Source: Escherichia coli (GTDB taxonomy: Bacteria; Pseudomonadota; Gammaproteobacteria; Enterobacterales; Enterobacteriaceae). Taken from it: a DNA stretch of 64,000 nucleotides. The notes under the pieces were generated by a model that saw only the letters and a list, made by a program, of their open reading frames with translations, ran no database searches and was not told the origin of the DNA. Location of the stretch: NCBI RefSeq assembly GCF_003019035.1, contig NZ_CP027447.1; one strand, given 5' to 3'. A program made the position numbers and the translations under genes. This document shows positions 1 to 64,000 of the stretch, piece after piece (positions within the stretch are counted from its first letter, which is position 1; every line of letters begins with the position of its first letter).

Positions 1-127
1 GACACATCATCAGTATTTTGCCGCAGTATAACATGAAGGCGTCTTTGTTGTTATGCAACGGTTGGAGCAGCGTTCACCTGACGCTATACTGCTTCTCTTT
101 CTTATTGCTCAAACTGTCGACATCACT

Positions 128-919
128 ATGCCCGTTTTTGCTCTGCTCGCGCTTGTCGCCTACTCCGTCAGTCTTGCGCTGATTGTTCCCGGTCTGCTGC
201 AAAAAAACGGCGGCTGGCGGCGCATGGCTATTATTTCTGCGGTCATTGCGCTGGTCTGCCACGCAATCGCTCTGGAAGCCCGCATCCTGCCCGACGGTGA
301 TAGCGGACAAAACCTCAGCCTGCTGAACGTTGGTTCATTGGTCAGTTTGATGATCTGTACGGTAATGACCATTGTGGCTTCTCGCAATCGTGGCTGGTTG
401 CTGCTACCCATTGTCTATGCCTTTGCGCTTATCAACCTGGCGCTGGCGACCTTCATGCCCAATGAATACATAACCCATCTGGAAGCAACGCCTGGGATGC
501 TGGTGCACATTGGCTTATCGCTCTTTTCCTATGCCACGCTAATTATCGCCGCCCTGTACGCGCTGCAACTGGCGTGGATTGATTACCAACTGAAGAACAA
601 GAAACTGGCGTTTAACCAGGAAATGCCGCCATTGATGAGTATCGAGCGTAAAATGTTCCACATCACGCAGATTGGCGTGGTGCTGCTAACGCTCACGCTT
701 TGCACTGGCCTGTTCTACATGCACAACTTATTTAGCATGGAAAATATCGACAAGGCCGTGCTCTCTATCGTGGCGTGGTTTGTCTATATTGTGCTGCTGT
801 GGGGACATTATCATGAAGGATGGCGTGGACGCCGCGTCGTCTGGTTTAACGTTGCGGGTGCAGTCATTCTGACACTGGCCTACTTCGGCAGCCGAATTGT
901 CCAGCAGTTAATCAGCTAA
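128..919 (+). CDS. ypjD: inner membrane protein YpjD (cytochrome c assembly-like family)
   Basis: ORF 53..919; translation from MPVFALLALVAYSV matches remembered E. coli YpjD (263 aa). ATG at 128 chosen over the upstream alternative start of the ORF track. Confidence 0.85.
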   Translation: MPVFALLALVAYSVSLALIVPGLLQKNGGWRRMAIISAVIALVCHAIALEARILPDGDSGQNLSLLNVGSLVSLMICTVMTIVASRNRGWLLLPIVYAFALINLALATFMPNEYITHLEATPGMLVHIGLSLFSYATLIIAALYALQLAWIDYQLKNKKLAFNQEMPPLMSIERKMFHITQIGVVLLTLTLCTGLFYMHNLFSMENIDKAVLSIVAWFVYIVLLWGHYHEGWRGRRVVWFNVAGAVILTLAYFGSRIVQQLIS

Positions 920-963
920 ACCCAGAAAAGGAGTTTCCCCTGGAACACATTTCTACTACTACG

Positions 964-2226
964 TTGATCATTATTCTGATCATCATGGTGGTCATTTCAG
1001 CCTATTTTTCCGGGTCCGAAACCGGAATGATGACCCTCAACCGCTATCGTCTGCGACATATGGCGAAACAGGGTAATCGCTCGGCCAAACGCGTCGAAAA
1101 ATTGCTGCGTAAGCCAGACCGCCTGATTAGCCTGGTGTTAATCGGCAATAACCTGGTCAATATTCTTGCCTCCGCGCTCGGCACTATTGTTGGGATGCGT
1201 TTGTACGGCGATGCGGGCGTGGCAATTGCAACTGGTGTGCTGACTTTTGTCGTACTGGTATTTGCTGAGGTATTGCCGAAAACCATTGCCGCGCTGTACC
1301 CGGAAAAAGTCGCTTATCCGAGTAGTTTTCTGCTGGCTCCGCTGCAAATTTTGATGATGCCGCTGGTCTGGTTGCTGAATGCTATCACCCGTATGCTGAT
1401 GCGCATGATGGGTATCAAAACCGATATCGTGGTTAGCGGCTCTTTGAGCAAAGAAGAGTTGCGCACCATCGTGCACGAATCGCGCTCACAAATTTCCCGT
1501 CGCAATCAGGATATGCTGCTTTCGGTACTCGATCTGGAAAAGATGACCGTCGATGACATCATGGTGCCGCGCAGTGAAATTATCGGTATTGATATCAACG
1601 ATGACTGGAAATCGATTCTGCGCCAACTCTCCCACTCACCTCACGGACGTATCGTGCTCTACCGTGACTCGCTGGACGATGCCATCAGTATGCTGCGAGT
1701 ACGTGAAGCCTGGCGACTCATGTCGGAGAAAAAAGAGTTCACCAAAGAGACGATGCTGCGTGCTGCGGACGAAATCTATTTTGTCCCGGAAGGTACGCCG
1801 CTCAGCACGCAGTTGGTGAAGTTTCAGCGCAACAAAAAGAAAGTCGGCCTGGTCGTCAACGAGTACGGAGACATTCAGGGGCTGGTGACGGTTGAAGATA
1901 TTCTGGAAGAGATTGTCGGCGATTTCACTACGTCGATGTCGCCAACACTTGCCGAAGAGGTCACGCCGCAAAACGACGGGTCGGTAATTATCGATGGCAC
2001 CGCCAACGTGCGAGAAATTAACAAAGCCTTTAACTGGCATCTACCGGAAGATGATGCTCGTACTGTTAACGGCGTCATTCTGGAAGCGCTGGAGGAGATC
2101 CCGGTAGCAGGCACCCGCGTGCGTATTGGCGAGTACGATATCGATATTCTCGACGTACAGGACAATATGATTAAGCAGGTAAAAGTTTTTCCTGTAAAAC
2201 CGCTGCGCGAGAGTGTGGCGGAGTAA
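964..2226 (+). CDS. yfjD: CNNM/CorC-family membrane protein (DUF21-CBS-CorC domains)
   Basis: 420-aa ORF; N-terminal multi-TM region and CBS/CorC-type C-terminus; position between ypjD and grpE as in K-12. ORF-track start at 964 is TTG; a GGAG Shine-Dalgarno at 928-931 is better spaced for the in-frame CTG at 940, so the true start is uncertain. Confidence 0.85.
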   Translation: MIIILIIMVVISAYFSGSETGMMTLNRYRLRHMAKQGNRSAKRVEKLLRKPDRLISLVLIGNNLVNILASALGTIVGMRLYGDAGVAIATGVLTFVVLVFAEVLPKTIAALYPEKVAYPSSFLLAPLQILMMPLVWLLNAITRMLMRMMGIKTDIVVSGSLSKEELRTIVHESRSQISRRNQDMLLSVLDLEKMTVDDIMVPRSEIIGIDINDDWKSILRQLSHSPHGRIVLYRDSLDDAISMLRVREAWRLMSEKKEFTKETMLRAADEIYFVPEGTPLSTQLVKFQRNKKKVGLVVNEYGDIQGLVTVEDILEEIVGDFTTSMSPTLAEEVTPQNDGSVIIDGTANVREINKAFNWHLPEDDARTVNGVILEALEEIPVAGTRVRIGEYDIDILDVQDNMIKQVKVFPVKPLRESVAE

Positions 2227-2280
2227 CGAAAACGGCCCGGCATTCGCATGCTGGGCCGTGATTTATTACGAAAGCAGAAA

Positions 2281-3876
<1,596 letters not shown>

Positions 3877-3893
3877 TTTTACGCCAGCCTCTT

Positions 3894-3935
3894 TACTGTA
3901 TATAAAACCAGTTTATACTGTACACAATAACAGTA
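3894..3935 (+). promoter_or_regulatory. two LexA (SOS) boxes in the recN promoter
   Basis: TACTGTATATAAAACCAGTT (3894-3913) and TACTGTACACAATAACAGTA (3916-3935) fit the CTGT-N8-ACAG consensus, directly upstream of recN. Confidence 0.75.
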
Positions 3936-3961
3936 ATGGTTTTTCATACAGGAAAACAACT

Positions 3962-5623
3962 ATGTTGGCACAACTGACCATCAGCAACTTTGCTATCGTT
4001 CGTGAGCTTGAGATTGATTTTCATAGCGGCATGACCGTAATAACTGGCGAGACCGGCGCGGGTAAATCTATTGCAATAGATGCCCTCGGTCTTTGTCTCG
4101 GTGGTCGCGCTGAAGCCGACATGGTGCGTACCGGCGCTGCTCGCGCTGACCTGTGCGCCCGTTTTTCTCTGAAAGATACGCCAGCGGCCCTGCGCTGGCT
4201 GGAAGAAAACCAGCTTGAAGACGGGCATGAATGTTTGCTTCGTCGCGTAATCAGCAGCGATGGTCGCTCCCGTGGTTTTATCAACGGTACAGCGGTTCCT
4301 CTTTCACAACTGCGCGAACTGGGTCAGTTGCTGATTCAGATCCATGGTCAGCACGCTCATCAGTTACTCACCAAACCCGAGCACCAAAAATTCCTGCTTG
4401 ATGGCTATGCCAATGAAACCTCTCTACTCCAGGAAATGACCGCACGTTATCAGTTGTGGCATCAAAGCTGCCGTGACCTCGCGCATCATCAACAGTTAAG
4501 TCAGGAACGCGCCGCCCGTGCAGAACTGCTGCAATACCAATTAAAAGAACTTAACGAATTTAATCCGCAGCCCGGAGAGTTTGAGCAAATCGACGAAGAG
4601 TACAAACGTCTGGCGAACAGCGGTCAATTGCTGACTACCAGCCAGAATGCATTGGCAGTAATGGCCGACGGTGAAGACGCAAACCTGCAAAGTCAGCTTT
4701 ACACGGCTAAACAACTGGTGAGCGAATTGATTGGCATGGACAGCAAACTGTCCGGCGTACTTGATATGCTGGAAGAAGCTACCATCCAGATTGCTGAAGC
4801 CAGCGATGAACTGCGCCACTACTGCGATCGTCTGGATCTCGATCCCAACCGACTGTTTGAACTTGAACAGCGCATCTCAAGACAGATTTCGCTGGCACGT
4901 AAACATCACGTCAGCCCTGAGGCATTGCCACAGTATTACCAGTCGCTACTGGAAGAACAGCAGCAACTGGACGATCAGGCCGACTCACAAGAAACGCTCG
5001 CGCTGGCGGTAACGAAACATCATCAGCAGGCACTGGAAACGGCGCGCGCGTTACACCAGCAACGCCAGCACTATGCAGAAGAACTTGCACAGCTGATCAC
5101 CGACAGTATGCATGCACTCTCTATGCCGCATGGGCAGTTTACGATCGATGTTAAATTTGACGAGCATCACCTGGGCGCTGACGGCGCTGATCGTATTGAG
5201 TTTCGGGTAACCACCAACCCAGGTCAGCCAATGCAGCCTATTGCCAAAGTCGCATCCGGTGGTGAATTGTCCCGCATCGCATTGGCAATTCAGGTCATCA
5301 CAGCGCGTAAAATGGAAACCCCGGCACTGATTTTTGATGAAGTGGATGTAGGGATTAGCGGTCCAACAGCGGCAGTTGTCGGCAAACTGCTGCGTCAACT
5401 CGGCGAATCAACTCAGGTGATGTGTGTTACCCACCTGCCACAAGTCGCGGGATGTGGTCATCAACACTATTTTGTCAGCAAAGAAACCGATGGTGCGATG
5501 ACAGAAACGCATATGGAGTCGCTGGACAAAAAAGCGCGGTTACAAGAGCTGGCGCGCCTGCTTGGTGGCAGTGAAGTCACACGTAACACACTGGCGAATG
5601 CGAAAGAACTGCTTGCGGCGTAA
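3962..5623 (+). CDS. recN: DNA repair protein RecN
   Basis: 553-aa ORF; Walker A GETGAGKS near N-terminus, long coiled-coil middle, C-terminal SMC-like signature; matches E. coli RecN. Confidence 0.95.
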
Positions 5624-5771
5624 ACTTTTTTCCTGCTTCACGGTCAGAGTAAACAGCAAAACGCCGTAAGACCGGAAAGCAAAAGGTTTTAAAGTGATGA
5701 AAGGTCTATTATCATCGGCATATTACAGATGAGCCACGTACTGCTCGGGCCCGAAAAGGAATCAAATCACT

Positions 5772-6113
5772 ATGCGCTGTAAAACGCTGACTGCTGCAGC
5801 AGCAGTACTATTGATGTTGACCGCAGGCTGTTCCACTCTGGAGCGAGTGGTTTACCGTCCTGACATCAACCAGGGGAACTATCTGACCGCTAACGACGTA
5901 TCCAAAATACGTGTTGGCATGACGCAACAACAAGTTGCGTACGCATTGGGTACACCGCTGATGTCCGATCCATTTGGTACGAATACCTGGTTCTATGTCT
6001 TCCGCCAGCAACCAGGTCATGAAGGTGTAACGCAGCAAACGCTGACGCTGACCTTTAATAGTAGCGGGGTGTTGACCAATATTGATAATAAACCTGCGCT
6101 GAGTGGTAACTAA
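5772..6113 (+). CDS. bamE: outer membrane protein assembly factor BamE (SmpA) lipoprotein
   Basis: 113 aa; signal peptide with lipobox LTAGC; matches E. coli BamE. Confidence 0.9.
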
Positions 6114-6139
6114 TAATAAAGTTGCTCTCAAAGACGTTA

Positions 6140-6168
6140 AAAAAGGTGCTCAATGAGCACCTTTTTTC
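6140..6168. terminator. bidirectional rho-independent terminator between bamE and ratB
   Basis: Hairpin AGGTGCTC-aatg-GAGCACCT flanked by an A-run and a T-run. Confidence 0.6.
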
Positions 6169-6174
6169 TGTCTG

Positions 6175-6465
6175 TTATTTATTCGCTGATTTTTCTGCTC
6201 GTTGCCTGCGCAGCTCTTTCGGATCGGCAATGAGAGGACGATAAATCTCCACCCGATCGCCATCATGCACGGTATCGCTCAGTTTGGCCGGACGGCTGTA
6301 AATGCCGACTTTGTTTTTAGTTAAATTGATATCGGTACGCAATTCCAGCAAGCCACTGGCACGAATAGCTTCTTCAACCGTCGCACCCTCCTGCAGCGTC
6401 ACGCGCTGCAGGTACTGCTTCTCAGGTAGCGCATAAGCCACCTCAACGGCAATTTTACCTGGCAC
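6175..6465 (-). CDS. ratB: UPF0125 protein RatB (YfjF)
   Basis: Translation [22 protein letters not shown]...; GTG start at 6463-6465 (cac on + strand); 96 aa; overlaps ratA stop by 11 nt. Confidence 0.8.
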
Positions 6466-6931
6466 TGTAAACCTCTTTCGCACGAACCGTAAAAGCCTGG
6501 ACCATATTAGCCGCCAGCTCTTTAAACACGCGACCAAAGGCGAGTTCAATCAACTTATTGGTAAACTCAAAGTCGAGATGAAACTCGATACGACACGCCT
6601 CCTGGCTCAGCGGCGTAAACTTCCATCCACCGATCAATTTCTTGAACGGCCCATCTACCAGATTCATAAGAATACTTTGGTTACTGGTCAACTGGTTGCG
6701 GGTAGTAAACGTTTTGCTGATCCCAGCCTTAGAGACATCTACCGCCGCAGTCATCTGCCCAGGAGTGGACTCCAGAATCCGACTTCCGGTACAACCCGGC
6801 AAAAACTGAGGATAAGACTGAACGTCATTCACTAACTGATACATTTGCTCCGCGCTGTAGGGTACCAGTGCGGTCCGGCTAATCTGAGGCATAACAATTT
6901 CCATCAACAAAAATCCAACAAATAATATCAT
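6455..6931 (-). CDS. ratA: ribosome association toxin RatA (YfjG), SRPBCC/polyketide cyclase-like fold
   Basis: 158-aa ORF matching remembered E. coli RatA; conserved position between bamE and smpB. Confidence 0.85.
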
Positions 6932-7062
6932 TTATCCTGCTGTAAAAAAAACGCTATCCCGGCGCTGGGTAACATCGGGTTCATGCTAAGATAGAGCCTT
7001 GTCCCCCGCAGGATTGATATGGGGTGTTTTCGATTTCAGATTACCGATGATTCACGACGCTT

Positions 7063-7545
7063 ATGACGAAGAAAAAAGCACATAAACCTGGTTCAGCGAC
7101 CATCGCGCTTAACAAGCGCGCCCGGCACGAATACTTTATCGAAGAAGAGTTCGAGGCGGGACTTGCCCTGCAAGGCTGGGAGGTTAAATCCCTGCGCGCA
7201 GGAAAAGCCAATATCAGCGACAGCTACGTCCTTCTGCGTGACGGAGAGGCATTTCTGTTTGGCGCTAACATCACGCCAATGGCTGTGGCCTCCACGCATG
7301 TGGTGTGCGATCCTACCCGTACCCGCAAGTTACTTCTCAACCAGCGCGAACTGGACTCATTGTACGGTCGCGTCAATCGAGAAGGCTATACCGTAGTGGC
7401 GCTCTCCCTGTACTGGAAAAATGCCTGGTGCAAAGTGAAAATCGGCGTCGCCAAAGGTAAGAAACAGCATGATAAACGTTCAGATATCAAAGAACGCGAA
7501 TGGCAGGTGGATAAAGCGCGTATCATGAAAAACGCCCACCGTTAA
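7063..7545 (+). CDS. smpB: SsrA-binding protein SmpB
   Basis: 160 aa; translation [28 protein letters not shown]... matches E. coli SmpB. Confidence 0.95.
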
Positions 7546-7759
7546 ACCTGCACTCCAATTATTGACCCGCTCCTCACCGCGCCTCCCTCTCCGGCGGCGC
7601 GAATGCACATCTTATTGGCTATCACATCCGACACAAATGTTGCCATCCCATTGCTTAATCGAATAAAAATCAGGCTACATGGGTGCTAAATCTTTAACGA
7701 TAACGCCATTGAGGCTGGTCATGGCACTCATGAATCTGGTATACTTACCGTTACACATT

Positions 7760-8122
7760 GGGGCTGATTCTGGATTCGACGGGATTTGCGAAACCCAAGG
7801 TGCATGCCGAGGGGCGGTTGGCCTCGTAAAAAGCCGCAAAAAATAGTCGCAAACGACGAAAACTACGCTTTAGCAGCTTAATAACCTGCTTAGAGCCCTC
7901 TCTCCCTAGCCTCCGCTCTTAGGACGGGGATCAAGAGAGGTCAAACCCAAAAGAGATCGCGTGGAAGCCCTGCCTGGGGTTGAAGCGTTAAAACTTAATC
8001 AGGCTAGTTTGTTAGTGGCGTGTCCGTCCGCAGCTGGCAAGCGAATGTAAAGACTGACTAAGCATGTAGTACCGAGGATGTAGGAATTTCGGACGCGGGT
8101 TCAACTCCCGCCAGCTCCACCA
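7760..8122 (+). ncRNA. ssrA: tmRNA (SsrA, 10Sa RNA)
   Basis: 363 nt from GGGGCTGATTCTGGATTCGACGGG to GGTTCAACTCCCGCCAGCTCCACCA; contains the tag-peptide ORF region (GCAAACGACGAAAACTACGCTTTAGCAGCTTAA) and a tRNA-like 3' end. Confidence 0.95.
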
Positions 8123-8158
8123 CTTTTTAGTAAAATGACGTCTACTAAAGTCTACTAA

Positions 8159-8190
8159 GGCCGCATACCACAAGGGTTTGCGGCCTTTTT
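8159..8190 (+). terminator. rho-independent terminator downstream of ssrA
   Basis: Hairpin GGCCGCA-taccacaagggtt-TGCGGCC followed by TTTTT. Confidence 0.6.
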
Positions 8191-8289
8191 CATGTCCAGT
8201 GAAGTCTACTGAGAATTGCTAGAAACCACTCCTTATGGCACCCTCCTATTATCCCTCGTCGATGAGGGAGTAAAAACGAGGGAGCAAAA

Positions 8290-9522
8290 ATGCCAAAGGT
8301 AGCAACAAAACTCACTGACACAGAGATCAAAAAGGCCAAGCCCACAGAGAAAGAGTTCACGCTATGGGATGGAGATGGCTTGTTCCTGCGCATCAAACCA
8401 AGTGGCAAAAAAATCTGGCACCTCGGCTATACCGTTCCATTAACCAAGAAACGGGCCAAAATGAGTCTTGGGTTCTATCCCTACCTGACACTTGCTCAAG
8501 CAAGAGCGCTACGGGATGAATACCTCTCTTTGCTTGCACAGGGTATCGATCCCCAATCCCACAATGAGCAAAAAGCCCAAGCGCTTAAAGATGCCACTGA
8601 ACACACATTCCAGACTGTAGCGAAAAAATGGCTTGATGAAAAAATTAAAACATCAGGCATATCGCAAGATCATGCTAAGGATATCTGGCGTAGCCTTGAA
8701 CGGAACATCTTTCCTACTTTAGGGGATGTTCCCATTAAAGAGATCCGCCCTAAAATGTTAAAACAACACCTTGACCCCATAGAACAAAGGGGCGTACTCG
8801 AAACCTTGCGACGTATAATTTCCCGACTTAATGAAATTTTCCGCTATGCCGCGACAGAAGAACTCATTGAGTTCAACCCCGCTGACAACCTTATCCAACG
8901 TTTTAGTAAACCCAAAAAGCAAAATATGCCTGCGTTGCCGCCAGATGAACTACCCCGTTTCATGACAGCATTATCAAACGCATCTATACGCTTAGAAACA
9001 CGTCTACTAATTGAATGGCAACTTCTTACTTGGGTTCGTCCCGGTGAAGCTGTACGCGCTCGCTGGACTGACATAGACGAAGAAAGCAAGTATTGGAACA
9101 TTCCATCCGATTTCATGAAGATGAAACGTCCTCATAAGGTTCCATTGAGCAAAGAAGCTATACGTATTCTTGAATCCATGAAACCAATCAGCGGTCATCG
9201 TGAGTGGGTTTTCCCCAGCATAAAAAATCCTTTAACACATATGCACGAGCAAACTGCCAACGCCGCATTAATCCGAATGGGCTTAGGTGGAGAACTCGTA
9301 GCACATGGCATGCGTTCTATTGCAAGAACAGCAGCAGAAGAAGCAGGAAAATTTAGGACAGAAGTTCTTGAAGCGGCTCTCGCCCACTCAAAAAAAGATG
9401 AAATCATTGCTGCTTATAACCGTACAGAATATTTAGTCGAGCGTGTCGAGTTAATGCAATGGTGGAGTGATTATCTCCAAATACAAAAATATAAGTCTTT
9501 AACAACTCTGATCGCCAGCTAA
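8290..9522 (+). CDS. P4-family tyrosine integrase (IntA-like, but not the CP4-57 IntA sequence)
   Basis: 410 aa; N-terminal LTDTEIKKAKP...LWDGDGLFLRIKPSGKK arm-binding-type domain typical of P4-like integrases; C-terminal AHGMRSIARTAAEE...LAHS catalytic region; sits immediately 3' of ssrA. Confidence 0.85.
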   Translation: MPKVATKLTDTEIKKAKPTEKEFTLWDGDGLFLRIKPSGKKIWHLGYTVPLTKKRAKMSLGFYPYLTLAQARALRDEYLSLLAQGIDPQSHNEQKAQALKDATEHTFQTVAKKWLDEKIKTSGISQDHAKDIWRSLERNIFPTLGDVPIKEIRPKMLKQHLDPIEQRGVLETLRRIISRLNEIFRYAATEELIEFNPADNLIQRFSKPKKQNMPALPPDELPRFMTALSNASIRLETRLLIEWQLLTWVRPGEAVRARWTDIDEESKYWNIPSDFMKMKRPHKVPLSKEAIRILESMKPISGHREWVFPSIKNPLTHMHEQTANAALIRMGLGGELVAHGMRSIARTAAEEAGKFRTEVLEAALAHSKKDEIIAAYNRTEYLVERVELMQWWSDYLQIQKYKSLTTLIAS

Positions 9523-9679
9523 TCCTACAATCAACCCAATATCAGAAGCTGGCTTTAGTAGGGATACTTCCATTTTTCTGATATTGTATTACCATGTAGC
9601 TGAAAGTCAGATACCAAGTAGAAAAACACATTTTTATGTATGCTTTATCGAATAAAACATTAACCAAATAGGGGGACTA

Positions 9680-10399
9680 ATGGAAGATTTAGTTTGTAGT
9701 TGGTCACCAAAGCTGATCGTTGATCTTATAAAAAGTATCGCTTGGCCAGTAGTCGTCCTTCTCATCGGCTTCAGTTTTCGAACTCGAATTTTTGAAGTGG
9801 CACGTTCATTTTTTTCTAAAAACACAGTTTCAGAAATATCAGCTACAGTATCAGGTGTATCGGCAAAATTTGTGACAGCAAAGCAAACAACTGAAGTATT
9901 AGAAAGTGCTAGTACCAATGCAGCGAATTTACCAAAGAGTATGAGTATTGAGGCTATAAGAGCGCGACATGAACAGCATAAAACAGAATTCAGCGAAGAG
10001 TTATATCAATCAATAATTAAACATGCTTCCTCTTTAGATATTAATAATGATGAAAAAGTCAAAATTCTGGCACGTGAATTGTCTATTTATCAAGCTATAA
10101 TACGATATATTGACATTAATAAGATATTATTTCGCTCACAATACAATTTATTTTGTTCTATAAATAGTAATGGTGGTCAAATAAATAAAGAAGACGCCAA
10201 TCTTTTTTTTGAGGCGACCAAGAACAACAATAAAGAAGCATTCTCCGATTGGGATTGGATTAAATATATTGCCTATCCTGTTAGTAATAGCCTTATCTAT
10301 GAAGATAATAATTTTTATAAACTTACAGAGTTGGGAAGATCGTATATAGCTTTTATGTCAAAAAATCCACAACTAATCGACGAACTTGCAAAATTATAG
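9680..10399 (+). CDS. hypothetical membrane-anchored protein (island cargo)
   Basis: 239-aa ORF, AT-rich codon usage, one N-terminal hydrophobic segment (IAWPVVVLLIGFSF); no recognisable family motif. Confidence 0.5.
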   Translation: MEDLVCSWSPKLIVDLIKSIAWPVVVLLIGFSFRTRIFEVARSFFSKNTVSEISATVSGVSAKFVTAKQTTEVLESASTNAANLPKSMSIEAIRARHEQHKTEFSEELYQSIIKHASSLDINNDEKVKILARELSIYQAIIRYIDINKILFRSQYNLFCSINSNGGQINKEDANLFFEATKNNNKEAFSDWDWIKYIAYPVSNSLIYEDNNFYKLTELGRSYIAFMSKNPQLIDELAKL

Positions 10400-10629
10400 T
10401 AGGGAATAATATTAAACCCTACTCAATGACTGTTTCAGATCTTGGTTCTGTATCCCATAAATGATCAGGTAAAGTCTAAGCGAATAGCGTTTAACAGGTG
10501 GGATGACTCACTACGTGAACCACCCACCTATAAAAAGGGTTTTTCTTCTGGTGAGTTGTCAATAAAAATGAAGGTTTCCACCTTTCATGCGGACCCTCCT
10601 TAATTTTTTTTGACAAGTTGAGATCGAGA

Positions 10630-11082
10630 CTATTTATCATTACGTTTTTTCATAAAATATTTATAACGTTCATCAGCTTCTTTTTGAAACTTTTCAGCGT
10701 CAAACGTATCAGTTTCTATTTTTATTTTTTGTTTTACCGCTTCATCTAATCTTTTATTTTCTTTCAATCTTTCTTTTTCTACTAATATAAGTTTATAGTA
10801 TTTTAGCTTAATATTAAAACTTGCTTTTGCTAACTCCTTAGCGTCAAAACCTATATTGTATTTTTTAAGAAGTTTCAATATATAATCTATAGTCATTTTT
10901 TTCACTTCCTTTTTTATTTTTTCTTCATGCGCATCTTTTTTTATACTCCCACTTTTTAACCATTGCTTAAATTTATAGCCATTATAATGCTGCCATTGAT
11001 ATATTTCAGCGGCATACATCACCGACAACATACAAACAATAAAAAATACAACCATAAAAACCACACATATTAAATAATACAT
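10630..11082 (-). CDS. hypothetical membrane-anchored Lys-rich coiled-coil protein (last gene of operon)
   Basis: 150 aa; N-terminal TM helix (YYLICVVFMVVFFIVCMLSVMY) followed by a charged helical region; 1-nt gap to the upstream ORF. Confidence 0.5.
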   Translation of the reverse strand: MYYLICVVFMVVFFIVCMLSVMYAAEIYQWQHYNGYKFKQWLKSGSIKKDAHEEKIKKEVKKMTIDYILKLLKKYNIGFDAKELAKASFNIKLKYYKLILVEKERLKENKRLDEAVKQKIKIETDTFDAEKFQKEADERYKYFMKKRNDK

Positions 11083-11083
11083 A

Positions 11084-11320
11084 TCAGCCCCCGCCTTTCC
11101 TTCTATATTGTTCTTTTATTAATGCTACGTGATATTTTTTTGCGTTGCTTATACTTACATCAGCAGAGTTTCTAGCAGAAGCAAAAGCACTTGAAACAAC
11201 AGAAGCAATAATGGCAACTAAGAAAGCAGCAACAAAAAAACCCATCACTGGCCCCATAAAACTAGCCCCACCGTCATCTATTGCTGGTTTTGCTTTTGCT
11301 AATAATGATAATAGGCTCAT
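11084..11320 (-). CDS. hypothetical small membrane protein
   Basis: 78 aa; central hydrophobic segment PVMGFFVAAFLVAIIASVVSSAF; basic Gly-rich C-terminus. Confidence 0.5.
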   Translation of the reverse strand: MSLLSLLAKAKPAIDDGGASFMGPVMGFFVAAFLVAIIASVVSSAFASARNSADVSISNAKKYHVALIKEQYRRKGGG

Positions 11321-11730
11321 ATATTTCTCTCTTCTTCAATGTTTTTAATCGCTGTTTCTATTCTTTGTTTTACAAAGTCTCTAAACACATAACCTATTAT
11401 TCGCGCGTCTTCACATATATCTAACTCATCTTTTTTATGAAAATATAAATCAGCGCTTAAAAGCTCTTCGCTTTGAATATTTAACATTTTACTAGCAAGT
11501 GATATTCTAATAATATTTCGCACTTCTAAATCCAAGCTTGCTCTATCATGCTTATTCAAAAGCTGGAGCGGATGAAAATCTTTTTTTCTTTTCATTTCTT
11601 GCATATCATTATCAAAATCTATCATTAAAAAATGTAAGCAAGTAAAAGACGTATCATAGAAGTTTAAGCGGTTCATCATATCCGCCGTTCCCTCTTTTCG
11701 AGGGTTCGGGTTAGGTCTTAATTTATTCAT
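11317..11730 (-). CDS. hypothetical protein
   Basis: 137 aa; no recognisable motif; 4-nt overlap with the downstream ORF. Confidence 0.5.
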   Translation of the reverse strand: MNKLRPNPNPRKEGTADMMNRLNFYDTSFTCLHFLMIDFDNDMQEMKRKKDFHPLQLLNKHDRASLDLEVRNIIRISLASKMLNIQSEELLSADLYFHKKDELDICEDARIIGYVFRDFVKQRIETAIKNIEEERNI

Positions 11731-12064
11731 CTGCTTTACTCCTTTTCTTGTTGTTTTTTAGCTTCCATTCATTCAATCTTTTATCGCCTTCAACTTTTAA
11801 GAACTCACGCTGATCGTGTATTCTTTTCAGTATTAGATTATTAGTTAACGCTCCTACTAACAAAGAAATATCATTCGCAAAATCTAATGTCTCGATGTTA
11901 TTTTCTCTAACTATTCTTATTAGTTCAGCGCCGGCTTTTATTTTACGTGTCGTATCTTTTTTCCTTTCTTCTGCCTTCATTTCTTGCTCCATTCTATTCA
12001 ATAAGTTTGCTCTTTGCTCAATTTCTTTTTTTAATTTATTATATTTTTCTATATTAAACGCCAT
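11723..12064 (-). CDS. hypothetical coiled-coil, Lys/Glu-rich protein
   Basis: 113 aa; highly charged helical sequence; overlaps neighbours (12064/12054, 11730/11723). Confidence 0.5.
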   Translation of the reverse strand: MAFNIEKYNKLKKEIEQRANLLNRMEQEMKAEERKKDTTRKIKAGAELIRIVRENNIETLDFANDISLLVGALTNNLILKRIHDQREFLKVEGDKRLNEWKLKNNKKRSKADE

Positions 12065-12383
12065 TTTCTGAACCTCTCTTTTCTTTTATCGTAATAAAAA
12101 AGGCAATCAACCCACTGATCAATAAAATTGGTAAAGTTAAAATAAACCCTACCAATAACACTAATGAAAATCCGAGCACGCCGGACATCTCATATAGATT
12201 TCCGAACAATGTGCTTTCGTTTTTATACTCAACCATATTCTGTAAAACAGACCTTTTTTCAATATCTTTTTCTTTTAAAGAATCTTCTCTATATTCATAA
12301 TCTTCACAACTCAAAGAAATTTCCACAGTGTTATCATTCAAATACTCATTATCATAATAGTCGTAATCATTATTCCCAATCAT
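12054..12383 (-). CDS. hypothetical membrane protein with acidic Tyr/Asp-rich N-terminus and C-terminal TM segment
   Basis: 109 aa; hydrophobic stretch GVLGFSLVLLVGFILTLPILLISGLIAFFI; overlapping stop/start with both neighbours. Confidence 0.5.
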   Translation of the reverse strand: MIGNNDYDYYDNEYLNDNTVEISLSCEDYEYREDSLKEKDIEKRSVLQNMVEYKNESTLFGNLYEMSGVLGFSLVLLVGFILTLPILLISGLIAFFITIKEKRGSENGV

Positions 12384-12565
12384 TCTAGATCTCCTTCTAA
12401 CGTGTCATAAACAACAGTAAAATCATTCTCATGAGAAAGAAGATTGTAAGTTATAAATAAGCTTGTCCTATAAACAATATCTGTATTTTCATCCTGTAGT
12501 TTTTGAATAATCAACTTAACAAGATCAGACGCTGCCACTTCAATTTTTTTATCAATATCATTCAT
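12380..12565 (-). CDS. hypothetical small protein (first gene of six-gene island operon)
   Basis: 61-aa ORF; stop overlaps the start of the next ORF (12383/12380); divergent from mobA. Confidence 0.45.
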   Translation of the reverse strand: MNDIDKKIEVAASDLVKLIIQKLQDENTDIVYRTSLFITYNLLSHENDFTVVYDTLEGDLE

Positions 12566-12729
12566 GTTCCACCTCTTTTATTTTTTATGATTTCTGTTAT
12601 ATATATTAAGTAATATAATTATTTATTTAAGTAAAGCGCGATATATATTTTTTTGTTTTTAGAACGCATTTTTCAGATAAAAGGCTCACGTGCGGCGGCT
12701 ATTTTAGTTTTGCTAAAAACTACAATAGC

Positions 12730-12762
12730 GCACTTATACATTCTTCGAATGTGTGCGCCCCA
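12730..12762 (+). other. candidate MobQ-type origin of transfer (inverted repeat plus nick-site-like GTGCGCCC)
   Basis: ACATTC-ttcg-GAATGT inverted repeat immediately followed by GTGCGCCC, resembling the RSF1010 oriT arrangement (inverted repeat then TAAGTGCG/CCCT nick region); about 140 bp upstream of mobA. Confidence 0.45.
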
Positions 12763-12901
12763 TAAATGGGGGTTTACTAACGCAGAAAAATAAAAAGTAA
12801 TATTCGCTTTATGCTCAATATTACTTAATCGCTTTTCAAAAAAGCAAATATATTTTTATTATTTTAAAAAGTATGTGTTTCAATATCAGGAGATAAAAAC
12901 A

Positions 12902-14203
12902 ATGGCAATATTTCATATGAGCGCTCAAACAATAACACGCAGCAAGGGGTATAGTAGCGTAGCTGCGGCAGCTTATCGCCACGGCGAAAAGTTAACGGAC
13001 GAACACACAGGAGAGATCCACGACTACAGCAAAAAGAAAGGTGTTTCAGACAGTGTTATATTAATACCTGAAAGCGCAGACCGTAATTTTTTAAAGCCTG
13101 CGTATTTATGGAACATGATAGAAAAAAGCGAAAAAAGAAAAGATGCGCAGTTAGCTCGCGAGTTTAATATTGCGCTTCCTGTCGAAATGACAGATGAACA
13201 AAAAAAGGCGTTAGCAATAGATTTTTGCCAAGAGCATTTTGTAAAAAATGGAATGATTGCTGATATAGCTTTTCACAAGCTCGATAGCGACAACCCACAT
13301 TTTCATGTAATGCTAACCACCCGCAGCCTTACGCCGGACGGTTCAGAGTTCGGACATAAAGTCAGGGAATGGAACAACAAAGAGCAGCTCGAAGGCTGGC
13401 GCAAGAGCTGGGCTGACACAGCGAACGAGCACATGCAAAAGGCTGGCATCGATGCGCATATAGATCACAGATCACTGAAAGAACAAAAAGCAGAGCTTGA
13501 CGCTATCCTCCCCCCTCTCAGAACGATTGAGCAAGAGGCGCAGGCTATCAGCTTAGACAGACCGCCGACTATCCATAGAGGCCATAGCCGCAATCCAGAG
13601 CGACAAGCACGCTTTGACGTGCTCCAAGAAGTGAAAGTATCACAAGAGGAAAAAGCACTTAACCACATTGAACAGAAACAACTTAAGCCCTCGCCGCTGG
13701 CTCCAGCTTCCTCCCCTGCCGCATCTTTGCAAGATGCTACACAAGGAGGCAATGAAAACAACCCGCAAAATAGACTCGGCGAAGTTGGCGAATATCTTCA
13801 ATCTAAACTCAATAAAGAAGATAAAGCAGATCTTAATACTGATAATGAAATCAAAGTTCACACTACTAAAAATAATAGGGAAAGCAGTTCAGCAGCAGCT
13901 ATAGGTTCAACATCAAATATTAATTTAACCGATGAGAAAACAGATAAGAATCTACACTTAACAGAAGCACAAAAAGAAGAGTTAGAGGATTTAGAAAATA
14001 AAGAAGCAGCAGCGAAGAAAAAAGCTTATCTGATGAGCGGAGCTGCCGTTCCTGAACTTTCTCAAGATTACAAAACACTGTCAAAAAGTGAGTTTAAAAA
14101 TAAGCTTCATACAGCTAAACAATCAATATCATTAACTGAAAAGAGATTTAATGAAGAATGTGAAGCATATGATAACAGAAGAAAACGACCAATACCGCGC
14201 TAA
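12902..14203 (+). CDS. mobA: MobA/MobL-family (MobQ-type) conjugative relaxase
   Basis: N-terminus MAIFHMSAQTITRSKGYSSVAAAAYRHGEKL is the characteristic MobA/MobL signature; HFHVML histidine motif present; Ser/Glu/Lys-rich low-complexity C-terminus; AGGAG RBS 8 nt upstream of ATG 12902. Confidence 0.8.
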   Translation: MAIFHMSAQTITRSKGYSSVAAAAYRHGEKLTDEHTGEIHDYSKKKGVSDSVILIPESADRNFLKPAYLWNMIEKSEKRKDAQLAREFNIALPVEMTDEQKKALAIDFCQEHFVKNGMIADIAFHKLDSDNPHFHVMLTTRSLTPDGSEFGHKVREWNNKEQLEGWRKSWADTANEHMQKAGIDAHIDHRSLKEQKAELDAILPPLRTIEQEAQAISLDRPPTIHRGHSRNPERQARFDVLQEVKVSQEEKALNHIEQKQLKPSPLAPASSPAASLQDATQGGNENNPQNRLGEVGEYLQSKLNKEDKADLNTDNEIKVHTTKNNRESSSAAAIGSTSNINLTDEKTDKNLHLTEAQKEELEDLENKEAAAKKKAYLMSGAAVPELSQDYKTLSKSEFKNKLHTAKQSISLTEKRFNEECEAYDNRRKRPIPR

Positions 14204-14563
14204 GTATTTTGCTCATTTTTTATCCCCAATGAATGACTTAGCGTTATATTTACTTTAACTAATTGATACTATTGATTTATTTTCACCTCACGTCGTATCG
14301 TTTATATCGATCAAAATCGACAAAGTGATAGTTAACACCTATCACAACCAATTCATCGATCGATTAAAACAATTAATACACCGATCGATAAACGAGATTT
14401 AATCGTTAAAAACTATCAATATTAAATAATTGATCTGTTATAACGATCATTTTGCTTGAGAGTAGCCCTCCTCATGGTATGCTCGGAGCGTGGAAGACCG
14501 GGCTACTCACCTTGATATCTTCTTGATTAAGCAAAACTATCGCTCTATGAGGAATGAAATTTT

Positions 14564-15058
14564 ATGAAAACCGAAAACATTATTTTTCTTGTTTGGGCAG
14601 TGATTTTTATCCTGATTCTCTGCCAACTTTTTTATTTTGGCCCTAAAAAAAGAAGATACCTCAATACTTATATAGAGGTATTAGATGGTGATGTCCTCTC
14701 ATATGAATGTCAAAATACCGGCGTAGTTATTGATACTAAAAAAAACACAGTACGTATTTTCAATACATATAAGGACAGCACTTTCAAATACGACAACATC
14801 AGGGAAATAAATTATACGCTATCCGAAGCCGGAAAAATTTATAGCACAAGTAATAATCTAAACTCTATGATAAAGTCCGCTGGAGCTAACAGTAATGAAC
14901 AAATGTTAGCTAATCAGCGTTCCGGTATTTTTATACTGACAGATGATATAAAAAATCCTTCATGGAAAATCAATCTACCAATGAAAAACAAAACATCATC
15001 TACCAATCAGGAGATCTGCGATCGATGGCTTCTCATTTTTAAAAAATACGTTTTATAA
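14564..15058 (+). CDS. hypothetical membrane-anchored protein
   Basis: 164 aa; N-terminal hydrophobic helix IIFLVWAVIFILILCQLFYF; AT-rich; no recognisable motif. Confidence 0.5.
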   Translation: MKTENIIFLVWAVIFILILCQLFYFGPKKRRYLNTYIEVLDGDVLSYECQNTGVVIDTKKNTVRIFNTYKDSTFKYDNIREINYTLSEAGKIYSTSNNLNSMIKSAGANSNEQMLANQRSGIFILTDDIKNPSWKINLPMKNKTSSTNQEICDRWLLIFKKYVL

Positions 15059-15090
15059 CTTTGTTTTTTATTTTTATCTTTGGAGTTGAC

Positions 15091-15468
15091 ATGAAAAAAT
15101 TGATTGCGGCAGCATTTATTATTCTCCCTTTAGCAAGTTGTACTGTTTATGGAAACAAATCCATTAAAGACGAAACGCAGCAAAATATAGCCTCTAAAAT
15201 TATAAAAGGTAAAACTACTCAAAAAGATATCCTTCAACTTTATGGAGAACCTCAGACTAAAGAAACTAACGATGGTAAAGAAATGTGGGGATATTCCGTT
15301 ATGTCCGGTGAATCTCAGATTTCAAATTACATACCGGGATTAGCGTTATTGAAGAATAGCAGCACAGCGCACATGAAAGAACTTGAGATCTTGTTTAAAG
15401 GTGATGTAGTTGAACGCTATACCTTTAGACAAACGGCAAGCAAAGCTTCTCGCGGGTTGTTAGATTAA
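15091..15468 (+). CDS. putative lipoprotein
   Basis: Start chosen at ATG 15091 (GGAG RBS upstream); signal peptide MKKLIAAAFIILPLASC with lipobox L-A-S-C; 125 aa. Confidence 0.55.
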   Translation: MKKLIAAAFIILPLASCTVYGNKSIKDETQQNIASKIIKGKTTQKDILQLYGEPQTKETNDGKEMWGYSVMSGESQISNYIPGLALLKNSSTAHMKELEILFKGDVVERYTFRQTASKASRGLLD

Positions 15469-16469
15469 TTTAAATTAAATACCATTTTATCTTTAAAAAG
15501 AAGTTGGAATAGTCCGACTTCTTTTCTATTTTATCAATAACATGCATTATTTATATTAGTGCCTTATGAAATGGCACCTTACTTTTTATATTTCCCTATC
15601 TGGGGGTTTAACCTTTGTTTTTTATTAAAAAAAATTTTGTACTAGTAGTACTAATTAATTAATTTAAAAATTTTTGGTTTTAAGGTTTTGGGGTTTGTGT
15701 TTTAGCGGGGCGGCTTTCAGCCGTAGTAGTTTTCCTCCGAAGGAGGAAATAGTTTTTCTTTAAGCATTCCCCCCCTACCCCCCACGCCAAAAAGGCTAAA
15801 AAAGAGAGATAGGAGATGCTCATTGCGTCTTGAAAATATTCAGAACGTTTCCATTCTGATACTTCCCCCACGACCCACGCAAACACAAATCATGAAACTT
15901 TCAAACAACTCTCGTTTTACTAAAGAGTCTATGCTACTGTTTGTAAATTTTTTAGATTGTGCGATTCAGGTTGGCAGCTACGCATATCCCGGTTAACCGC
16001 TGCCGCAATATTCTAAGTTTCACCAAACACTCGATGTCCTTCGTACTTAGACCTTGATACAACAAGGGTAATATTATATTGCTTTTGTAGATTAAATGTT
16101 TCTGGAAATGGTATTGACATTTTATCTATGTCAAAGTCGGCGAAATTTGTTTAATCATGCAGATTAGAGGCTTCTGGAAGTGGTATTTAATATTAGTTAA
16201 AAGTCGACGAAGCATTTCTAATCTTTTGTATCTTTATATTATATAAATCTATATATAACACCAGTCAATAGATGAAATCAAAAATATTTTAAAAACATGA
16301 CTAGATGAAAAACAAAAAAAGACCAGATTAAACCCCAGTCTCTTTTTTACTTAATATCAGTTATGTTTTTCATATATAGTTCTAAAACGCTCTGTACGCG
16401 ATTTTGAGACGTTTTACACTGGAAGCGGCGTAATCATATAAATAATAAAATAGAATACTGTAATGATTT

Positions 16470-16685
16470 TTATGCCGCTTGATTACGCGAATAAAAAATC
16501 TTATCATCAATCCATTCGTCAACTTCACTTTCAACAAATGCGATAGTTCTTTCACCAGTCTTGATCGGAGAAGGGAAATCACCCCGGCTAATCAGCCGAT
16601 AGATCCACGCTTTACAAAAACCAGTCTTGTTTAACACTTCGGGTATGCGGATAAGTCTTTTTCTTTCGTTCATATATTTCCTCAT
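16470..16685 (-). CDS. AlpA-family phage-type transcriptional regulator / excisionase-like DNA-binding protein
   Basis: 71-aa ORF; RIPEVLNKTGFCKAWIYRLISRGDFPSP resembles the AlpA/Xis helix-turn-helix region. Confidence 0.7.
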   Translation of the reverse strand: MRKYMNERKRLIRIPEVLNKTGFCKAWIYRLISRGDFPSPIKTGERTIAFVESEVDEWIDDKIFYSRNQAA

Positions 16686-17133
16686 AGTTGTTTTGATGAG
16701 GCTATTATTCGAATATCGCTTATGACGATCAACAACTTTTTTAGCAAAAAGTGCTTTTTTAGTTGACTATTTTAAATTAACAGTCATTTAATCACCTTTG
16801 GAAGTTGAACTCATGAGTTCAACTCCTCACCGCTAGTCATGACATTCAAAATGTGCTTATTTTTTAGCCACAATACTTTTTTTATCCCTTTATTGCACCT
16901 CAATGTAAAATACAAATAATTAATATATTTAATAATCAAATGATTAAAGAGTCGATTACAGGGACGCCAGCCAATCATGATTGGACGGTGTAAGGACAAC
17001 ACTAATAAAAACAGGAAGTTAGCAGTCTCAGCAGGACACCGACCAGACGGTGAGGAGACATAAAAGGATACGCAAAGGAGCCGCGGCCCCTGGTGATATG
17101 AAAGCCCACAGATGTGGGCTTTTTCGTTGATGG

Positions 17134-20100
17134 TCAGAACGACCAGTTCACACCAGCCACTGCGTTCCACGGGGATTCCACACCGGCACCATGGCTATAC
17201 CCCACCCCGAGATGCCCGCTTAACGAACTGCTGAATGAGGCTTTAATACCTGCCTGGTATATTCCACGTCTGCCCGACAAATCATTGACAAAATTACCGT
17301 CATTATTCACTTTCACCCGGTTATCATCGACAAATTCTTTGCGCACAGCCGCCTTCAGCCACGGCTCAACTTCCATGCCGTTCCCCAGACGCATGTTGTA
17401 ACTCAGCGTTGCGCCCAGTTCACGATATATACTGCGGGTATCGACTGATTTCGATTCCATGCCATTGGATAAATGATATTCGGGGTTATCAGCGGTGAAC
17501 CCCGTTAACGATGCATACGGCGTCAGGTTCCAGTTACCATCGGTAAATCGCATCCCGGTTTCAATGTGACCGCCCAGCCCGTTGCTGCGATAACTGCCGT
17601 TGGCGGCTCCACCGCTGCTCATTTTACCGGCTACGTTACTTTCAAAGCGGTTCAGCTTCACGATACCGTCCAGATAGAAACCACTTTCATGTTCCCAGCT
17701 GGCATAGCCCCCCAGAGAATAACTGCCCACACTGCCATGTCCTCCACGATCAAAACCGATATGTGAATGGGAATAACCCATAAAAGCGCCCAGCGTCGCA
17801 ATCCCCTCAGGAATATCATTACGGCTATCGATCCCCACCGTCATTCCGGTCAGCGTCTGCTCAAACCCGGCACCCGCATCGGTGGTGACATTATTACGGG
17901 TGTTATACGTCGTCCCCCAGACATTATTGTTGTGTGGACTCGCTTTCATTATGTTCAACCGCTCGCGAATACTGTTTAGCTCAGCATCAAAGACCAACGG
18001 TAATGTTGCTGCCATATTGAGTACGGCTGCCGTAGAAGGCGTGATGCGTTTCTCCGGGACGGGTGTCGGCGTTGGATCGGGAGTCGGGTCTGGTTTCGGA
18101 TCCGGTTTTGGGTCTGGTTTTGGATCCGGCTTCGGATTTGGGTTGGGGTCCGGGTTGGGTTTGACATCATTGGTCAGGTTCCAGTTGCTGTTGCCGTCGC
18201 TTTTCAGGACATACTCATAGGTCCCAAGATCAACGAAACCGCCGGTATTACCCAGCGTAAACGAAGCATCCCCTCCCCCTGTTTTCACCAGCGTCATCGC
18301 GTCGTCAGACTGAGGGCTGACGCCGGTATCCTGAACAAAGATTTTAAAATTACCAGTGGCGTTGTTGTTGACGACCAGTTGATCGCCCCGGGAGCCTGCA
18401 ACGTTGGTATGCAGGTAGAAATTACCGCTGCCGGAAAGTTCACTGGTTGTCAGCGTATTGTAGATACCGTTAGTTGTGGCAGGCGCTGCTGTTTGTGCTG
18501 ATAAATAAACATCACCGTCGTTGAGGAGCAAACTGTTTACTCTATATTCGCAGTTGCTGGTACCTGCACAGGAATTATTGCTGTTAAGCCAGACACTGCC
18601 CCGGCTGGCAGCCGTCAGGTCGGTAAGCGTCGTATCGACGCCATTTCCGATAGTTAATGTCGCGCTATCGGTAATCCGGATCGCCCCTTCGAGTTTAACT
18701 GGCGTAACATTATCCCGTGGCGTCATTAACGACAGGCTTCCTGTCGCGCCACTGACCGATGCATCCGCCAGCGTACCTGCATAGACGATTGCCGTCCCGC
18801 CAGCGACCTGGAGATCTTCTGCCCGGGCCAGAGCCTGAAACTCATCTTTTGACCGCCCAAGGGTATATTGCCCGCCAGAGTTAACCTTTGTGGCGGAGTC
18901 CTGACCCAGGTTTTGCATTGCACCACCCTTGCCAACCTTGGAGTCACGGGCTTCGGTACCTGCTAATACCAATAAATTACCGCCATTTTCCAGCAGCACA
19001 TTGGTCGCTAAATTGCCGGCAATGGAAAAGGTGCCGTACTGGTGAGTACCGCTGATTTCAATACCGTTAGCCGTGCTCGTCTGGAGAGCGGCACCGCTGT
19101 TCTGGACGATATCTGTCGCTTTGCCATTATCGTTGACTGTCAGCGTACCGCCTTCATTGATCGTTGTTTTTATTGCCTCTCCGTTAGCCGAAACTGTTTG
19201 TATTCCGCCGTCGTTAATCGTTGTCTCATTCGCCACACCCTCGACGATTTGTTCGCCGCCGGTGAGCGTCGTGCCTGTCGCAGTGGCTTTTGTTTTGACG
19301 ATCTCCCGCCCGCCCGCATTGACCTGTGTTTTGACGGAAGAGGTGTCTGACTCCACGGTTAACACGCCGCCATTTGTCAGCAGGATATTGTTCGCCGCAC
19401 CCTGCTCGATGCTGAACGCGACGCCATCAGCGCGTGTCCCTGTGACCCGCGTCGCCCTGGTGGTTGCAACCAACGCGCCCTGGCTACTTTGCTGTATCCC
19501 CGTTGCGCTGCCTTTCTCCCGCACATCGAGTGTGCCGCCGTCATTAAGCACCGAGTTTTCAGCCAGACCGCCCTCATTAACTACCTGTGAACCGCCATTA
19601 ATAATGGAACCTTCCGCTGTCCCGTTTACCATAATTTGTTGTAGGCCAGAGACGATATCGGTATTGATCGCCTTACCATAATTCTGAACGGTTTGCGTAC
19701 CGCCATTGATGTGCGTTTTGTCTGTTGACCCACCATCAACAATTTGTTCACCACTTTCGATATTTGCCTCAGTGGCTAAACCATATACCGTTTGCTTGCC
19801 ACCTTTGATATTTGCTTTATCAGAAGTGGCACTGGCATATATTGTTTGGGTACCCGCACTATTGAGTACAGTGCCAACATCTTTTCCATAAACATCCATT
19901 TTACCGTTGGCATTAATAATCGTATCAACTGCCCGGGAACCAGTAACGACTGTTAATGAGCCAGCGTTTTCCAGCACTACATTTTTAGCTTCTGAATTCC
20001 TGATGTAGAAAGCATCACCATAACTGTTGGTTCCTTCGATAAGTGTTCCGGAAGTCGTGGAAGCAATTAATGCGCCGCCGGATTGTTGCTCAACATGCTT

Positions 20101-30357: not shown

Positions 30358-31806
30358 ATGAAACTTAACGACAGTAACTTATTCCGCCAGCAGGCGTTGA
30401 TTAACGGGGAATGGCTGGACGCCAACAATGGCGAGGTCATCGACGTCACCAATCCGGCGAACGGCGACAAGCTGGGTAGCGTGCCGAAAATGGGCGCTGA
30501 TGAAACCCGCGCCGCTATCGACGCCGCCAACCGCGCCCTGCCCGCCTGGCGTGCGCTCACCGCCAAAGAACGCGCCAACATTCTGCGCAACTGGTTCAAT
30601 TTGATGATGGAGCATCAGGACGATTTAGCGCGCCTGATGACCCTCGAACAGGGCAAACCACTGGCCGAAGCGAAAGGCGAAATCAGCTACGCCGCCTCAT
30701 TTATTGAGTGGTTTGCTGAAGAAGGCAAACGTATTTATGGCGACACCATTCCCGGTCATCAGGCCGATAAACGCCTGATTGTTATCAAGCAGCCGATTGG
30801 CGTCACCGCGGCTATCACGCCGTGGAACTTCCCGGCGGCGATGATTACCCGTAAAGCAGGTCCGGCGCTGGCGGCAGGCTGCACGATGGTGCTGAAGCCC
30901 GCCAGTCAGACGCCGTTCTCTGCGCTGGCGCTGGCAGAATTGGCGATTCGCGCGGGCGTTCCGGCTGGCGTGTTTAACGTGGTCACCGGTTCGGCGGGCG
31001 CGGTCGGTAACGAACTGACCAGCAACCCGCTGGTGCGCAAGCTGTCGTTTACCGGCTCGACCGAAATTGGCCGCCAGTTAATGGAACAGTGCGCGAAAGA
31101 CATCAAGAAAGTGTCGCTGGAGCTGGGCGGCAACGCGCCGTTTATCGTCTTTGACGATGCCGACCTCGACAAAGCCGTGGAAGGCGCACTGGCCTCGAAA
31201 TTCCGCAACGCCGGGCAAACCTGCGTCTGCGCCAACCGTTTATACGTGCAGGACGGCGTGTATGACCGCTTTGCCGAAAAATTACAGCAGGCGGTGAGCA
31301 AACTGCACATCGGCGACGGGCTGGAGAATGGCGTCACCATCGGGCCGCTGATTGATGAAAAAGCGGTAGCAAAAGTGGAAGAGCATATTGCCGATGCGCT
31401 GGAGAAAGGTGCGCGTGTGGTTTGCGGCGGTAAAGCGGATGAACGCGGCGGCAACTTCTTCCAGCCGACCATTCTGGTGGACGTTCCGGCCAACGCCAAA
31501 GTGTCGAAAGAAGAGACGTTCGGCCCCCTTGCCCCGCTATTCCGCTTTAAAGATGAAGCCGATGTGATTGCGCAGGCCAATGACACCGAGTTTGGCCTTG
31601 CCGCCTATTTCTACGCCCGTGATTTAAGCCGCGTCTTCCGCGTGGGCGAAGCGCTGGAGTACGGCATCGTCGGCATCAATACCGGCATTATTTCCAATGA
31701 AGTGGCCCCGTTCGGCGGCATTAAAGCCTCGGGTCTGGGTCGTGAAGGTTCGAAGTATGGCATCGAAGATTACTTAGAAATCAAATATATGTGCATCGGT
31801 CTTTAA
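30358..31806 (+). CDS. gabD: succinate-semialdehyde dehydrogenase (NADP+) GabD
   Basis: 482 aa; aldehyde dehydrogenase motifs (ELGGNAP, catalytic Cys region GQTCVCANR). Confidence 0.95.
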   Translation: MKLNDSNLFRQQALINGEWLDANNGEVIDVTNPANGDKLGSVPKMGADETRAAIDAANRALPAWRALTAKERANILRNWFNLMMEHQDDLARLMTLEQGKPLAEAKGEISYAASFIEWFAEEGKRIYGDTIPGHQADKRLIVIKQPIGVTAAITPWNFPAAMITRKAGPALAAGCTMVLKPASQTPFSALALAELAIRAGVPAGVFNVVTGSAGAVGNELTSNPLVRKLSFTGSTEIGRQLMEQCAKDIKKVSLELGGNAPFIVFDDADLDKAVEGALASKFRNAGQTCVCANRLYVQDGVYDRFAEKLQQAVSKLHIGDGLENGVTIGPLIDEKAVAKVEEHIADALEKGARVVCGGKADERGGNFFQPTILVDVPANAKVSKEETFGPLAPLFRFKDEADVIAQANDTEFGLAAYFYARDLSRVFRVGEALEYGIVGINTGIISNEVAPFGGIKASGLGREGSKYGIEDYLEIKYMCIGL

Positions 31807-31819
31807 CTGGAGAACGCGA

Positions 31820-33100
31820 ATGAGCAGCAATAAAGAGTTAATGCAGCGCCGTAGTCAGGCAGTTCCTCGTGGCGTTGGGCAAATTCACCCCATTTTCGCT
31901 GACCGCGCGGAAAACTGCCGGGTGTGGGACGTTGAAGGCCGTGAGTATCTTGATTTCGCGGGCGGCATTGCGGTGCTCAATACCGGGCACCTGCATCCGA
32001 AAGTGGTTGCGGCGGTGGAAGCGCAGTTGAAAAAGCTGTCGCACACCTGCTTCCAGGTGCTGGCTTACGAACCGTATCTGGAGCTGTGCGAGATTATGAA
32101 TCAGAAGGTGCCGGGAGATTTCGCCAAAAAAACGCTGCTGGTAACGACCGGTTCTGAAGCGGTGGAGAACGCGGTGAAAATCGCCCGCGCCGCCACCAAA
32201 CGCAGCGGGACCATCGCCTTTAGCGGTGCATATCACGGGCGTACGCACTACACGCTGGCGCTGACCGGCAAGGTAAATCCGTACTCTGCGGGTATGGGGC
32301 TGATGCCAGGCCATGTTTATCGCGCGCTTTATCCTTGCCCGCTGCACGGCATCAGTGAAGATGACGCTATCGCCAGCATCCACCGGATCTTCAAAAATGA
32401 CGCCGCGCCGGAAGATATCGCAGCCATCGTGATTGAGCCCGTTCAGGGCGAAGGCGGTTTCTACGCCGCGACGCCAGCCTTTATGCAGCGTTTACGCGCT
32501 CTGTGTGACGAGCACGGGATCATGCTGATTGCCGATGAAGTGCAGAGCGGCGCGGGGCGTACCGGCACGCTGTTTGCGATGGAGCAGATGGGCGTTGCGC
32601 CGGATCTTACCACCTTTGCGAAATCGATCGCGGGCGGCTTCCCGCTGGCGGGCGTCACCGGGCGCGCGGAAGTGATGGATGCCGTCGCTCCAGGCGGTCT
32701 GGGCGGCACCTATGCCGGTAACCCGATTGCCTGCGTAGCGGCGCTGGAAGTGTTGAAGGTGTTCGAGCGGGAAAATCTGCTGCAGAAAGCCAACGTTCTG
32801 GGGCAGAAGCTGAAAGACGGATTGCTGGCGATCGCCGAAAAACACCCGGAGATCGGCGACGTACGCGGGCTGGGGGCGATGATCGCCATCGAGCTGTTTG
32901 AAGATAGCGATCCCAGCAAACCGGACGCAAAACTCACCGCCGAGATCGTGGCACGCGCCCGCGATAAGGGTCTGATTCTTCTCTCCTGCGGCCCGTATTA
33001 CAACGTGCTGCGCATCCTTGTACCGCTCACCATTGAAGACGCTCAGATCCGTCAGGGTCTGGAGATCATCAGCCAGTGTTTTGCTGAGGCGAAGCTGTAG
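31820..33100 (+). CDS. gabT: 4-aminobutyrate aminotransferase GabT
   Basis: 426 aa; class III aminotransferase; matches E. coli GabT. Confidence 0.95.
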   Translation: MSSNKELMQRRSQAVPRGVGQIHPIFADRAENCRVWDVEGREYLDFAGGIAVLNTGHLHPKVVAAVEAQLKKLSHTCFQVLAYEPYLELCEIMNQKVPGDFAKKTLLVTTGSEAVENAVKIARAATKRSGTIAFSGAYHGRTHYTLALTGKVNPYSAGMGLMPGHVYRALYPCPLHGISEDDAIASIHRIFKNDAAPEDIAAIVIEPVQGEGGFYAATPAFMQRLRALCDEHGIMLIADEVQSGAGRTGTLFAMEQMGVAPDLTTFAKSIAGGFPLAGVTGRAEVMDAVAPGGLGGTYAGNPIACVAALEVLKVFERENLLQKANVLGQKLKDGLLAIAEKHPEIGDVRGLGAMIAIELFEDSDPSKPDAKLTAEIVARARDKGLILLSCGPYYNVLRILVPLTIEDAQIRQGLEIISQCFAEAKL

Positions 33101-33104
33101 CACC

Positions 33105-33250
33105 GCACCATGCCGGAGGCGACGCTTTGCGGCTTGTCCGGCCTACGAGAATCCAGGTCGGATAAGGCGTTTACGCCGCATCCGACAATCTGTACGTGAA
33201 CAGGAATAAATCTATGTCGGCCGGATAAGGCGGAGCCGCTCTCCGGCAAA
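33105..33250. repeat. REP/BIME palindromic elements in the gabT-gabP intergenic region
   Basis: GGCCTAC...GGATAAGGCGTTTACGCCGCATCCGAC and GCCGGATAAGGCGGAGCCGC units typical of enterobacterial REP sequences. Confidence 0.7.
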
Positions 33251-33336
33251 AAGAACCAATAACAATTAAACGCGTGACCCGACGCGGGAAATGTCGGGGC
33301 GCTCTCCCAAGTGACACACTTTCGAGAGGATTCAGG

Positions 33337-34737
33337 ATGGGGCAATCATCGCAACCACATGAGTTAGGCGGCGGGCTGAAGTCACGCCACGTCACCATGT
33401 TGTCTATTGCCGGTGTTATCGGCGCAAGTCTGTTTGTCGGTTCCAGCGTCGCCATCGCCGAAGCGGGCCCGGCGGTATTACTGGCCTATCTGTTCGCCGG
33501 ATTACTGGTGGTTATGATTATGCGGATGTTGGCGGAAATGGCGGTTGCCACGCCCGATACCGGTTCGTTTTCCACCTATGCCGATAAAGCCATTGGCCGT
33601 TGGGCGGGCTATACCATCGGCTGGTTGTACTGGTGGTTTTGGGTACTGGTTATCCCACTGGAAGCCAACATCGCCGCCATGATCCTGCACTCGTGGGTTC
33701 CAGGCATTCCCATCTGGTTATTTTCCCTGGTCATTACCCTCGCCTTGACTGGCAGTAATTTATTAAGCGTTAAAAACTACGGCGAATTTGAGTTCTGGCT
33801 GGCGCTGTGCAAAGTCATCGCTATCCTGGCCTTTATTTTCCTTGGTGCAGTCGCAATTAGCGGTTTTTACCCTTATGCCGAAGTGAGCGGGATCTCAAGA
33901 TTGTGGGATAGCGGCGGCTTTATGCCCAACGGCTTCGGTGCGGTATTAAGCGCGATGTTGATCACCATGTTCTCGTTTATGGGCGCAGAAATTGTCACTA
34001 TTGCCGCCGCGGAATCTGACACGCCGGAAAAACATATTGTCCGCGCCACCAACTCGGTTATCTGGCGTATTTCTATCTTCTATTTGTGCTCTATTTTTGT
34101 CGTCGTGGCATTAATACCGTGGAATATGCCGGGGCTGAAAGCCGTTGGATCTTATCGCTCGGTTCTGGAGTTGCTCAATATTCCCCATGCGAAATTAATC
34201 ATGGACTGCGTGATATTACTTTCCGTAACCAGTTGCCTGAACTCGGCGCTGTATACCGCTTCCAGAATGCTCTACTCCTTAAGCCGTCGCGGTGATGCGC
34301 CCGCGGTAATGGGTAAAATCAACCGCAGTAAAACCCCGTATGTGGCGGTATTACTCTCCACCGGCGCGGCATTTTTAACGGTGGTGGTGAATTATTACGC
34401 GCCTGCGAAAGTGTTTAAATTTCTGATCGACAGCTCCGGTGCTATCGCCCTGCTGGTTTATTTAGTCATCGCCGTTTCACAATTGCGGATGCGCAAAATT
34501 CTGCGAGCAGAAGGAAGCGAAATTCGCCTGCGGATGTGGCTTTATCCGTGGCTCACCTGGCTGGTCATCGGCTTTATTACCTTTGTGTTGGTAGTGATGC
34601 TATTCCGCCCGGCGCAACAGTTAGAAGTGATCTCCACCGGCTTATTAGCGATAGGGATTATCTGTACCGTGCCAATTATGGCTCGCTGGAAAAAGCTGAT
34701 AATGTGGCAAAAAACACCCATTCATAATACGCGCTGA
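33337..34737 (+). CDS. gabP: GABA permease GabP (APC family)
   Basis: Translation from MGQSSQPHELGGGLKSRHVTMLSIAGVIG (466 aa); 12 TM-type profile. Confidence 0.95.
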   Translation: MGQSSQPHELGGGLKSRHVTMLSIAGVIGASLFVGSSVAIAEAGPAVLLAYLFAGLLVVMIMRMLAEMAVATPDTGSFSTYADKAIGRWAGYTIGWLYWWFWVLVIPLEANIAAMILHSWVPGIPIWLFSLVITLALTGSNLLSVKNYGEFEFWLALCKVIAILAFIFLGAVAISGFYPYAEVSGISRLWDSGGFMPNGFGAVLSAMLITMFSFMGAEIVTIAAAESDTPEKHIVRATNSVIWRISIFYLCSIFVVVALIPWNMPGLKAVGSYRSVLELLNIPHAKLIMDCVILLSVTSCLNSALYTASRMLYSLSRRGDAPAVMGKINRSKTPYVAVLLSTGAAFLTVVVNYYAPAKVFKFLIDSSGAIALLVYLVIAVSQLRMRKILRAEGSEIRLRMWLYPWLTWLVIGFITFVLVVMLFRPAQQLEVISTGLLAIGIICTVPIMARWKKLIMWQKTPIHNTR

Positions 34738-34757
34738 TAATGATCAGGAGTCACACC

Positions 34758-35420
34758 ATGACCATTACCTCTCTGGATGGCTATCGCTGGCTGAAGAACG
34801 ATATTATTCGCGGCAATTTTCAGCCGGATGAAAAATTACGGATGAGTTTGCTGACATCGCGTTATGCACTTGGCGTTGGGCCGTTGCGGGAAGCGCTTTC
34901 GCAACTGGTGGCAGAACGACTGGTCACGGTGGTGAATCAAAAAGGGTATCGGGTGGCGTCTATGTCAGAGCAAGAGCTGCTCGATATTTTCGATGCCCGC
35001 GCCAATATGGAAGCGATGTTGGTGAATCTGGCGATTGCCCGCGGTGGCGATGAATGGGAGGCAGACGTTCTTGCGAAGGCGCATCTGCTCAGTAAGCTGG
35101 AGGCCTGTGACGCCAGTGAGAAAATGCTTGATGAGTGGGATCTTCGTCATCAGGCGTTTCATACTGCAATTGTGGCGGGCTGTGGTTCTCACTATTTGCT
35201 GCAAATGCGTGAACGGTTGTTTGATCTGGCGGCGCGCTATCGATTTATCTGGCTGCGGCGAACAGTGCTTTCGGTGGAAATGCTGGAGGATAAACACGAT
35301 CAGCACCAGACCCTGACTGCGGCGGTACTGGCGCGAGATACCGCGCGCGCCAGTGAGTTAATGCGCCAGCATTTACTGACGCCAATTCCCATTATCCAGC
35401 AGGCGATGGCTGGCAATTAA
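34758..35420 (+). CDS. csiR: GntR-family transcriptional repressor CsiR (GabC)
   Basis: Translation from MTITSLDGYRWLKNDIIRGNF; 220 aa; ATG at 34758. Confidence 0.9.
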   Translation: MTITSLDGYRWLKNDIIRGNFQPDEKLRMSLLTSRYALGVGPLREALSQLVAERLVTVVNQKGYRVASMSEQELLDIFDARANMEAMLVNLAIARGGDEWEADVLAKAHLLSKLEACDASEKMLDEWDLRHQAFHTAIVAGCGSHYLLQMRERLFDLAARYRFIWLRRTVLSVEMLEDKHDQHQTLTAAVLARDTARASELMRQHLLTPIPIIQQAMAGN

Positions 35421-35870
35421 CTACTCTTCAGGAATACGCAACACTTGCCCCGGGTAAATTTTATCCGGGCTTTTTAGCATCGGTTTATTCGCTTCGAAGA
35501 TTTTATTGTACAGATTGGCGTTACCGTAGACCTGTTTGGAAATGGCACTCAGAGTGTCGCCAGACTTAACGGTATAAAACTGGCTGGCAGTGGCTGGTGT
35601 CGTCGTTTTCACCTGATCATCGACACTGGCAATACCGGAAATATTCCCCACCGCAACAAGGATTTTCTCCTTCGCCTCCTGACTCAGGCCGTCACCCGTG
35701 ACCGTCGCTTTGCCGTCGGCAATTTGAATATTCACTTTATCGGCATCAGGTATACCGGTTTTGTTCAGATGCTCCTGCACCTTCTTCGCCTGATCGTCTT
35801 TATCGTGCAGACCTGTAACCGCGTCCCAGAGTTTTTCTCCGGCATCTTTCACAAAATTGAACAGACCCAT
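35421..35870 (-). CDS. ygaU: potassium-binding protein Kbp (YgaU), BON plus LysM domains
   Basis: Translation [20 protein letters not shown]...; C-terminal LysM ([18 protein letters not shown]). Confidence 0.9.
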
Positions 35871-35953
35871 AGCTACCTCATTCGTTAACGGAAACACTCA
35901 GAAAGTGTAGCAGAGGAACGCGGCGCGTTAACGCCGCGGGGGTGAACACAGAT

Positions 35954-36112
35954 TTAATCGCGGGTTTGCACCCAAAACGCGTGAATCAAACCGGGGATAT
36001 ACCCAAGCAGTGTCAGCAGAATATTAATAATGAACGCCCAACCGAACCCTTTACCGAGCAGCACGCCGAGCGGCGGCAGAATGATGGTGATGACGATTCT
36101 CCAGAAACCCAT
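35954..36112 (-). CDS. yqaE: Pmp3/UPF0057-family small membrane protein YqaE
   Basis: Minus-strand translation MGFWRIVITIILPPLGVLLGKGFGWAFIINILLTLLGYIPGLIHAFWVQTRD (52 aa); not in the ORF track (below length cut-off); the + strand ORF 35942..36127 is its antisense artefact. Confidence 0.85.
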   Translation of the reverse strand: MGFWRIVITIILPPLGVLLGKGFGWAFIINILLTLLGYIPGLIHAFWVQTRD

Positions 36113-36294
36113 ATGTACTCCCTATAAGAAAATTACTCATTGTTTAAAAAGAGATTTTATCTCTTAAGCGTAGTAATTTTAGCGGAGCCTGCCAGTTTCA
36201 GCTTACGCTTTTACTCTCATTTACGCTGCTGAGGCTGGTATATGTTGCATTTTTAGTTTAGAGTTTGCTTAATTTAGAAAATACTTAAATAACT

Positions 36295-36594
36295 ATGACT
36301 GAACTCGCGCAATTACAGGCCAGTGCCGAACAGGCAGCGGCCTTATTGAAAGCAATGAGCCACCCTAAACGGTTGCTGATTCTGTGCATGCTTAGCGGTT
36401 CCCCCGGCACCAGCGCGGGAGAGCTGACTCGCATTACCGGACTGAGTGCCTCTGCGACATCACAGCATCTCGCTCGTATGCGGGACGAAGGGCTTATCGA
36501 CAGCCAACGGGATGCCCAACGCATTCTATATTCCATTAAAAATGAGGCGGTAAATGCCATTATCGCCACCCTGAAAAATGTCTATTGTCCGTAA
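36295..36594 (+). CDS. ygaV: ArsR/SmtB-family transcriptional regulator YgaV
   Basis: 99 aa; HTH with ELTRITGLSASATSQHLARMRDEGL. Confidence 0.9.
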   Translation: MTELAQLQASAEQAAALLKAMSHPKRLLILCMLSGSPGTSAGELTRITGLSASATSQHLARMRDEGLIDSQRDAQRILYSIKNEAVNAIIATLKNVYCP

Positions 36595-36603
36595 GGAGTC
36601 ACT

Positions 36604-37128
36604 ATGGCTTTGACAACCATTTCGCCGCATGATGCACAAGAATTAATCGCACGCGGCGCAAAGTTAATCGATATTCGTGACGCTGATGAATATCTTCGTG
36701 AACATATTCCTGAAGCAGATCTGGCTCCATTATCCGTACTGGAACAGTCAGGTCTTCCGCCTAAATTACGTCGCGAGCAAATTATATTCCACTGCCAGGC
36801 AGGTAAACGCACCAGTAATAACGCCGATAAATTAGCAGCGATTGCCGCCCCCGCAGAAATCTTTTTACTCGAAGATGGGATTGATGGCTGGAAAAAAGCA
36901 GGATTACCAGTAGCGGTAAATAAATCTCAACCCTTGCCGTTAATGCGCCAGGTGCAGATCGCTGCGGGTGGTTTAATATTAATCGGCGTTATACTGGGTT
37001 ATACCGTAAATAGCGGTTTCTTCTTATTAAGCGGCTTTGTTGGTGCCGGGTTACTGTTTGCAGGAATTAGCGGTTTTTGTGGGATGGCAAGGTTGTTAGA
37101 TAAGATGCCGTGGAACCAACGAGCTTGA
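36604..37128 (+). CDS. ygaP: membrane-anchored rhodanese-domain sulfurtransferase YgaP
   Basis: 174 aa; rhodanese active-site CQAGKR; C-terminal TM helices. Confidence 0.9.
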
Positions 37129-37135
37129 GAAGAGA

Positions 37136-37168
37136 CGCCGGACGCGCCATAGCGGCGGCATCCGGCCT
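37136..37168. repeat. REP element between ygaP and stpA
   Basis: GCCGGACGCGCCATAGCGGCGGCATCCGGCC palindromic unit. Confidence 0.6.
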
Positions 37169-37174
37169 CAGTAA

Positions 37175-37579
37175 TTAGATCAGGAAATCGTCGAGAGATT
37201 TACCTTCTGCCAGCGCCTGAGCGATTGGCTTCGGTGTACGGCCCTGACCGGTCCAGGTTTTAGTTTCACCGTTAACATCGGTGAATTTATATTTCGCCGG
37301 ACGCGGCTGGCGTTTTTTACCAGCGCGTGGGGCAGCCGCAGAGTTATTACCCAATAACTCTTCCGGGTTAATTCCGTCAGCTTTCATCAGCTCCAGCCAG
37401 GTGCTAATTTTTTCCTGGCGCTCTGCCAGCTCACGCTGCTGCTGTTCTTCTTCTTCACGTCTTTCTTTAGTGACAACCCTGAATTTTTCGAGCATTTCTT
37501 CAAGAACGTCAATGGAGAATTCGCGAGCCATCGCACGGAGAGTGCGAATGTTATTTAAACTTTGTAACATTACGGACAT
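37175..37579 (-). CDS. stpA: H-NS paralogue StpA (DNA-binding / RNA chaperone)
   Basis: 134 aa; translation [32 protein letters not shown]... matches StpA. Confidence 0.95.
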
Positions 37580-38245
37580 AATAAAGAAAACCTTTTAACG
37601 CCAAAACAAAAAAGTATTTCGTCGCGTAGTGTAAGCGATCACTTATTATATTTCCACAAAATTTAATCTATTTACAGTCCTGCACGAGATTATTTCAGCT
37701 GTTATTTTCTGAAACTCTCAGAATAATTTCAAGATTATATATTAGCCATTTTGATGAGTAATTTCGGTTATTGGTGAACAGAGCGGCGCTCTCTGCTCGC
37801 TAATTCCGCAAGCCTGACAAAACCAAAGTGAATAAAAATGCAACTCAACAGAATAAAAGAAAACATCACTCACTGGTGCTTTCTGCTGTCAATGTACGTT
37901 ATCTGGCATAAAAAATGCTGAAAATGACCCGGTCACGACATACACCGAATTCTCTACGCTTATAGCGTTACCTCCCCCCAAACCTTCATGAGTGAAAATA
38001 AAGGTAAACACATATCCAATTGATTTAATTAAAAATAAATCATATCGGCATGTAAAAATCCACAATGTACAAAAAACGCGCCGTTACGGAATATTTTATC
38101 TACAAAAACAGATTAAATAAAAATTTTTCACTAATTGATTAGTCATAGCCAGCGATATACGCTATGCGAAAATGCAGATGGCAATGAGATCCACTGCTTT
38201 CACCTCCATTAACATCCCATTACGCTTTTATTAAGGAGCATTAGC

Positions 38246-38695
38246 ATGTTCTCACCGCAGTCACGCTTGCGTCATGCAGTTGCAGATACGTTCGCGATGG
38301 TTGTTTACTGTTCTGTCGTGAACATGTGTATTGAAGTTTTCCTCTCCGGAATGAGCTTCGAACAGTCTTTTTATTCCAGATTGGTAGCGATTCCGGTGAA
38401 CATCTTAATTGCATGGCCATACGGTATGTACCGCGATCTGTTTATGCGCGCAGCACGCAAAGTTAGCCCGTCGGGCTGGATAAAAAATCTGGCGGATATC
38501 ATGGCTTATGTGACGTTCCAGTCACCGGTGTATGTGGCGATCTTGTTAGTGGTGGGCGCAGACTGGCATCAGATTATGGCGGCAGTCAGTTCAAACATCG
38601 TTGTTTCGATGTTGATGGGGGCGGTTTATGGCTACTTCCTCGATTATTGCCGCCGACTGTTTAAAGTCAGCCGTTACCAGCAGGTAAAAGCCTGA
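38246..38695 (+). CDS. alaE: L-alanine exporter AlaE (YgaW)
   Basis: 149 aa; multi-TM; matches E. coli AlaE. Confidence 0.9.
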
Positions 38696-38704
38696 CCCTT
38701 CTTT

Positions 38705-38733
38705 TCGCGACTGGCATCGCCAGTCGCGTCTTT
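38705..38733. terminator. bidirectional terminator between alaE and ygaC
   Basis: Hairpin CGCGACTGGC-atc-GCCAGTCGCG with flanking T-rich sequence. Confidence 0.55.
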
Positions 38734-39076
38734 AACTGGCTTCGCCAAATAAACCATTCAAATAACGTTCAAGCGCAACACGCGAACTAAAGCCATGTGG
38801 GATACCGTAATGCTCATGACGTTCACCCGCTAAATAGAGCGGAAATTGCTGGTAATGATCGCAAGTTTTAATATCGGAAGCGGGTTCAGCCAGTGTTGAA
38901 CTACGTTCTTTTAATGTTGGATGAATCACCAGGGCGGTACGTCCCATTCGCGCTTCGCGATTAACATAGACATAATTTTCCCCACGGCGGTAACCATACG
39001 CTTTCTGGGTTACCACATCGACAGTAAAACCGACTTTTTCAAGTACGCGCGCCACCTCGTCTGGTCGTAAATACAT
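38732..39076 (-). CDS. ygaC: uncharacterised protein YgaC (DUF2002)
   Basis: 114 aa; matches remembered E. coli YgaC ([20 protein letters not shown]...). Confidence 0.85.
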
Positions 39077-39227
39077 ATTTGATCCTCGTTATTATCAACC
39101 GCGGGCCTACCTTACCTGATTGCGCATTCACAACGCTTTCAGAAAAGTCCATAAAGCCGCGATGAACCTCAGTTAAGAAAATTATGGTCTACACTGAAAA
39201 TTACATCGAATTCTAATGGGGGATCAT

Positions 39228-39557
39228 ATGTTTAACCGACCGAACCGCAACGACGTTGATGATGGCGTGCAGGATATCCAGAATGATGTCAATCAATTAG
39301 CTGACAGTCTCGAATCTGTATTGAAGTCCTGGGGCAGCGACGCCAAAGGGGAAGCCGAAGCCGCTCGTAGTAAAGCGCAGGCTCTACTGAAAGAAACCAG
39401 GGCGCGGATGCATGGTCGTACTCGCGTCCAGCAAGCCGCGCGCGATGCCGTTGGCTGCGCGGATTCTTTTGTTCGTGAAAGACCCTGGTGTAGTGTGGGT
39501 ACAGCGGCAGCGGTGGGTATTTTTATCGGCGCACTGTTAAGCATGCGCAAATCGTAG
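39228..39557 (+). CDS. ygaM: ribosome/membrane-associated protein YgaM (ElaB family, C-terminal TM anchor)
   Basis: Translation from MFNRPNRNDVDDGVQDIQ (109 aa); ATG at 39228. Confidence 0.9.
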   Translation: MFNRPNRNDVDDGVQDIQNDVNQLADSLESVLKSWGSDAKGEAEAARSKAQALLKETRARMHGRTRVQQAARDAVGCADSFVRERPWCSVGTAAAVGIFIGALLSMRKS

Positions 39558-39587
39558 TGCAAAAATGATAATAAATACGCGTCTTTG

Positions 39588-39616
39588 ACCCCGAAGCCTG
39601 GCTTCGGGGTTTTTTA
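39588..39616. terminator. bidirectional terminator after ygaM
   Basis: Hairpin CCCCGAAGCC-tg-GCTTCGGGG followed by TTTTTT. Confidence 0.65.
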
Positions 39617-40948
39617 GCTTAAGGCTTTACGTAATTGTTGTGCTACCTGTCGCGCCATACCTTCGTTAACGATATTAGTAAACGAAAGCAGTAATCCACC
39701 TTCCCCACTTGAACGGATACGCCAGTCGCTAAGTGCCTGCACCGCAAGGCCTGCAGCATTGGCTTTACGCGCATGGGCAATATCATCGCCTATCATTCTG
39801 ATCACCATCTGGATACCACCTTTCTGCGGCACAACCTGAAATCCTTGCTGCGTCAACGCTTGCTCAATCCATTGCCGACGTTGAGCATAATGCTGACGCA
39901 TTTTCTTCAGATGCCGCCAGAAATGCCCCTCGCGAAGAAAGTCTGCCAGTGTGTTCTGCCATAGAACAGGTACCGCACATGGAGCCAGTGACGCCTGGTG
40001 GCGGAATTGTGCAATTTGCTTCACCGGCACCACCAGCCACGCACAGCGCAATGCAGGAAATAGCGCTTTGCTGAATGTTCCGGCATAAATTACCCGCTGC
40101 GGTGCGTCGAGACTTTTCAACGCCGGTAACGGCTTACCGTGATAGCGAAACTCACTGTCATAATCATCTTCAATAATCCATGCCTGACTACGATCTGCCC
40201 ATTCCAGTATCTGATGCCTGCGCGCTAAAGAGAGCGCCACACCCAGCGGACTTTGGTGTGCTGGTGTTATCAGGGCAAAACGCGCATCAGGATAATTTTG
40301 TATTCCGCTTGTGATATCCAGTCCATTGTCATCAACCGGCACAGGCAAAATTTCCACATCATGGCGAGTGACAATCGGGCGAATCAGTGGAAAGCCGGGA
40401 TCTTCTATCCACATCCCGTTTCCCGGTTTCGCCAGCGCGTGCAGAATTAAAGCTATTGAGGCCGCATAACCGTGAGTGATAAAGACCTGCTCTGGCTGAC
40501 AATCAATCCCACGTGAAACGCGTAAGTAATCAACTATTGCCTCGCGCAACGCCACCTCACCGCAAACATCGCCTAACGCCAAATCAAAGCGCGTCTGGGT
40601 ACGAAGGCGACGCCCCATCACCCGCGCCCACAGCTCTCGCGGAAAGAGATCGAGTGCGGGTAATCCCATTTGAAATGGCAACGGTTGCTGACTTTCACCG
40701 GCAAAAGCTACAACTTGTACAGTAGATTGTTGCGGATATATCCGCTCACTGACAAATGTGCCAGCCTGTCCCCGCCTGATCAGCCATCCTTGCGCCACCA
40801 GCTCAGCATACGCATTTTCGACAGTGGAACGAGACACCCCCAGCTCCTGCGACCAGGTACGACTTGAAGGCAGCCTTGCGCCGGGTTTCAGTTCCCCTTG
40901 CTCAATAGCCGTTTTTAACTGACGGGCGATATCCTGATAGCGCGGCAT
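39614..40948 (-). CDS. MocR/GabR-type transcriptional regulator (GntR HTH fused to a PLP-dependent aminotransferase-fold domain)
   Basis: 444 aa; N-terminal GntR-type HTH (LPSSRTWSQELGVSRSTVENAYAELVAQGW); C-terminal fold-type I aminotransferase domain with putative PLP-lysine in GTFSKALFP. Not present between ygaM and nrdH in K-12 as far as I recall. Confidence 0.75.
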   Translation of the reverse strand: MPRYQDIARQLKTAIEQGELKPGARLPSSRTWSQELGVSRSTVENAYAELVAQGWLIRRGQAGTFVSERIYPQQSTVQVVAFAGESQQPLPFQMGLPALDLFPRELWARVMGRRLRTQTRFDLALGDVCGEVALREAIVDYLRVSRGIDCQPEQVFITHGYAASIALILHALAKPGNGMWIEDPGFPLIRPIVTRHDVEILPVPVDDNGLDITSGIQNYPDARFALITPAHQSPLGVALSLARRHQILEWADRSQAWIIEDDYDSEFRYHGKPLPALKSLDAPQRVIYAGTFSKALFPALRCAWLVVPVKQIAQFRHQASLAPCAVPVLWQNTLADFLREGHFWRHLKKMRQHYAQRRQWIEQALTQQGFQVVPQKGGIQMVIRMIGDDIAHARKANAAGLAVQALSDWRIRSSGEGGLLLSFTNIVNEGMARQVAQQLRKALS

Positions 40949-41035
40949 ATGGTCTGCTTTTTTAGGTAATTTATGGCTCTCTTTAGCAGTCCATTATAGT
41001 GCTACATTGCGGGCGTTAATAAGAGGAGAAACTGT

Positions 41036-41467
41036 ATGACTACATTACGTCAGCCTTACTACGAACTTAGCCCGGCAGTGTATAACGCACTAGTGCAGGC
41101 CAAAACGGCACTGGAAAATAGCACGCTGGATACCACGTTGATGGAGTTAGTTTATTTGCGCGTCTCGCAAATCAACGGCTGCGCATTTTGTCTGGAGATG
41201 CACAGCAAAGCATTGCGCAAATCCGGCGTGCCACAGCACAAACTGGACGCCCTGGCAGGTTGGCGCGTAAGCCATCATTTTGATGAACGCGAGCGGGCGG
41301 CGCTGGCATGGGCGGAATCGGTAACCGAAATTGCCAGAACCCATGCGGAAGACGAGGTTTATCAGCCTTTGCTTGAGCATTTCAGCGCAGCAGAGATCAG
41401 CGACTTAACGTTTGCCATCGGGCTGATGAATTGTTTTAACCGTCTGGCCGTTTCCATGCGGATGTAA
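41036..41467 (+). CDS. carboxymuconolactone decarboxylase / AhpD-like family protein
   Basis: 143 aa; CxxCxxxH motif (CAFCLEMH) characteristic of the AhpD/CMD family; divergent from the MocR-type regulator. Confidence 0.7.
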   Translation: MTTLRQPYYELSPAVYNALVQAKTALENSTLDTTLMELVYLRVSQINGCAFCLEMHSKALRKSGVPQHKLDALAGWRVSHHFDERERAALAWAESVTEIARTHAEDEVYQPLLEHFSAAEISDLTFAIGLMNCFNRLAVSMRM

Positions 41468-41554
41468 CTTCTTGATGCCGGGTATTCGCCCGGCAAAAAA
41501 ACACAAAATCCCCTACCCCGTTGAGCCATTCATCGGTGGCGTAACCAATCTAAA

Positions 41555-41605
41555 ATTCCCATATCTTGTGTGGTTGAATCTTTTTTCAACTACATCTAGT
41601 ATCTC
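41555..41605 (+). promoter_or_regulatory. nrdHIEF promoter region with NrdR-box-like motifs
   Basis: CCCATATCTTGTGTGG and AACTACATCTAGTATC resemble the NrdR box consensus (acaCwAtATaTwGtgt); exact boundaries uncertain. Confidence 0.35.
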
Positions 41606-41675
41606 TGTATCAACAGAGAGACAACCCGACGCGTATCATCGCGCCGTATCTTCATTTTAAACGGAAATACGAATC

Positions 41676-41921
41676 ATGCGCATTACTATTTACACTCGTA
41701 ACGATTGCGTTCAGTGCCACGCCACCAAACGGGCGATGGAAAACCGGGGCTTTGATTTTGAAATGATTAATGTCGATCGCGTTCCTGAAGCGGCAGAAAC
41801 GCTGCGTGCTCAGGGCTTTCGTCAGTTGCCGGTTGTGATTGCAGGCGATCTTAGCTGGTCTGGTTTCCGCCCGGACATGATCAATCGTCTGCATCCAGCG
41901 CCACACGCGGCCAGTGCATGA
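41676..41921 (+). CDS. nrdH: glutaredoxin-like protein NrdH
   Basis: 81 aa; CVQC redox motif; [21 protein letters not shown]. Confidence 0.95.
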
Positions 41922-42328
41922 GCCAGCTCGTCTACTTTTCCAGCAGCTCCGAAAATACGCAGCGTTTTATCGAACGTTTAGGGCTGCCCGCGGTGCGCAT
42001 CCCGCTCAATGAGCGGGAACGGATTCAGGTAGACGAGCCTTACATCCTGATCGTGCCCTCTTACGGCGGCGGCGGTACGGCTGGCGCGGTGCCACGACAG
42101 GTCATTCGCTTTTTAAACGACGAGCATAACCGGGCGTTGCTGCGCGGCGTTATTGCTTCGGGTAATCGCAACTTTGGTGAGGCATATGGCCGCGCCGGAG
42201 ATGTGATTGCCCGGAAATGCGGCGTGCCGTGGCTGTACCGCTTTGAACTCATGGGTACGCAAAGCGATATCGAAAACGTTCGTAAAGGAGTAACCGAATT
42301 TTGGCAACGACAACCGCAGAACGCCTGA
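41918..42328 (+). CDS. nrdI: ribonucleotide reductase stimulatory flavodoxin NrdI
   Basis: 136 aa; [21 protein letters not shown]; overlaps nrdH stop. Confidence 0.95.
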
Positions 42329-44445
42329 CGCAGGAAACGATGGATTATCACGCTCTGAATGCGATGCTTAACCTTTACGATAGCGCAGGTCGCATTCAGT
42401 TCGATAAAGATCGCCAGGCAGTAGACGCCTTTATGACAACGCATGTGCGTCCGAACAGTGTGGCCTTCAGTAGCCAGCAGCAGCGCCTGAACTGGCTGGT
42501 TAACGAAGGTTACTATGATGAAAGCGTCCTTAATCGCTACTCTCGCGATTTTGTCATTACGCTGTTTGCCCACGCGCACGCCAGCGGTTTTCGTTTCCAG
42601 ACATTCCTCGGAGCATGGAAGTTTTACACCAGCTATACGTTGAAGACATTCGACGGTAAGCGTTATCTGGAAGATTTTGCCGATCGCGTCACGATGGTGG
42701 CGCTGACGCTGGCACAAGGCGATGAAACACTGGCGACGCAGCTCACTGATGAGATGCTGTCAGGACGCTTTCAGCCAGCCACGCCAACATTCCTCAACTG
42801 CGGTAAGCAGCAGCGCGGCGAACTGGTTTCCTGTTTTCTGCTGCGTATTGAAGACAATATGGAGTCGATTGGCCGGGCAGTAAATTCCGCACTACAACTG
42901 TCGAAACGCGGCGGCGGCGTAGCATTTTTGCTGTCGAATCTGCGGGAAGCGGGCGCGCCAATTAAACGTATTGAAAATCAATCTTCTGGCGTGATTCCGG
43001 TGATGAAAATGCTGGAAGACGCATTTTCCTATGCCAACCAACTCGGCGCGCGTCAGGGGGCTGGGGCAGTCTATTTACATGCTCATCATCCCGATATTCT
43101 GCGTTTTCTCGATACAAAACGGGAAAATGCCGACGAAAAAATCCGCATTAAAACACTGTCGCTGGGCGTGGTGATCCCGGATATCACTTTCCATCTGGCG
43201 AAAGAGAATGCGCAGATGGCGCTGTTTTCGCCCTATGACGTTGAGCGGGTTTATGGCAAGCCGTTTGCCGATGTCGCCATCAGCGAACGCTATGACGAAC
43301 TGGTTGCCGATGAACGCATTCGCAAAAAATACCTCAACGCCCGTGATTTCTTCCAGCGACTGGCAGAGATCCAGTTTGAGTCTGGCTATCCGTACATCAT
43401 GTATGAAGACACGGTTAACCGTGCTAACCCTATCGCCGGGCGCATAAATATGAGCAATCTCTGCTCAGAAATTTTGCAGGTTAACAGCGCCTCAGAGTAT
43501 GACGAGAATCTCGACTATGCTCGTACAGGACATGATATTTCCTGCAATCTAGGGTCGTTGAATATTGCCCACACCATGGATTCCCCCGACTTTGCCCGCA
43601 CGGTAGAGACTGCCGTACGCGGTTTAACGGCGGTGTCAGATATGAGTCATATCCGCAGCGTGCCGTCCATCGAAGCCGGAAATGCCGCCTCACACGCCAT
43701 CGGTCTGGGGCAGATGAATTTACACGGTTATCTGGCGCGAGAAGGCATCGCTTATGGTTCGCCGGAAGCACTGGATTTCACCAATCTCTATTTCTATACC
43801 ATCACCTGGCACGCACTGCGTACCTCGATGTTGCTGGCGCGCGAACGCGGTGAAACCTTCGCCGGGTTCAAACAGTCACGCTATGCCAGTGGTGAATATT
43901 TCAGCCAATATCTGCAAAGTAACTGGCAGCCGAAAACGGCGAAAGTTGGCGAACTGTTTGCCCGTAGTGGTGTTACGTTACCTACCCGTGAGATGTGGGC
44001 GCAGCTGCGCGACGACGTGATGCGCTATGGCATATACAACCAGAATCTCCAGGCGGTGCCCCCAACCGGTTCTATCTCTTATATCAACCATGCCACGTCG
44101 AGTATTCATCCGATTGTGGCGAAAGTAGAGATACGCAAAGAGGGCAAAACAGGACGCGTTTACTACCCTGCCCCGTTTATGACTAACGAAAATCTGGCGC
44201 TGTATCAGGACGCTTACGAAATCGGCGCAGAAAAGATCATCGACACCTACGCGGAAGCGACTCGCCATGTCGATCAGGGGCTGTCGCTGACGCTGTTTTT
44301 CCCCGATACCGCCACCACTCGCGATATCAACAAAGCGCAGATTTACGCCTGGCGCAAGGGTATCAAAACGCTCTATTACATTCGCCTGCGTCAGATGGCG
44401 CTGGAAGGCACTGAAATTGAAGGCTGCGTCTCCTGTGCACTTTAA
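42301..44445 (+). CDS. nrdE: class Ib ribonucleotide reductase alpha subunit NrdE
   Basis: 714 aa; matches E. coli NrdE; C-terminal redox cysteines (CVSCAL). Confidence 0.95.
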
Positions 44446-45414
<969 letters not shown>

Positions 45415-45673
45415 GGGGGTTATTTTCAAAAATATCACTACCCGCGACAGGGAAATAATTCCCGCCAAATAGCTTTTTATCACGCAAATATTTTGTGGTG
45501 ATCTACACTGACACTCTGTTGCATTATTCGCCTGAAACCACAATATTCAGGCGTTTTTTCGCTATCTTTGATAAAAAATATCAACTTTTCTCGATTTGCT
45601 CTCAGCCCTTATATCATGGGAAATTCCGGCGATTTGCTCACATCAATATTCATGCCACATTTGCCATCAGGGG

Positions 45674-45701
45674 TTGCCTCAGATTCTCAGTATGTTAGGG
45701 T
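45674..45701 (+). promoter_or_regulatory. proU (proVWX) osmoregulated sigma70 promoter, -35 TTGCCT / -10 TAGGGT
   Basis: TTGCCT at 45674-45679 and TAGGGT at 45696-45701 with a 16-bp spacer, about 70 bp upstream of proV; matches the described proU P2 promoter hexamers. Confidence 0.6.
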
Positions 45702-45769
45702 AGAAAAAAGTGACTATTTCCATTGGGTAATGTATCGACATAAACAAATAACAGGAATCTTTCTATTGC

Positions 45770-46972
45770 ATGGCAATTAAATTAGAAATTAAAAATCTTT
45801 ATAAAATATTTGGTGAGCATCCACAGCGAGCTTTCAAATATATCGAACAAGGACTTTCAAAAGAACAAATTCTGGAAAAAACTGGGCTATCGCTTGGCGT
45901 AAAAGACGCCAGTCTGGCCATTGAAGAAGGCGAGATATTTGTCATCATGGGATTATCCGGTTCGGGTAAATCCACAATGGTACGCCTTCTCAATCGCCTG
46001 ATTGAACCCACCCGCGGGCAAGTGCTGATTGATGGTGTGGATATTGCCAAAATATCCGACGCCGAACTCCGTGAGGTGCGCAGAAAAAAGATTGCGATGG
46101 TCTTCCAGTCCTTTGCCTTAATGCCGCATATGACCGTGCTGGACAATACTGCGTTCGGTATGGAACTGGCCGGAATTAATGCCGAAGAACGCCGGGAAAA
46201 AGCCCTTGATGCACTGCGTCAGGTCGGGCTGGAAAATTATGCCCACAGCTACCCGGATGAACTCTCTGGCGGGATGCGTCAACGTGTGGGATTAGCCCGC
46301 GCGTTAGCGATTAATCCGGATATATTATTAATGGACGAAGCCTTCTCGGCGCTCGATCCATTAATTCGCACTGAGATGCAGGATGAGCTGGTAAAATTAC
46401 AGGCGAAACATCAGCGCACCATTGTCTTTATTTCCCACGATCTCGATGAAGCTATGCGTATTGGTGACCGAATTGCCATTATGCAAAATGGTGAAGTGGT
46501 GCAGGTTGGTACACCGGATGAAATTCTTAATAATCCGGCGAATGATTATGTCCGTACCTTCTTCCGTGGCGTCGATATTAGCCAGGTGTTCAGTGCGAAA
46601 GATATTGCCCGTCGTACACCGAACGGCTTAATTCGTAAAACCCCCGGCTTCGGCCCGCGTTCGGCACTGAAATTATTGCAGGATGAAGATCGCGAATATG
46701 GCTACGTCATCGAACGCGGTAATAAGTTTGTCGGCGCTGTGTCTATCGATTCGCTTAAAGCCGCGTTAACGCAGCAGCAAGGTCTTGATGCGGCGCTGAT
46801 TGATGCGCCGTTAGCGGTCGATGCACAAACGCCTCTTAGCGAGTTGCTCTCTCATGTCGGACAGGCACCCTGTGCGGTGCCCGTGGTCGACGAGGACCAA
46901 CAGTATGTCGGCATCATTTCGAAAGGAATGCTGCTGCGCGCTTTAGATCGTGAGGGGGTAAATAATGGCTGA
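45770..46972 (+). CDS. proV: glycine betaine/proline ABC transporter ATP-binding protein ProV
   Basis: 400 aa; Walker [13 protein letters not shown] signature LSGGMRQR, C-terminal CBS domains. Confidence 0.95.
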
Positions 46973-48029
46973 TCAAAATAATCCGTGGGATACCACGCCA
47001 GCGGCGGACAGTGCCGCACAATCCGCAGACGCCTGGGGTACACCGGCTGCTGCACCGACTGACGGCGGTGGTGCTGACTGGCTGACCAGTACGCCTGCGC
47101 CAAACGTCGAGCATTTTAATATTCTCGATCCGTTCCATAAAACTCTGATCCCGCTCGACAGTTGGGTCACTGAAGGGATCGACTGGGTCGTTACCCATTT
47201 TCGTCCCGTCTTTCAGGGCGTGCGCGTTCCGGTTGATTACATCCTCAACGGTTTCCAGCAATTGCTGCTGGGTATGCCCGCGCCGGTGGCGATTATCGTT
47301 TTCGCTCTCATCGCCTGGCAGATTTCCGGGGTCGGAATGGGCGTGGCGACGCTGGTTTCGCTGATTGCCATCGGCGCAATCGGTGCCTGGTCGCAGGCAA
47401 TGGTTACTCTGGCGCTGGTGTTAACCGCCCTGCTGTTCTGTATCGTCATCGGTTTACCGTTGGGGATCTGGCTGGCGAGAAGTCCGCGAGCAGCGAAAAT
47501 TATTCGTCCACTGCTTGATGCCATGCAGACCACGCCCGCGTTTGTTTATCTGGTGCCAATCGTCATGCTGTTTGGTATCGGTAACGTGCCGGGCGTGGTG
47601 GTGACGATCATCTTTGCGCTGCCGCCGATTATCCGTCTGACGATTCTGGGAATTAACCAGGTTCCGGCGGATCTGATTGAAGCCTCGCGCTCATTCGGTG
47701 CCAGCCCGCGCCAGATGCTGTTCAAAGTTCAGTTACCGCTGGCGATGCCAACCATTATGGCGGGCGTTAACCAGACGCTGATGCTGGCCCTTTCTATGGT
47801 GGTCATCGCCTCGATGATTGCCGTCGGCGGGCTGGGTCAGATGGTACTTCGCGGTATCGGTCGTCTGGATATGGGGCTTGCCACCGTTGGCGGCGTCGGG
47901 ATTGTGATCCTCGCCATTATCCTCGATCGCCTGACGCAGGCCGTTGGGCGCGACTCACGCAGTCGCGGCAACCGTCGCTGGTACACCACTGGCCCTGTCG
48001 GTCTTCTGACCCGCCCATTCATTAAGTAA
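46965..48029 (+). CDS. proW: glycine betaine/proline ABC transporter permease ProW
   Basis: 354 aa; multi-TM permease; overlaps proV stop. Confidence 0.95.
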
Positions 48030-48086
48030 CTCTGCACTTGCCCGGTGACGCCGGGCATTATCACCCTGCCAAAAAAAGGAATAACA

Positions 48087-49079
48087 ATGCGACATAGCGT
48101 ACTTTTTGCGACAGCGTTTGCCACGCTTATCTCTACACAAACTTTTGCTGCCGACCTGCCGGGCAAAGGCATTACTGTTAATCCGGTTCAGAGCACCATC
48201 ACCGAAGAAACTTTCCAGACGCTGCTGGTCAGCCGCGCGCTGGAGAAATTAGGTTATACCGTCAATAAACCCAGCGAAGTGGATTACAACGTTGGGTACA
48301 CCTCGCTTGCTTCCGGCGATGCAACCTTCACCGCCGTGAACTGGACGCCGCTGCATGACAACATGTACGAAGCTGCCGGTGGCGATAAGAAATTTTATCG
48401 TGAAGGAGTATTTGTTAACGGCGCGGCACAGGGTTACCTGATCGATAAGAAAACCGCCGACCAGTATAAAATTACCAACATCGCGCAACTTAAAGATCCG
48501 AAGATCGCCAAACTGTTCGATACCAACGGCGACGGTAAAGCGGATTTAACCGGCTGTAACCCAGGCTGGGGCTGCGAAGGTGCGATCAACCACCAGCTTG
48601 CCGCGTATGGACTGACCAATACCGTGACGCATAATCAGGGGAACTACGCAGCGATGATGGCTGACACCATCAGTCGTTACAAAGAGGGTAAGCCGGTGTT
48701 TTACTACACCTGGACGCCGTACTGGGTGAGTAACGAACTGAAACCGGGGAAAGATGTGGTCTGGTTGCAGGTGCCGTTCTCCGCACTGCCGGGCGATAAA
48801 AATGCCGATACCAAACTGCCGAATGGCGCGAATTACGGCTTCCCGGTCAGTACCATGCATATCGTTGCCAACAAAGCCTGGGCCGAGAAAAATCCGGCGG
48901 CAGCGAAACTGTTTGCCATTATGCAGTTGCCAGTGGCAGATATTAACGCCCAGAACGCCATTATGCATGACGGCAAAGCCTCAGAAGGCGATATTCAGGG
49001 CCACGTTGATGGCTGGATCAAAGCCCACCAGCAGCAGTTCGATGGCTGGGTGAATGAAGCGCTGGCAGCGCAGAAGTAA
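48087..49079 (+). CDS. proX: glycine betaine-binding periplasmic protein ProX
   Basis: Translation from [21 protein letters not shown] (signal peptide), 330 aa; ATG at 48087. Confidence 0.95.
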
Positions 49080-49084
49080 TTTTT

Positions 49085-49170
49085 ATTCGGGCGGATAAGG
49101 CGTTTTTGCCTCATCCGCCGCTCTGTACACAATGCCTGATGCGACGCTGGCGCGTCTTATCATACCTACA
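49085..49170. repeat. REP/BIME elements downstream of proX
   Basis: GCGGATAAGGCGTTTTTGCCTCATCCGCC and GCCTGATGCGACGCTGGCGCGTCTTATCATACCTAC REP units. Confidence 0.7.
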
Positions 49171-49270
49171 AACCACACCGCACATTTCAACAATCTATCT
49201 TTCATCCCATATTCATCAACATCCGCTATTATTGATTTCCAGCTTAATCATCACCTGATGAACAAAAATA

Positions 49271-50455
49271 ATGACTAAACCTAATCATGAGCTTAGCCCG
49301 GCGCTGATCGTGCTGATGTCTATCGCCACCGGTCTGGCGGTAGCCAGTAACTATTACGCCCAGCCATTGCTCGACACCATCGCGCGTAACTTTTCCCTTT
49401 CCGCCAGTTCGGCAGGCTTTATTGTTACCACCGCGCAGTTGGGCTATGCCGCAGGTCTGCTGTTTCTTGTTCCCCTCGGTGATATGTTTGAACGCCGCCG
49501 CCTGATTGTCTCGATGACCTTACTGGCGGCAGGCGGCATGTTAATCACTGCCAGCAGTCAGTCGCTGGCGATGATGATCCTCGGTACGGCATTAACCGGT
49601 TTATTCTCAGTCGTGGCACAAATTCTGGTTCCGCTGGCAGCGACGCTGGCTTCACCGGACAAACGCGGCAAAGTGGTCGGCACCATTATGAGCGGGCTGC
49701 TGTTGGGGATCTTGCTGGCACGGACCGTTGCCGGATTGCTGGCGAGTCTCGGTGGCTGGCGAACTGTCTTTTGGGTCGCTTCGGTATTAATGGCACTGAT
49801 GGCGCTGGCGTTATGGCGTGGTCTGCCACAAATGAAATCAGAAACCCACCTCAACTACCCACAGTTGCTAGGTTCTGTTTTCAGCATGTTTATCAGCGAT
49901 AAAATCCTGCGCACCCGCGCGTTGCTGGGCTGCCTGACCTTTGCCAACTTCAGCATTCTCTGGACCTCGATGGCCTTTTTGCTTGCCGCTCCACCTTTTA
50001 ACTACAGCGATGGCGTAATTGGTCTGTTCGGACTTGCAGGAGCTGCAGGGGCGTTAGGCGCTCGTCCGGCGGGCGGTTTTGCCGATAAGGGCAAATCACA
50101 CCTCACCACAACTTTCGGCCTGCTGCTGCTGTTACTTTCATGGCTGGCTATCTGGTTTGGACACACTTCTGTACTGGCGCTGGTTATCGGCATCCTGGTG
50201 CTGGATCTCACCGTGCAGGGCGTGCATATCACTAACCAGACGGTAATTTATCGAATTTACCCCGATGCGCGTAATCGCCTGACTGCAGGTTACATGACCA
50301 GCTACTTTATTGGCGGTGCTGCCGGTTCGCTAATTTCAGCCTCAGCCTGGCAACATGGCGGTTGGGCAGGCGTTTGTCTGGCTGGCGCGACGATTGCCCT
50401 GGTTAACTTACTGGTCTGGTGGCGAGGTTTTCATCGTCAGGAAGCCGCAATTTAA
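49271..50455 (+). CDS. ygaY: MFS transporter YgaY (intact here)
   Basis: 394-aa uninterrupted ORF with 12-TM MFS profile; position between proX and ygaZ. Confidence 0.85.
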   Translation: MTKPNHELSPALIVLMSIATGLAVASNYYAQPLLDTIARNFSLSASSAGFIVTTAQLGYAAGLLFLVPLGDMFERRRLIVSMTLLAAGGMLITASSQSLAMMILGTALTGLFSVVAQILVPLAATLASPDKRGKVVGTIMSGLLLGILLARTVAGLLASLGGWRTVFWVASVLMALMALALWRGLPQMKSETHLNYPQLLGSVFSMFISDKILRTRALLGCLTFANFSILWTSMAFLLAAPPFNYSDGVIGLFGLAGAAGALGARPAGGFADKGKSHLTTTFGLLLLLLSWLAIWFGHTSVLALVIGILVLDLTVQGVHITNQTVIYRIYPDARNRLTAGYMTSYFIGGAAGSLISASAWQHGGWAGVCLAGATIALVNLLVWWRGFHRQEAAI

Positions 50456-50578
50456 GCAATCAGCAACCGTTTTCGTGGCTTTACACTTATAAGGGTGTTA
50501 AGAAGCCCATCAGTCTGATAAGGTTAAGATATTCATTCAGTCTATTTATAATATTAACAATCGTTAAGCGTACACTCT

Positions 50579-51316
50579 ATGGAAAGCCCTACTCCACAGC
50601 CTGCTCCTGGTTCGGCGACCTTCATGGAAGGATGCAAAGACAGTTTACCGATTGTTATTAGTTATATTCCGGTGGCCTTTGCGTTCGGTCTGAATGCGAC
50701 CCGTCTGGGATTCTCTCCTCTCGAAAGCGTTTTTTTCTCCTGCATCATTTATGCAGGCGCGAGCCAGTTCGTCATTACCGCGATGCTGGCAGCCGGGAGT
50801 AGTTTGTGGGTTGCTGCACTGACCGTCATGGCAATGGATGTTCGCCATGTTTTGTATGGCCCGTCACTGCGTAGCCGTATTATTCAGCGTCTGCAAAAAT
50901 CGAAAACCGCCCTGTGGGCATTTGGCCTGACGGATGAGGTTTTTGCCGCCGCAACCGCAAAACTGGTACGCAATAATCGCCGCTGGAGCGAGAACTGGAT
51001 GATCGGCATTGCCTTCAGTTCATGGTCATCGTGGGTATTTGGTACGGTAATAGGGGCATTCTCCGGCAGCGGCTTGCTGCAAGGTTATCCCGCCGTTGAA
51101 GCAGCATTAGGTTTTATGCTTCCGGCACTCTTTATGAGTTTCCTGCTCGCCTCTTTCCAGCGCAAACAATCTCTTTGCGTTACCGCAGCGTTAGTTGGTG
51201 CCCTTGCAGGCGTAACGCTATTTTCTATTCCCGTCGCCATTCTGGCAGGCATTGTCTGTGGCTGCCTCACTGCGTTAATCCAGGCATTCTGGCAAGGAGC
51301 GCCCGATGAGCTATGA
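50579..51316 (+). CDS. ygaZ: L-valine exporter subunit YgaZ (AzlC family)
   Basis: 245 aa; AzlC-type membrane protein. Confidence 0.9.
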
Positions 51317-51641
51317 GGTTTTGCTGCTTGGGTTACTGGTTGGCGCGGCGAATTATTGCTTCCGCTATTTGCCGCTGCGCCTGCGTGTGGGTAATGCCCG
51401 CCCAACCAAACGTGGCGCGATAGGCATATTGCTCGACACCATTGGCATCGCCTCGATATGCGCTCTGCTGGTTGTCTCTACCGCACCAGAAGTGATGCAC
51501 GATACACGCCGTTTCGTGCCCACGCTGGTCGGCTTCGCGGTACTGGGTGCCAGTTTCTATAAAACACGCAGCATTATCATCCCAACACTGCTTAGTGCGC
51601 TGGCCTATGGGCTCGCCTGGAAAGTGATGGCGATTATATAA
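51306..51641 (+). CDS. ygaH: L-valine exporter subunit YgaH (AzlD family)
   Basis: 111 aa; overlaps ygaZ stop. Confidence 0.9.
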
Positions 51642-51731
51642 CCCACAAGAATCATTTTTCTAAAACAATACATTTACTTTATTTGTCACTGTCGTTACTA
51701 TATCGGCTGAAATTAATGAGGTCATACCCAA

Positions 51732-52262
51732 ATGGATAGTTCGTTTACGCCCATTGAACAAATGCTAAAATTTCGCGCCAGCCGCCACGAAGATTTTCCT
51801 TATCAGGAGATCCTTCTGACTCGTCTTTGCATGCACATGCAAAGCAAGCTGCTGGAGAACCGCAATAAAATGCTGAAGGCTCAGGGGATTAACGAGACGT
51901 TGTTTATGGCGTTGATTACGCTGGAGTCTCAGGAAAACCACAGTATTCAGCCTTCTGAATTGAGTTGTGCTCTTGGATCATCCCGTACCAACGCGACGCG
52001 TATTGCCGATGAACTGGAAAAACGCGGTTGGATCGAACGTCGTGAAAGCGATAACGATCGCCGCTGCCTGCATCTGCAATTAACGGAAAAAGGTCACGAG
52101 TTTTTGCGCGAGGTTTTACCACCGCAGCATAACTGCCTGCATCAACTCTGGTCCGCGCTCAGCACAACAGAAAAAGATCAGCTCGAGCAAATCACCCGCA
52201 AATTGCTCTCCCGTCTCGACCAGATGGAACAAGACGGTGTGGTTCTCGAAGCGATGAGCTAA
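51732..52262 (+). CDS. mprA: MarR-family repressor MprA (EmrR)
   Basis: 176 aa; [25 protein letters not shown]... matches EmrR. Confidence 0.95.
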
Positions 52263-52310
52263 CGCGTCATCTCGCTCAAAAATCCAGATTTATAAAAGAA
52301 AAAATGACTG

Positions 52311-52338
52311 GCCAGCATCGCAACATGCTGGCCTTTTT
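52311..52338 (+). terminator. intergenic hairpin/terminator-attenuator between mprA and emrA
   Basis: Hairpin GCCAGCATCG-caa-CATGCTGGC followed by CTTTTTGG. Confidence 0.5.
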
Positions 52339-52388
52339 GGCAAGCAGGTCGGCTCAGCCGATGAGTTAAGAAGATCGTGGAGAACAAT

Positions 52389-53561
52389 ATGAGCGCAAAT
52401 GCGGAGACTCAAACCCCGCAGCAACCGGTAAAGAAGAGCGGCAAACGTAAGCGTCTGCTCCTCCTTCTCACCTTGCTCTTTATAATTATTGCCGTAGCGA
52501 TAGGGATTTATTGGTTTTTAGTACTGCGTCATTTCGAAGAAACCGATGACGCATACGTGGCAGGGAATCAGATTCAAATTATGTCTCAGGTGTCTGGCAG
52601 CGTGACGAAAGTCTGGGCCGATAACACCGATTTTGTAAAAGAAGGCGACGTGCTGGTCACTCTCGACCCGACAGATGCTCGCCAGGCGTTTGAAAAAGCC
52701 AAAACTGCACTGGCTTCCAGCGTTCGCCAAACCCACCAGCTGATGATTAACAGCAAACAGTTGCAGGCGAATATTGAGGTGCAAAAAATCGCCCTCGCGA
52801 AAGCACAAAGCGACTACAACCGCCGTGTGCCGCTGGGCAATGCCAACCTGATTGGTCGCGAAGAGCTGCAACACGCCCGTGACGCCGTCACCAGTGCCCA
52901 GGCGCAACTGGACGTCGCTATTCAACAATACAATGCCAATCAGGCGATGATTCTGGGGACGAAACTGGAAGATCAGCCTGCCGTACAACAGGCTGCCACC
53001 GAAGTACGTAACGCCTGGCTGGCGCTGGAGCGTACCCGTATTGTCAGTCCGATGACCGGTTATGTCTCCCGCCGCGCGGTACAGCCTGGGGCGCAAATTA
53101 GCCCAACGACGCCGCTGATGGCGGTCGTTCCAGCCACCAATATGTGGGTGGATGCCAACTTTAAAGAGACGCAGATTGCCAATATGCGTATCGGTCAGCC
53201 GGTCACCATCACCACCGATATTTACGGCGATGATGTGAAATACACCGGAAAAGTGGTTGGTCTGGATATGGGCACAGGTAGCGCGTTCTCACTGCTTCCG
53301 GCGCAAAATGCGACCGGTAACTGGATCAAAGTCGTTCAGCGTCTGCCTGTGCGTATTGAACTGGACCAGAAACAGCTCGAGCAATACCCGCTGCGTATCG
53401 GTTTGTCCACGCTGGTGAGCGTCAATACCACTAACCGTGACGGTCAGGTACTGGCAAATAAAGTACGTTCCACACCGGTCGCGGTAAGCACCGCGCGTGA
53501 AATCAGCCTGGCACCTGTCAATAAACTGATCGACGATATCGTAAAAGCTAACGCTGGCTAA
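52389..53561 (+). CDS. emrA: multidrug efflux membrane fusion protein EmrA
   Basis: Translation from MSANAETQTPQQPVKKSGKRKR; 390 aa. Confidence 0.95.
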   Translation: MSANAETQTPQQPVKKSGKRKRLLLLLTLLFIIIAVAIGIYWFLVLRHFEETDDAYVAGNQIQIMSQVSGSVTKVWADNTDFVKEGDVLVTLDPTDARQAFEKAKTALASSVRQTHQLMINSKQLQANIEVQKIALAKAQSDYNRRVPLGNANLIGREELQHARDAVTSAQAQLDVAIQQYNANQAMILGTKLEDQPAVQQAATEVRNAWLALERTRIVSPMTGYVSRRAVQPGAQISPTTPLMAVVPATNMWVDANFKETQIANMRIGQPVTITTDIYGDDVKYTGKVVGLDMGTGSAFSLLPAQNATGNWIKVVQRLPVRIELDQKQLEQYPLRIGLSTLVSVNTTNRDGQVLANKVRSTPVAVSTAREISLAPVNKLIDDIVKANAG

Positions 53562-53577
53562 TCCAGAGGTGCGTGTG

Positions 53578-64000: not shown

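What the first reader, a model, noticed from the sequence alone, without database searches (positions are those of the whole stretch)
15500..16400. About 900 bp non-coding stretch in the island with a C-rich tract, a perfect hairpin and a roughly 72-bp tandem duplication
No convincing ORF covers 15470-16470. It contains a GT-rich run (15671-15704), a perfect 8-bp-stem hairpin TTTCCTCC-gaa-GGAGGAAA (15731-15749), the tract CCCCCCCTACCCCCC (15769-15783), and two imperfect direct repeats of about 70 bp (TTCTGGAAATGGTATTGACATTTT...AAAGTCGGCGAA at about 16099-16156 and CTTCTGGAAGTGGTATTTAATATT...AAAGTCGACGAA at about 16171-16223). The first copy includes TTGACAT-N7-ATGTCAA. This could encode an sRNA, carry operator sites for the adjacent AlpA-like regulator, or be a decayed replication or partition site.
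Basis: seen in the sequence. Interest (0 to 1): 0.45.

Follow-up and report, generated by a model that had tools for sequence, protein, structure and literature searches.

The report
ColE1-type replication origin lacking RNA I
The 'empty' 900 bp is the replication origin of a small mobile island: a distant, AT-rich relative of the classic ColE1 plasmid origin, which starts DNA copying from a long RNA primer; this copy has lost the small antisense RNA that normally limits copy number.

Summary
The stretch lies in an 8.7-kb integrative mobilizable element at ssrA (integrase, MobQ relaxase, AlpA). It belongs to a conserved non-coding module found in about 70 loci from Enterobacterales islands and gut metagenomes.

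Full-length relatives show ColE1 anatomy. They have a ~100-nt three-hairpin antisense RNA that matches Rfam RNAI. A model built from these RNAs finds the true RNA I of pPCP1 and other ColE1-like plasmids. A facing promoter lies just beyond its terminator. A 520–590-nt transcript on the window's minus strand shows covarying, strand-specific hairpins. It ends at a G-run followed by GAAAAAC, aligned with ColE1's GGGGGGCGGAGCC…GGAAAAAC origin. Two 2–3-kb plasmids with no Rep gene carry a homologous module.

In the window:
- The C-tract is the G-run of the primer RNA.
- The perfect hairpin sits just past the predicted RNA-to-DNA switch.
- The repeats are a lineage-specific duplication in the remnant of the control region, where the RNA I promoter and two of its three hairpins are deleted.

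Verdict: a ColE1-like origin without RNA I. Whether it still fires is open. It is not an AlpA operator, an oriT or a partition site.

The parts
15752..15759 (-). Predicted origin, the RNA-to-DNA transition. The minus strand reads AGAAAAAC, the counterpart of ColE1 GGAAAAAC.
   Evidence: The motif is invariant in all relatives, including those collected with a pattern that did not contain it. The family profile aligns its end exactly onto GGAAAAAC of pUC/pMB1 and six other ColE1-like origins.
15753..16232 (-). Predicted primer transcript, the RNA II homologue. It is about 480 nt here and 520-590 nt in relatives that keep RNA I.
   Evidence: Lengths from the predicted start to the GAAAAAC motif are. 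The helices favour this strand: A:C mismatches on plus, which are G:U on minus, number 101 against 18, 98 against 11 and 25 against 0. In RNA II sense 95.1% of cells pair against 83.9% in shuffles, with 85 double-change cells against 29.7 and 0/500 shuffles as high.
16240..16268 (-). Predicted RNA II promoter: TTGACT (16268-16263), 17 nt, TATATA (16245-16240), with the start near 16232 (GATAC...).
   Evidence: Read from the sequence. Relatives share the same geometry, TTGACA-17-TA(A/T)A(A/T)A-7-GATACAAAAAAAGCC; for comparison, pMB1 has TTGAGA-17-TAATCT-7-GCAAACAAAAAAACC (sequence verified). The consensus scan does not list it, because the last base of the -10 hexamer is A rather than T.
15769..15783 (-). 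G-run of RNA II next to the origin (GGGGGGUAGGGGGGG).
   Evidence: It aligns to ColE1 CAGGGGGGCGGAGCC, and 10-11 nt separate the G-run from GAAAAAC in both.
15865..15880 (-). Second, upstream G-rich segment of RNA II (GCGUGGGUCGUGGGGG).
   Evidence: It is a direct repeat of the C-rich segment (D3). The profile aligns it to ColE1 GCACGAGGGAGC.
15840..15859 (-). RNA II hairpin UCAGAAUG-GAAA-CGUUCUGA, with the invariant loop region GGAAAC and a covarying stem.
   Evidence: Pair types at the stem positions are GC:20/AU:10/GU:4, AU:14/UA:10/GU:4 and UG:30/UA:4/CG:1. It aligns to the ColE1 hairpin CCAGGGGGAAACGCCUGG followed by UAUCUUUAUA.
15908..15928 (-). RNA II hairpin with an invariant 11-nt loop (UUAGUAAAACG) and a covarying stem.
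   Evidence: Stem pair types are UA:17/CG:12/AU:7 and UA:27/CG:9. The closing pair is U:G in 36 of 36 sequences in RNA II sense.
15973..16004 (-). RNA II helix GGCAGC/GCTGCC as read on plus. Relatives have GACAAC/GTTGTC or GATGGC/GCCACC.
   Evidence: Compensatory changes are visible in the alignments.
15731..15749 (.). The perfect 8-bp hairpin, 2 nt beyond the predicted primer 3' end.
   Evidence: Relatives keep a hairpin here with a different sequence, TTTTCC-GTCA-GGAAAA. Its role is inferred: it is the first DNA to be synthesised, so it may be a primosome-loading or structural element.
15710..15724 (.). Second hairpin downstream of the origin, CGGCT-TTC-AGCCG.
   Evidence: Relatives show the compensatory change CGACT-TTC-AGTCG, with pair counts GC:8, AT:27 and GT:1.
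15639..15651 (.). Palindrome GTACTAGTAGTAC at the far, downstream edge of the conserved module.
   Evidence: It is nearly invariant in relatives. Its function is unknown.
16086..16223 (-). Remnant of the RNA I / RNA II 5' control region, duplicated in tandem (units 16086-16156 and 16158-16223). Only the piece that matches the loop of RNA I stem-loop 2, AAAGTCG(G/A)CGAA, survives.
   Evidence: Repeat blocks are. The alignment with full-length relatives shows loss of the TTGACA-17-TAATAC promoter, stem-loop 1 and the terminator stem-loop. L003 has a single unit. The window has no RNA I match to Rfam or to model R1.
16314..16347 (-). Intrinsic terminator of alpA, which lies upstream of RNA II and points the same way. 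It marks the right-hand limit of the origin module.
   Evidence: alpA (16470-16685, minus) matches Pfam Phage_AlpA at E = 5e-18.
15496..15525 (+). Terminator of the upstream gene 15061-15468. It is not part of the origin.

Best explanation
The stretch is the vegetative replication origin of the 8.7-kb integrative mobilizable element inserted at ssrA. It is a divergent, AT-rich member of the ColE1 type of origin, which needs no Rep protein.

Proposed mechanism, with steps marked as shown or inferred:
1. A promoter at 16268-16240 on the minus strand starts a ~480-nt primer transcript, the RNA II homologue. This is predicted from sequence and from the shared geometry in relatives.
2. The transcript folds into conserved hairpins. 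This is shown by covariation and by G:U wobbles specific to that strand.
3. This is inferred from the aligned ColE1 motifs.
4. RNase H cuts the hybrid there and DNA polymerase I extends leftwards through the two hairpins at 15749-15710. This is inferred from the established ColE1 mechanism.

Full-length relatives also encode a ~100-nt three-hairpin antisense RNA (the RNA I homologue). It covers the first ~100 nt of RNA II and would set copy number and incompatibility. In the window's lineage, the RNA I promoter, stem-loop 1 and the terminator stem-loop have been deleted. This copy therefore lacks antisense control.

I think it more likely than not (about 55%) that the origin can still prime replication of the excised circle. 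Its rate would then be set by the RNA II promoter, or by read-through from the co-oriented alpA gene just upstream. Otherwise it is a recently disabled origin.
For: The RNA I homologue in relatives:
- Rfam RNAI (RF00106) matches it over the whole model 1-102, at 41-42 bits and E = 1.5e-4 to 3.6e-4.
- Model R1 was built from the island sequences plus two small plasmids. It finds the genuine RNA I of canonical ColE1-like plasmids at the correct position and strand: pPCP1 43.9 bits, E = 6e-7; others 2e-5, 7e-5 and 0.012.
- Only the loops of RNA I vary. At least 14 stem-loop 1 loop sequences sit on nearly invariant stems, as expected for kissing-loop specificity.
- One-sided changes in RNA I stems are all A-U to G-U on the plus strand.

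The link to ColE1 origins:
- The family profile, in RNA II sense, matches two small circular plasmids over about 510 nt: 3086 bp at E = 2.7e-26 and 2328 bp at E = 3.9e-24.
- The only sizeable ORFs on those plasmids are weak tyrosine-recombinase-like hits, with no Rep.
- A profile of seven canonical ColE1 origins matches those same plasmids, on the same strand and colinearly, at E = 1.7e-4 and 1.1e-3.
- The family profile hits all 7 canonical origins weakly, colinearly and in the right orientation, ending at GGAAAAAC (E = 0.018-1.6). The alignment pairs the GGAAACG-loop hairpin, UAUCUUUAUA, UUUUUGU and the G-run-GCGGAGCC-GAAAAAC segment.

The primer transcript:
- Predicted RNA II is 519-590 nt in relatives that keep RNA I, with a mode of 550-562 nt. 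ColE1 RNA II is about 550 nt (PMC8683028).
- RNA II-sense helices covary: 95.1% of cells pair against 83.9% in shuffles, 0/500 shuffles are as high, and slid controls pair 40-61%.
- These helices need the minus strand.

Context:
- The element has an integrase, a MobA/MobL relaxase and AlpA, and no detectable Rep.
- An ssrA-like attR core lies at 16812-16830.
Against: - The Rfam RNAI hits are below the curated gathering score (42 against 47 bits), and only one RNA I variant passes the filters.
- A sequence profile of canonical ColE1 origins does not find the family directly. Homology therefore rests on structure, on architecture and on a transitive link through two small plasmids.
- Model R1 included those two plasmids in its training set, and its E-values are rough.
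- The predicted RNA II -10 hexamer ends in A, not T, and the promoter scan does not list it.
- The window's copy lacks RNA I and the first ~100 nt of RNA II. In ColE1 those nucleotides take part in the folding pathway that permits primer formation, so this copy may be inactive.
- Conservation between the two RNA I-less sub-lineages is 87% for the RNA II body and 96% for the hairpins. That is not clearly above the neighbouring genes (mobQ 94%, DUF4755 97%), so it does not prove selection.
- No expression or replication data were available.
Confidence: 0.82

Rival explanations
1. The stretch is a dead relic. It descends from a ColE1-type origin, but loss of the RNA I gene and of the RNA II 5' domain inactivated it. 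The island now relies only on chromosomal replication. This rival shares the ancestry claim of the best explanation and differs only on present activity.
For: The window has no RNA I and about 110-150 nt are deleted relative to full-length relatives. A tandem duplication and extra GT-rich insertions (15671-15704) look like drift. The origin body is no better conserved than the flanking genes. From my own knowledge of ColE1, the 5' domain of RNA II guides the folding needed for primer formation.
Against: The RNA I-less form occurs in at least two sub-lineages, in several strains and metagenomes, and keeps the promoter, all RNA II helices, both G-runs and the GAAAAAC motif. Within that lineage, one helix pair varies among G:U, A-U and G-C. 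From memory, engineered ColE1 derivatives without RNA I still replicate, with copy number set by the primer promoter (Panayotatos 1984; not checked here).
Confidence: 0.4
2. The stretch encodes a free-standing regulatory RNA, or several, that controls island genes and has nothing to do with replication.
For: A minus-strand RNA with conserved structure is supported. Relatives carry a small antisense RNA gene with its own promoter and terminator.
Against: The antisense pair, the ~550-nt length, the G-run-GAAAAAC end motif and the homology to plasmids without a Rep gene all match the ColE1 primer system point by point. No conserved target gene lies next to the module, and its neighbours and orientation differ between islands.
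Confidence: 0.06
3. The stretch is a conjugation-related single-strand element: an oriT, a single-strand initiation site, or an Frpo-like single-stranded promoter used after transfer.
For: The module occurs only in mobilizable or conjugative islands, and in one of them it lies in the 1.6-kb gap upstream of mobQ. It has strand-specific hairpins. Both strands fold better than shuffles as ssDNA, with z = -3.1 and -3.6.
Against: A nick region resembling RSF1010's lies elsewhere, at about 12706-12760 just upstream of mobQ. The module is shared by islands with unrelated relaxases. It does not form the single long fold-back hairpin carrying -35/-10 boxes that defines Frpo (features from PMC11541004). 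It gave no blastn match to any plasmid, so none to plasmids carrying leading regions. The ColE1 correspondences explain all conserved blocks.
Confidence: 0.04
4. The stretch is an operator or regulatory region bound by the adjacent AlpA-like protein, with the repeats as binding sites.
For: alpA is adjacent in the small islands, and the origin-alpA pair travels together between otherwise unrelated islands. There are direct repeats and a palindrome.
Against: The repeats are absent from L003 and from all full-length relatives. The module occurs without an adjacent alpA in the conjugative islands. It lies downstream of alpA, beyond alpA's terminator. AlpA could still modulate the RNA II promoter, which was not tested.
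Confidence: 0.03

Closest known systems
ColE1-like (ColE1/pMB1/p15A/pPCP1) RNA-primed theta origins with antisense RNA I (Rfam RF00106), as surveyed in PMC8683028
   Same: - A ~550-nt primer transcript in full-length relatives.
[quoted passage not shown]
- The primer promoter lies a few nucleotides beyond the antisense terminator.
- A G-run, a GCGRAGC-like segment and GAAAAAC sit at the RNA-to-DNA switch.
- A hairpin with a GGAAACG loop lies about 100 nt upstream of the origin.
- There is no Rep gene.
- The host range is Enterobacterales.
   Different: - The module is about 30-38% G+C, and the canonical sequence profile cannot detect it.
- Nearly all copies found lie in chromosomal islands that carry integrases. 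blastn found no full-length copy in 72,556 plasmid records, only partial matches in three.
- No rom/rop gene was seen.
- The window's own copy has no RNA I and a primer shortened to about 480 nt.
Small Klebsiella plasmids NZ_CP110175.1 (3086 bp) and NZ_CP072952.1 (2328 bp)
   Same: They carry a homologous RNA I / RNA II module (E = 2.7e-26 and 3.9e-24 over about 510 nt; RNA I model 68-70 bits). They have no Rep gene, and a tyrosine-recombinase-like ORF sits next to the origin.
   Different: They are free circular replicons with higher G+C, and they keep RNA I. They also score against the canonical ColE1 profile (E = 1.7e-4 and 1.1e-3), so they bridge the two groups.
Replication functions of other integrative elements (for example the relaxase-driven rolling-circle replication and single-strand origin of ICEBs1, PMC4595007)
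   Same: It is a cis-acting, non-coding replication element carried by an integrative element. It presumably serves replication after excision.
   Different: ICEBs1 uses its relaxase and a single-strand origin for rolling-circle replication. Here the anatomy is that of RNA-primed theta replication, which depends on host RNA polymerase, RNase H and DNA polymerase I.

Membership tests
ColE1-like RNA-primed origin | A long (~550 nt) primer transcript (RNA II) running from its own promoter to the origin | tested here: met
   Structure: minus-strand RNA structure is supported by covariation and strand-specific G:U pairs.
Length: predicted RNA II is 519-590 nt in full-length relatives and 474-479 nt in the window's lineage.
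Not shown: transcription itself was not demonstrated. The promoter is predicted only, and its -10 hexamer ends in A.
ColE1-like RNA-primed origin | An origin site with a G-run followed by GAAAAAC at the primer's 3' end (ColE1 CAGGGGGGCGGAGCCTATGGAAAAAC) | tested here: met
   The window's minus strand reads GGGGGGTAGGGGGGGAATGCTTAAAGAAAAAC. One relative reads GGAGAGGCGAAGCTCTAGAAAAAC. The profile alignments end exactly on GGAAAAAC in 7 of 7 canonical origins, though each alignment is weak on its own (E = 0.018-1.6).
ColE1-like RNA-primed origin | [quoted passage not shown] | tested here: not met
   This feature is not met in the window. There is no Rfam RNAI hit at E <= 1 in 10000-22000 and no R1 hit better than 19 bits, which falls on the alpA terminator. 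The promoter, stem-loop 1 and stem-loop 3 are deleted.

It is met in full-length relatives, with Rfam RNAI at 41-42 bits (gathering score 47) and reciprocal hits of R1 on the true RNA I genes.
ColE1-like RNA-primed origin | Sequence homology to known ColE1 origins | tested here: inconclusive
   The canonical nhmmer profile finds nothing in the family. The link is transitive: family to small plasmids at E = 1e-24 to 1e-26, and canonical profile to the same plasmids at E = 1e-3 to 1e-4.
ColE1-like RNA-primed origin | No plasmid-encoded initiator, and dependence on host RNA polymerase, RNase H and DNA polymerase I | not testable with these tools
   No Rep family was detected in the element's ORFs or in the two small plasmids. 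Several ORFs have no family assignment. Host-factor dependence needs genetics.
Frpo / ssi single-stranded promoter of leading regions | One long fold-back hairpin in the transferred strand that rebuilds -35 and -10 boxes, placed upstream of leading-region genes (PMC11541004) | tested here: not met
   Folding gives only local hairpins, and the global consensus folds are weak on both strands. The neighbouring genes are not consistently oriented. It gave no blastn match to any plasmid, so none to plasmids carrying known Frpo.
MobQ-type oriT | An inverted repeat followed by a nick core resembling TAAGTGCG|CCCT (RSF1010; recalled from memory) | tested here: not met
   Such a site lies at about 12706-12760, upstream of mobQ, and not in 15500-16400. 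The module is also present in an island with a different relaxase.

The most novel reading that the evidence does not exclude
A whole, so far unrecognised clade of ColE1-type origins lives inside chromosomal integrative elements of Enterobacterales, both small mobilizable islands and large type-IV-secretion conjugative islands, rather than on plasmids.

Their RNA I loops diversify as incompatibility determinants between co-resident islands. In the window's lineage the antisense gene was deleted, but the RNA II segment complementary to the loop of RNA I stem-loop 2 was kept and duplicated. Replication of this small island could then be unrestrained after excision. Alternatively, it could be held in check in trans by the RNA I of a helper conjugative island that carries the full module.
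Probability: 0.2. Interest if true: 0.7.

Novelty: new variant of a known kind. Interest (0 to 1): 0.5.

Why it matters
Integrative mobilizable and conjugative elements are usually thought to replicate passively, or by relaxase-driven rolling-circle replication. Finding a ColE1-type, Rep-independent origin in them has several consequences.

- It gives these elements a plasmid-like phase that protein-based annotation cannot see.
- It explains why 0.8-1.6-kb 'empty' gaps recur in such islands.
- It extends the ColE1 family to an AT-rich branch that canonical profiles miss.
- It offers a testable source of incompatibility between islands, through the hypervariable RNA I loops.
- An integrated primer-RNA origin that has lost its antisense brake is also a natural case for asking how a chromosome tolerates an R-loop-forming origin.

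For annotating this window, it turns an unexplained non-coding stretch into a named feature with predicted coordinates.

Tried and rejected
- **Large structured RNA on the plus strand.** RNAalifold on the global alignment was weak on both strands, at -20 and -23 kcal/mol over 566 columns. Only local helices hold.
- **Coding potential.** Indels break the reading frames in close relatives.
- **Frpo, ssi or oriT.** I considered these at length because the module sits in mobile islands and, in L004, next to mobQ. I rejected them for three reasons: the nick-like site lies elsewhere, there is no long fold-back hairpin, and the ColE1 correspondences explain the conserved blocks.
- **A plus-strand sRNA ending at the perfect hairpin.** I first read TTGTAC-N17-TAATTT, hairpins H1-H2 and the following T-run this way. 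The promoter is weak, and the apparent plus-strand G:T excess there comes mostly from one extension pair and from misalignment. I now read these hairpins as DNA just downstream of the origin.
- **Rfam on the window alone.** It gave only a chance L20-leader hit. The decisive RNAI match appeared only when full-length relatives were scanned.
- **nhmmer with the canonical ColE1 profile.** It gave no hits on the family, and with --max only E > 10 hits.
- **blastn of the core against plasmids and phages.** No match.
- **Direct-repeat search for attL/attR.** It found nothing at seed 12. The attR-like core was found by eye.
- **Literature.** Searches found no description of ColE1-like origins in integrative elements. 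The library lacks most subscription-journal papers.
Full report
**1. What is in the window**

The window is E. coli-like chromosome. The tmRNA gene ssrA lies at 7760-8122. It is followed by a low-G+C segment of about 30-38% running from roughly 9.4 to 16.8 kb. This segment holds:
- a tyrosine integrase at 8290-9522;
- several small ORFs of unknown function;
- a MobA/MobL (MobQ) relaxase at 12875-14203;
- a DUF4755 protein at 14564-15058;
- a 135-aa ORF at 15061-15468;
- a 71-aa AlpA protein on the minus strand at 16470-16685.

Just beyond alpA, GAGTTCAACTCCTCACCGC at 16812-16830 echoes the 3' end of ssrA, GGGTTCAACTCCCGCCAGC. The segment is therefore an integrative mobilizable element of about 8.7 kb, and the finding lies inside it near its right end. 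The same element occurs in E. coli SCU-301 (98.5% identity over the finding), in two chicken isolates (95%) and in PigCaeca_1 (85%), always after ssrA.

**2. Checking the observation**

The hairpin (15731-15749), the C-tract (15769-15783), the GT-rich run (15671-15704) and TTGACAT-N7-ATGTCAA (16114-16134) are all present as described.

No ORF exceeds 68 aa. The two longest are disrupted by 1-nt and 9-nt indels in relatives.

The '72-bp tandem duplication' holds only as two block pairs, at 83% and 75% identity. Tandem Repeats Finder reports nothing. PigCaeca_1 has one unit where the window has two, so the duplication is recent and specific to this lineage.

Two parts of the 900 bp belong to the neighbouring genes: the terminator of the upstream gene (15496-15525) and the alpA terminator (16347-16314, minus strand).

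**3. The region is one member of a large conserved family**

A sensitive search found the core in 122 of 5426 complete E. coli genomes, always chromosomal, and in no phage or plasmid record.

The contexts differ:
- a small island at tRNA-Phe with an unrelated integrase and relaxase but a similar alpA;
- large islands with type IV pilus genes, DotA/TraY, MobQ and RepL, where the module fills non-coding gaps of 0.9-1.6 kb with no adjacent alpA.

Pattern scans added 12 loci from other Enterobacterales genomes (Pluralibacter, Yersinia, Klebsiella, Enterobacter, Erwinia, Brenneria and others), one enterobacterial-type contig labelled a Streptococcus MAG, two chance hits, and 52 metagenome or viral contigs. 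These fall into 37 clusters at 97% identity.

Most relatives carry about 850 nt of conserved non-coding DNA. Compared with them, the window lacks a block that holds a strong promoter (TTGACA-17-TAATAC), two hairpins and a terminator.

**4. Identification**

*The antisense RNA.* Rfam found nothing in the window. On full-length relatives it matched the block missing from the window to RNAI (RF00106), the antisense RNA of ColE1-type plasmids. The match covers the whole model, at 41-42 bits and E = 1.5e-4 to 3.6e-4, below the curated cut-off of 47 bits.

I tested this lead in several independent ways.

- (a) *Reciprocal search.* A covariance model was built from 33 variants of the island RNA, including two small plasmids. 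It finds the true RNA I genes of canonical ColE1-like plasmids at the expected place and strand: pPCP1 of Yersinia pestis at 43.9 bits and E = 6e-7, and three others at 2e-5, 7e-5 and 0.012.
- (b) *Geometry.* On the opposite strand, a few nucleotides beyond the antisense terminator, all relatives have TTGAC(A/T)-17-TA(A/T)A(A/T)A-7-GATACAAAAAAAGCC. This mirrors the pMB1 primer promoter and start, TTGAGA-17-TAATCT-7-GCAAACAAAAAAACC. My recalled pMB1 sequence was verified as 100% identical to NC_009716.1.
- (c) *Length.* From that start to the invariant AGAAAAAC is 519-590 nt, with a mode of 550-562 nt. The ColE1 primer is about 550 nt (PMC8683028).
- (d) *Origin motifs.* The family profile aligns its last ~150 positions to all seven canonical origins in the right orientation and ends on GGAAAAAC. 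Each alignment is weak (E = 0.018-1.6), but together they pair the GGAAACG-loop hairpin, UAUCUUUAUA, UUUUUGU and G-run-GCGGAGCC-GAAAAAC.
- (e) *Bridge sequences.* Two circular Klebsiella plasmids of 3086 and 2328 bp match the family profile over about 510 nt (E = 2.7e-26 and 3.9e-24). They also match the canonical ColE1 profile colinearly (E = 1.7e-4 and 1.1e-3). Their only sizeable ORFs look like tyrosine recombinases, and neither has a Rep gene.
- (f) *Strand-specific structure.* The middle of the module forms helices that need the window's minus strand. A:C mismatches on plus, which are G:U on minus, outnumber G:T by 101 to 18, 98 to 11 and 25 to 0 in three helices.
- In RNA II sense, 95.1% of cells pair against 83.9% in shuffles. 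There are 85 double-change cells against 29.7, with 0/500 shuffles as high. Slid controls pair only 40-61%.
- The antisense RNA shows the opposite strand preference: every one-sided change is A-U to G-U on plus, and its terminator keeps a U:G pair.
- (g) *Loop diversification.* The loop of antisense stem-loop 1 has at least 14 different sequences on nearly invariant stems. This is the pattern expected for kissing-loop specificity, which sets incompatibility in ColE1-type plasmids.

*Weaknesses.* The canonical sequence profile alone does not detect the family. The Rfam score is below the gathering threshold. The predicted primer promoter has A at the last -10 position and is not listed by the consensus scan. 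Nothing was measured experimentally.

**5. Reading the window with this key**

On the minus strand:
- the promoter is at 16268-16240, with the start near 16232;
- the primer transcript runs to about 15753;
- its hairpins are at 15928-15908 (invariant loop UUAGUAAAACG) and 15859-15840 (GGAAAC loop);
- the predicted RNA-to-DNA switch is AGAAAAAC at 15759-15752.

Their role, for example in primosome loading, is only inferred. The GT-rich run is a lineage-specific expansion further downstream.

The two repeats occupy the place of the RNA I gene and the 5' domain of RNA II. Only AAAGTCG(G/A)CGAA survives, which matches the loop of stem-loop 2, and it is present twice.

The window's lineage (window, SCU-301, PigCaeca_1 and several metagenome contigs) therefore has a primer of 400-479 nt and no antisense gene.

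**6. Mechanism and its uncertainty**

I commit to the ColE1 mechanism: host RNA polymerase makes the primer, a persistent hybrid forms at the G-rich end, RNase H cuts, and DNA polymerase I extends. Structure, strand and motif correspondence are shown here. Transcription, hybrid formation and host-factor dependence are inferred from the family.

Whether this RNA I-less copy is active is open. For activity:
- the form occurs in two sub-lineages with all primer features intact;
- from memory, engineered ColE1 derivatives without RNA I replicate under control of the primer promoter.

Against activity:
- the lost 5' domain contributes to productive folding in ColE1;
- conservation of the origin body (87%) is not above that of neighbouring genes.

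alpA lies directly upstream, points the same way and is separated only by its terminator. Read-through could therefore couple excision control to priming. This is speculation.

**7. Alternatives**

An oriT is unlikely. A nick region resembling RSF1010's sits upstream of mobQ at about 12706-12760, and the module is shared by islands with unrelated relaxases.

An Frpo-like single-strand promoter is not supported. There is no long fold-back hairpin and no consistent downstream genes (criteria from PMC11541004).

AlpA operators are not supported by the module's distribution or position, though binding was not tested.

A stand-alone regulatory RNA cannot be excluded, but it explains fewer of the features.

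**8. Novelty**

The mechanism is textbook. Three things appear to be new:
- a divergent AT-rich branch of ColE1-type origins that canonical profiles miss;
- its residence in chromosomal integrative elements rather than plasmids;
- a natural lineage without RNA I.

The survey of ColE1-like replicons I read covered plasmids only (PMC8683028). Three literature searches found no description of such origins in integrative elements, but the library is incomplete.

I rate this a new variant of a known kind, of moderate interest.

Noticed in passing
window 12706-12760: A probable MobQ oriT lies just upstream of mobQ. It has the inverted repeat TAGTTTTGCTAAAAACTA and a near-palindrome, GCGCAC...ACATTC-TTC-GAATGT...GTGCGC. 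The minus strand reads TAAGTGCGC, which is the RSF1010 nick core as I recall it, and the plus strand reads GTGCGCCCC. Which strand is nicked is unclear.
   Followed up: partly
relatives, e.g. L004 8488-8588, L002 8469-8572, L005 9561-9664: The loop of RNA I stem-loop 1 is hypervariable, with at least 14 different 6-7-nt loops, while the stems are nearly invariant. The loops of stem-loops 2 and 3 also vary. This looks like diversifying selection on incompatibility specificity.
   Followed up: partly
window 16370-16420: A conserved block lies between the alpA stop codon and its terminator: TTCATATATAG..TAAAACGCTCTGTACGCGATTTTGAGACGTTTTA, with a 7-bp inverted repeat TAAAACG/CGTTTTA. It is shared with small islands that are otherwise unrelated (L002, L007, L015, L017, L020). 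Its function is unknown.
   Followed up: no
window 15639-15651: The palindrome GTACTAGTAGTAC lies about 100 nt beyond the predicted origin and is nearly invariant across the family. It could be a protein-binding or termination site. It remains unexplained.
   Followed up: no
L074 (NZ_CP110175.1, 3086 bp) and L075 (NZ_CP072952.1, 2328 bp): These tiny circular Klebsiella plasmids consist of a homologous RNA I / RNA II module plus a tyrosine-recombinase-like ORF, and PLSDB gives them no replicon type. They may be free forms of integrative elements or plasmids with a resolvase.
   Followed up: partly
window 16812-16830: GAGTTCAACTCCTCACCGC resembles the ssrA 3' end at 8097-8115 and probably marks attR of the 8.7-kb element. 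Next to it lies the ypjA autotransporter, which belongs to the older CP4-57-like island.
   Followed up: partly
L018 and L019 (Affinibrenneria salicis, same contig): Two identical, oppositely oriented copies of the module have their origin-distal end replaced by unrelated DNA at ...TAGAATTTTATCAGC. This suggests an insertion or rearrangement junction.
   Followed up: no
L008 (JAGZKI010000065.1) and L076 (CP088875.1): A contig labelled as a Streptococcus parasanguinis MAG carries the enterobacterial module, which is probably a binning error. A record described as a 393-kb E. coli 'plasmid' carries the conjugative-island type of the module next to DotA/TraY.
   Followed up: no
window 15560-15578: The hairpin GTGCC-TTATGAAAT-GGCAC followed by a T-rich run is conserved in many but not all relatives. 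It lies just outside the origin module, at its downstream edge.
   Followed up: no

What the first reader, a model, noticed from the sequence alone, without database searches (positions are those of the whole stretch)
16795..16835. Perfect 22-bp palindrome overlapping a partial ssrA 3'-end match at the putative right island junction
AGTTGAACTCATGAGTTCAACT (16803-16824) is a perfect palindrome centred on CATG, and its right half plus two bases (GTTCAACTCC, 16818-16827) matches the T-arm sequence of tmRNA, GGTTCAACTCC. It lies about 120 bp upstream of the alpA-like gene on the minus strand and about 300 bp from the ypjA 3' end. It could be a degraded attR core that became a dyad operator for the AlpA-like protein or integrase.
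Basis: seen in the sequence. Interest (0 to 1): 0.4.

Follow-up and report, generated by a model that had tools for sequence, protein, structure and literature searches.

The report
Integrase-arm palindrome inside ssrA island
The 22-bp palindrome is real, but it is not the island's right junction: it lies about 150 bp inside the island, at the outer edge of the recombination-site arm, and is most likely a pair of inverted protein-binding sites used when the island integrates or excises.

Summary
**Observation: confirmed.** AGTTGAACTCATGAGTTCAACT at 16803-16824 is a perfect palindrome and the longest in the window.

**Interpretation: partly supported.** The palindrome is not the junction. Comparison with an empty-site E. 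coli genome puts attR at 16958-16973 (ACAGGGACGCCAGCCA). Chromosomal DNA starts at 16974, about 150 bp to the right.

**Related islands.** I collected islands by their attR core alone.
- 17 of 24 non-redundant arms carry the half-site AGTTCA(A/G)CTnC(C/T) at -135 to -180 from the core.
- The half-site occurs singly or as an inverted pair, in either orientation.
- Its position follows the core, not alpA, whose start lies from -272 to -8422.
- It is present in islands that lack mobQ.
- In one metagenome relative, homology to the window starts exactly at the palindrome's left edge.

**Link to the other arm.** A related motif, AAGT(C/T)(T/C)A, is repeated 3-4 times in the integrase-side arm. There AGTTCAG and CGTCTAC replace each other at the same position in close relatives.

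**Best reading.** The palindrome is a distal pair of inverted arm-type integrase sites, like lambda P1. The AlpA-like excision factor is the alternative binder. No binding was tested.

**Unexplained.** The motif copies the ssrA T-arm in both orientations.

The parts
16803..16824 (.). Perfect 22-bp palindrome: two inverted copies of the arm motif (left AGTTGAACTC, right GAGTTCAACT). It is the outermost conserved element of the island's alpA-side att arm (P arm).
   Evidence: Invariant in all class-A relatives found: L002, L005, L006, L045, L057, L071. Homology between the window and L045 begins at GGAA plus the palindrome.
16814..16829 (+). Right half-site with its conserved extension, TGAGTTCAACTCCTCA. 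This is the copy shared with islands that have a single site (Enterobacter, Brenneria, Yersinia). It contains the 10-nt ssrA T-arm identity at 16817-16826.
16800..16812 (-). Left half-site, GGAAGTTGAACTC. It corresponds in position and sequence to the right arm of the wider dyads (for example GGAAGTTGAACC in EDL933 and GGGAGTTGAACTG in metagenome arms).
16884..16904 (+). Second conserved arm block, ATCCCTTTATTGCACCTCAAT. It is a degenerate form of the dyad GGTTCC-N5-GGAACC / ...ATTGAACCC found about 65-85 bp from the core in related arms.
16934..16946 (+). IHF-consensus-like site AATCAAATGATTA (WATCAANNNNTTR), conserved in position in most related arms.
   Evidence: This is a consensus match only; binding was not tested.
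16958..16973 (+). True attR core, ACAGGGACGCCAGCCA. The pseudo-ssrA 3' end CGCCAGCCA (16965-16973) lacks CCCA relative to the usual CGCCAGCCCACCA. Chromosomal flank starts at 16974.
8097..8122 (+). attL core: the ssrA 3' end GGGTTCAACTCCCGCCAGCTCCACCA. Its T-arm GGTTCAACTCCC fits the arm-motif consensus at 11 of 12 positions.
8140..8156 (+). Integrase-side (P') arm: two adjacent direct repeats GTCTACTAAA / GTCTACTAAG.
8204..8210 (+). Third P' arm repeat, GTCTACT (within GAAGTCTACTGAG).
8159..8190 (+). GC-rich hairpin plus T-run between the P' repeats. It is probably the island-supplied terminator for ssrA and would block read-through from the arm into int.
   Evidence: (I19); function inferred
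8290..9522 (+). P4-family tyrosine integrase with an N-terminal arm-DNA-binding domain; 49% identical to K-12 IntA.
16470..16685 (-). AlpA-family (PF05930) small DNA-binding protein, the candidate excision factor.
16704..16732 (-). Candidate alpA promoter (TTGATC, 17 nt, AATAAT). It lies 71 bp from the palindrome.
   Evidence: The promoter sequence is conserved upstream of alpA in L008-L012, L014 and L017.

Best explanation
**What it is.** The palindrome is the distal element of the island's attachment-site arm (the P arm of attP, now part of attR). It consists of two inverted copies of a ~12-bp motif, AGTTCA(A/G)CTnC(C/T). ssrA-targeting P4-family islands keep this motif about 150 bp from the crossover core.

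[quoted passage not shown] The layout would parallel phage lambda:
- this pair at about -150 (like lambda P1);
- a second GAAC-type block at about -65 to -85;
- an IHF-like site at about -30;
- three direct repeats on the integrase side.

Together these would let integrase molecules bridge arm and core and build the complex that inserts the 8.85-kb island into ssrA or removes it.

**Shown:**
- the position of the true junction;
- conservation of the motif and its fixed distance from the core;
- its independence from alpA and from mobQ;
- related motifs on both arms;
- an arm-binding domain in the integrase.

**Inferred:** which protein binds, and the role in recombination. Given that it is an arm site, I put the integrase at about 0.55, the AlpA-like factor at about 0.25, and another factor or both at about 0.2.
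For: **True junction.** Comparison with the empty site puts it at 16973|16974.

**Conservation in an unbiased sample.** I collected arms by the attR core alone.
- 31 of 43 arms have GTTCAAC or GTTGAAC at -141 to -172.
- Among 24 non-redundant arms, 17 have AGTTCA or TGAACT in -180..-135.
- There are 27 hits in the -180..-121 bins against 2 in the other 6576 positions.
- The consensus comes from 29 sites.

**Position follows the core, not alpA.** The alpA start ranges from -272 to -8422.

**Module boundary.** L045 is more than 95% identical to the window from the palindrome's left edge to the core and unrelated beyond it. No alpA lies in the roughly 1 kb of L045 sequence held beyond the palindrome.

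**Independent of mobQ.** The motif is present in the complete islands L010 and L021, which have no mobQ.

**Not coding.** Reading frames are broken between close relatives.

**Integrase.** It has the arm-binding domain PF13356.

**Both arms carry related motifs.** The integrase-side arm has 3-4 direct repeats of RAAGTCTACT. In islands whose integrase is 82-83% identical, GAAGTTCAGT occupies the position of GACGTCTACT. So the two motifs are variants of one site type present on both arms.

**Positional equivalence in tRNA-Phe islands.** These have GTYYACT repeats at -130 to -165 in the same arm.

**IHF-like site.** A consensus match lies between the motif and the core.
Against: - No binding data exist for this island family. 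None was found in the searched literature.
- The P-arm motif (AGTTCAACT) and the commonest P' motif (AGTCTACT) differ in length by one base when fully aligned. One protein for both is therefore not certain.
- The mapped sites of the excision factor TorI in prophage KplE1 (GTTCG, GATCG and GTCCG per PMC2951348; seen in the K-12 attL sequence as CAGTTCGCT and similar) look very like CAGTTCA. That favours the AlpA-like protein.
- K-12 CP4-57 has no AGTTCA at -150.
- Several arms with the same core lack the motif at that position: L022, L032, L033, L047, L051 and L040.
- Within the window's own lineage, invariance of the 22 bp is not significant on its own. At 91% identity the chance of 22 unchanged positions is about 0.13.
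Confidence: 0.65

Rival explanations
1. The palindrome is a pair of binding sites for the AlpA-like excision factor. The factor would bend the attR arm to drive excision, as lambda Xis does in the P arm and TorI does in KplE1.
For: - An AlpA-family gene is the nearest or a near gene inside this arm in every island with enough sequence.
- TorI's mapped motif (GTTCG/GATCG/GTCCG per PMC2951348; CAGTTCGCT and similar in the K-12 sequence) matches the most conserved part of the half-site, (C/G)AGTTCA, at 6 of 7 positions.
- The AlpA-like protein aligns weakly with the TorI structure 1z4h over the helix-turn-helix (E=0.52).
- The site is in the arm where lambda places its Xis sites (established knowledge).
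Against: - The motif family occurs on both arms, which is typical of integrase arm sites and not of excision-factor sites.
- It is the outermost element of the arm. Known excision-factor sites lie between the core and the outer integrase sites.
- The copies are inverted with variable spacing (6, 12-13 or 16 nt) or single, unlike the phased direct repeats of Xis and TorI.
- TorI is not a Pfam AlpA member.
Confidence: 0.18
2. One reading: the palindrome marks the right island junction and is a decayed attR copy of the ssrA 3' end.
For: There is a 10-nt identity to the ssrA T-arm. A match of 10 nt or more arose in only 2 of 2000 shuffled controls.
Against: - Empty-site and K-12 comparisons put attR at 16958-16973.
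- The DNA between the palindrome and that core is conserved arm sequence in many lineages.
- Similarity to ssrA ends after 10 nt.
- The T-arm-like sequence is inverted relative to the core in classes D, E and F.
Confidence: 0.03
3. The palindrome is a transcriptional operator controlling the alpA promoter (autoregulation or a host repressor).
For: It is a perfect dyad 118 bp upstream of alpA. AlpA-family proteins are DNA-binding regulators.
Against: - It lies 71 bp beyond the candidate -35.
- In relatives the motif stays near the core while alpA moves from 0.27 to 8.4 kb away.
- L045 has the palindrome with no alpA within the ~1 kb of sequence held beyond it.
- A different dyad (AGCAAAAAGTGCT, 16743-16755) is the element that travels with alpA.
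Confidence: 0.07
4. The palindrome is the origin of transfer (oriT) recognised by the island's MobQ relaxase, or it is a non-functional chance or relic palindrome.
For: MobQ-type oriT sites contain an inverted repeat, and the island is mobilisable in design. A 22-bp palindrome arose in 3 of 200 shuffles.
Against: - The motif is kept in whole islands without mobQ: L010 and L021.
- A better inverted repeat lies just upstream of mobQ at 12698-12729.
- Positional conservation across about 17 non-redundant arms argues against chance.
Confidence: 0.07

Closest known systems
Phage lambda attP arm-type sites (P1, P2 | P'1-P'3) with IHF sites
   Same: - A heterobivalent tyrosine integrase with an N-terminal arm-binding domain.
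- An att site of about 270 bp.
- An outermost site about 150 bp from the core, an IHF-consensus site next to the core, and three repeats on the integrase side.
- The P' motif AAGTCTACT even resembles lambda's CAGTCACTAT.
   Different: - Here the distal site is an inverted pair (in this lineage a perfect palindrome) rather than a single site.
- Orientation and spacing vary between lineages.
- The motif copies the target gene's T-arm.
- Binding has not been tested.
KplE1 (CPS-53) attL: IntS arm sites and five TorI sites (PMC2951348)
   Same: - An island-type integrase at a tRNA-type gene, with its own promoter inside the att arm.
- A small winged-helix excision factor.
- The factor's mapped motif (GTTCG; CAGTTCG in the K-12 sequence) is almost the same as the half-site CAGTTCA.
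   Different: - TorI sites are phased direct repeats on the integrase-side arm, between the core and the integrase arm sites.
- The palindrome is on the other arm, outermost and inverted.
- TorI is not in Pfam's AlpA family.
ICEMlSymR7A attP (PMC11963761)
   Same: A P4-family integrase with a 283-bp attP carrying five arm-type sites, all needed for integration, plus a winged-helix excision factor that binds within attP.
   Different: The arm consensus there is TGKTGGTATC. The excision factor has no clear motif, and the paper's model places its binding on the attL (integrase-side) arm.
CP4-57 attR (psaA) of E. coli K-12, and CP4So of Shewanella
   Same: - The same target (the ssrA 3' end).
- The same kind of integrase (49% identity).
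- The same damaged pseudo-ssrA at attR.
- In CP4So, AlpA is needed for excision, and excision leaves a mutated ssrA (PMC5148205).
   Different: - The K-12 arm has a different core-proximal sequence (CAGACTCCGCCAG) and no AGTTCA pair at -150.
- Its alpA is at the integrase end.

Membership tests
attR/attL crossover core of an ssrA-integrated island | Lies at the boundary between island DNA and DNA present at the unoccupied site | tested here: not met
   The empty-site genome L001 joins ssrA directly to the sequence that starts at window 16974. The palindrome is about 150 bp inside the island.
attR/attL crossover core of an ssrA-integrated island | Direct repeat of the block shared with attL (CGCCAGC(T)CCACCA) | tested here: not met
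   The palindrome shares only the T-arm 10-mer, which lies outside that block. The repeat itself is at 16965-16973.
Arm-type integrase sites of a heterobivalent tyrosine integrase attP | Conserved motif at a fixed distance from the core, within the roughly 150-200 bp arms | tested here: met
   17 of 24 non-redundant arms have the motif at -135..-180. There are 27 hits in the -180..-121 bins against 2 in 6576 other positions.
Arm-type integrase sites of a heterobivalent tyrosine integrase attP | Copies of the same motif on both arms (P and P') | tested here: inconclusive
   P' has RAAGTCTACT three or four times. In close relatives GAAGTTCAGT replaces GACGTCTACT at the same P' position, which links the two motifs. 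The commonest forms differ by an indel, and no GTYYACT occurs in the P arms.
Arm-type integrase sites of a heterobivalent tyrosine integrase attP | The integrase carries an N-terminal arm-DNA-binding domain | tested here: met
   PF13356 at residues 8-94, E=1.9e-25.
Arm-type integrase sites of a heterobivalent tyrosine integrase attP | Bound by the integrase N-domain and required for recombination | not testable with these tools
   Needs EMSA or footprinting and mini-island recombination assays.
Excision-factor (RDF) binding sites (lambda Xis, TorI type) | Phased direct repeats on one arm, between the core and the outer integrase sites | tested here: not met
   The copies are inverted or single with variable spacing. 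The element is outermost in the arm. Related motifs occur on both arms.
Excision-factor (RDF) binding sites (lambda Xis, TorI type) | A cognate small winged-helix factor is encoded by the element, and the motif resembles a mapped site | tested here: met
   An AlpA-family gene is present. TorI motif GTTCG (CAGTTCG in the K-12 sequence) versus CAGTTCA. This is a resemblance only; binding is untested.
Operator of the alpA promoter | Overlaps or adjoins the promoter and travels with the gene in relatives | tested here: not met
   It lies 71 bp beyond the candidate -35. Its distance to alpA varies from 0.1 to more than 8 kb while its distance to the core is constant.
oriT of a MobQ relaxase | Co-occurs with the relaxase gene | tested here: not met
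   The motif is present in the complete islands L010 and L021, which have no MobQ homologue.
Intrinsic terminator | GC-rich hairpin followed by a T-run | tested here: not met
   No T-run follows on either strand, and the terminator scan does not list it. The DNA hairpin is -7.9 kcal/mol.

The most novel reading that the evidence does not exclude
The -150 element is a functional copy of the ssrA T-arm, which sits 2 bp from the crossover block in attB and attL. The same protein (integrase or the AlpA-like factor) would then recognise both the target gene's T-arm DNA and the arm copies. The arm would carry a mimic of the bacterial half-site, used for bridging, site capture or directionality control. 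That arrangement is not part of the lambda paradigm.

**Support:**
- The 12-bp consensus fits GGTTCAACTCCC at 11 of 12 positions.
- Exact matches of 8-11 nt occur in 17 non-redundant arms, in either orientation.
- Matches of 10 nt or more occurred in 2 of 2000 shuffled controls.

**Against:**
- tRNA-Phe islands with related AlpA proteins show no such mimicry.
- Shared ancestry of the arms inflates the count.
Probability: 0.15. Interest if true: 0.55.

Novelty: new member of a known kind. Interest (0 to 1): 0.33.

Why it matters
- **Boundary correction.** The island is 8123-16973 (8.85 kb), and the palindrome lies inside it.
- **A candidate att-site map.** This gives a sequence-level map for a widespread family of ssrA-targeting islands, for which I found no mapped sites in the searched literature. 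The map has a distal inverted site pair, a second block, an IHF-like site, the core, and three integrase-side repeats.
- **Use.** The map says which ~270 bp a mini-island would need. It also gives a short, testable site for integrase and AlpA binding.
- **Possible wider interest.** If the T-arm copy proves functional, it would show how such integrases tie arm recognition to their tRNA-like target.

Tried and rejected
- **Second copy of the ssrA 3' end.** None within 3 mismatches. Generic repeat finding across the island showed nothing at the palindrome.
- **Phage and plasmid BLAST of the arm.** The only real relative was a Yersinia record.
- **Rfam on 15400-17140.** Nothing near its threshold.
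- **Coding hypothesis for the wider dyads.** A 93-codon open frame exists in L025 and L029, but stops and frameshifts interrupt it in close relatives.
- **'Split core' model.** This supposes the T-arm piece was separated from the core by a ~140-bp insertion. I rejected it because the second block and the IHF-like site lie at comparable distances in the CP4-57-type arm, and because the copy is inverted in classes D-F.
- **Promoter reading from the arm across the core into int after circularisation.** Unlikely, because a terminator hairpin lies in the P' arm.
- **Literature searches for mapped AlpA or integrase sites in ssrA islands.** None found. The Williams 2003 tmRNA-gene paper is not held. 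PDB 8c3t (an AlpA-family protein) has no paper in the library.
- **A misreading corrected.** The sequence AAATTCTCCATCGG..., which I first took for a host flank in many metagenome loci, is the P' arm of CP4-57-type islands. Those loci are therefore tandem island arrays.

Full report
**Setting.** The window is E. coli chromosome. It contains ssrA (tmRNA, 7760-8122, + strand) and the autotransporter gene ypjA (17134-21831, - strand). Between them lies an island with:
- a P4-family integrase gene (8290-9522) whose product has an N-terminal arm-DNA-binding domain;
- several small hypothetical genes;
- a MobA/MobL (MobQ) relaxase gene (12875-14203);
- a DUF4755 gene;
- at the far end, an AlpA-family gene on the minus strand (16470-16685).

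The same island occurs in only 4 of 5426 complete E. coli genomes.

**The observation.** AGTTGAACTCATGAGTTCAACT at 16803-16824 is a perfect palindrome and the longest in the window. Shuffles that preserve block composition reached 22 bp in 3 of 200 trials. The right half shares GTTCAACTCC with the ssrA T-arm. The stated distances to alpA (118 bp) and to the ypjA stop (310 bp) are right.

**Where the junction really is.**
- Strain HS30-1 has no island. Its ssrA ends ...GCCAGCTCCACCA and runs straight into ATCATGATTGGACGG... and ypjA.
- In the window that flank begins at 16974 and is preceded by ...GATTACAGGGACGCCAGCCA.
- A sister island (Z1323CEC0004) has ...ACAGGGACGCCAGCCCACCA at the same place.
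- K-12 annotates the equivalent CCGCCAGCCCACCA as psaA, the ssrA-fragment pseudogene annotated at the CP4-57 right boundary.

So attR is at 16958-16973, here with a further 4-bp loss. The island spans 8123-16973.

**What surrounds it in relatives.** I collected arms without reference to the palindrome. I scanned viral and metagenome collections for the attR core ACAGGGAC(G/C)CCAGCCCACCA. I added loci found through the AlpA protein, the plasmid database and the integrase.
- 31 of 43 arms have GTTCAAC or GTTGAAC between -141 and -172 from the core.
- After removing near-duplicates, 17 of 24 arms have AGTTCA or TGAACT in -180..-135. There are 27 hits in the -180..-121 bins and 2 in the other 6576 positions.

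The arrangements fall into classes:
- **Class A:** the perfect palindrome (this window's lineage, also L045, L057, L071).
- **Class B:** a single CGTGAGTTCAACTCCTC (Enterobacter, Brenneria, Yersinia).
- **Classes C-F:** wider dyads such as GAGTTCAAC-N12-GCTGAACTG and CAGTTCAGC-N12-GTTGAACTG (including EDL933). Class C is the inverse of classes D-F, spacer included.

From 29 sites the half-site consensus is T(G/C)AGTTCA(A/G)CTnC(C/T). The stretch is not coding, because frames are broken between close relatives.

A MAFFT alignment of 15 arm lineages shows a common architecture:
- this distal element;
- a second dyad block at about -65 to -85 (GGTTCC-N5-GGAACC or ...ATTGAACCC; degenerate in the window at 16884-16904);
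- an IHF-consensus match next to the core (window 16934-16946);
- the core itself.

**What the element is tied to.** The alpA start lies at different distances from the core in different classes, while the motif stays at about -150:

| Class or locus | alpA start relative to core |
|---|---|
| A | -272 |
| B | about -500 |
| C | about -870 |
| D | about -1200 |
| E/F | about -1400 |
| other loci | down to -8422 |

- The metagenome locus L045 is more than 95% identical to the window from exactly GGAA plus the palindrome to the core. It is unrelated to the left, and no alpA lies in the roughly 1 kb held there. The palindrome is therefore the outer edge of a portable att-arm module.
- MobQ is absent from the complete islands L010 and L021, which keep the motif. 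A better inverted repeat sits just upstream of mobQ. The element is therefore not oriT.
- It has no T-run, so it is not a terminator.
- The element that does travel with alpA, including in tRNA-Phe islands, is a different dyad: AGCAAAAAGTGCT (16743-16755), just upstream of the candidate alpA promoter.

**Which protein?** On the integrase side, the arm after ssrA carries three to four direct repeats of RAAGTCTACT around a terminator hairpin. This resembles lambda's arm-type consensus CAGTCACTAT (established knowledge).
- In islands whose integrase is 82-83% identical, the first of these positions reads GAAGTTCAGT instead of GACGTCTACT. So AGTTCAG-type and GTCTAC-type sequences replace each other at one site.
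- In tRNA-Phe islands with related AlpA proteins, the alpA-side arm has three GTYYACT repeats at -130 to -165. They read GTTTAC/GTCTAC in one lineage and GTTCAC/GTTCAG in another.

Together these results point to one site family (AGTYYA...) present on both arms. That is the hallmark of integrase arm-type sites. It gives a lambda-like layout of two sites on one arm and three on the other.

A paper on the P4-family element ICEMlSymR7A states that its 283-bp attP has five arm-type sites, all required for integration (PMC11963761).

The main alternative is the AlpA-like excision factor.
- For it: TorI's mapped sites in KplE1 (GTTCG/GATCG/GTCCG per PMC2951348; CAGTTCGCT and similar in the K-12 sequence) are strikingly like CAGTTCA. 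The AlpA-like protein also aligns weakly with the TorI structure.
- Against it: TorI is not a Pfam AlpA member. Known excision-factor sites are phased direct repeats on one arm, inside the outer integrase sites.

I therefore favour the integrase, without binding data.

**An unexplained feature.** The half-site consensus fits the ssrA T-arm GGTTCAACTCCC at 11 of 12 positions. In attB and attL that T-arm lies 2 bp from the shared block. Exact matches of 8-11 nt occur in 17 non-redundant arms. They are in the ssrA orientation in classes A-C and inverted in classes D-F (an 11-mer, GTTCAACTCCC). Shuffled controls reached 10 nt in 2 of 2000 trials.
- A fossil of ssrA would not be inverted.
- A fossil would not be the only conserved stretch.
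- A split-core origin does not fit the arm alignment.
- tRNA-Phe islands show no equivalent mimicry.

Whether one protein reads both the target's T-arm and the arm copy remains open.

**Verdict.** The palindrome is real. It is not the junction. It is best explained as the distal pair of inverted recombination-protein sites in the island's att arm. This is an ordinary kind of element in a family where it had not been mapped, with a modestly intriguing resemblance to the target gene.

Noticed in passing
window 16965-16973: The attR pseudo-ssrA (CGCCAGCCA) has lost CCCA relative to the usual CGCCAGCCCACCA seen in the sister island L005 and in K-12 psaA. Other relatives show further variants (CGCCAGCACCA in L009; CGCCAGCCCA in L057 and L071). 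If the crossover is left of the loss, excision would leave a damaged ssrA 3' end.
   Followed up: partly
window 16971-16984: A 14-bp perfect palindrome, CCAATCATGATTGG, spans the CCA end of the ssrA fragment and the E. coli flank. It is also present at the empty site (L001). Like the 22-bp palindrome, it is centred on TCATGA.
   Followed up: no
window 8159-8190: A GC-rich hairpin plus T-run lies immediately after ssrA, between the integrase-side arm repeats. It is conserved in related islands and in K-12 CP4-57, and is probably an island-supplied ssrA terminator.
   Followed up: partly
window 16743-16755: The dyad AGCAAAAAGTGCT lies just upstream of the candidate alpA -35. It is conserved next to alpA in islands at ssrA and at tRNA-Phe sites (L008-L012, L014, L017). 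It is a likely regulator site for alpA.
   Followed up: partly
window 12698-12729: An inverted repeat with 14-nt arms (GCTATTTTAGTTTT / AAAACTACAATAGC, 93% complementary) lies about 150 bp upstream of mobQ. It is a candidate oriT.
   Followed up: no
window 15470-16470: About 1 kb has no convincing ORF and is unannotated in the RefSeq relatives. It contains a 30-nt direct repeat at 16086-16115 and 16158-16187 (83% identity, 72-bp spacing).
   Followed up: no
L010, L021, L024, L029, L034, L040, L041, L045-L051 (right of the attR core): In many loci the attR core abuts AAATTCTCCATCGG..., which is the integrase-side arm of CP4-57-type islands (K-12, L054 457-590). These are tandem arrays of two ssrA islands. 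L045 has an IntA-like integrase gene right after it.
   Followed up: partly
L009, about 3250-3265 (roughly -115 from the core): Class C arms carry another perfect 14-bp palindrome, GTTTGACGTCAAAC, between the distal dyad and the second block.
   Followed up: no
L007 about 1038-1050 (K-12 CP4-57 arm, roughly -130 from the core): GAGACTCCCGCTG shares the 8-mer ACTCCCGC with the ssrA T-stem. By itself this could be chance (expected about 0.1).
   Followed up: no

What the first reader, a model, noticed from the sequence alone, without database searches (positions are those of the whole stretch)
18040..18175. Hexanucleotide tandem repeat encoding the PD/PK linker of the YpjA-like autotransporter
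Plus-strand periodic GGnTCnGGnTTy units encode PNPDPNPNPKPDPKPDPKPDPKPDPTPDPTPTPVP between passenger and beta-barrel. Such in-frame short tandem repeats are prone to slipped-strand expansion or contraction, giving linker-length polymorphism between strains.
Basis: seen in the sequence. Interest (0 to 1): 0.3.

Follow-up and report, generated by a model that had tools for sequence, protein, structure and literature searches.

The report
Proline-rich spacer repeat in YpjA adhesin
This is an ordinary proline-rich spacer in the known E. coli surface adhesin YpjA, encoded by a degenerate DNA repeat, whose length differs between strains in steps of two amino acids (36, 38 or 40) but stays fixed within lineages.

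Summary
On the minus strand, window 18055-18162 encodes (X-Pro)18, KPNPDPNPNPKPDPKPDPKPDPKPDPTPDPTPTPVP. These are residues 1181-1216 of ypjA/ehaD (CDS 17134-21702, 95% identical to K-12 YpjA).

The tract lies between the pertactin-like autochaperone and the pore-spanning helix plus 12-stranded barrel. AlphaFold gives it no structure.

The prediction of length polymorphism is supported. Among 2,524 ypjA-positive complete E. coli genomes the linker is 36 aa (about 30%), 38 aa (about 51%, K-12) or 40 aa (about 15%, O157:H7). All indels lie inside the tract and are multiples of 6 nt. Two are exact tandem duplications (CCCAACCCAAAT; GACCCA).

Two qualifications apply:
- The window allele is not a clean hexanucleotide repeat. 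It has period 12/24 at 78-84% identity and no perfect tandem copy.
- It is stable. 1,282 genomes carry the K-12-type stretch at >=99% identity, which excludes any 6-nt indel.

A paralogue at the minE/ycgV locus, not in the window, has a pure (NP)n linker of 48-88 aa. It is built of perfect 6- and 12-nt runs and varies among near-identical strains, which is what slippage predicts.

The feature is a known kind (compare the TibA proline-rich domain and the pertactin PQP repeats). Interest is low.

The parts
17134..21702 (-). ypjA/ehaD coding sequence (1522 aa plus stop), a classical type Va autotransporter adhesin
   Evidence: ORF list and translation. PGAP annotation of identical DNA in FDAARGOS_497 gives a 4569-nt CDS. 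95% identical to K-12 YpjA. Pfam AIDA x8, Pertactin and Autotransporter domains.
21616..21702 (-). Predicted signal peptide, aa 1-29 (MNRTSPYYCRRSVLSLLISALIYAPPGMA)
   Evidence: The sequence is read directly. The 29-aa length is the one listed for the YpjA signal peptide in PMC13101318. No signal-peptide predictor was run.
18541..21615 (-). Beta-helical passenger with AIDA-type repeats (aa 30-1054)
   Evidence: Pfam PF16168 AIDA, 8 stretches, E 4e-139. NCBIfam TIGR04415 strand-loop-strand repeat, 8 stretches.
18172..18540 (-). Pertactin-like C-terminal passenger domain, also called the autochaperone or junction region (aa 1055-1177)
   Evidence: Pfam PF03212, E 5e-45. Sequence match to pertactin 1DAB. 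The beta-helix in the model runs up to fragment residue 176.
18055..18162 (-). The finding: an (X-Pro)18 linker, KPNPDPNPNPKPDPKPDPKPDPKPDPTPDPTPTPVP (aa 1181-1216)
   Evidence: AlphaFold2 gives pLDDT <50 and no secondary structure at fragment residues 181-214. Compositional hits to Trypan_PARP and TonB, both below their curated cut-offs.
18074..18137 (-). Core of the DNA repeat, period 12 (KPDP unit) and period 24, imperfect
   Evidence: Tandem Repeats Finder rows. Self-identity values.
17941..18039 (-). Alpha-helical segment predicted to span the barrel pore (aa 1222-1254)
   Evidence: Helix H221-253 in the AlphaFold2 model. The BrkA translocator 3QQ2 aligns from this point on.
17140..17928 (-). 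12-stranded outer-membrane beta-barrel translocator (aa 1259-1521)
   Evidence: Pfam PF03797, E 8e-46. The model shows 12 strands. Foldseek top hits are BrkA, EspP, Hbp, AIDA-I and NalP translocators.
17882..18220 (+). Antisense 112-aa ORF across the repeat. It is a by-product of the GGN-rich complement of CCN codons, not a gene.
   Evidence: Listed mechanically. It lies entirely inside and opposite the ypjA CDS, and no genome annotation calls it.

Best explanation
The tract is an in-frame, degenerate coding repeat that encodes a spacer of alternating X-Pro residues in the surface adhesin YpjA/EhaD.

The spacer lies outside the cell. It sits between the last folded part of the passenger (the pertactin-like autochaperone) and the alpha-helix that plugs the 12-stranded barrel.

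Inferred function: it adopts an extended, polyproline-II-like, non-globular conformation. That would hold the beta-helical passenger away from the outer-membrane surface by roughly 11 nm for 36 residues, at about 3.1 A per residue if fully extended.

Inferred mechanism: the spacer changes length when whole 6- or 12-nt units are gained or lost by replication slippage, or by unequal sister-strand exchange, which these data cannot tell apart. This always keeps the reading frame and the X-Pro register.

Shown: in this gene synonymous codon variety has removed all perfect tandem copies. Such events are therefore rare, and the three lengths (36, 38, 40 aa) behave as stable lineage markers rather than as a fast switch.
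For: Anatomy:
- Pfam domain order AIDA repeats, Pertactin, gap, Autotransporter.
- The AlphaFold2 model (mean pLDDT 84) puts a coil with pLDDT <50 exactly on the tract, between the beta-helix and a 33-residue helix followed by 12 strands.
- Foldseek matches BrkA, EspP, Hbp, AIDA-I and NalP translocators and pertactin.

Polymorphism:
- The matched span in complete E. coli genomes is 341, 347 or 353 nt in two evenly spaced ('spread') samples of 60 records each.
- The translated linkers are 36, 38 and 40 aa.
- All gaps fall inside the tract, are multiples of 6 nt, and the flanks align without gaps.

Unit events:
- The O157/NCTC9112 allele equals the window allele plus an exact tandem copy of CCCAACCCAAAT.
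- O9:H10 Res13 equals the K-12 allele plus an exact tandem copy of GACCCA and is otherwise 100% identical. Four listed genomes match this derived allele at 100%, and 5 records fall in the >=99% band.

Low rate:
- 1,282 records hold the K-12-type 347-nt stretch at >=99% identity, which excludes any 6-nt indel. Only 33 fall in the 95-99% band.
- All sampled K-12 derivatives give 347 nt and all sampled O157:H7 give 353 nt.

Dependence on repeat purity:
- ypjA alleles have 0-24 nt of perfect tandem tract and span 36-40 aa.
- The paralogue at the minE locus has 36-108 nt of perfect tract and linkers of 48-88 aa.
- In that paralogue (AACCCAAATCCG)n and (AATCCA)m vary independently among near-identical genes.

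Dispensable for secretion: the paralogue YejO joins the same two conserved flanks with about 5 residues and no proline tract.

Family-wide feature: homologues from E. albertii, Citrobacter, Salmonella, Klebsiella and Buttiauxella carry proline-rich tracts of 5-31 aa ending 304-333 residues from the C-terminus.
Against: - No experiment here shows the conformation or the function of the linker. Low pLDDT is compatible with a rigid polyproline-II rod and with a floppy tether alike.
- Slippage cannot be separated from unequal recombination using end-point sequences.
- The three major alleles also differ by many linked substitutions (about 94% identity over 341 nt). Some length differences may therefore have arrived by recombination of whole allele segments rather than arising in place.
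- Allele frequencies come from two samples of 60 records plus identity-band counts, not from a full census.
Confidence: 0.8

Rival explanations
1. Length differences at ypjA arise mainly by homologous recombination or gene conversion, either between strains or with the paralogous autotransporter at the minE/ycgV locus. On this view they do not arise by slippage within the tract.
For: - The two loci share a nearly identical distal linker (GACCCG ACTCCC GATCCA ACGCCG ACACCC GTTCCG) and barrel. A 585-nt probe from the paralogue matches ypjA in nearly all ypjA-positive genomes at 90-95% identity.
- The 36-, 38- and 40-aa classes differ by many linked substitutions.
Against: - Exact tandem duplications occur on otherwise identical backgrounds: K-12 against O9:H10, with 100% identity apart from GACCCA, and (AATCCA)6 against (AATCCA)7 in the paralogue.
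- No ypjA allele carries the paralogue's (NP)n block.
Confidence: 0.12
2. The tract is an antigenic or ligand-binding element whose repeat number is driven by immune or host selection, as has been proposed for the pertactin repeat regions R1 and R2. On this view it is not a passive spacer.
For: - Pertactin carries proline-rich repeat loops, (GGXXP)1-3 and (PQP)2-8, whose changes have been linked to vaccination (PMC12994607).
- The tract is surface-exposed in the model.
Against: - Only three lengths dominate about 2,500 genomes and each is stable within lineages, which is not the pattern of ongoing diversifying selection.
- YejO lacks the tract altogether.
- No binding data exist.
Confidence: 0.06
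3. The tract is a contingency locus, meaning a phase-variable on/off switch operated by frameshifting.
For: It is a short tandem repeat inside an adhesin gene. ypjA and its paralogue are often annotated as pseudogenes.
Against: - All 17 sequenced linker tracts are multiples of 6 nt.
- The one frameshift whose position was located, a 1-nt deletion in HCP5S3_I2, lies downstream of the repeat. The positions of the other annotated lesions were not mapped.
- A unit of 6 nt cannot shift the frame.
Confidence: 0.01
4. The length variation is an assembly or sequencing artefact in a low-complexity region.
For: Repeats are error-prone in long-read assemblies. One genome shows a 1-nt deletion nearby.
Against: Each length class is seen in hundreds to more than a thousand independent complete genomes. 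It is also constant across dozens of independent K-12 and O157:H7 assemblies.
Confidence: 0.01

Closest known systems
TibA proline-rich domain (E. coli self-associating autotransporter)
   Same: The position in the architecture is the same. [quoted passage not shown] Both proteins are AIDA-type type Va adhesins.
   Different: Sequence relatedness of the two proline tracts was not tested here. Length polymorphism of the TibA tract was not examined.
Bordetella pertactin repeat regions R1 (GGXXP)n and R2 (PQP)n
   Same: These are proline-rich, in-frame tandem repeats in a type Va autotransporter whose copy number differs between strains and species (PMC12994607). The YpjA autochaperone matches pertactin in sequence and in fold.
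   Different: R1 and R2 are loops protruding from the beta-helix of a cleaved passenger. The YpjA tract is a linear connector after the last folded passenger element. The units also differ: 15 and 9 nt in pertactin against 6 and 12 nt here.
TonB (EP)n(KP)n rod and trypanosome procyclin (EP/DP) repeats
   Same: Both have alternating X-Pro with charged residues. The YpjA tract gives weak compositional hits to both profiles (Pfam Trypan_PARP E 2.6e-7; NCBIfam TonB E 7.6e-4). From established knowledge, these sequences form extended, fairly rigid spacers.
   Different: Both hits are far below the curated cut-offs (31 bits against 100, and 19 against 315). The resemblance is compositional and does not indicate homology. 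The cellular location is also different: periplasm for TonB and a eukaryotic surface coat for procyclin.
Periscope proteins (variable-length stalks of bacterial surface proteins)
   Same: The concept is shared: repeat-number variation in DNA changes how far an adhesive domain is held from the cell surface (PMC9704523).
   Different: Periscope proteins are defined by highly identical tandem repeats of independently folding domains. The YpjA tract is a low-complexity, non-domain tract of 2-aa units, and at ypjA the length range is only 36-40 aa.
ypjA-annotated paralogue at the minE-ymgJ (ycgV) locus
   Same: It has the same domain order, an identical distal linker (DPTPDPTPTPVP) and the same barrel. 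It is annotated YpjA/EhaD by PGAP.
   Different: - Its passenger is shorter (about 1,120-1,155 aa in total).
- Its linker is pure (NP)n of 48-88 aa built of perfect 6- and 12-nt runs.
- It is hypervariable among closely related strains.
- It is present in only about 226 of 5,426 complete genomes.
- It is not in the window.

Membership tests
Classical (type Va) autotransporter, AIDA-I-type adhesin | C-terminal 12-stranded beta-barrel translocator (PF03797) with a pore-spanning alpha-helix | tested here: met
   Pfam PF03797, E 8e-46. The AlphaFold2 model shows a helix followed by 12 strands. Foldseek hits BrkA 3QQ2 (E 2e-22), EspP, Hbp, AIDA-I 4MEE and NalP.
Classical (type Va) autotransporter, AIDA-I-type adhesin | Beta-helical passenger with AIDA repeats and a C-terminal autochaperone (pertactin-like) domain | tested here: met
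   PF16168 x8, E 4e-139, and PF03212, E 5e-45. Sequence match to pertactin 1DAB.
Classical (type Va) autotransporter, AIDA-I-type adhesin | N-terminal Sec signal peptide | not tested
   The N-terminus MNRTSPYYCRRSVLSLLISALIYAPPGMA looks like a signal peptide, and PMC13101318 lists a 29-aa YpjA signal peptide. No predictor was run.
YpjA/EhaD orthologue | Full-length high identity to E. coli K-12 YpjA (b2647) | tested here: met
   1455/1526 residues identical (95%) with 4 gap positions, 2 of them in the linker.
YpjA/EhaD orthologue | Same chromosomal neighbourhood (ssrA side, ypjCB side) | tested here: met
   In FDAARGOS_497 the order is smpB-ssrA-ypjA-ypjCB. In the window and in SCU-301 an island with mobQ lies between ssrA and ypjA, while ypjCB is on the other side.
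Slippage-prone coding tandem repeat (VNTR) | Head-to-tail copies of a unit with high DNA identity | tested here: inconclusive
   Tandem Repeats Finder detects period 12 (78% matches) and period 24 (84%). The window allele nevertheless has no perfect tandem copy, and its longest exact repeat is 11 nt.
Slippage-prone coding tandem repeat (VNTR) | Copy number differs between strains by whole units | tested here: met
   Linkers of 36, 38 and 40 aa. All indels are multiples of 6 nt. Exact tandem duplications of 12 nt and 6 nt are seen.
Slippage-prone coding tandem repeat (VNTR) | Variation among closely related isolates (high mutation rate) | tested here: not met
   At ypjA, 1,282 records match at >=99% identity with identical length. 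All sampled K-12 give 347 nt and all sampled O157:H7 give 353 nt. The feature is met only by the paralogue at the minE locus.
Phase-variable contingency locus | Repeat-unit changes shift the reading frame and switch expression on or off | tested here: not met
   The unit is 6 nt. All 17 tracts examined are multiples of 6 nt.
Periscope proteins | Stalk made of highly identical tandem repeats of independently folding domains | tested here: not met
   The tract is (X-Pro)n with no predicted structure. The definition is taken from PMC9704523.
Generic E. coli MLVA marker loci (GECM-10: CVN001-017, CCR001) | The published primer pair flanks the repeat | tested here: not met
   None of the 20 primers (PMC8143711) maps, with up to 3 mismatches, to ypjA or to the paralogue loci with 5-6 kb of flank. 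The only near match is CVN016R at window 61351.

The most novel reading that the evidence does not exclude
The proline-rich linker could be a tunable stalk for classical autotransporters, a low-complexity counterpart of periscope proteins. On this reading E. coli keeps one copy, ypjA, at a length frozen by codon degeneracy. A second copy at the ycgV locus has a pure (NP)n tract that is kept perfect. Slippage can then quickly re-tune how far the adhesin reaches past the O-antigen or capsule, over roughly 15-27 nm if the tract is extended. Linker length would then co-vary with surface polysaccharide type.
Probability: 0.2. Interest if true: 0.45.

Novelty: new member of a known kind. Interest (0 to 1): 0.2.

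Why it matters
The practical consequences are small.
- The ypjA linker length (36, 38 or 40 aa) is a stable lineage marker, not a fast-evolving site.
- Anyone who uses YpjA as a surface-display scaffold, or who compares YpjA/EhaD alleles, should expect 2-aa steps at this position.

The contrast between ypjA and its paralogue is more useful. The same protein segment is encoded once by a degenerate repeat that is stable and once by a perfect repeat that is hypervariable. That makes a clean natural illustration that repeat purity at the DNA level sets mutability, not the peptide repeat. It also offers a ready-made allelic series for testing whether spacer length affects adhesin function.

Tried and rejected
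- Exact-sequence look-up of the window YpjA and of two paralogue proteins in the 15-billion-protein collection found none of them. Cluster member lengths could therefore not be used.
- The homologue search on the C-terminal 521 aa returned mostly YejO-like and partial proteins rather than full YpjA clusters. It served for linker comparison across genera and for the structure alignment, but not for E. coli allele counts.
- I tested whether the repeat, or the hypervariable paralogue, is one of the generic E. coli MLVA loci (CVN014/015/016/017 have 6-bp units). The primers do not map there, so this was rejected.
- Literature searches for ypjA/EhaD/ycgV combined with proline-rich, tandem-repeat or polymorphism terms found no description of this linker's variation. 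Drobnak et al. 2015 (PMC4275399), on autotransporter linker nomenclature, is not held.
- ARAGORN found no tmRNA or tRNA in window 14000-24000. The window therefore differs from FDAARGOS_497 downstream of ypjA, and this is explained by an inserted island.
- The promoter and terminator scan listed terminator-like hairpins at 18096-18117 and 18131-18154 on the plus strand inside the repeat. They lie antisense to a long CDS and arise from the GGN/TTT-rich complement, so they were rejected as functional sites.
- The plus-strand ORF 17882-18220 was rejected as an antisense artefact.
Full report
**What is there.** The region 18040-18175 lies inside a 1,565-codon minus-strand ORF, 17134-21831. Translation gives ...NSNWNLTNDV-KPNPDPNPNPKPDPKPDPKPDPKPDPTPDPTPTPVP-EKRITPSTAAVLNMAA.... 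Counting from the ATG at 21702, the start that PGAP uses for identical DNA in strain FDAARGOS_497, the tract is residues 1181-1216, or window 18055-18162.

The pattern is not chance. There are 18 consecutive X-Pro units, against a maximum of 4 in 5,000 shuffles of the protein. Proline makes up 50% of the tract and 1.1% of the rest of the protein.

At the DNA level the repeat is real but degenerate:
- Tandem Repeats Finder reports period 12 (4.5 copies, 78% matches) and period 24 (2.3 copies, 84%) at 18074-18137.
- Self-identity is 0.57 at period 6, 0.67 at period 12 and 0.68 at period 24.
- The longest exact internal repeat is 11 nt.
- No unit is repeated perfectly in tandem.

'Hexanucleotide' therefore describes the codon pair (NNN-CCN) and not a clean microsatellite.

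**What gene it is.** Pfam finds eight AIDA repeats, a Pertactin domain (aa 1055-1177) and the Autotransporter beta-domain (aa 1261-1500). NCBIfam agrees. The protein is 95% identical over its full length to K-12 YpjA, and two of the four gap positions fall in the linker. PGAP names the matching genes 'adhesin-like autotransporter YpjA/EhaD'. The neighbours are ssrA on one side and ypjCB on the other. In the window an island carrying a mobQ relaxase is inserted between ssrA and ypjA. The gene is therefore ypjA itself.

**Where the tract sits.** An AlphaFold2 model of the last 521 residues (31-sequence alignment, mean pLDDT 84, pTM 0.77) shows four parts in order:
- beta-helix up to fragment residue 176;
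- a coil with pLDDT <50 at 181-214, which is the tract (fragment residues 180-215);
- a helix at 221-253;
- 12 beta-strands.

Foldseek against the PDB returns the BrkA, EspP, Hbp, AIDA-I and NalP translocators, and pertactin for the N-terminal part. Sequence search gives the same families. The tract therefore connects the autochaperone to the pore helix on the extracellular side.

**Is the length polymorphic?** Yes. A 341-nt probe across the tract matches 2,524 of 5,426 complete E. coli genomes. In two evenly spaced ('spread') samples of 60 records each, the matched span had these values:

| Span | | |
|---|---|---|
| 341 nt | 19 | 17 |
| 347 nt | 31 | 30 |
| 353 nt | 8 | 10 |
| paralogue-locus spans (425, 389, 479 nt) | 1 | 2 |
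| IS-truncated copy | 1 | 1 |

The sequences retrieved give these linkers:
- 36 aa: the window.
- 38 aa: K-12, and independently CEC08123.
- 40 aa: O157:H7, NCTC9112, CUVET16-321 and O9:H10 Res13.

In the DNA alignment every gap lies inside the tract and is a multiple of 6 nt, and the flanks align without gaps. Two events are unambiguous unit duplications:
- O157/NCTC9112 carry CCCAACCCAAAT twice in tandem where the window has it once.
- O9:H10 Res13 is the K-12 allele with GACCCA duplicated and is otherwise 100% identical. Four listed genomes match this derived allele at 100%, and five records fall in the >=99% band.

**How fast does it change?** Slowly at this locus. 1,282 records match the K-12-type 347-nt stretch at >=99% identity. 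A 6-nt indel would lower identity to 98.3%, and only 33 records lie in the 95-99% band. All sampled K-12 derivatives give 347 nt and all sampled O157:H7 give 353 nt. The 341-nt class keeps its length across alleles that have diverged to 97.4% identity. These are lineage-stable alleles, not a hypermutable site.

**A natural control.** Some genomes hold a second gene annotated ypjA, between minE and ymgJ, the position of ycgV in K-12. About 226 genomes match its probe at >=95% identity. Its distal linker and barrel are nearly identical to those of ypjA. The proximal linker, however, is pure (NP)n built of perfect runs.

Sequenced examples have linkers of 48, 52, 64, 66, 68, 76, 78, 80, 82, 86 and 88 aa. 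Their perfect tandem tracts are 36-108 nt long. Spans in the top 60 hits imply further lengths, including 50, 54, 56, 58, 60 and 62 aa. Near-identical genes differ by one (AATCCA) unit, 6 against 7 copies. Among porcine ETEC strains, (AACCCAAATCCG)6-8 and (AATCCA)8-15 vary independently.

The same peptide segment is thus encoded once by degenerate codons, where it is stable, and once by perfect repeats, where it is hypervariable. Replication slippage predicts exactly this contrast.

**Function (inferred).** The tract is not needed for secretion as such. The paralogue YejO joins the same conserved flanks (…NHSWSLAENRAQITPST…) without any proline tract. Proline-rich tracts of 5-31 aa do occur at the same distance from the C-terminus (304-333 residues) in homologues from E. 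albertii, Citrobacter, Salmonella, Klebsiella aerogenes and Buttiauxella. E. albertii itself shows variants of 17, 19, 29 and 31 aa.

TibA is described as having 'an additional proline-rich domain' between the junction region and the membrane domain (PMC3835316). Weak compositional hits to procyclin and TonB profiles recall known extended X-Pro spacers.

The most likely role is an extended spacer that holds the beta-helix off the membrane. That would be about 11 nm for 36 residues at 3.1 A per residue if fully extended, a figure taken from general knowledge of polyproline-II geometry. Nothing here tests this role directly.

**Rivals.**
- Recombination with the paralogue or between strains may move alleles around, since linked SNPs distinguish the classes. 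It cannot explain tandem duplications on identical backgrounds.
- Immune-driven variation, as proposed for pertactin R1/R2 (PMC12994607), is not supported by the three stable lengths.
- A frameshift switch is excluded, because all 17 tracts are multiples of 6 nt.
- An assembly artefact is excluded by replication across hundreds of genomes.

**Novelty.** The gene, the architecture and the phenomenon are all known kinds. I found no paper that describes linker-length variation in ypjA or in the ycgV-locus paralogue. The generic E. coli MLVA primers do not target either locus. The finding is best filed as a new, unremarkable member of a known kind. Interest is 0.2.

Noticed in passing
Not in the window. 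Loci L003, L008, L009, L011, L012 and L016-L022 (minE-ymgJ / ycgV locus of other E. coli genomes): A second 'ypjA'-annotated autotransporter, present in about 226 complete genomes. Its (NP)n linker ranges from 48 to 88 aa. Two perfect sub-arrays, (AACCCAAATCCG)n and (AATCCA)m, vary independently among near-identical strains. It is not targeted by the GECM-10 MLVA primers. It is often pseudogenised: frameshift in EC556, internal stop in O17_K12a, and a 1-nt deletion in HCP5S3_I2.
   Followed up: yes
L004 position about 754 (E. coli F765), equivalent to window about 18092: An IS1203 (IS3-family) element is inserted inside the proline-rich linker of ypjA. Only the barrel-encoding 3' part of the gene remains.
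   Followed up: partly
L002 (E. coli O157:H7 FRIK944): ypjA/ehaD is annotated as a frameshifted pseudogene in this O157:H7 genome. The linker region itself is intact at 40 aa.
   Followed up: no
Proteins P0006 and P0011 (E. coli): In these variants the whole pertactin/autochaperone domain is missing and the passenger joins the linker directly (…EDLQVAGGT|PNPNPNPNPDPTPEPTPTPVPEKR…). This may be a real deletion or an assembly artefact.
   Followed up: no
window 21767-21886 (-): A 39-aa ORF lies just upstream of ypjA. It is annotated as a hypothetical protein at both the ypjA locus (WP_001120794.1) and the paralogue locus (WP_001131446.1). It has no Pfam match. It overlaps the spurious GTG-extended start of the long ORF.
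   Followed up: partly
window about 11500-16965: An island carrying a MobQ relaxase, a DUF4755 fragment and a helix-turn-helix regulator lies next to the 3' end of ypjA. In FDAARGOS_497 the same position holds ssrA directly. Only one complete genome, SCU-301, shares the whole 13-kb stretch at 99.7%. No tmRNA or tRNA was found in 14000-24000.
   Followed up: partly
window 18541-21615 (-): The passenger repeats match NCBIfam TIGR04415, the strand-loop-strand repeat named as an O-heptosylation target in AIDA-I-type adhesins (8 stretches, E 5e-72). No heptosyltransferase gene was seen in the annotated neighbourhood.
   Followed up: no
window 22638-23687 (-): A 349-aa ORF upstream of ypjA matches DUF5508 (E 6e-145). 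It corresponds to ypjCB, which is annotated as a pseudogene with a frameshift or internal stop in related genomes.
   Followed up: no
window about 61351 (-): A near match (2 mismatches) to MLVA primer CVN016R. It looks like the 5' end of a tRNA-Ser-type gene, so the CVN016 VNTR locus or a relative may lie near that end of the window.
   Followed up: no

What the first reader, a model, noticed from the sequence alone, without database searches (positions are those of the whole stretch)
39614..41467. Strain-variable insertion of a MocR-type regulator divergent from an AhpD/CMD-family gene between ygaM and nrdH
K-12, as I recall, has only a short ygaM-nrdH spacer. Here a 444-aa GntR-HTH/aminotransferase-fold regulator with a PLP-lysine motif (GTFSKAL) is divergently paired with a 143-aa protein bearing the AhpD-type CxxCxxxH motif. 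This reads as a self-contained sensor-effector pair inserted upstream of the class Ib ribonucleotide reductase operon, possibly tying an oxidative or electrophile response to this locus.
Basis: partly seen in the sequence, partly recalled or inferred. Interest (0 to 1): 0.45.

Follow-up and report, generated by a model that had tools for sequence, protein, structure and literature searches.

The report
Ancestral regulator–AhpD-like pair, deleted in K-12
The two genes between ygaM and nrdH are an old, already annotated enterobacterial pair: a vitamin-B6-binding regulator and a small thiol-redox protein. This strain has kept them, while K-12 and about three quarters of E. coli lost them in one old deletion, so this is an ordinary finding and not a new insertion.

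Summary
Window 39614-40948 (-) encodes a 444-aa MocR-type regulator with a GntR helix-turn-helix, an aminotransferase fold and Lys294 in GTFSKAL. Window 41036-41467 (+) encodes a 143-aa AhpD/CMD-family protein with C49-x-x-C52-x-x-x-H56. K-12-type genomes have only a 247-bp ygaM-nrdH spacer.

The 'insertion' reading has the direction wrong. The same pair sits in the same ygaC-ygaM-[pair]-nrdHI context in E. albertii, E. whittamii, Citrobacter, Salmonella, Klebsiella, Raoultella, Kluyvera and others, about 57 species. G+C content is normal and there are no mobile-element marks. Of 5426 complete E. coli genomes, 4031 share one identical deletion scar and 1276 keep the pair.

Orthologues (STM2803, CKO_04020) were already described in silico as the MocR regulog 'Spro_3719 – Enterobacteriales', which controls a COG2128 gene (Suvorova & Rodionov 2016). 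The small protein is 41% identical to the crystallised PA0269, a weak thiol-dependent H2O2 reductase.

The 87-bp intergenic region holds a strongly conserved operator: ATGGTCT…ATGGCT…AGTCCAT, with a 46-bp outer span, abutting TATAGT. Both genes are under purifying selection (dN/dS 0.03-0.11). I found no evidence linking the pair to nrdHIEF. The newer RefSeq name 'PdxR' looks like over-annotation. The effector and the physiological role remain untested.

The parts
39228..39557 (+). ygaM (DUF883/ElaB-family), the left flank. Not part of the module.
   Evidence: NCBIfam PRK10132 227 bits; RefSeq annotation of identical loci.
39587..39615 (+). ygaM intrinsic terminator: an 11-bp stem followed by a T-run. 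The T-run overlaps the regulator's stop codon and is the left edge of the K-12 deletion.
   Evidence: Terminator scan; homology with K-12 ends here.
39614..40948 (-). MocR-family (GntR wHTH plus fold-type-I aminotransferase-like) PLP-dependent transcription factor, 444 aa, PLP-lysine K294. Orthologue of STM2803/CKO_04020 (RegPrecise group Spro_3719).
   Evidence: dN/dS 0.06-0.12 among Escherichia alleles.
40949..40955 (+). Operator box 1 (ATGGTCT), directly abutting the regulator's start codon.
   Evidence: At least 90% conserved across 58 enterobacterial loci. It is the left arm of a 46-bp-span inverted repeat found in 57 of 58 loci.
40973..40979 (+). Operator box 2 (ATGGCTC), a direct repeat of box 1 that overlaps the weak -35 position of the CMD promoter.
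   Evidence: The ATGG core and its spacing are conserved. The -35 assignment is my own reading of the sequence.
40988..40994 (-). Operator box 3 (AGTCCAT on the + strand, which is ATGGACT inverted), the right arm of the inverted repeat.
40993..41000 (.). Overlapping candidate -10 hexamers: TATAGT (40995-41000, + strand, for the CMD gene) and TATAAT (40998-40993, - strand, for the regulator).
   Evidence: TATAGT directly follows the inverted repeat in 54 of 58 loci. The simple promoter scan did not call it because the -35 hexamers are weak. Inferred, not shown.
41036..41467 (+). AhpD-like/CMD-family (COG2128) CxxC protein, 143 aa. Putative relay residues are E37, C49, F51, C52 and H56.
   Evidence: PF02627 and TIGR00778 ahpD_dom both pass their cut-offs. 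41% identity over the full length to PA0269 (2O4D/2IJC/7XW1), E=3e-31. dN/dS 0.03-0.11.
41477..41501 (+). Hairpin GCCGGG-N6-CCCGGC followed by A7. It is not a + strand terminator. The right edge of the K-12 deletion lies at about 41484-41488.
   Evidence: Read from the sequence. No + strand terminator is called between the CMD gene and nrdH.
41486..41560 (.). Spacer retained in both alleles but strongly diverged in the K-12-type allele. Near-identical homology resumes at 41561, upstream of nrdH.
41676..41921 (+). nrdH, the first gene of nrdHIEF and the right flank. Not part of the module.
   Evidence: NCBIfam PRK10329 189 bits.

Best explanation
This is an ancestral enterobacterial two-gene module that this (B2-like) strain has retained. 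It is not an acquired islet. A single old deletion of about 1.87 kb (window ~39616-41484) removed it from the lineage(s) that include K-12, and that deletion is now present in about 74% of complete E. coli genomes.

The module consists of a MocR-family regulator and a divergently transcribed AhpD-like CxxC protein. The regulator has a wHTH domain and a PLP-binding aminotransferase-like sensor domain with Lys294.

Inferred mechanism: the regulator dimer binds the conserved three-box operator ATGGTCT-N17-ATGGCTC-N8-AGTCCAT (46-bp outer span). This operator covers the -35/-10 region of the CMD promoter and the regulator's own promoter and leader. Binding would repress the regulator's own gene and, once an unknown amine or PLP-reactive ligand alters the PLP site, switch the CMD gene on, by analogy with GabR and PdxR.

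The CMD protein most likely acts as a thiol-dependent reductase of peroxides or other oxidants and electrophiles, by homology with PA0269.

Shown here: gene identities, synteny, direction of the indel, operator conservation and purifying selection. Inferred: DNA binding, the sign of regulation, the ligand and the substrate.
For: Domains and motifs.

Synteny: ygaC-(ygaM)-MocR<->CMD-nrdH-nrdI in C. koseri, S. salamae and K. aerogenes and in about 57 species from the GTDB scan.

Normal G+C of 0.51-0.53.

One junction, GGGGTTTCTTTTT|GCCTGG, in K-12, SE11 and EH01 and in 4031 of 5426 genomes. The pair is in 1276 of 5426.

Operator: at least 90% conserved blocks across 58 loci. The inverted repeat has exactly 46 bp outer span in 57 of 58 loci and is followed by TATAGT in 54. 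The same 46-bp architecture with diverged half-sites (ATGTCCY…GGNCAT) is found in 9 of 12 beta/gamma-proteobacterial loci whose MocR is only 45-49% identical.

Published regulog: Spro_3719-Enterobacteriales (STM2803, CKO_04020, KPN_03002 → COG2128), and COG2128 appears in 53 MocR regulons (PMC5320631 supplement).

dN/dS is 0.03-0.12.

PA0269 homology, with weak thiol-dependent H2O2 reduction reported (PMC3141380).
Against: There are no experimental data for this regulator or its target in any enterobacterium in the library searched.

The -35 hexamers are poor, and the simple promoter scan calls nothing in the intergenic region.

PA0269's peroxidase activity is weak, so peroxide may not be the true substrate. 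The relay Tyr of PA0269 is Phe51 here.

The module is dispensable. It is deleted in most E. coli, the regulator is truncated or frame-split in several genomes, and STM2804 was used as a neutral marker site in Salmonella mouse experiments (PMC3723669).
Confidence: 0.75

Rival explanations
1. One reading: a strain-specific insertion (a small genomic islet) that brought a sensor-effector pair in upstream of nrdHIEF.
For: The pair is absent from K-12 and from about 74% of E. coli genomes.
Against: It has the same position and orientation in about 57 Enterobacteriaceae species, including the sister species E. albertii and E. whittamii. Base composition is host-like. There are no integrase, IS, tRNA or direct-repeat boundaries. 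The K-12-type allele keeps a diverged remnant of the sequence downstream of the CMD gene (CACAAAATCCCCTACCCCGT), as expected of a deletion scar.
Confidence: 0.03
2. The regulator is PdxR, a controller of vitamin B6 (PLP) biosynthesis or salvage, as newer RefSeq records name it.
For: It passes NCBIfam NF052282 'PdxR' (407 bits, cut-off 320), and PGAP calls it pdxR in some genomes. Its best solved relative is B. clausii PdxR at 32% identity. PLP itself could be the ligand.
Against: The conserved operator sits in front of a CMD/AhpD-like gene, not a pdx gene, and occurs once in the 64-kb window. The same HMM is passed at 394-426 bits by 45-49%-identical MocRs heading GNAT-AcpD-CMD operons. In one of these the rhizopine-MocR model scores higher than the PdxR model, so the model is not specific. 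The comparative study places the orthologues in group Spro_3719, outside PdxR, PdxW and PdxQ. From general knowledge, E. coli makes PLP by the DXP-dependent PdxA/PdxJ route and has no pdxST.
Confidence: 0.1
3. The pair is functionally coupled to the class Ib ribonucleotide reductase. Either the CMD gene is read through into nrdHIEF, or the CxxC protein is a redox partner of NrdH/NrdI.
For: The CMD gene and nrdH are co-oriented and 208 bp apart with no predicted + strand terminator between them. The adjacency is conserved in most Enterobacteriaceae. Both proteins are CxxC redox proteins.
Against: There is no operator-like site near the nrdH promoter. Kluyvera species keep the pair without nrdHI nearby, and Pectobacterium, Pandoraea and Pseudomonas pairs are not near nrd. 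Most E. coli keep nrdHIEF without the pair. The nrdH-proximal 115 bp is near-identical in both alleles.
Confidence: 0.05
4. The module is a decaying, non-functional remnant in E. coli.
For: It is deleted in most strains. The regulator is truncated in strain 8178 and frame-split in several other genomes. STM2804 was treated as a neutral site.
Against: Both ORFs are intact here. dN/dS is 0.03-0.12 in all Escherichia comparisons despite dS of up to 0.7. The operator is nearly invariant across genera.
Confidence: 0.07

Closest known systems
RegPrecise regulog 'Spro_3719 – Enterobacteriales' (Suvorova & Rodionov 2016, PMC5320631): STM2803, CKO_04020, KPN_03002, Spro_3719, ECA2654 → COG2128 gene
   Same: It is the same orthologous regulator-target pair. 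C. koseri and Salmonella loci fetched here show the identical ygaM-[pair]-nrdH position. STM2804 lies about 5 kb from stpA, as the CMD gene does here.
   Different: That study used K-12 as its E. coli genome, so the E. coli copy was not included. I could not map locus tags to sequences directly, so the equivalence rests on position and gene content. The regulog is purely computational, with no assigned function.
PA0268 (MocR) / PA0269 (AhpD-like) of Pseudomonas aeruginosa; PA0269 crystal structures 2O4D, 2IJC, 7XW1
   Same: A MocR regulator sits next to a COG2128 gene. PA0269 aligns over its full length at 41% identity with the CxxC, His and Glu relay residues conserved. PA0269 shows weak, thiol-dependent H2O2 reduction.
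   Different: It belongs to a different MocR orthologous group (PA0268, not Spro_3719). That regulon often adds a cupin (COG1917). The relay Tyr50 is Phe51 here.
Bacillus subtilis GabR and Bacillus clausii PdxR (structurally characterised MocR regulators)
   Same: The domain architecture and PLP-lysine motif are the same. All are divergently transcribed from their target, with multi-box operators of direct and inverted repeats spaced several helical turns apart (PMC5320631 sections 9 and 11).
   Different: Identity is only about 30%. The target is a redox protein rather than gabTD or pdxST. GabR's Y205, R207 and R430 positions align with F186, L188 and D408 here (alignment). The role of those residues in clamping the GABA carboxylate is from my own knowledge. 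A different ligand is therefore expected.
Mycobacterium tuberculosis AhpD (the AhpC-reducing alkylhydroperoxidase)
   Same: The CMD fold family and the CxxC…H active-site motif.
   Different: TIGR00777 'ahpD' scores 30.9 against a cut-off of 192. There is no adjacent ahpC. The protein is half the size, and the catalytic helices are N-terminal, as in PA0269.
Pseudomonas aeruginosa MpaR (a MocR-family regulator of cyanide-inducible genes; PMC10790758)
   Same: A MocR regulator that acts through a palindromic motif on an adjacent stress or redox gene. It shows that the family can respond to a small PLP-reactive molecule rather than to a metabolite amino acid.
   Different: The target (ccoN4) and the orthologous group are different. 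There is no evidence that cyanide or similar compounds act here.

Membership tests
MocR subfamily of GntR regulators | N-terminal GntR-type winged helix-turn-helix | tested here: met
   PF00392, residues 4-66, 63.6 bits against a cut-off of 27.
MocR subfamily of GntR regulators | C-terminal fold-type-I aminotransferase-like domain with the PLP-binding lysine | tested here: met
   PF00155, 92.2 bits. K294 in GTFSKAL and D-D-Y-D-S-E-F-R-Y at 261-269 align with GabR and PdxR.
MocR subfamily of GntR regulators | Binds a repeat-containing operator near its own, usually divergent, target gene | tested here: inconclusive
   A conserved three-box operator is found by footprinting. Binding itself cannot be tested with these tools.
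PdxR (PLP biosynthesis/salvage regulator) | Passes the curated NCBIfam equivalog model NF052282 | tested here: met
   407 bits against a cut-off of 320. However, the model is also passed by distant MocRs of unrelated operons, so it does not discriminate.
PdxR (PLP biosynthesis/salvage regulator) | Operator in front of pdxST, pdxK, pdxU or another B6 gene | tested here: not met
   The only operator in the 64-kb window precedes the CMD gene. The orthologues are grouped outside PdxR, PdxW and PdxQ.
GabR | Passes the NCBIfam GabR model; adjacent gabTD | tested here: not met
   262 bits against a cut-off of 600. There are no gabT or gabD genes adjacent.
AhpD-like / CMD family (PF02627, COG2128) | CMD domain with the CxxC…H motif and the upstream Glu | tested here: met
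   PF02627 75.4 bits and TIGR00778 54.9 bits, both above their cut-offs. E37, C49, C52 and H56 are present, while Tyr50 of PA0269 is Phe51 here.
AhpD-like / CMD family (PF02627, COG2128) | Thiol-dependent hydroperoxide reduction | not testable with these tools
   Only a weak activity is reported for the 41%-identical PA0269.
AhpD proper (mycobacterial type) | Passes TIGR00777; partnered with ahpC | tested here: not met
   30.9 bits against a cut-off of 191.95. There is no ahpC in the neighbourhood.
Genomic island / mobile insertion | Atypical composition, mobility genes or repeat boundaries, and absence from syntenic outgroups | tested here: not met
   G+C is 0.51-0.53, like the flanks. There are no such features. 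The pair is present in the outgroups.

The most novel reading that the evidence does not exclude
The regulator may not sense a metabolite amino acid. Instead it could use its bound PLP as a chemical trap for a reactive small molecule, such as a carbonyl-reactive nucleophile or an oxidant that modifies the aldimine. That would switch on a thiol reductase, making this a PLP-based stress sensor conserved across Enterobacteriaceae and beta- and gamma-proteobacteria.

The idea is suggested by three things. Related regulons carry a redox and electrophile-detoxification flavour (AcpD, Bcp, GNAT, cupin). GabR's carboxylate-clamp residues are lost here. MpaR and cyanide provide a precedent.
Probability: 0.1. 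Interest if true: 0.5.

Novelty: already known. Interest (0 to 1): 0.15.

Why it matters
It matters little beyond tidy annotation. The result corrects the direction of an indel: K-12 is the deletion mutant and this strain is not an insertion carrier.

It flags the RefSeq 'PdxR' name for this gene as probably misleading.

It also gives a precise, conserved operator (40949-40994) for anyone who wishes to test one of the many uncharacterised MocR–COG2128 modules. Because natural E. coli strains exist with and without the pair, they form a ready-made system for finding its conditional phenotype.

Tried and rejected
Literature searches for MocR plus carboxymuconolactone decarboxylase, MocR plus AhpD, and ygaM plus nrdH plus phylogroup returned nothing.

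STM2804 appears only as a 'gene of no known function' used as a marker site.

ECs3533 turned out to be ygaM.

z3974 was pulled down from O157 lysate in a drug-target screen. I could not confirm that it is the CMD gene, because the supplementary table is not held.

Rfam found no RNA family in 38500-42500.

The simple promoter scan found nothing in the intergenic region, so the -10 assignments are my own reading.

A half-site search found no second operator in the window and none near the nrdH promoter.

Table S2 (motif classes) of the comparative-genomics paper is not in the held text.

The GTDB scan depends on shared 8-residue peptides. Species missing from its list, such as E. fergusonii and S. 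enterica LT2, cannot be scored as lacking the pair.

I did not run structure prediction, because full-length solved homologues exist for both proteins.
Full report
OBSERVATION. There is a 444-aa ORF on the minus strand (39614-40948) and a 143-aa ORF on the plus strand (41036-41467), separated by an 87-bp divergent intergenic region (40949-41035). ygaM (39228-39557) lies to the left and nrdH (41676-41921) to the right.

Pfam assigns GntR plus Aminotran_1_2 to the large protein and CMD to the small one. NCBIfam confirms YgaM and NrdH. GTFSKAL carries Lys294, and the small protein has C49-A-F-C52-L-E-M-H56.

A K-12-type O16:H48 chromosome has ygaM and nrdH 247 bp apart with nothing between them.

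DIRECTION OF THE INDEL. I looked up close homologues of the small protein in their contigs. Citrobacter koseri, Salmonella enterica subsp. salamae and Klebsiella aerogenes all have stpA-alaE-ygaC-ygaM-[MocR<- ->CMD]-nrdH-nrdI-nrdE-nrdF-proV, the same order and orientation as the window.

A scan of one genome per GTDB species returned 80 loci, which I screened by tblastn with the window's proteins. About 57 of them are Enterobacteriaceae with the pair in this context. They include Escherichia albertii, E. whittamii, Escherichia sp. E1V33, many Citrobacter, Salmonella diarizonae, the Klebsiella oxytoca group, Raoultella, Kluyvera, Yokenella, Pluralibacter, Pseudocitrobacter and Shimwellia. There are two variations: the C. 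freundii group lacks ygaM, and Kluyvera lacks nrdHI next door.

G+C across the pair is 0.51-0.53, like its flanks. No mobility gene, tRNA or repeat boundary is present.

Comparing K-12, SE11 and EH01-18-04-A with the window shows one and the same junction...GGGGTTTCTTTTT|GCCTGGTGAATCACAAAAATCCCCCTACCCCGT.... It joins the T-run of the ygaM terminator to the sequence just downstream of the CMD gene, and a diverged remnant of that downstream spacer is retained. The net difference is 1871 bp.

A 96-nt query spanning this junction is found in 4031 of 5426 complete E. coli genomes. The pair is found in 1276, and about 119 genomes have other states, for example a truncated regulator in strain 8178. 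The pair is therefore ancestral, and K-12 carries a single old deletion. The 'insertion' reading is not supported.

WHAT THE GENES ARE. The regulator's best solved relatives are B. clausii PdxR (E=3e-62, 32% identity) and B. subtilis GabR (E=2e-54). The PLP-lysine motif and the DDYDSEFRY block are conserved.

GabR residues Y205, R207 and R430 align with F186, L188 and D408 here. From my own knowledge these residues clamp the GABA carboxylate, so I expect a different ligand.

The small protein aligns end to end with P. aeruginosa PA0269 (2O4D, 2IJC, 7XW1; E=3e-31, 41% identity). PA0269 is an AhpD-like protein whose relay residues are Glu36, Cys48, Tyr50, Cys51 and His55, and it reduces H2O2 weakly in a thiol-dependent manner (PMC3141380). 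Here the equivalents are E37, C49, F51, C52 and H56, so four of the five are kept. The mycobacterial-type AhpD model is far below its threshold.

Both genes are under purifying selection. dN/dS is 0.06-0.12 for the regulator and 0.03-0.11 for the small protein among five Escherichia alleles.

ALREADY DESCRIBED. The comparative-genomics study of MocR regulons (PMC5320631) lists COG2128/PF02627 genes 53 times among MocR targets. It defines an orthologous group 'Spro_3719' whose Enterobacteriales regulog comprises CKO_04020, STM2803, KPN_03002, Ent638_0497, ECA2654 and Spro_3719, each controlling a COG2128 gene. The neighbouring groups PA0268 and blr6977 are also COG2128-associated.

In other taxa the Spro_3719 group also controls AcpD-type reductases, Bcp, GNAT acetyltransferases and cupins. 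I saw the same GNAT-AcpD-CMD operons next to 45-49%-identical MocRs in Pectobacterium, Bordetella and Zoogloea.

STM2804 is cited as a gene of no known function about 5 kb from stpA, used as a neutral marker site (PMC3723669). That fits this locus. I found no experimental study of the pair.

OPERATOR. Aligning the intergenic regions of 58 enterobacterial loci gives a block conserved at 90% or more: ATGGTCTgcTTTTTt…ATGGct.TCT…gcAG.CCATTATAGTGCTA.

In window coordinates, box 1 is ATGGTCT at 40949-40955, directly abutting the regulator's start codon. Box 2 is ATGGCTC at 40973-40979. Box 3 is AGTCCAT at 40988-40994, an inverted copy of box 1.

The outer inverted repeat spans exactly 46 bp in 57 of 58 loci and is followed at once by TATAGT in 54. 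In 9 of 12 distant beta/gamma-proteobacterial loci, an inverted repeat with different half-sites (ATGTCCY…GGNCAT) has the same 46-bp span. That argues for a conserved protein-DNA geometry.

The plus-strand TATAGT (40995-41000) and the minus-strand TATAAT (40998-40993) are candidate -10 elements for the two divergent genes. The -35 positions are weak and coincide with box 2, and the simple promoter scan does not call them.

By analogy with GabR and PdxR, I infer autorepression plus ligand-dependent activation of the CMD gene. Simple repression cannot be excluded.

The half-site occurs as a pair only here in the 64-kb window and not near the nrdH promoter.

THE 'PdxR' NAME. Newer RefSeq records call the regulator pdxR because it passes NCBIfam NF052282 at 407 bits against a cut-off of 320. 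The same model is passed at 394-426 bits by the K. aerogenes and Salmonella orthologues and by distant MocRs of GNAT-AcpD-CMD operons. In one of the distant cases the rhizopine-MocR model scores higher.

The operator precedes a redox gene, not a B6 gene, and the published classification keeps this group apart from PdxR, PdxW and PdxQ. I therefore treat the name as unproven and probably over-specific.

LINK TO nrdHIEF. The CMD gene and nrdH are co-oriented with no predicted terminator between them, so read-through cannot be excluded.

Four things argue against functional coupling. The pair occurs without adjacent nrdHI in Kluyvera and away from nrd in more distant taxa. Most E. coli keep nrdHIEF without the pair. 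The 115 bp proximal to nrdH are almost identical in both alleles. No operator-like site is present there.

VERDICT. The finding is a correct observation of an ordinary, already annotated and computationally described module. It is ancestral in Enterobacteriaceae and polymorphic in E. coli through one deletion. Its ligand and substrate are unknown. The most novel reading still open is a PLP-based sensor of a reactive small molecule, which rests only on analogy (MpaR) and on regulon content.

Noticed in passing
L002:1959-2107 (O157:H7) and L013 (Escherichia sp. E1V33); the corresponding site in the window is 39558-39586: The O157-type allele carries about 94 extra bases between the ygaM stop codon and its terminator. 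These bases are absent from the window and from K-12.
   Followed up: partly
window 39228-40948 versus L002: There is deep allelic divergence inside the locus. Between the window and O157, dS is 0.43 for the regulator and 0.33 for ygaM, but only 0.09-0.12 for the CMD gene, nrdH and nrdI. The O157 regulator allele is close to that of Escherichia sp. E1V33 (dS 0.11). This suggests an old recombination boundary near the intergenic region.
   Followed up: partly
L003:2015-2758; L006:2402-3754; L019, L057, L058: The regulator is truncated or frame-split while the CMD gene stays intact in E. coli strain 8178, a C. koseri metagenome contig, C. amalonaticus AUH_CA_2023_1, Kluyvera genomosp. 3 and Enterobacter sp. 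ENT03. This is either recurrent decay of the regulator or sequencing errors.
   Followed up: partly
L044 (record titled Chryseobacterium sp. 18061): This contig has complete enterobacterial ygaC-ygaM-MocR-CMD-nrdHI synteny, like L042 (Citrobacter sp. 18056) from the same project. The record is probably mislabelled or contaminated.
   Followed up: no
L022 (Leminorella grimontii ATCC 33999): The CMD protein is 86%, the MocR 77% and YgaC 88% identical to the E. coli proteins, but there is no ygaM or nrdH hit. That is unexpectedly close for a member of the Budviciaceae.
   Followed up: no
L045, L046, L048, L051-L054, L057, L071 (Kluyvera spp.): The pair lies next to ygaC-ygaM, but nrdH and nrdI are not within 4 kb downstream. 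The class Ib RNR operon is therefore elsewhere or lost in this genus.
   Followed up: no
window 41486-41560 versus L001:2021-2094 and L011: The 75-bp spacer just upstream of the conserved nrdH promoter region is only roughly 60% alike between pair-carrying and deletion alleles. It also differs among the deletion alleles (K-12 versus EH01-18-04-A), whereas the flanks are 97-99% identical.
   Followed up: partly
L004 (E. coli P276M): stpA, alaE, ygaM, nrdH, nrdI and nrdE are all annotated as frameshifted or partial pseudogenes in this 4.54-Mb genome. This is either an error-rich assembly or a degraded genome.
   Followed up: no
L011 (E. coli EH01-18-04-A): The flanks are 99.4% identical to the window (B2-like ygaM allele), yet the strain carries the K-12-type deletion junction. 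The deletion allele has therefore moved between backgrounds or predates their split.
   Followed up: partly

What the first reader, a model, noticed from the sequence alone, without database searches (positions are those of the whole stretch)
49271..50455. ygaY present as an intact MFS transporter gene
The 394-aa frame is uninterrupted here, whereas I recall ygaY being an interrupted pseudogene in K-12. This is a strain difference worth noting when interpreting transport phenotypes.
Basis: partly seen in the sequence, partly recalled or inferred. Interest (0 to 1): 0.2.

Follow-up and report, generated by a model that had tools for sequence, protein, structure and literature searches.

The report
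Intact ygaY transporter gene, normal allele
This strain carries the ordinary, working-looking version of the membrane-transporter gene ygaY; laboratory E. coli K-12 is the exception, having lost 7 bases and broken the gene, a difference already recorded in public annotation.

Summary
Window 49271-50455 (+) is an uninterrupted 394-codon ORF between proX and ygaZ. It encodes a 12-helix major-facilitator (MFS) transporter (Pfam MFS_1, 140 bits).

In K-12 MG1655 the orthologue ygaY (b2681) is annotated as a pseudogene. The alignment shows a single lesion. K-12 has one copy of a 7-bp unit, GGCGGCA, where the window has a perfect tandem pair (49525-49538). This shifts the frame in helix 3 and stops translation after 88 codons.

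Among 5,426 complete E. coli genomes:
- 353 carry the deletion allele, and every sampled one looks like a K-12 laboratory derivative.
- About 5,060 keep both units.
- 1,655 have the same perfect repeat as the window.
- None has three copies.

BL21(DE3), O157:H7 Sakai and five other natural isolates are annotated as intact. Orthologues in E. fergusonii, E. albertii, E. marmotae and Citrobacter read through the site, so the intact state is ancestral. dN/dS of 0.00-0.07 indicates a gene under purifying selection.

The substrate is unknown. TCDB places YgaY in the YnfM family (2.A.1.36). I infer a proton-coupled exporter of a small metabolite.

Novelty: already known. Interest is low.

The parts
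49271..50455 (+). ygaY coding sequence, intact: 394 aa plus a TAA stop. It encodes a 12-TM MFS transporter of the YnfM family (TC 2.A.1.36).
   Evidence: ORF. Pfam MFS_1 at 140 bits. Twelve hydropathy peaks in a 6+6 arrangement. 95.5% nucleotide identity to K-12 b2681 in the same synteny. TCDB assignment quoted in PMC5417439.
49525..49538 (+). Perfect tandem duplication GGCGGCA GGCGGCA (ORF nt 255-268, codons L85 to M90, inside TM3). K-12 keeps only one unit, and that is its inactivating lesion.
   Evidence: Alignment and sequence. The perfect two-copy form is in 1,655 genomes, one copy in 353, three copies in none.
49478..49501 (+). Residues 70-77, GDMFERRR, in the cytoplasmic TM2-TM3 loop. 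This is a loose match to MFS motif A.
   Evidence: Regex and hydropathy. D71 and R75 are invariant across orthologues and in YnfM. The motif consensus is taken from general knowledge of MFS proteins.
49089..49166 (+). REP/BIME-type palindromic element (Rfam naRNA4-like) in the proX-ygaY spacer. It is context only and not part of the gene.
   Evidence: Rfam RF02564 at 61.6 bits against a gathering score of 59.5. Inverted repeat 49090-49101 / 49108-49119. Many genomic copies.
50579..51641 (+). ygaZ (50579-51316) and ygaH (51306-51641), the downstream L-valine exporter genes. ygaZ starts 123 bp after the ygaY stop, and a promoter-like site lies at 50524-50552.
   Evidence: ORFs, annotation of the identical locus, promoter scan (a consensus match only).

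Best explanation
Window 49271-50455 is the ancestral, intact allele of ygaY. It encodes a 394-aa inner-membrane secondary transporter of the major facilitator superfamily, with 12 helices in a 6+6 arrangement, in the YnfM family (TC 2.A.1.36).

The difference from K-12 comes from a single event in the K-12 lineage. One unit of a perfect 7-bp tandem duplication (GGCGGCA GGCGGCA, codons 85-90, helix 3) was lost. The repeat structure makes replication slippage the most likely cause; this is inferred. The loss shifts the frame and ends translation after 88 residues, so K-12 lacks the transporter while nearly all other E. coli keep it.

Shown: the intact frame, the exact lesion, its restriction to 353 of 5,426 genomes, the ancestral polarity, and strong purifying selection.

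Inferred: the protein works by the usual MFS alternating-access cycle driven by the proton gradient. It most likely exports a small organic metabolite, possibly a dicarboxylate by analogy with YnfM. The substrate is unknown.
For: The ORF is intact and matches Pfam MFS_1 at 140 bits. Twelve hydropathy peaks are present.

K-12 is annotated as a pseudogene or frameshifted. The only indel is a 7-bp gap at ORF nt 255-261. The K-12 reading frame stops at codon 89, and the downstream frame stays open to the normal stop.

The K-12 100-mer across the junction matches at >=99% in 353 genomes. There are no hits in the 95-99% band, and all others align with 7 extra bases. A junction-specific 30-mer hits the same 353. 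In the 60 evenly sampled hits, every recognisable name is a K-12 derivative (MG1655, BW25113, C600, J53, MC4100, JM109, TG1, S17-1 and others), and the rest have K-12-like sizes and coordinates.

Across the whole gene, 55 of 60 sampled records keep exactly 1185 bp. Six of six natural strains fetched, plus BL21(DE3), are annotated as intact, and the six were also translated without stops.

E. fergusonii, E. marmotae, E. albertii and Citrobacter orthologues read LLAAGGML through the site.

dN/dS is 0.00-0.07 among 8 alleles. The repaired K-12 protein has no amino-acid difference from WP_000165699.1, the BL21 allele.

Family evidence: TCDB 2.A.1.36.3 (PMC5417439), and BLASTP against K-12 YnfM gives 26% identity over the full length, E = 2e-20. 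YnfM is reported as a CCCP-sensitive glutarate exporter in BL21 (PMC12622518).
Against: Nothing contradicts the allele-level statement. The functional part is weak.
- No substrate or phenotype for YgaY turned up in the literature searches.
- Identity to YnfM is only 26%, and a Salmonella YnfM orthologue is claimed to import copper (PMC13101709), so direction and substrate cannot be transferred safely.
- TM5 lacks the canonical GP..GG antiporter motif of DHA1 pumps, read from the sequence.
- No consensus sigma-70 promoter or clear Shine-Dalgarno sequence was found upstream of the ATG, and expression of the intact allele was not examined.
- The K-12-only claim rests on an even sample of 60 of the 353 genomes, not on all of them.
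Confidence: 0.9

Rival explanations
1. The frame is open but the gene is cryptic or dispensable in natural E. coli as well: silent or non-functional, with K-12 merely the first lineage to show visible decay.
For: No consensus promoter or strong ribosome-binding site lies upstream. H-NS/StpA binding is reported at ygaY in K-12 (PMC10656529). One natural isolate (PCP06021) has deleted most of ygaY together with ygaZ. No phenotype is known.
Against: dN/dS is 0.00-0.07 while dS is 0.09-0.22. That pattern is not expected for a gene free of selection. The 394-aa length is conserved across Escherichia species and Citrobacter at 92-97% identity. 55 of 60 sampled genomes keep the exact length.
Confidence: 0.07
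2. The difference is a sequencing or assembly artefact: either the window gained 7 spurious bases or the K-12 reference lost 7.
For: Short G+C-rich tandem repeats are places where sequencing errors can occur. This is a general consideration only; no tool result points to it here.
Against: The single-copy form is reproduced in 353 independently assembled K-12-type genomes. The two-unit length is found in about 5,060 others, including 1,655 with the identical perfect repeat. Indel errors in short repeats usually involve 1-2 bases, not 7.
Confidence: 0.01
3. YgaY is an importer or nutrient symporter (or, like the claimed CuiT, a metal importer) rather than an exporter.
For: The best N-terminal NCBIfam matches are to aromatic acid:H+ symporters. 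The best PDB sequence match is the glucose/H+ symporter GlcP, N-domain only. A Salmonella YnfM orthologue is reported as a copper importer. TM5 lacks the canonical antiporter motif.
Against: The full-length matches are to efflux proteins: SotB/YdeA-type sugar efflux (NF002921, residues 11-390; PDB 6kki, residues 13-383), Bcr/CflA and Cmx. E. coli YnfM behaves as an exporter. The gene sits in an export-rich neighbourhood (ygaZH, emrRAB). All of this is circumstantial.
Confidence: 0.25

Closest known systems
E. coli K-12 MG1655 ygaY (b2681), annotated pseudogene
   Same: Same locus between proX and ygaZ, with 95.5% nucleotide identity. Only 6 amino-acid differences remain once the frame is restored.
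   Different: K-12 lacks one GGCGGCA unit (7 bp). This causes a frameshift in TM3 and a stop after 88 codons. The window has both units and a complete 394-aa frame.
Intact ygaY of other E. coli: O157:H7 Sakai ECs_3543 'ygaY: transporter', and BL21(DE3) ECD_RS13210 / WP_000165699.1
   Same: 394 aa, same synteny, annotated as intact, 98% protein identity.
   Different: The window allele (WP_096987068.1) is a minority haplotype: only 72 of 5,418 records are >=99% identical. It has a few private residues, such as T54, S159, V304, G363 and I394.
E. coli YnfM (b1596), the name-giving member of TC 2.A.1.36, reported as a glutarate exporter
   Same: Full-length homology (26% identity, E = 2e-20). The two share the 12-TM layout, the motif A position, and a conserved arginine in TM5 (R151). 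TCDB places both in the same family.
   Different: They are distant paralogues. YnfM has a 19-residue N-terminal extension and different loop lengths. No shared substrate has been shown.
E. coli SotB/YdeA sugar efflux transporter (PDB 6kki), the closest solved structure by sequence
   Same: It aligns over residues 13-383 of YgaY. NCBIfam NF002921 aligns over residues 11-390.
   Different: The match is very weak (E = 1.4e-5; 61 bits against a cut-off of 401), so YgaY is not a member of that equivalog.

Membership tests
Major facilitator superfamily (Pfam PF07690 MFS_1) | Profile match above the curated gathering score | tested here: met
   140.2 bits against a cut-off of 33.4, E = 1e-40.
Major facilitator superfamily | Twelve transmembrane helices as two six-helix halves joined by a central cytoplasmic loop | tested here: met
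   Twelve Kyte-Doolittle peaks: 8-26, 49-67, 78-96, 102-120, 139-157, 166-184 | 221-239, 249-267, 278-296, 300-318, 337-355, 364-382. The central loop is 185-220. This is a hydropathy estimate only; no structure was modelled.
Major facilitator superfamily | Motif A (G-x-L-a-D-r-x-G-r-k/r) in the TM2-TM3 loop | tested here: met
   G70-D-M-F-E-R-R-R77 lies in the expected loop. D71 and R75 are invariant, including in YnfM. The match is loose, and the consensus is from general knowledge.
ygaY orthologue group (E. coli locus b2681) | Position between proX and ygaZ, and high identity to b2681 | tested here: met
   Synteny shown. 1125 of 1178 aligned bases are identical.
K-12-type ygaY pseudogene | Single copy of the GGCGGCA unit (7-bp deletion) causing a frameshift | tested here: not met
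   The window has both units at 49525-49538 and an open frame. The window is therefore not the pseudogene allele.
YnfM (acriflavin-sensitivity) family, TC 2.A.1.36 | Sequence homology to YnfM over the whole length, and TCDB listing of YgaY | tested here: met
   BLASTP gives E = 2e-20 and 26% identity over residues 1-390. P76628 is listed as 2.A.1.36.3 in PMC5417439.
YnfM family, TC 2.A.1.36 | Shared transport function (dicarboxylate or drug-related efflux) | not testable with these tools
   This needs transport assays. Only YnfM itself has data, and conflicting claims exist.
DHA1 drug:H+ antiporters (for example Bcr/CflA, MdfA) | Antiporter motif C (G-x8-G-x3-G-P-x2-G-G) in TM5, and a score above family cut-offs | tested here: not met
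   TM5 reads GTIMSGLLLGILLARTVAG, with no GP..GG (consensus from general knowledge). Bcr/CflA models score 48-50 bits against cut-offs of 201-303.

The most novel reading that the evidence does not exclude
Because K-12 is the one lineage lacking YgaY, a real physiological transport activity of natural E. coli may have gone uncharacterised. One candidate is export of a small organic acid or other metabolite, perhaps working alongside the adjacent ygaZH and emrAB exporters. Strains with the intact allele, such as this one and BL21, would then differ from K-12 in a measurable efflux or tolerance phenotype.
Probability: 0.35. Interest if true: 0.3.

Novelty: already known. Interest (0 to 1): 0.07.

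Why it matters
This is mainly a bookkeeping point. K-12 is a ygaY null, so transport, efflux or tolerance phenotypes measured in K-12, and K-12-based models and knockout collections, say nothing about YgaY. K-12 workers also use the locus as a neutral control or integration site, which would not be neutral in this strain, in BL21, or in most isolates. What this analysis adds is a precise lesion, a 7-bp repeat-unit loss that is trivially repairable. It also shows that the repaired K-12 protein would be identical to the BL21 allele, and that the gene is under purifying selection in nature. Together these make YgaY a reasonable orphan transporter to de-orphanise. None of this is surprising to a specialist.

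Tried and rejected
- One search failed because of a file-path error and was repeated.
- The haplotype-agnostic single-copy probe was flawed. Its first 28 nt also match an intact haplotype, GGCGGCATGCGGCA (Gly88Cys). Its 1,142 hits are therefore 353 K-12-type plus about 789 intact alleles. The restriction of the deletion rests instead.
- I considered that the 7-bp repeat might be a phase-variable contingency switch. I rejected this: among 1,655 genomes with the perfect repeat there are no three-copy alleles and no single-copy allele outside the K-12 haplotype.
- The promoter and terminator scan found nothing convincing upstream of ygaY.
- The large protein search was saturated by sequences >=92% identical. 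It gave orthologue distribution but no informative names ('MFS transporter' only).
- PDB sequence matches are too remote to assign a substrate.
- Literature searches for ygaY returned K-12 pseudogene or integration-site uses and the proVWX chromatin study, but no function.
- My first coordinate guess for BL21 missed the locus and was corrected.
- I did not run a structure prediction. The Pfam and topology evidence already answers fold membership, and a model would not reveal the substrate.

Full report
**Observation**

The ORF listing reports an ORF at 49271..50455 on the + strand: 394 aa, ATG start, TAA stop. I read the raw sequence directly. The neighbours are proW (46965-48029), proX (48087-49079), ygaZ (50579-51316), ygaH (51306-51641), mprA/emrR (51732-52262) and emrA. 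This is the same order as in K-12. The protein matches Pfam MFS_1 at E = 1e-40, 140.2 bits against a cut-off of 33.4. No NCBIfam model is reached at its cut-off. The full-length weak matches are to efflux-type MFS proteins: SotB-type sugar efflux, Bcr/CflA and Cmx.

**Comparison with K-12**

The reference NC_000913.3 annotates ygaY (b2681) as a pseudogene of 1178 bp. PGAP on another MG1655 assembly labels it 'MFS transporter, frameshifted'. A global alignment of the 1185-bp window gene with the 1178-bp K-12 gene gives 53 substitutions and one 7-bp gap at ORF nt 255-261.

The window reads CTT ACT GGCGGCA GGCGGCA TG, with the tandem units at window 49525-49538. K-12 reads CTT ACT GGCGGCA TG. K-12 therefore retains one unit of a perfect 7-bp tandem duplication. 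Its frame then runs ...LLAAC* and stops after 88 residues, while the shifted frame stays open to the normal stop.

The lesion lies in the third hydrophobic segment (residues 78-96), just after the motif-A-like loop GDMFERRR. The truncated product would therefore have at most two complete helices of twelve. Loss of one unit of a perfect tandem repeat is the classic outcome of replication slippage; that mechanism is inferred, not shown.

**Polarity**

Full-length 394-aa orthologues (393 aa in E. albertii) exist in Shigella, E. fergusonii, E. marmotae, E. albertii and Citrobacter at 92-97% identity. The outgroup sequences I aligned (E. fergusonii, E. marmotae, E. albertii, Citrobacter) all read LLAAGGML through the site. 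The two-unit state is ancestral, so K-12 has a deletion.

**Census in 5,426 complete E. coli genomes**

- A 100-base K-12 query centred on the junction matches at >=99% in 353 genomes. No genome falls in the 95-99% band. The other 5,064 fall at <=93.5%, and 55 of the 56 sampled non-K-12 records span 107 bases, carrying the extra 7 bases; the other gave only an 88-base partial match.
- A 30-mer in which every 28-base seed spans the K-12 junction hits the same 353 genomes. In the 60 evenly spaced rows, every recognisable name is a K-12 laboratory derivative (MG1655, BW25113, BW2952, C600, J53, MC4100, JM109, TG1, S17-1, RV308, RP437, EPI300, NEB Turbo, ET12567, O16:H48 mouse-gut isolates). The remainder have K-12-like chromosome sizes (4.50-4.77 Mb) and coordinates.
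- The perfect two-copy repeat, as in the window, is present in 1,655 genomes.
- A three-copy probe finds nothing.
- A fourth probe was badly designed. Its first 28 nt also match an intact GGCGGCATGCGGCA haplotype, which explains its 1,142 hits.
- With the whole gene as query, 55 of 60 evenly sampled records keep exactly 1185 bp, 4 are K-12 derivatives at 1178 bp, and one (PCP06021) has a larger deletion.
- O157:H7 Sakai (where the gene is named ygaY, 'transporter'), five other natural isolates and BL21(DE3) are annotated as intact. The first six were also translated here without internal stops.

The window allele is thus the norm, and the K-12 allele is a one-off event in one lineage. It is not a recurrent hotspot or a phase-variable switch.

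**Selection**

Nei-Gojobori estimates among eight alleles (with K-12 repaired in silico) give dS of 0.04-0.22 and dN/dS of 0.00-0.07 for every pair with synonymous differences; one pair (O111 110512 vs 210205630) had none. This is comparable to proW, proX and emrA. The repaired K-12 protein has no amino-acid difference from WP_000165699.1, the allele of BL21(DE3), Z1002 and an O9:H10 strain. K-12 has therefore accumulated no further damage, which points to a recent inactivation. In nature the gene behaves as a functional coding sequence.

**What the protein is**

Hydropathy gives twelve peaks in a 6+6 arrangement with a central loop at 185-220. TCDB, as quoted in PMC5417439, lists E. coli YgaY (P76628) as 2.A.1.36.3 in the YnfM ('acriflavin-sensitivity') family, with function unknown. 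I tested the relationship directly. BLASTP against K-12 YnfM gives 26% identity over essentially the full length, E = 2e-20, with a conserved TM5 arginine (R151) and conserved motif-A residues.

YnfM has been reported as the glutarate exporter of BL21(DE3), sensitive to CCCP (PMC12622518). A Salmonella YnfM orthologue has been claimed to import copper (PMC13101709). The closest solved structure by sequence over the full length is the sugar efflux protein SotB (6kki, E = 1.4e-5). TM5 lacks the canonical GP..GG antiporter motif.

My best inference is a proton-coupled MFS exporter of a small organic metabolite. I hold this at modest confidence. The importer alternative cannot be excluded.

**Literature**

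K-12 papers treat ygaY as a pseudogene. Its deletion is used as a neutral control (10.1101/072470). The proVWX chromatin study calls it cryptic, notes nine in-frame stops, and reports an H-NS bridge between the proU downstream regulatory element and ygaY (PMC10656529). Searches combining ygaY with 'transporter', 'coli' or 'Salmonella' found no functional study.

**Verdict**

K-12 is the exception and this strain is typical. The fact is already in public annotation, so the novelty is 'already known' and the interest is low. This analysis contributes the exact lesion, its population frequency, the ancestral polarity, and evidence of purifying selection. The practical point is that BL21 and essentially all natural isolates carry the gene that K-12 lacks.

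**Seen in passing**

- A REP/naRNA4-like element sits in the proX-ygaY spacer. The spacer is 100 bp longer in some strains, including BL21.
- Divergence from K-12 drops sharply from 4.5% within ygaY to zero immediately downstream, which suggests a recombination breakpoint.
- A natural isolate has a deletion spanning ygaY to ygaH.
- A six-codon upstream ORF overlaps the ygaY start codon.
- A tmRNA gene lies at 7760-8122, and the window's overall G+C is low at 47.8%, which points to unexamined islands elsewhere in the window.

Noticed in passing
window 49089-49166 (+), with hairpin arms 49090-49101 / 49108-49119: A REP/BIME-type palindromic element lies in the proX-ygaY spacer. It scores just above the gathering threshold for Rfam naRNA4 (RF02564, 61.6 against 59.5 bits). 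It accounts for the roughly 36,000 extra matches, and its hairpin may serve as the proVWX terminator. In some strains, including BL21(DE3), this spacer is 100 bp longer.
   Followed up: partly
window 49430-50451 compared with 50452-50809: Divergence from K-12 is 4.5% inside ygaY and 3.7% in proX (dS about 0.17-0.18). It drops to zero from the last 4 bases of ygaY through the spacer and stays at 0.2-0.5% in ygaZ and mprA. This looks like a recombination breakpoint at the 3' end of ygaY. Synonymous diversity of ygaY among E. coli haplotypes is high (dS up to 0.22).
   Followed up: partly
L010 (NZ_CM129877.1, E. coli PCP06021) 2501-2963: A seawater isolate has an independent, larger lesion. ygaY is cut after nt 158 and fused next to a shortened ygaH, and ygaZ is missing.
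   Followed up: partly
window 49258-49278 (+): A six-codon upstream ORF (ATG AAC AAA AAT AAT GAC TAA) overlaps the ygaY start codon in another frame. No obvious Shine-Dalgarno sequence precedes either ATG. There are no K-12 substitutions in this stretch, and there is no evidence of function.
   Followed up: no
window 7760-8122 (+), 24852-24924 (-), 57823-57894 (+), 60786-61374 (-): Rfam finds tmRNA (ssrA), a lone tRNA, MicA, and a cluster of five tRNAs. Whole-window G+C is only 47.8%, against 53-55% around ygaY. This suggests horizontally acquired islands between ssrA and the proU region. They were not examined.
   Followed up: no
window 49525-49538, and the same site in other genomes: The repeat site is polymorphic among intact alleles. 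The perfect GGCGGCAGGCGGCA form is in 1,655 genomes, GGCGGCATGCGGCA (Gly88Cys) in roughly 790, and imperfect forms such as GGCAGCGGGCGGTA in the rest. Only some haplotypes, including this window, carry the slippage-prone perfect repeat.
   Followed up: yes
protein P0001: An ENA metagenome protein of 596 aa gives the top bit score (1095) but only 73% identity. It may be a fusion or a mis-called gene containing a ygaY homologue.
   Followed up: no
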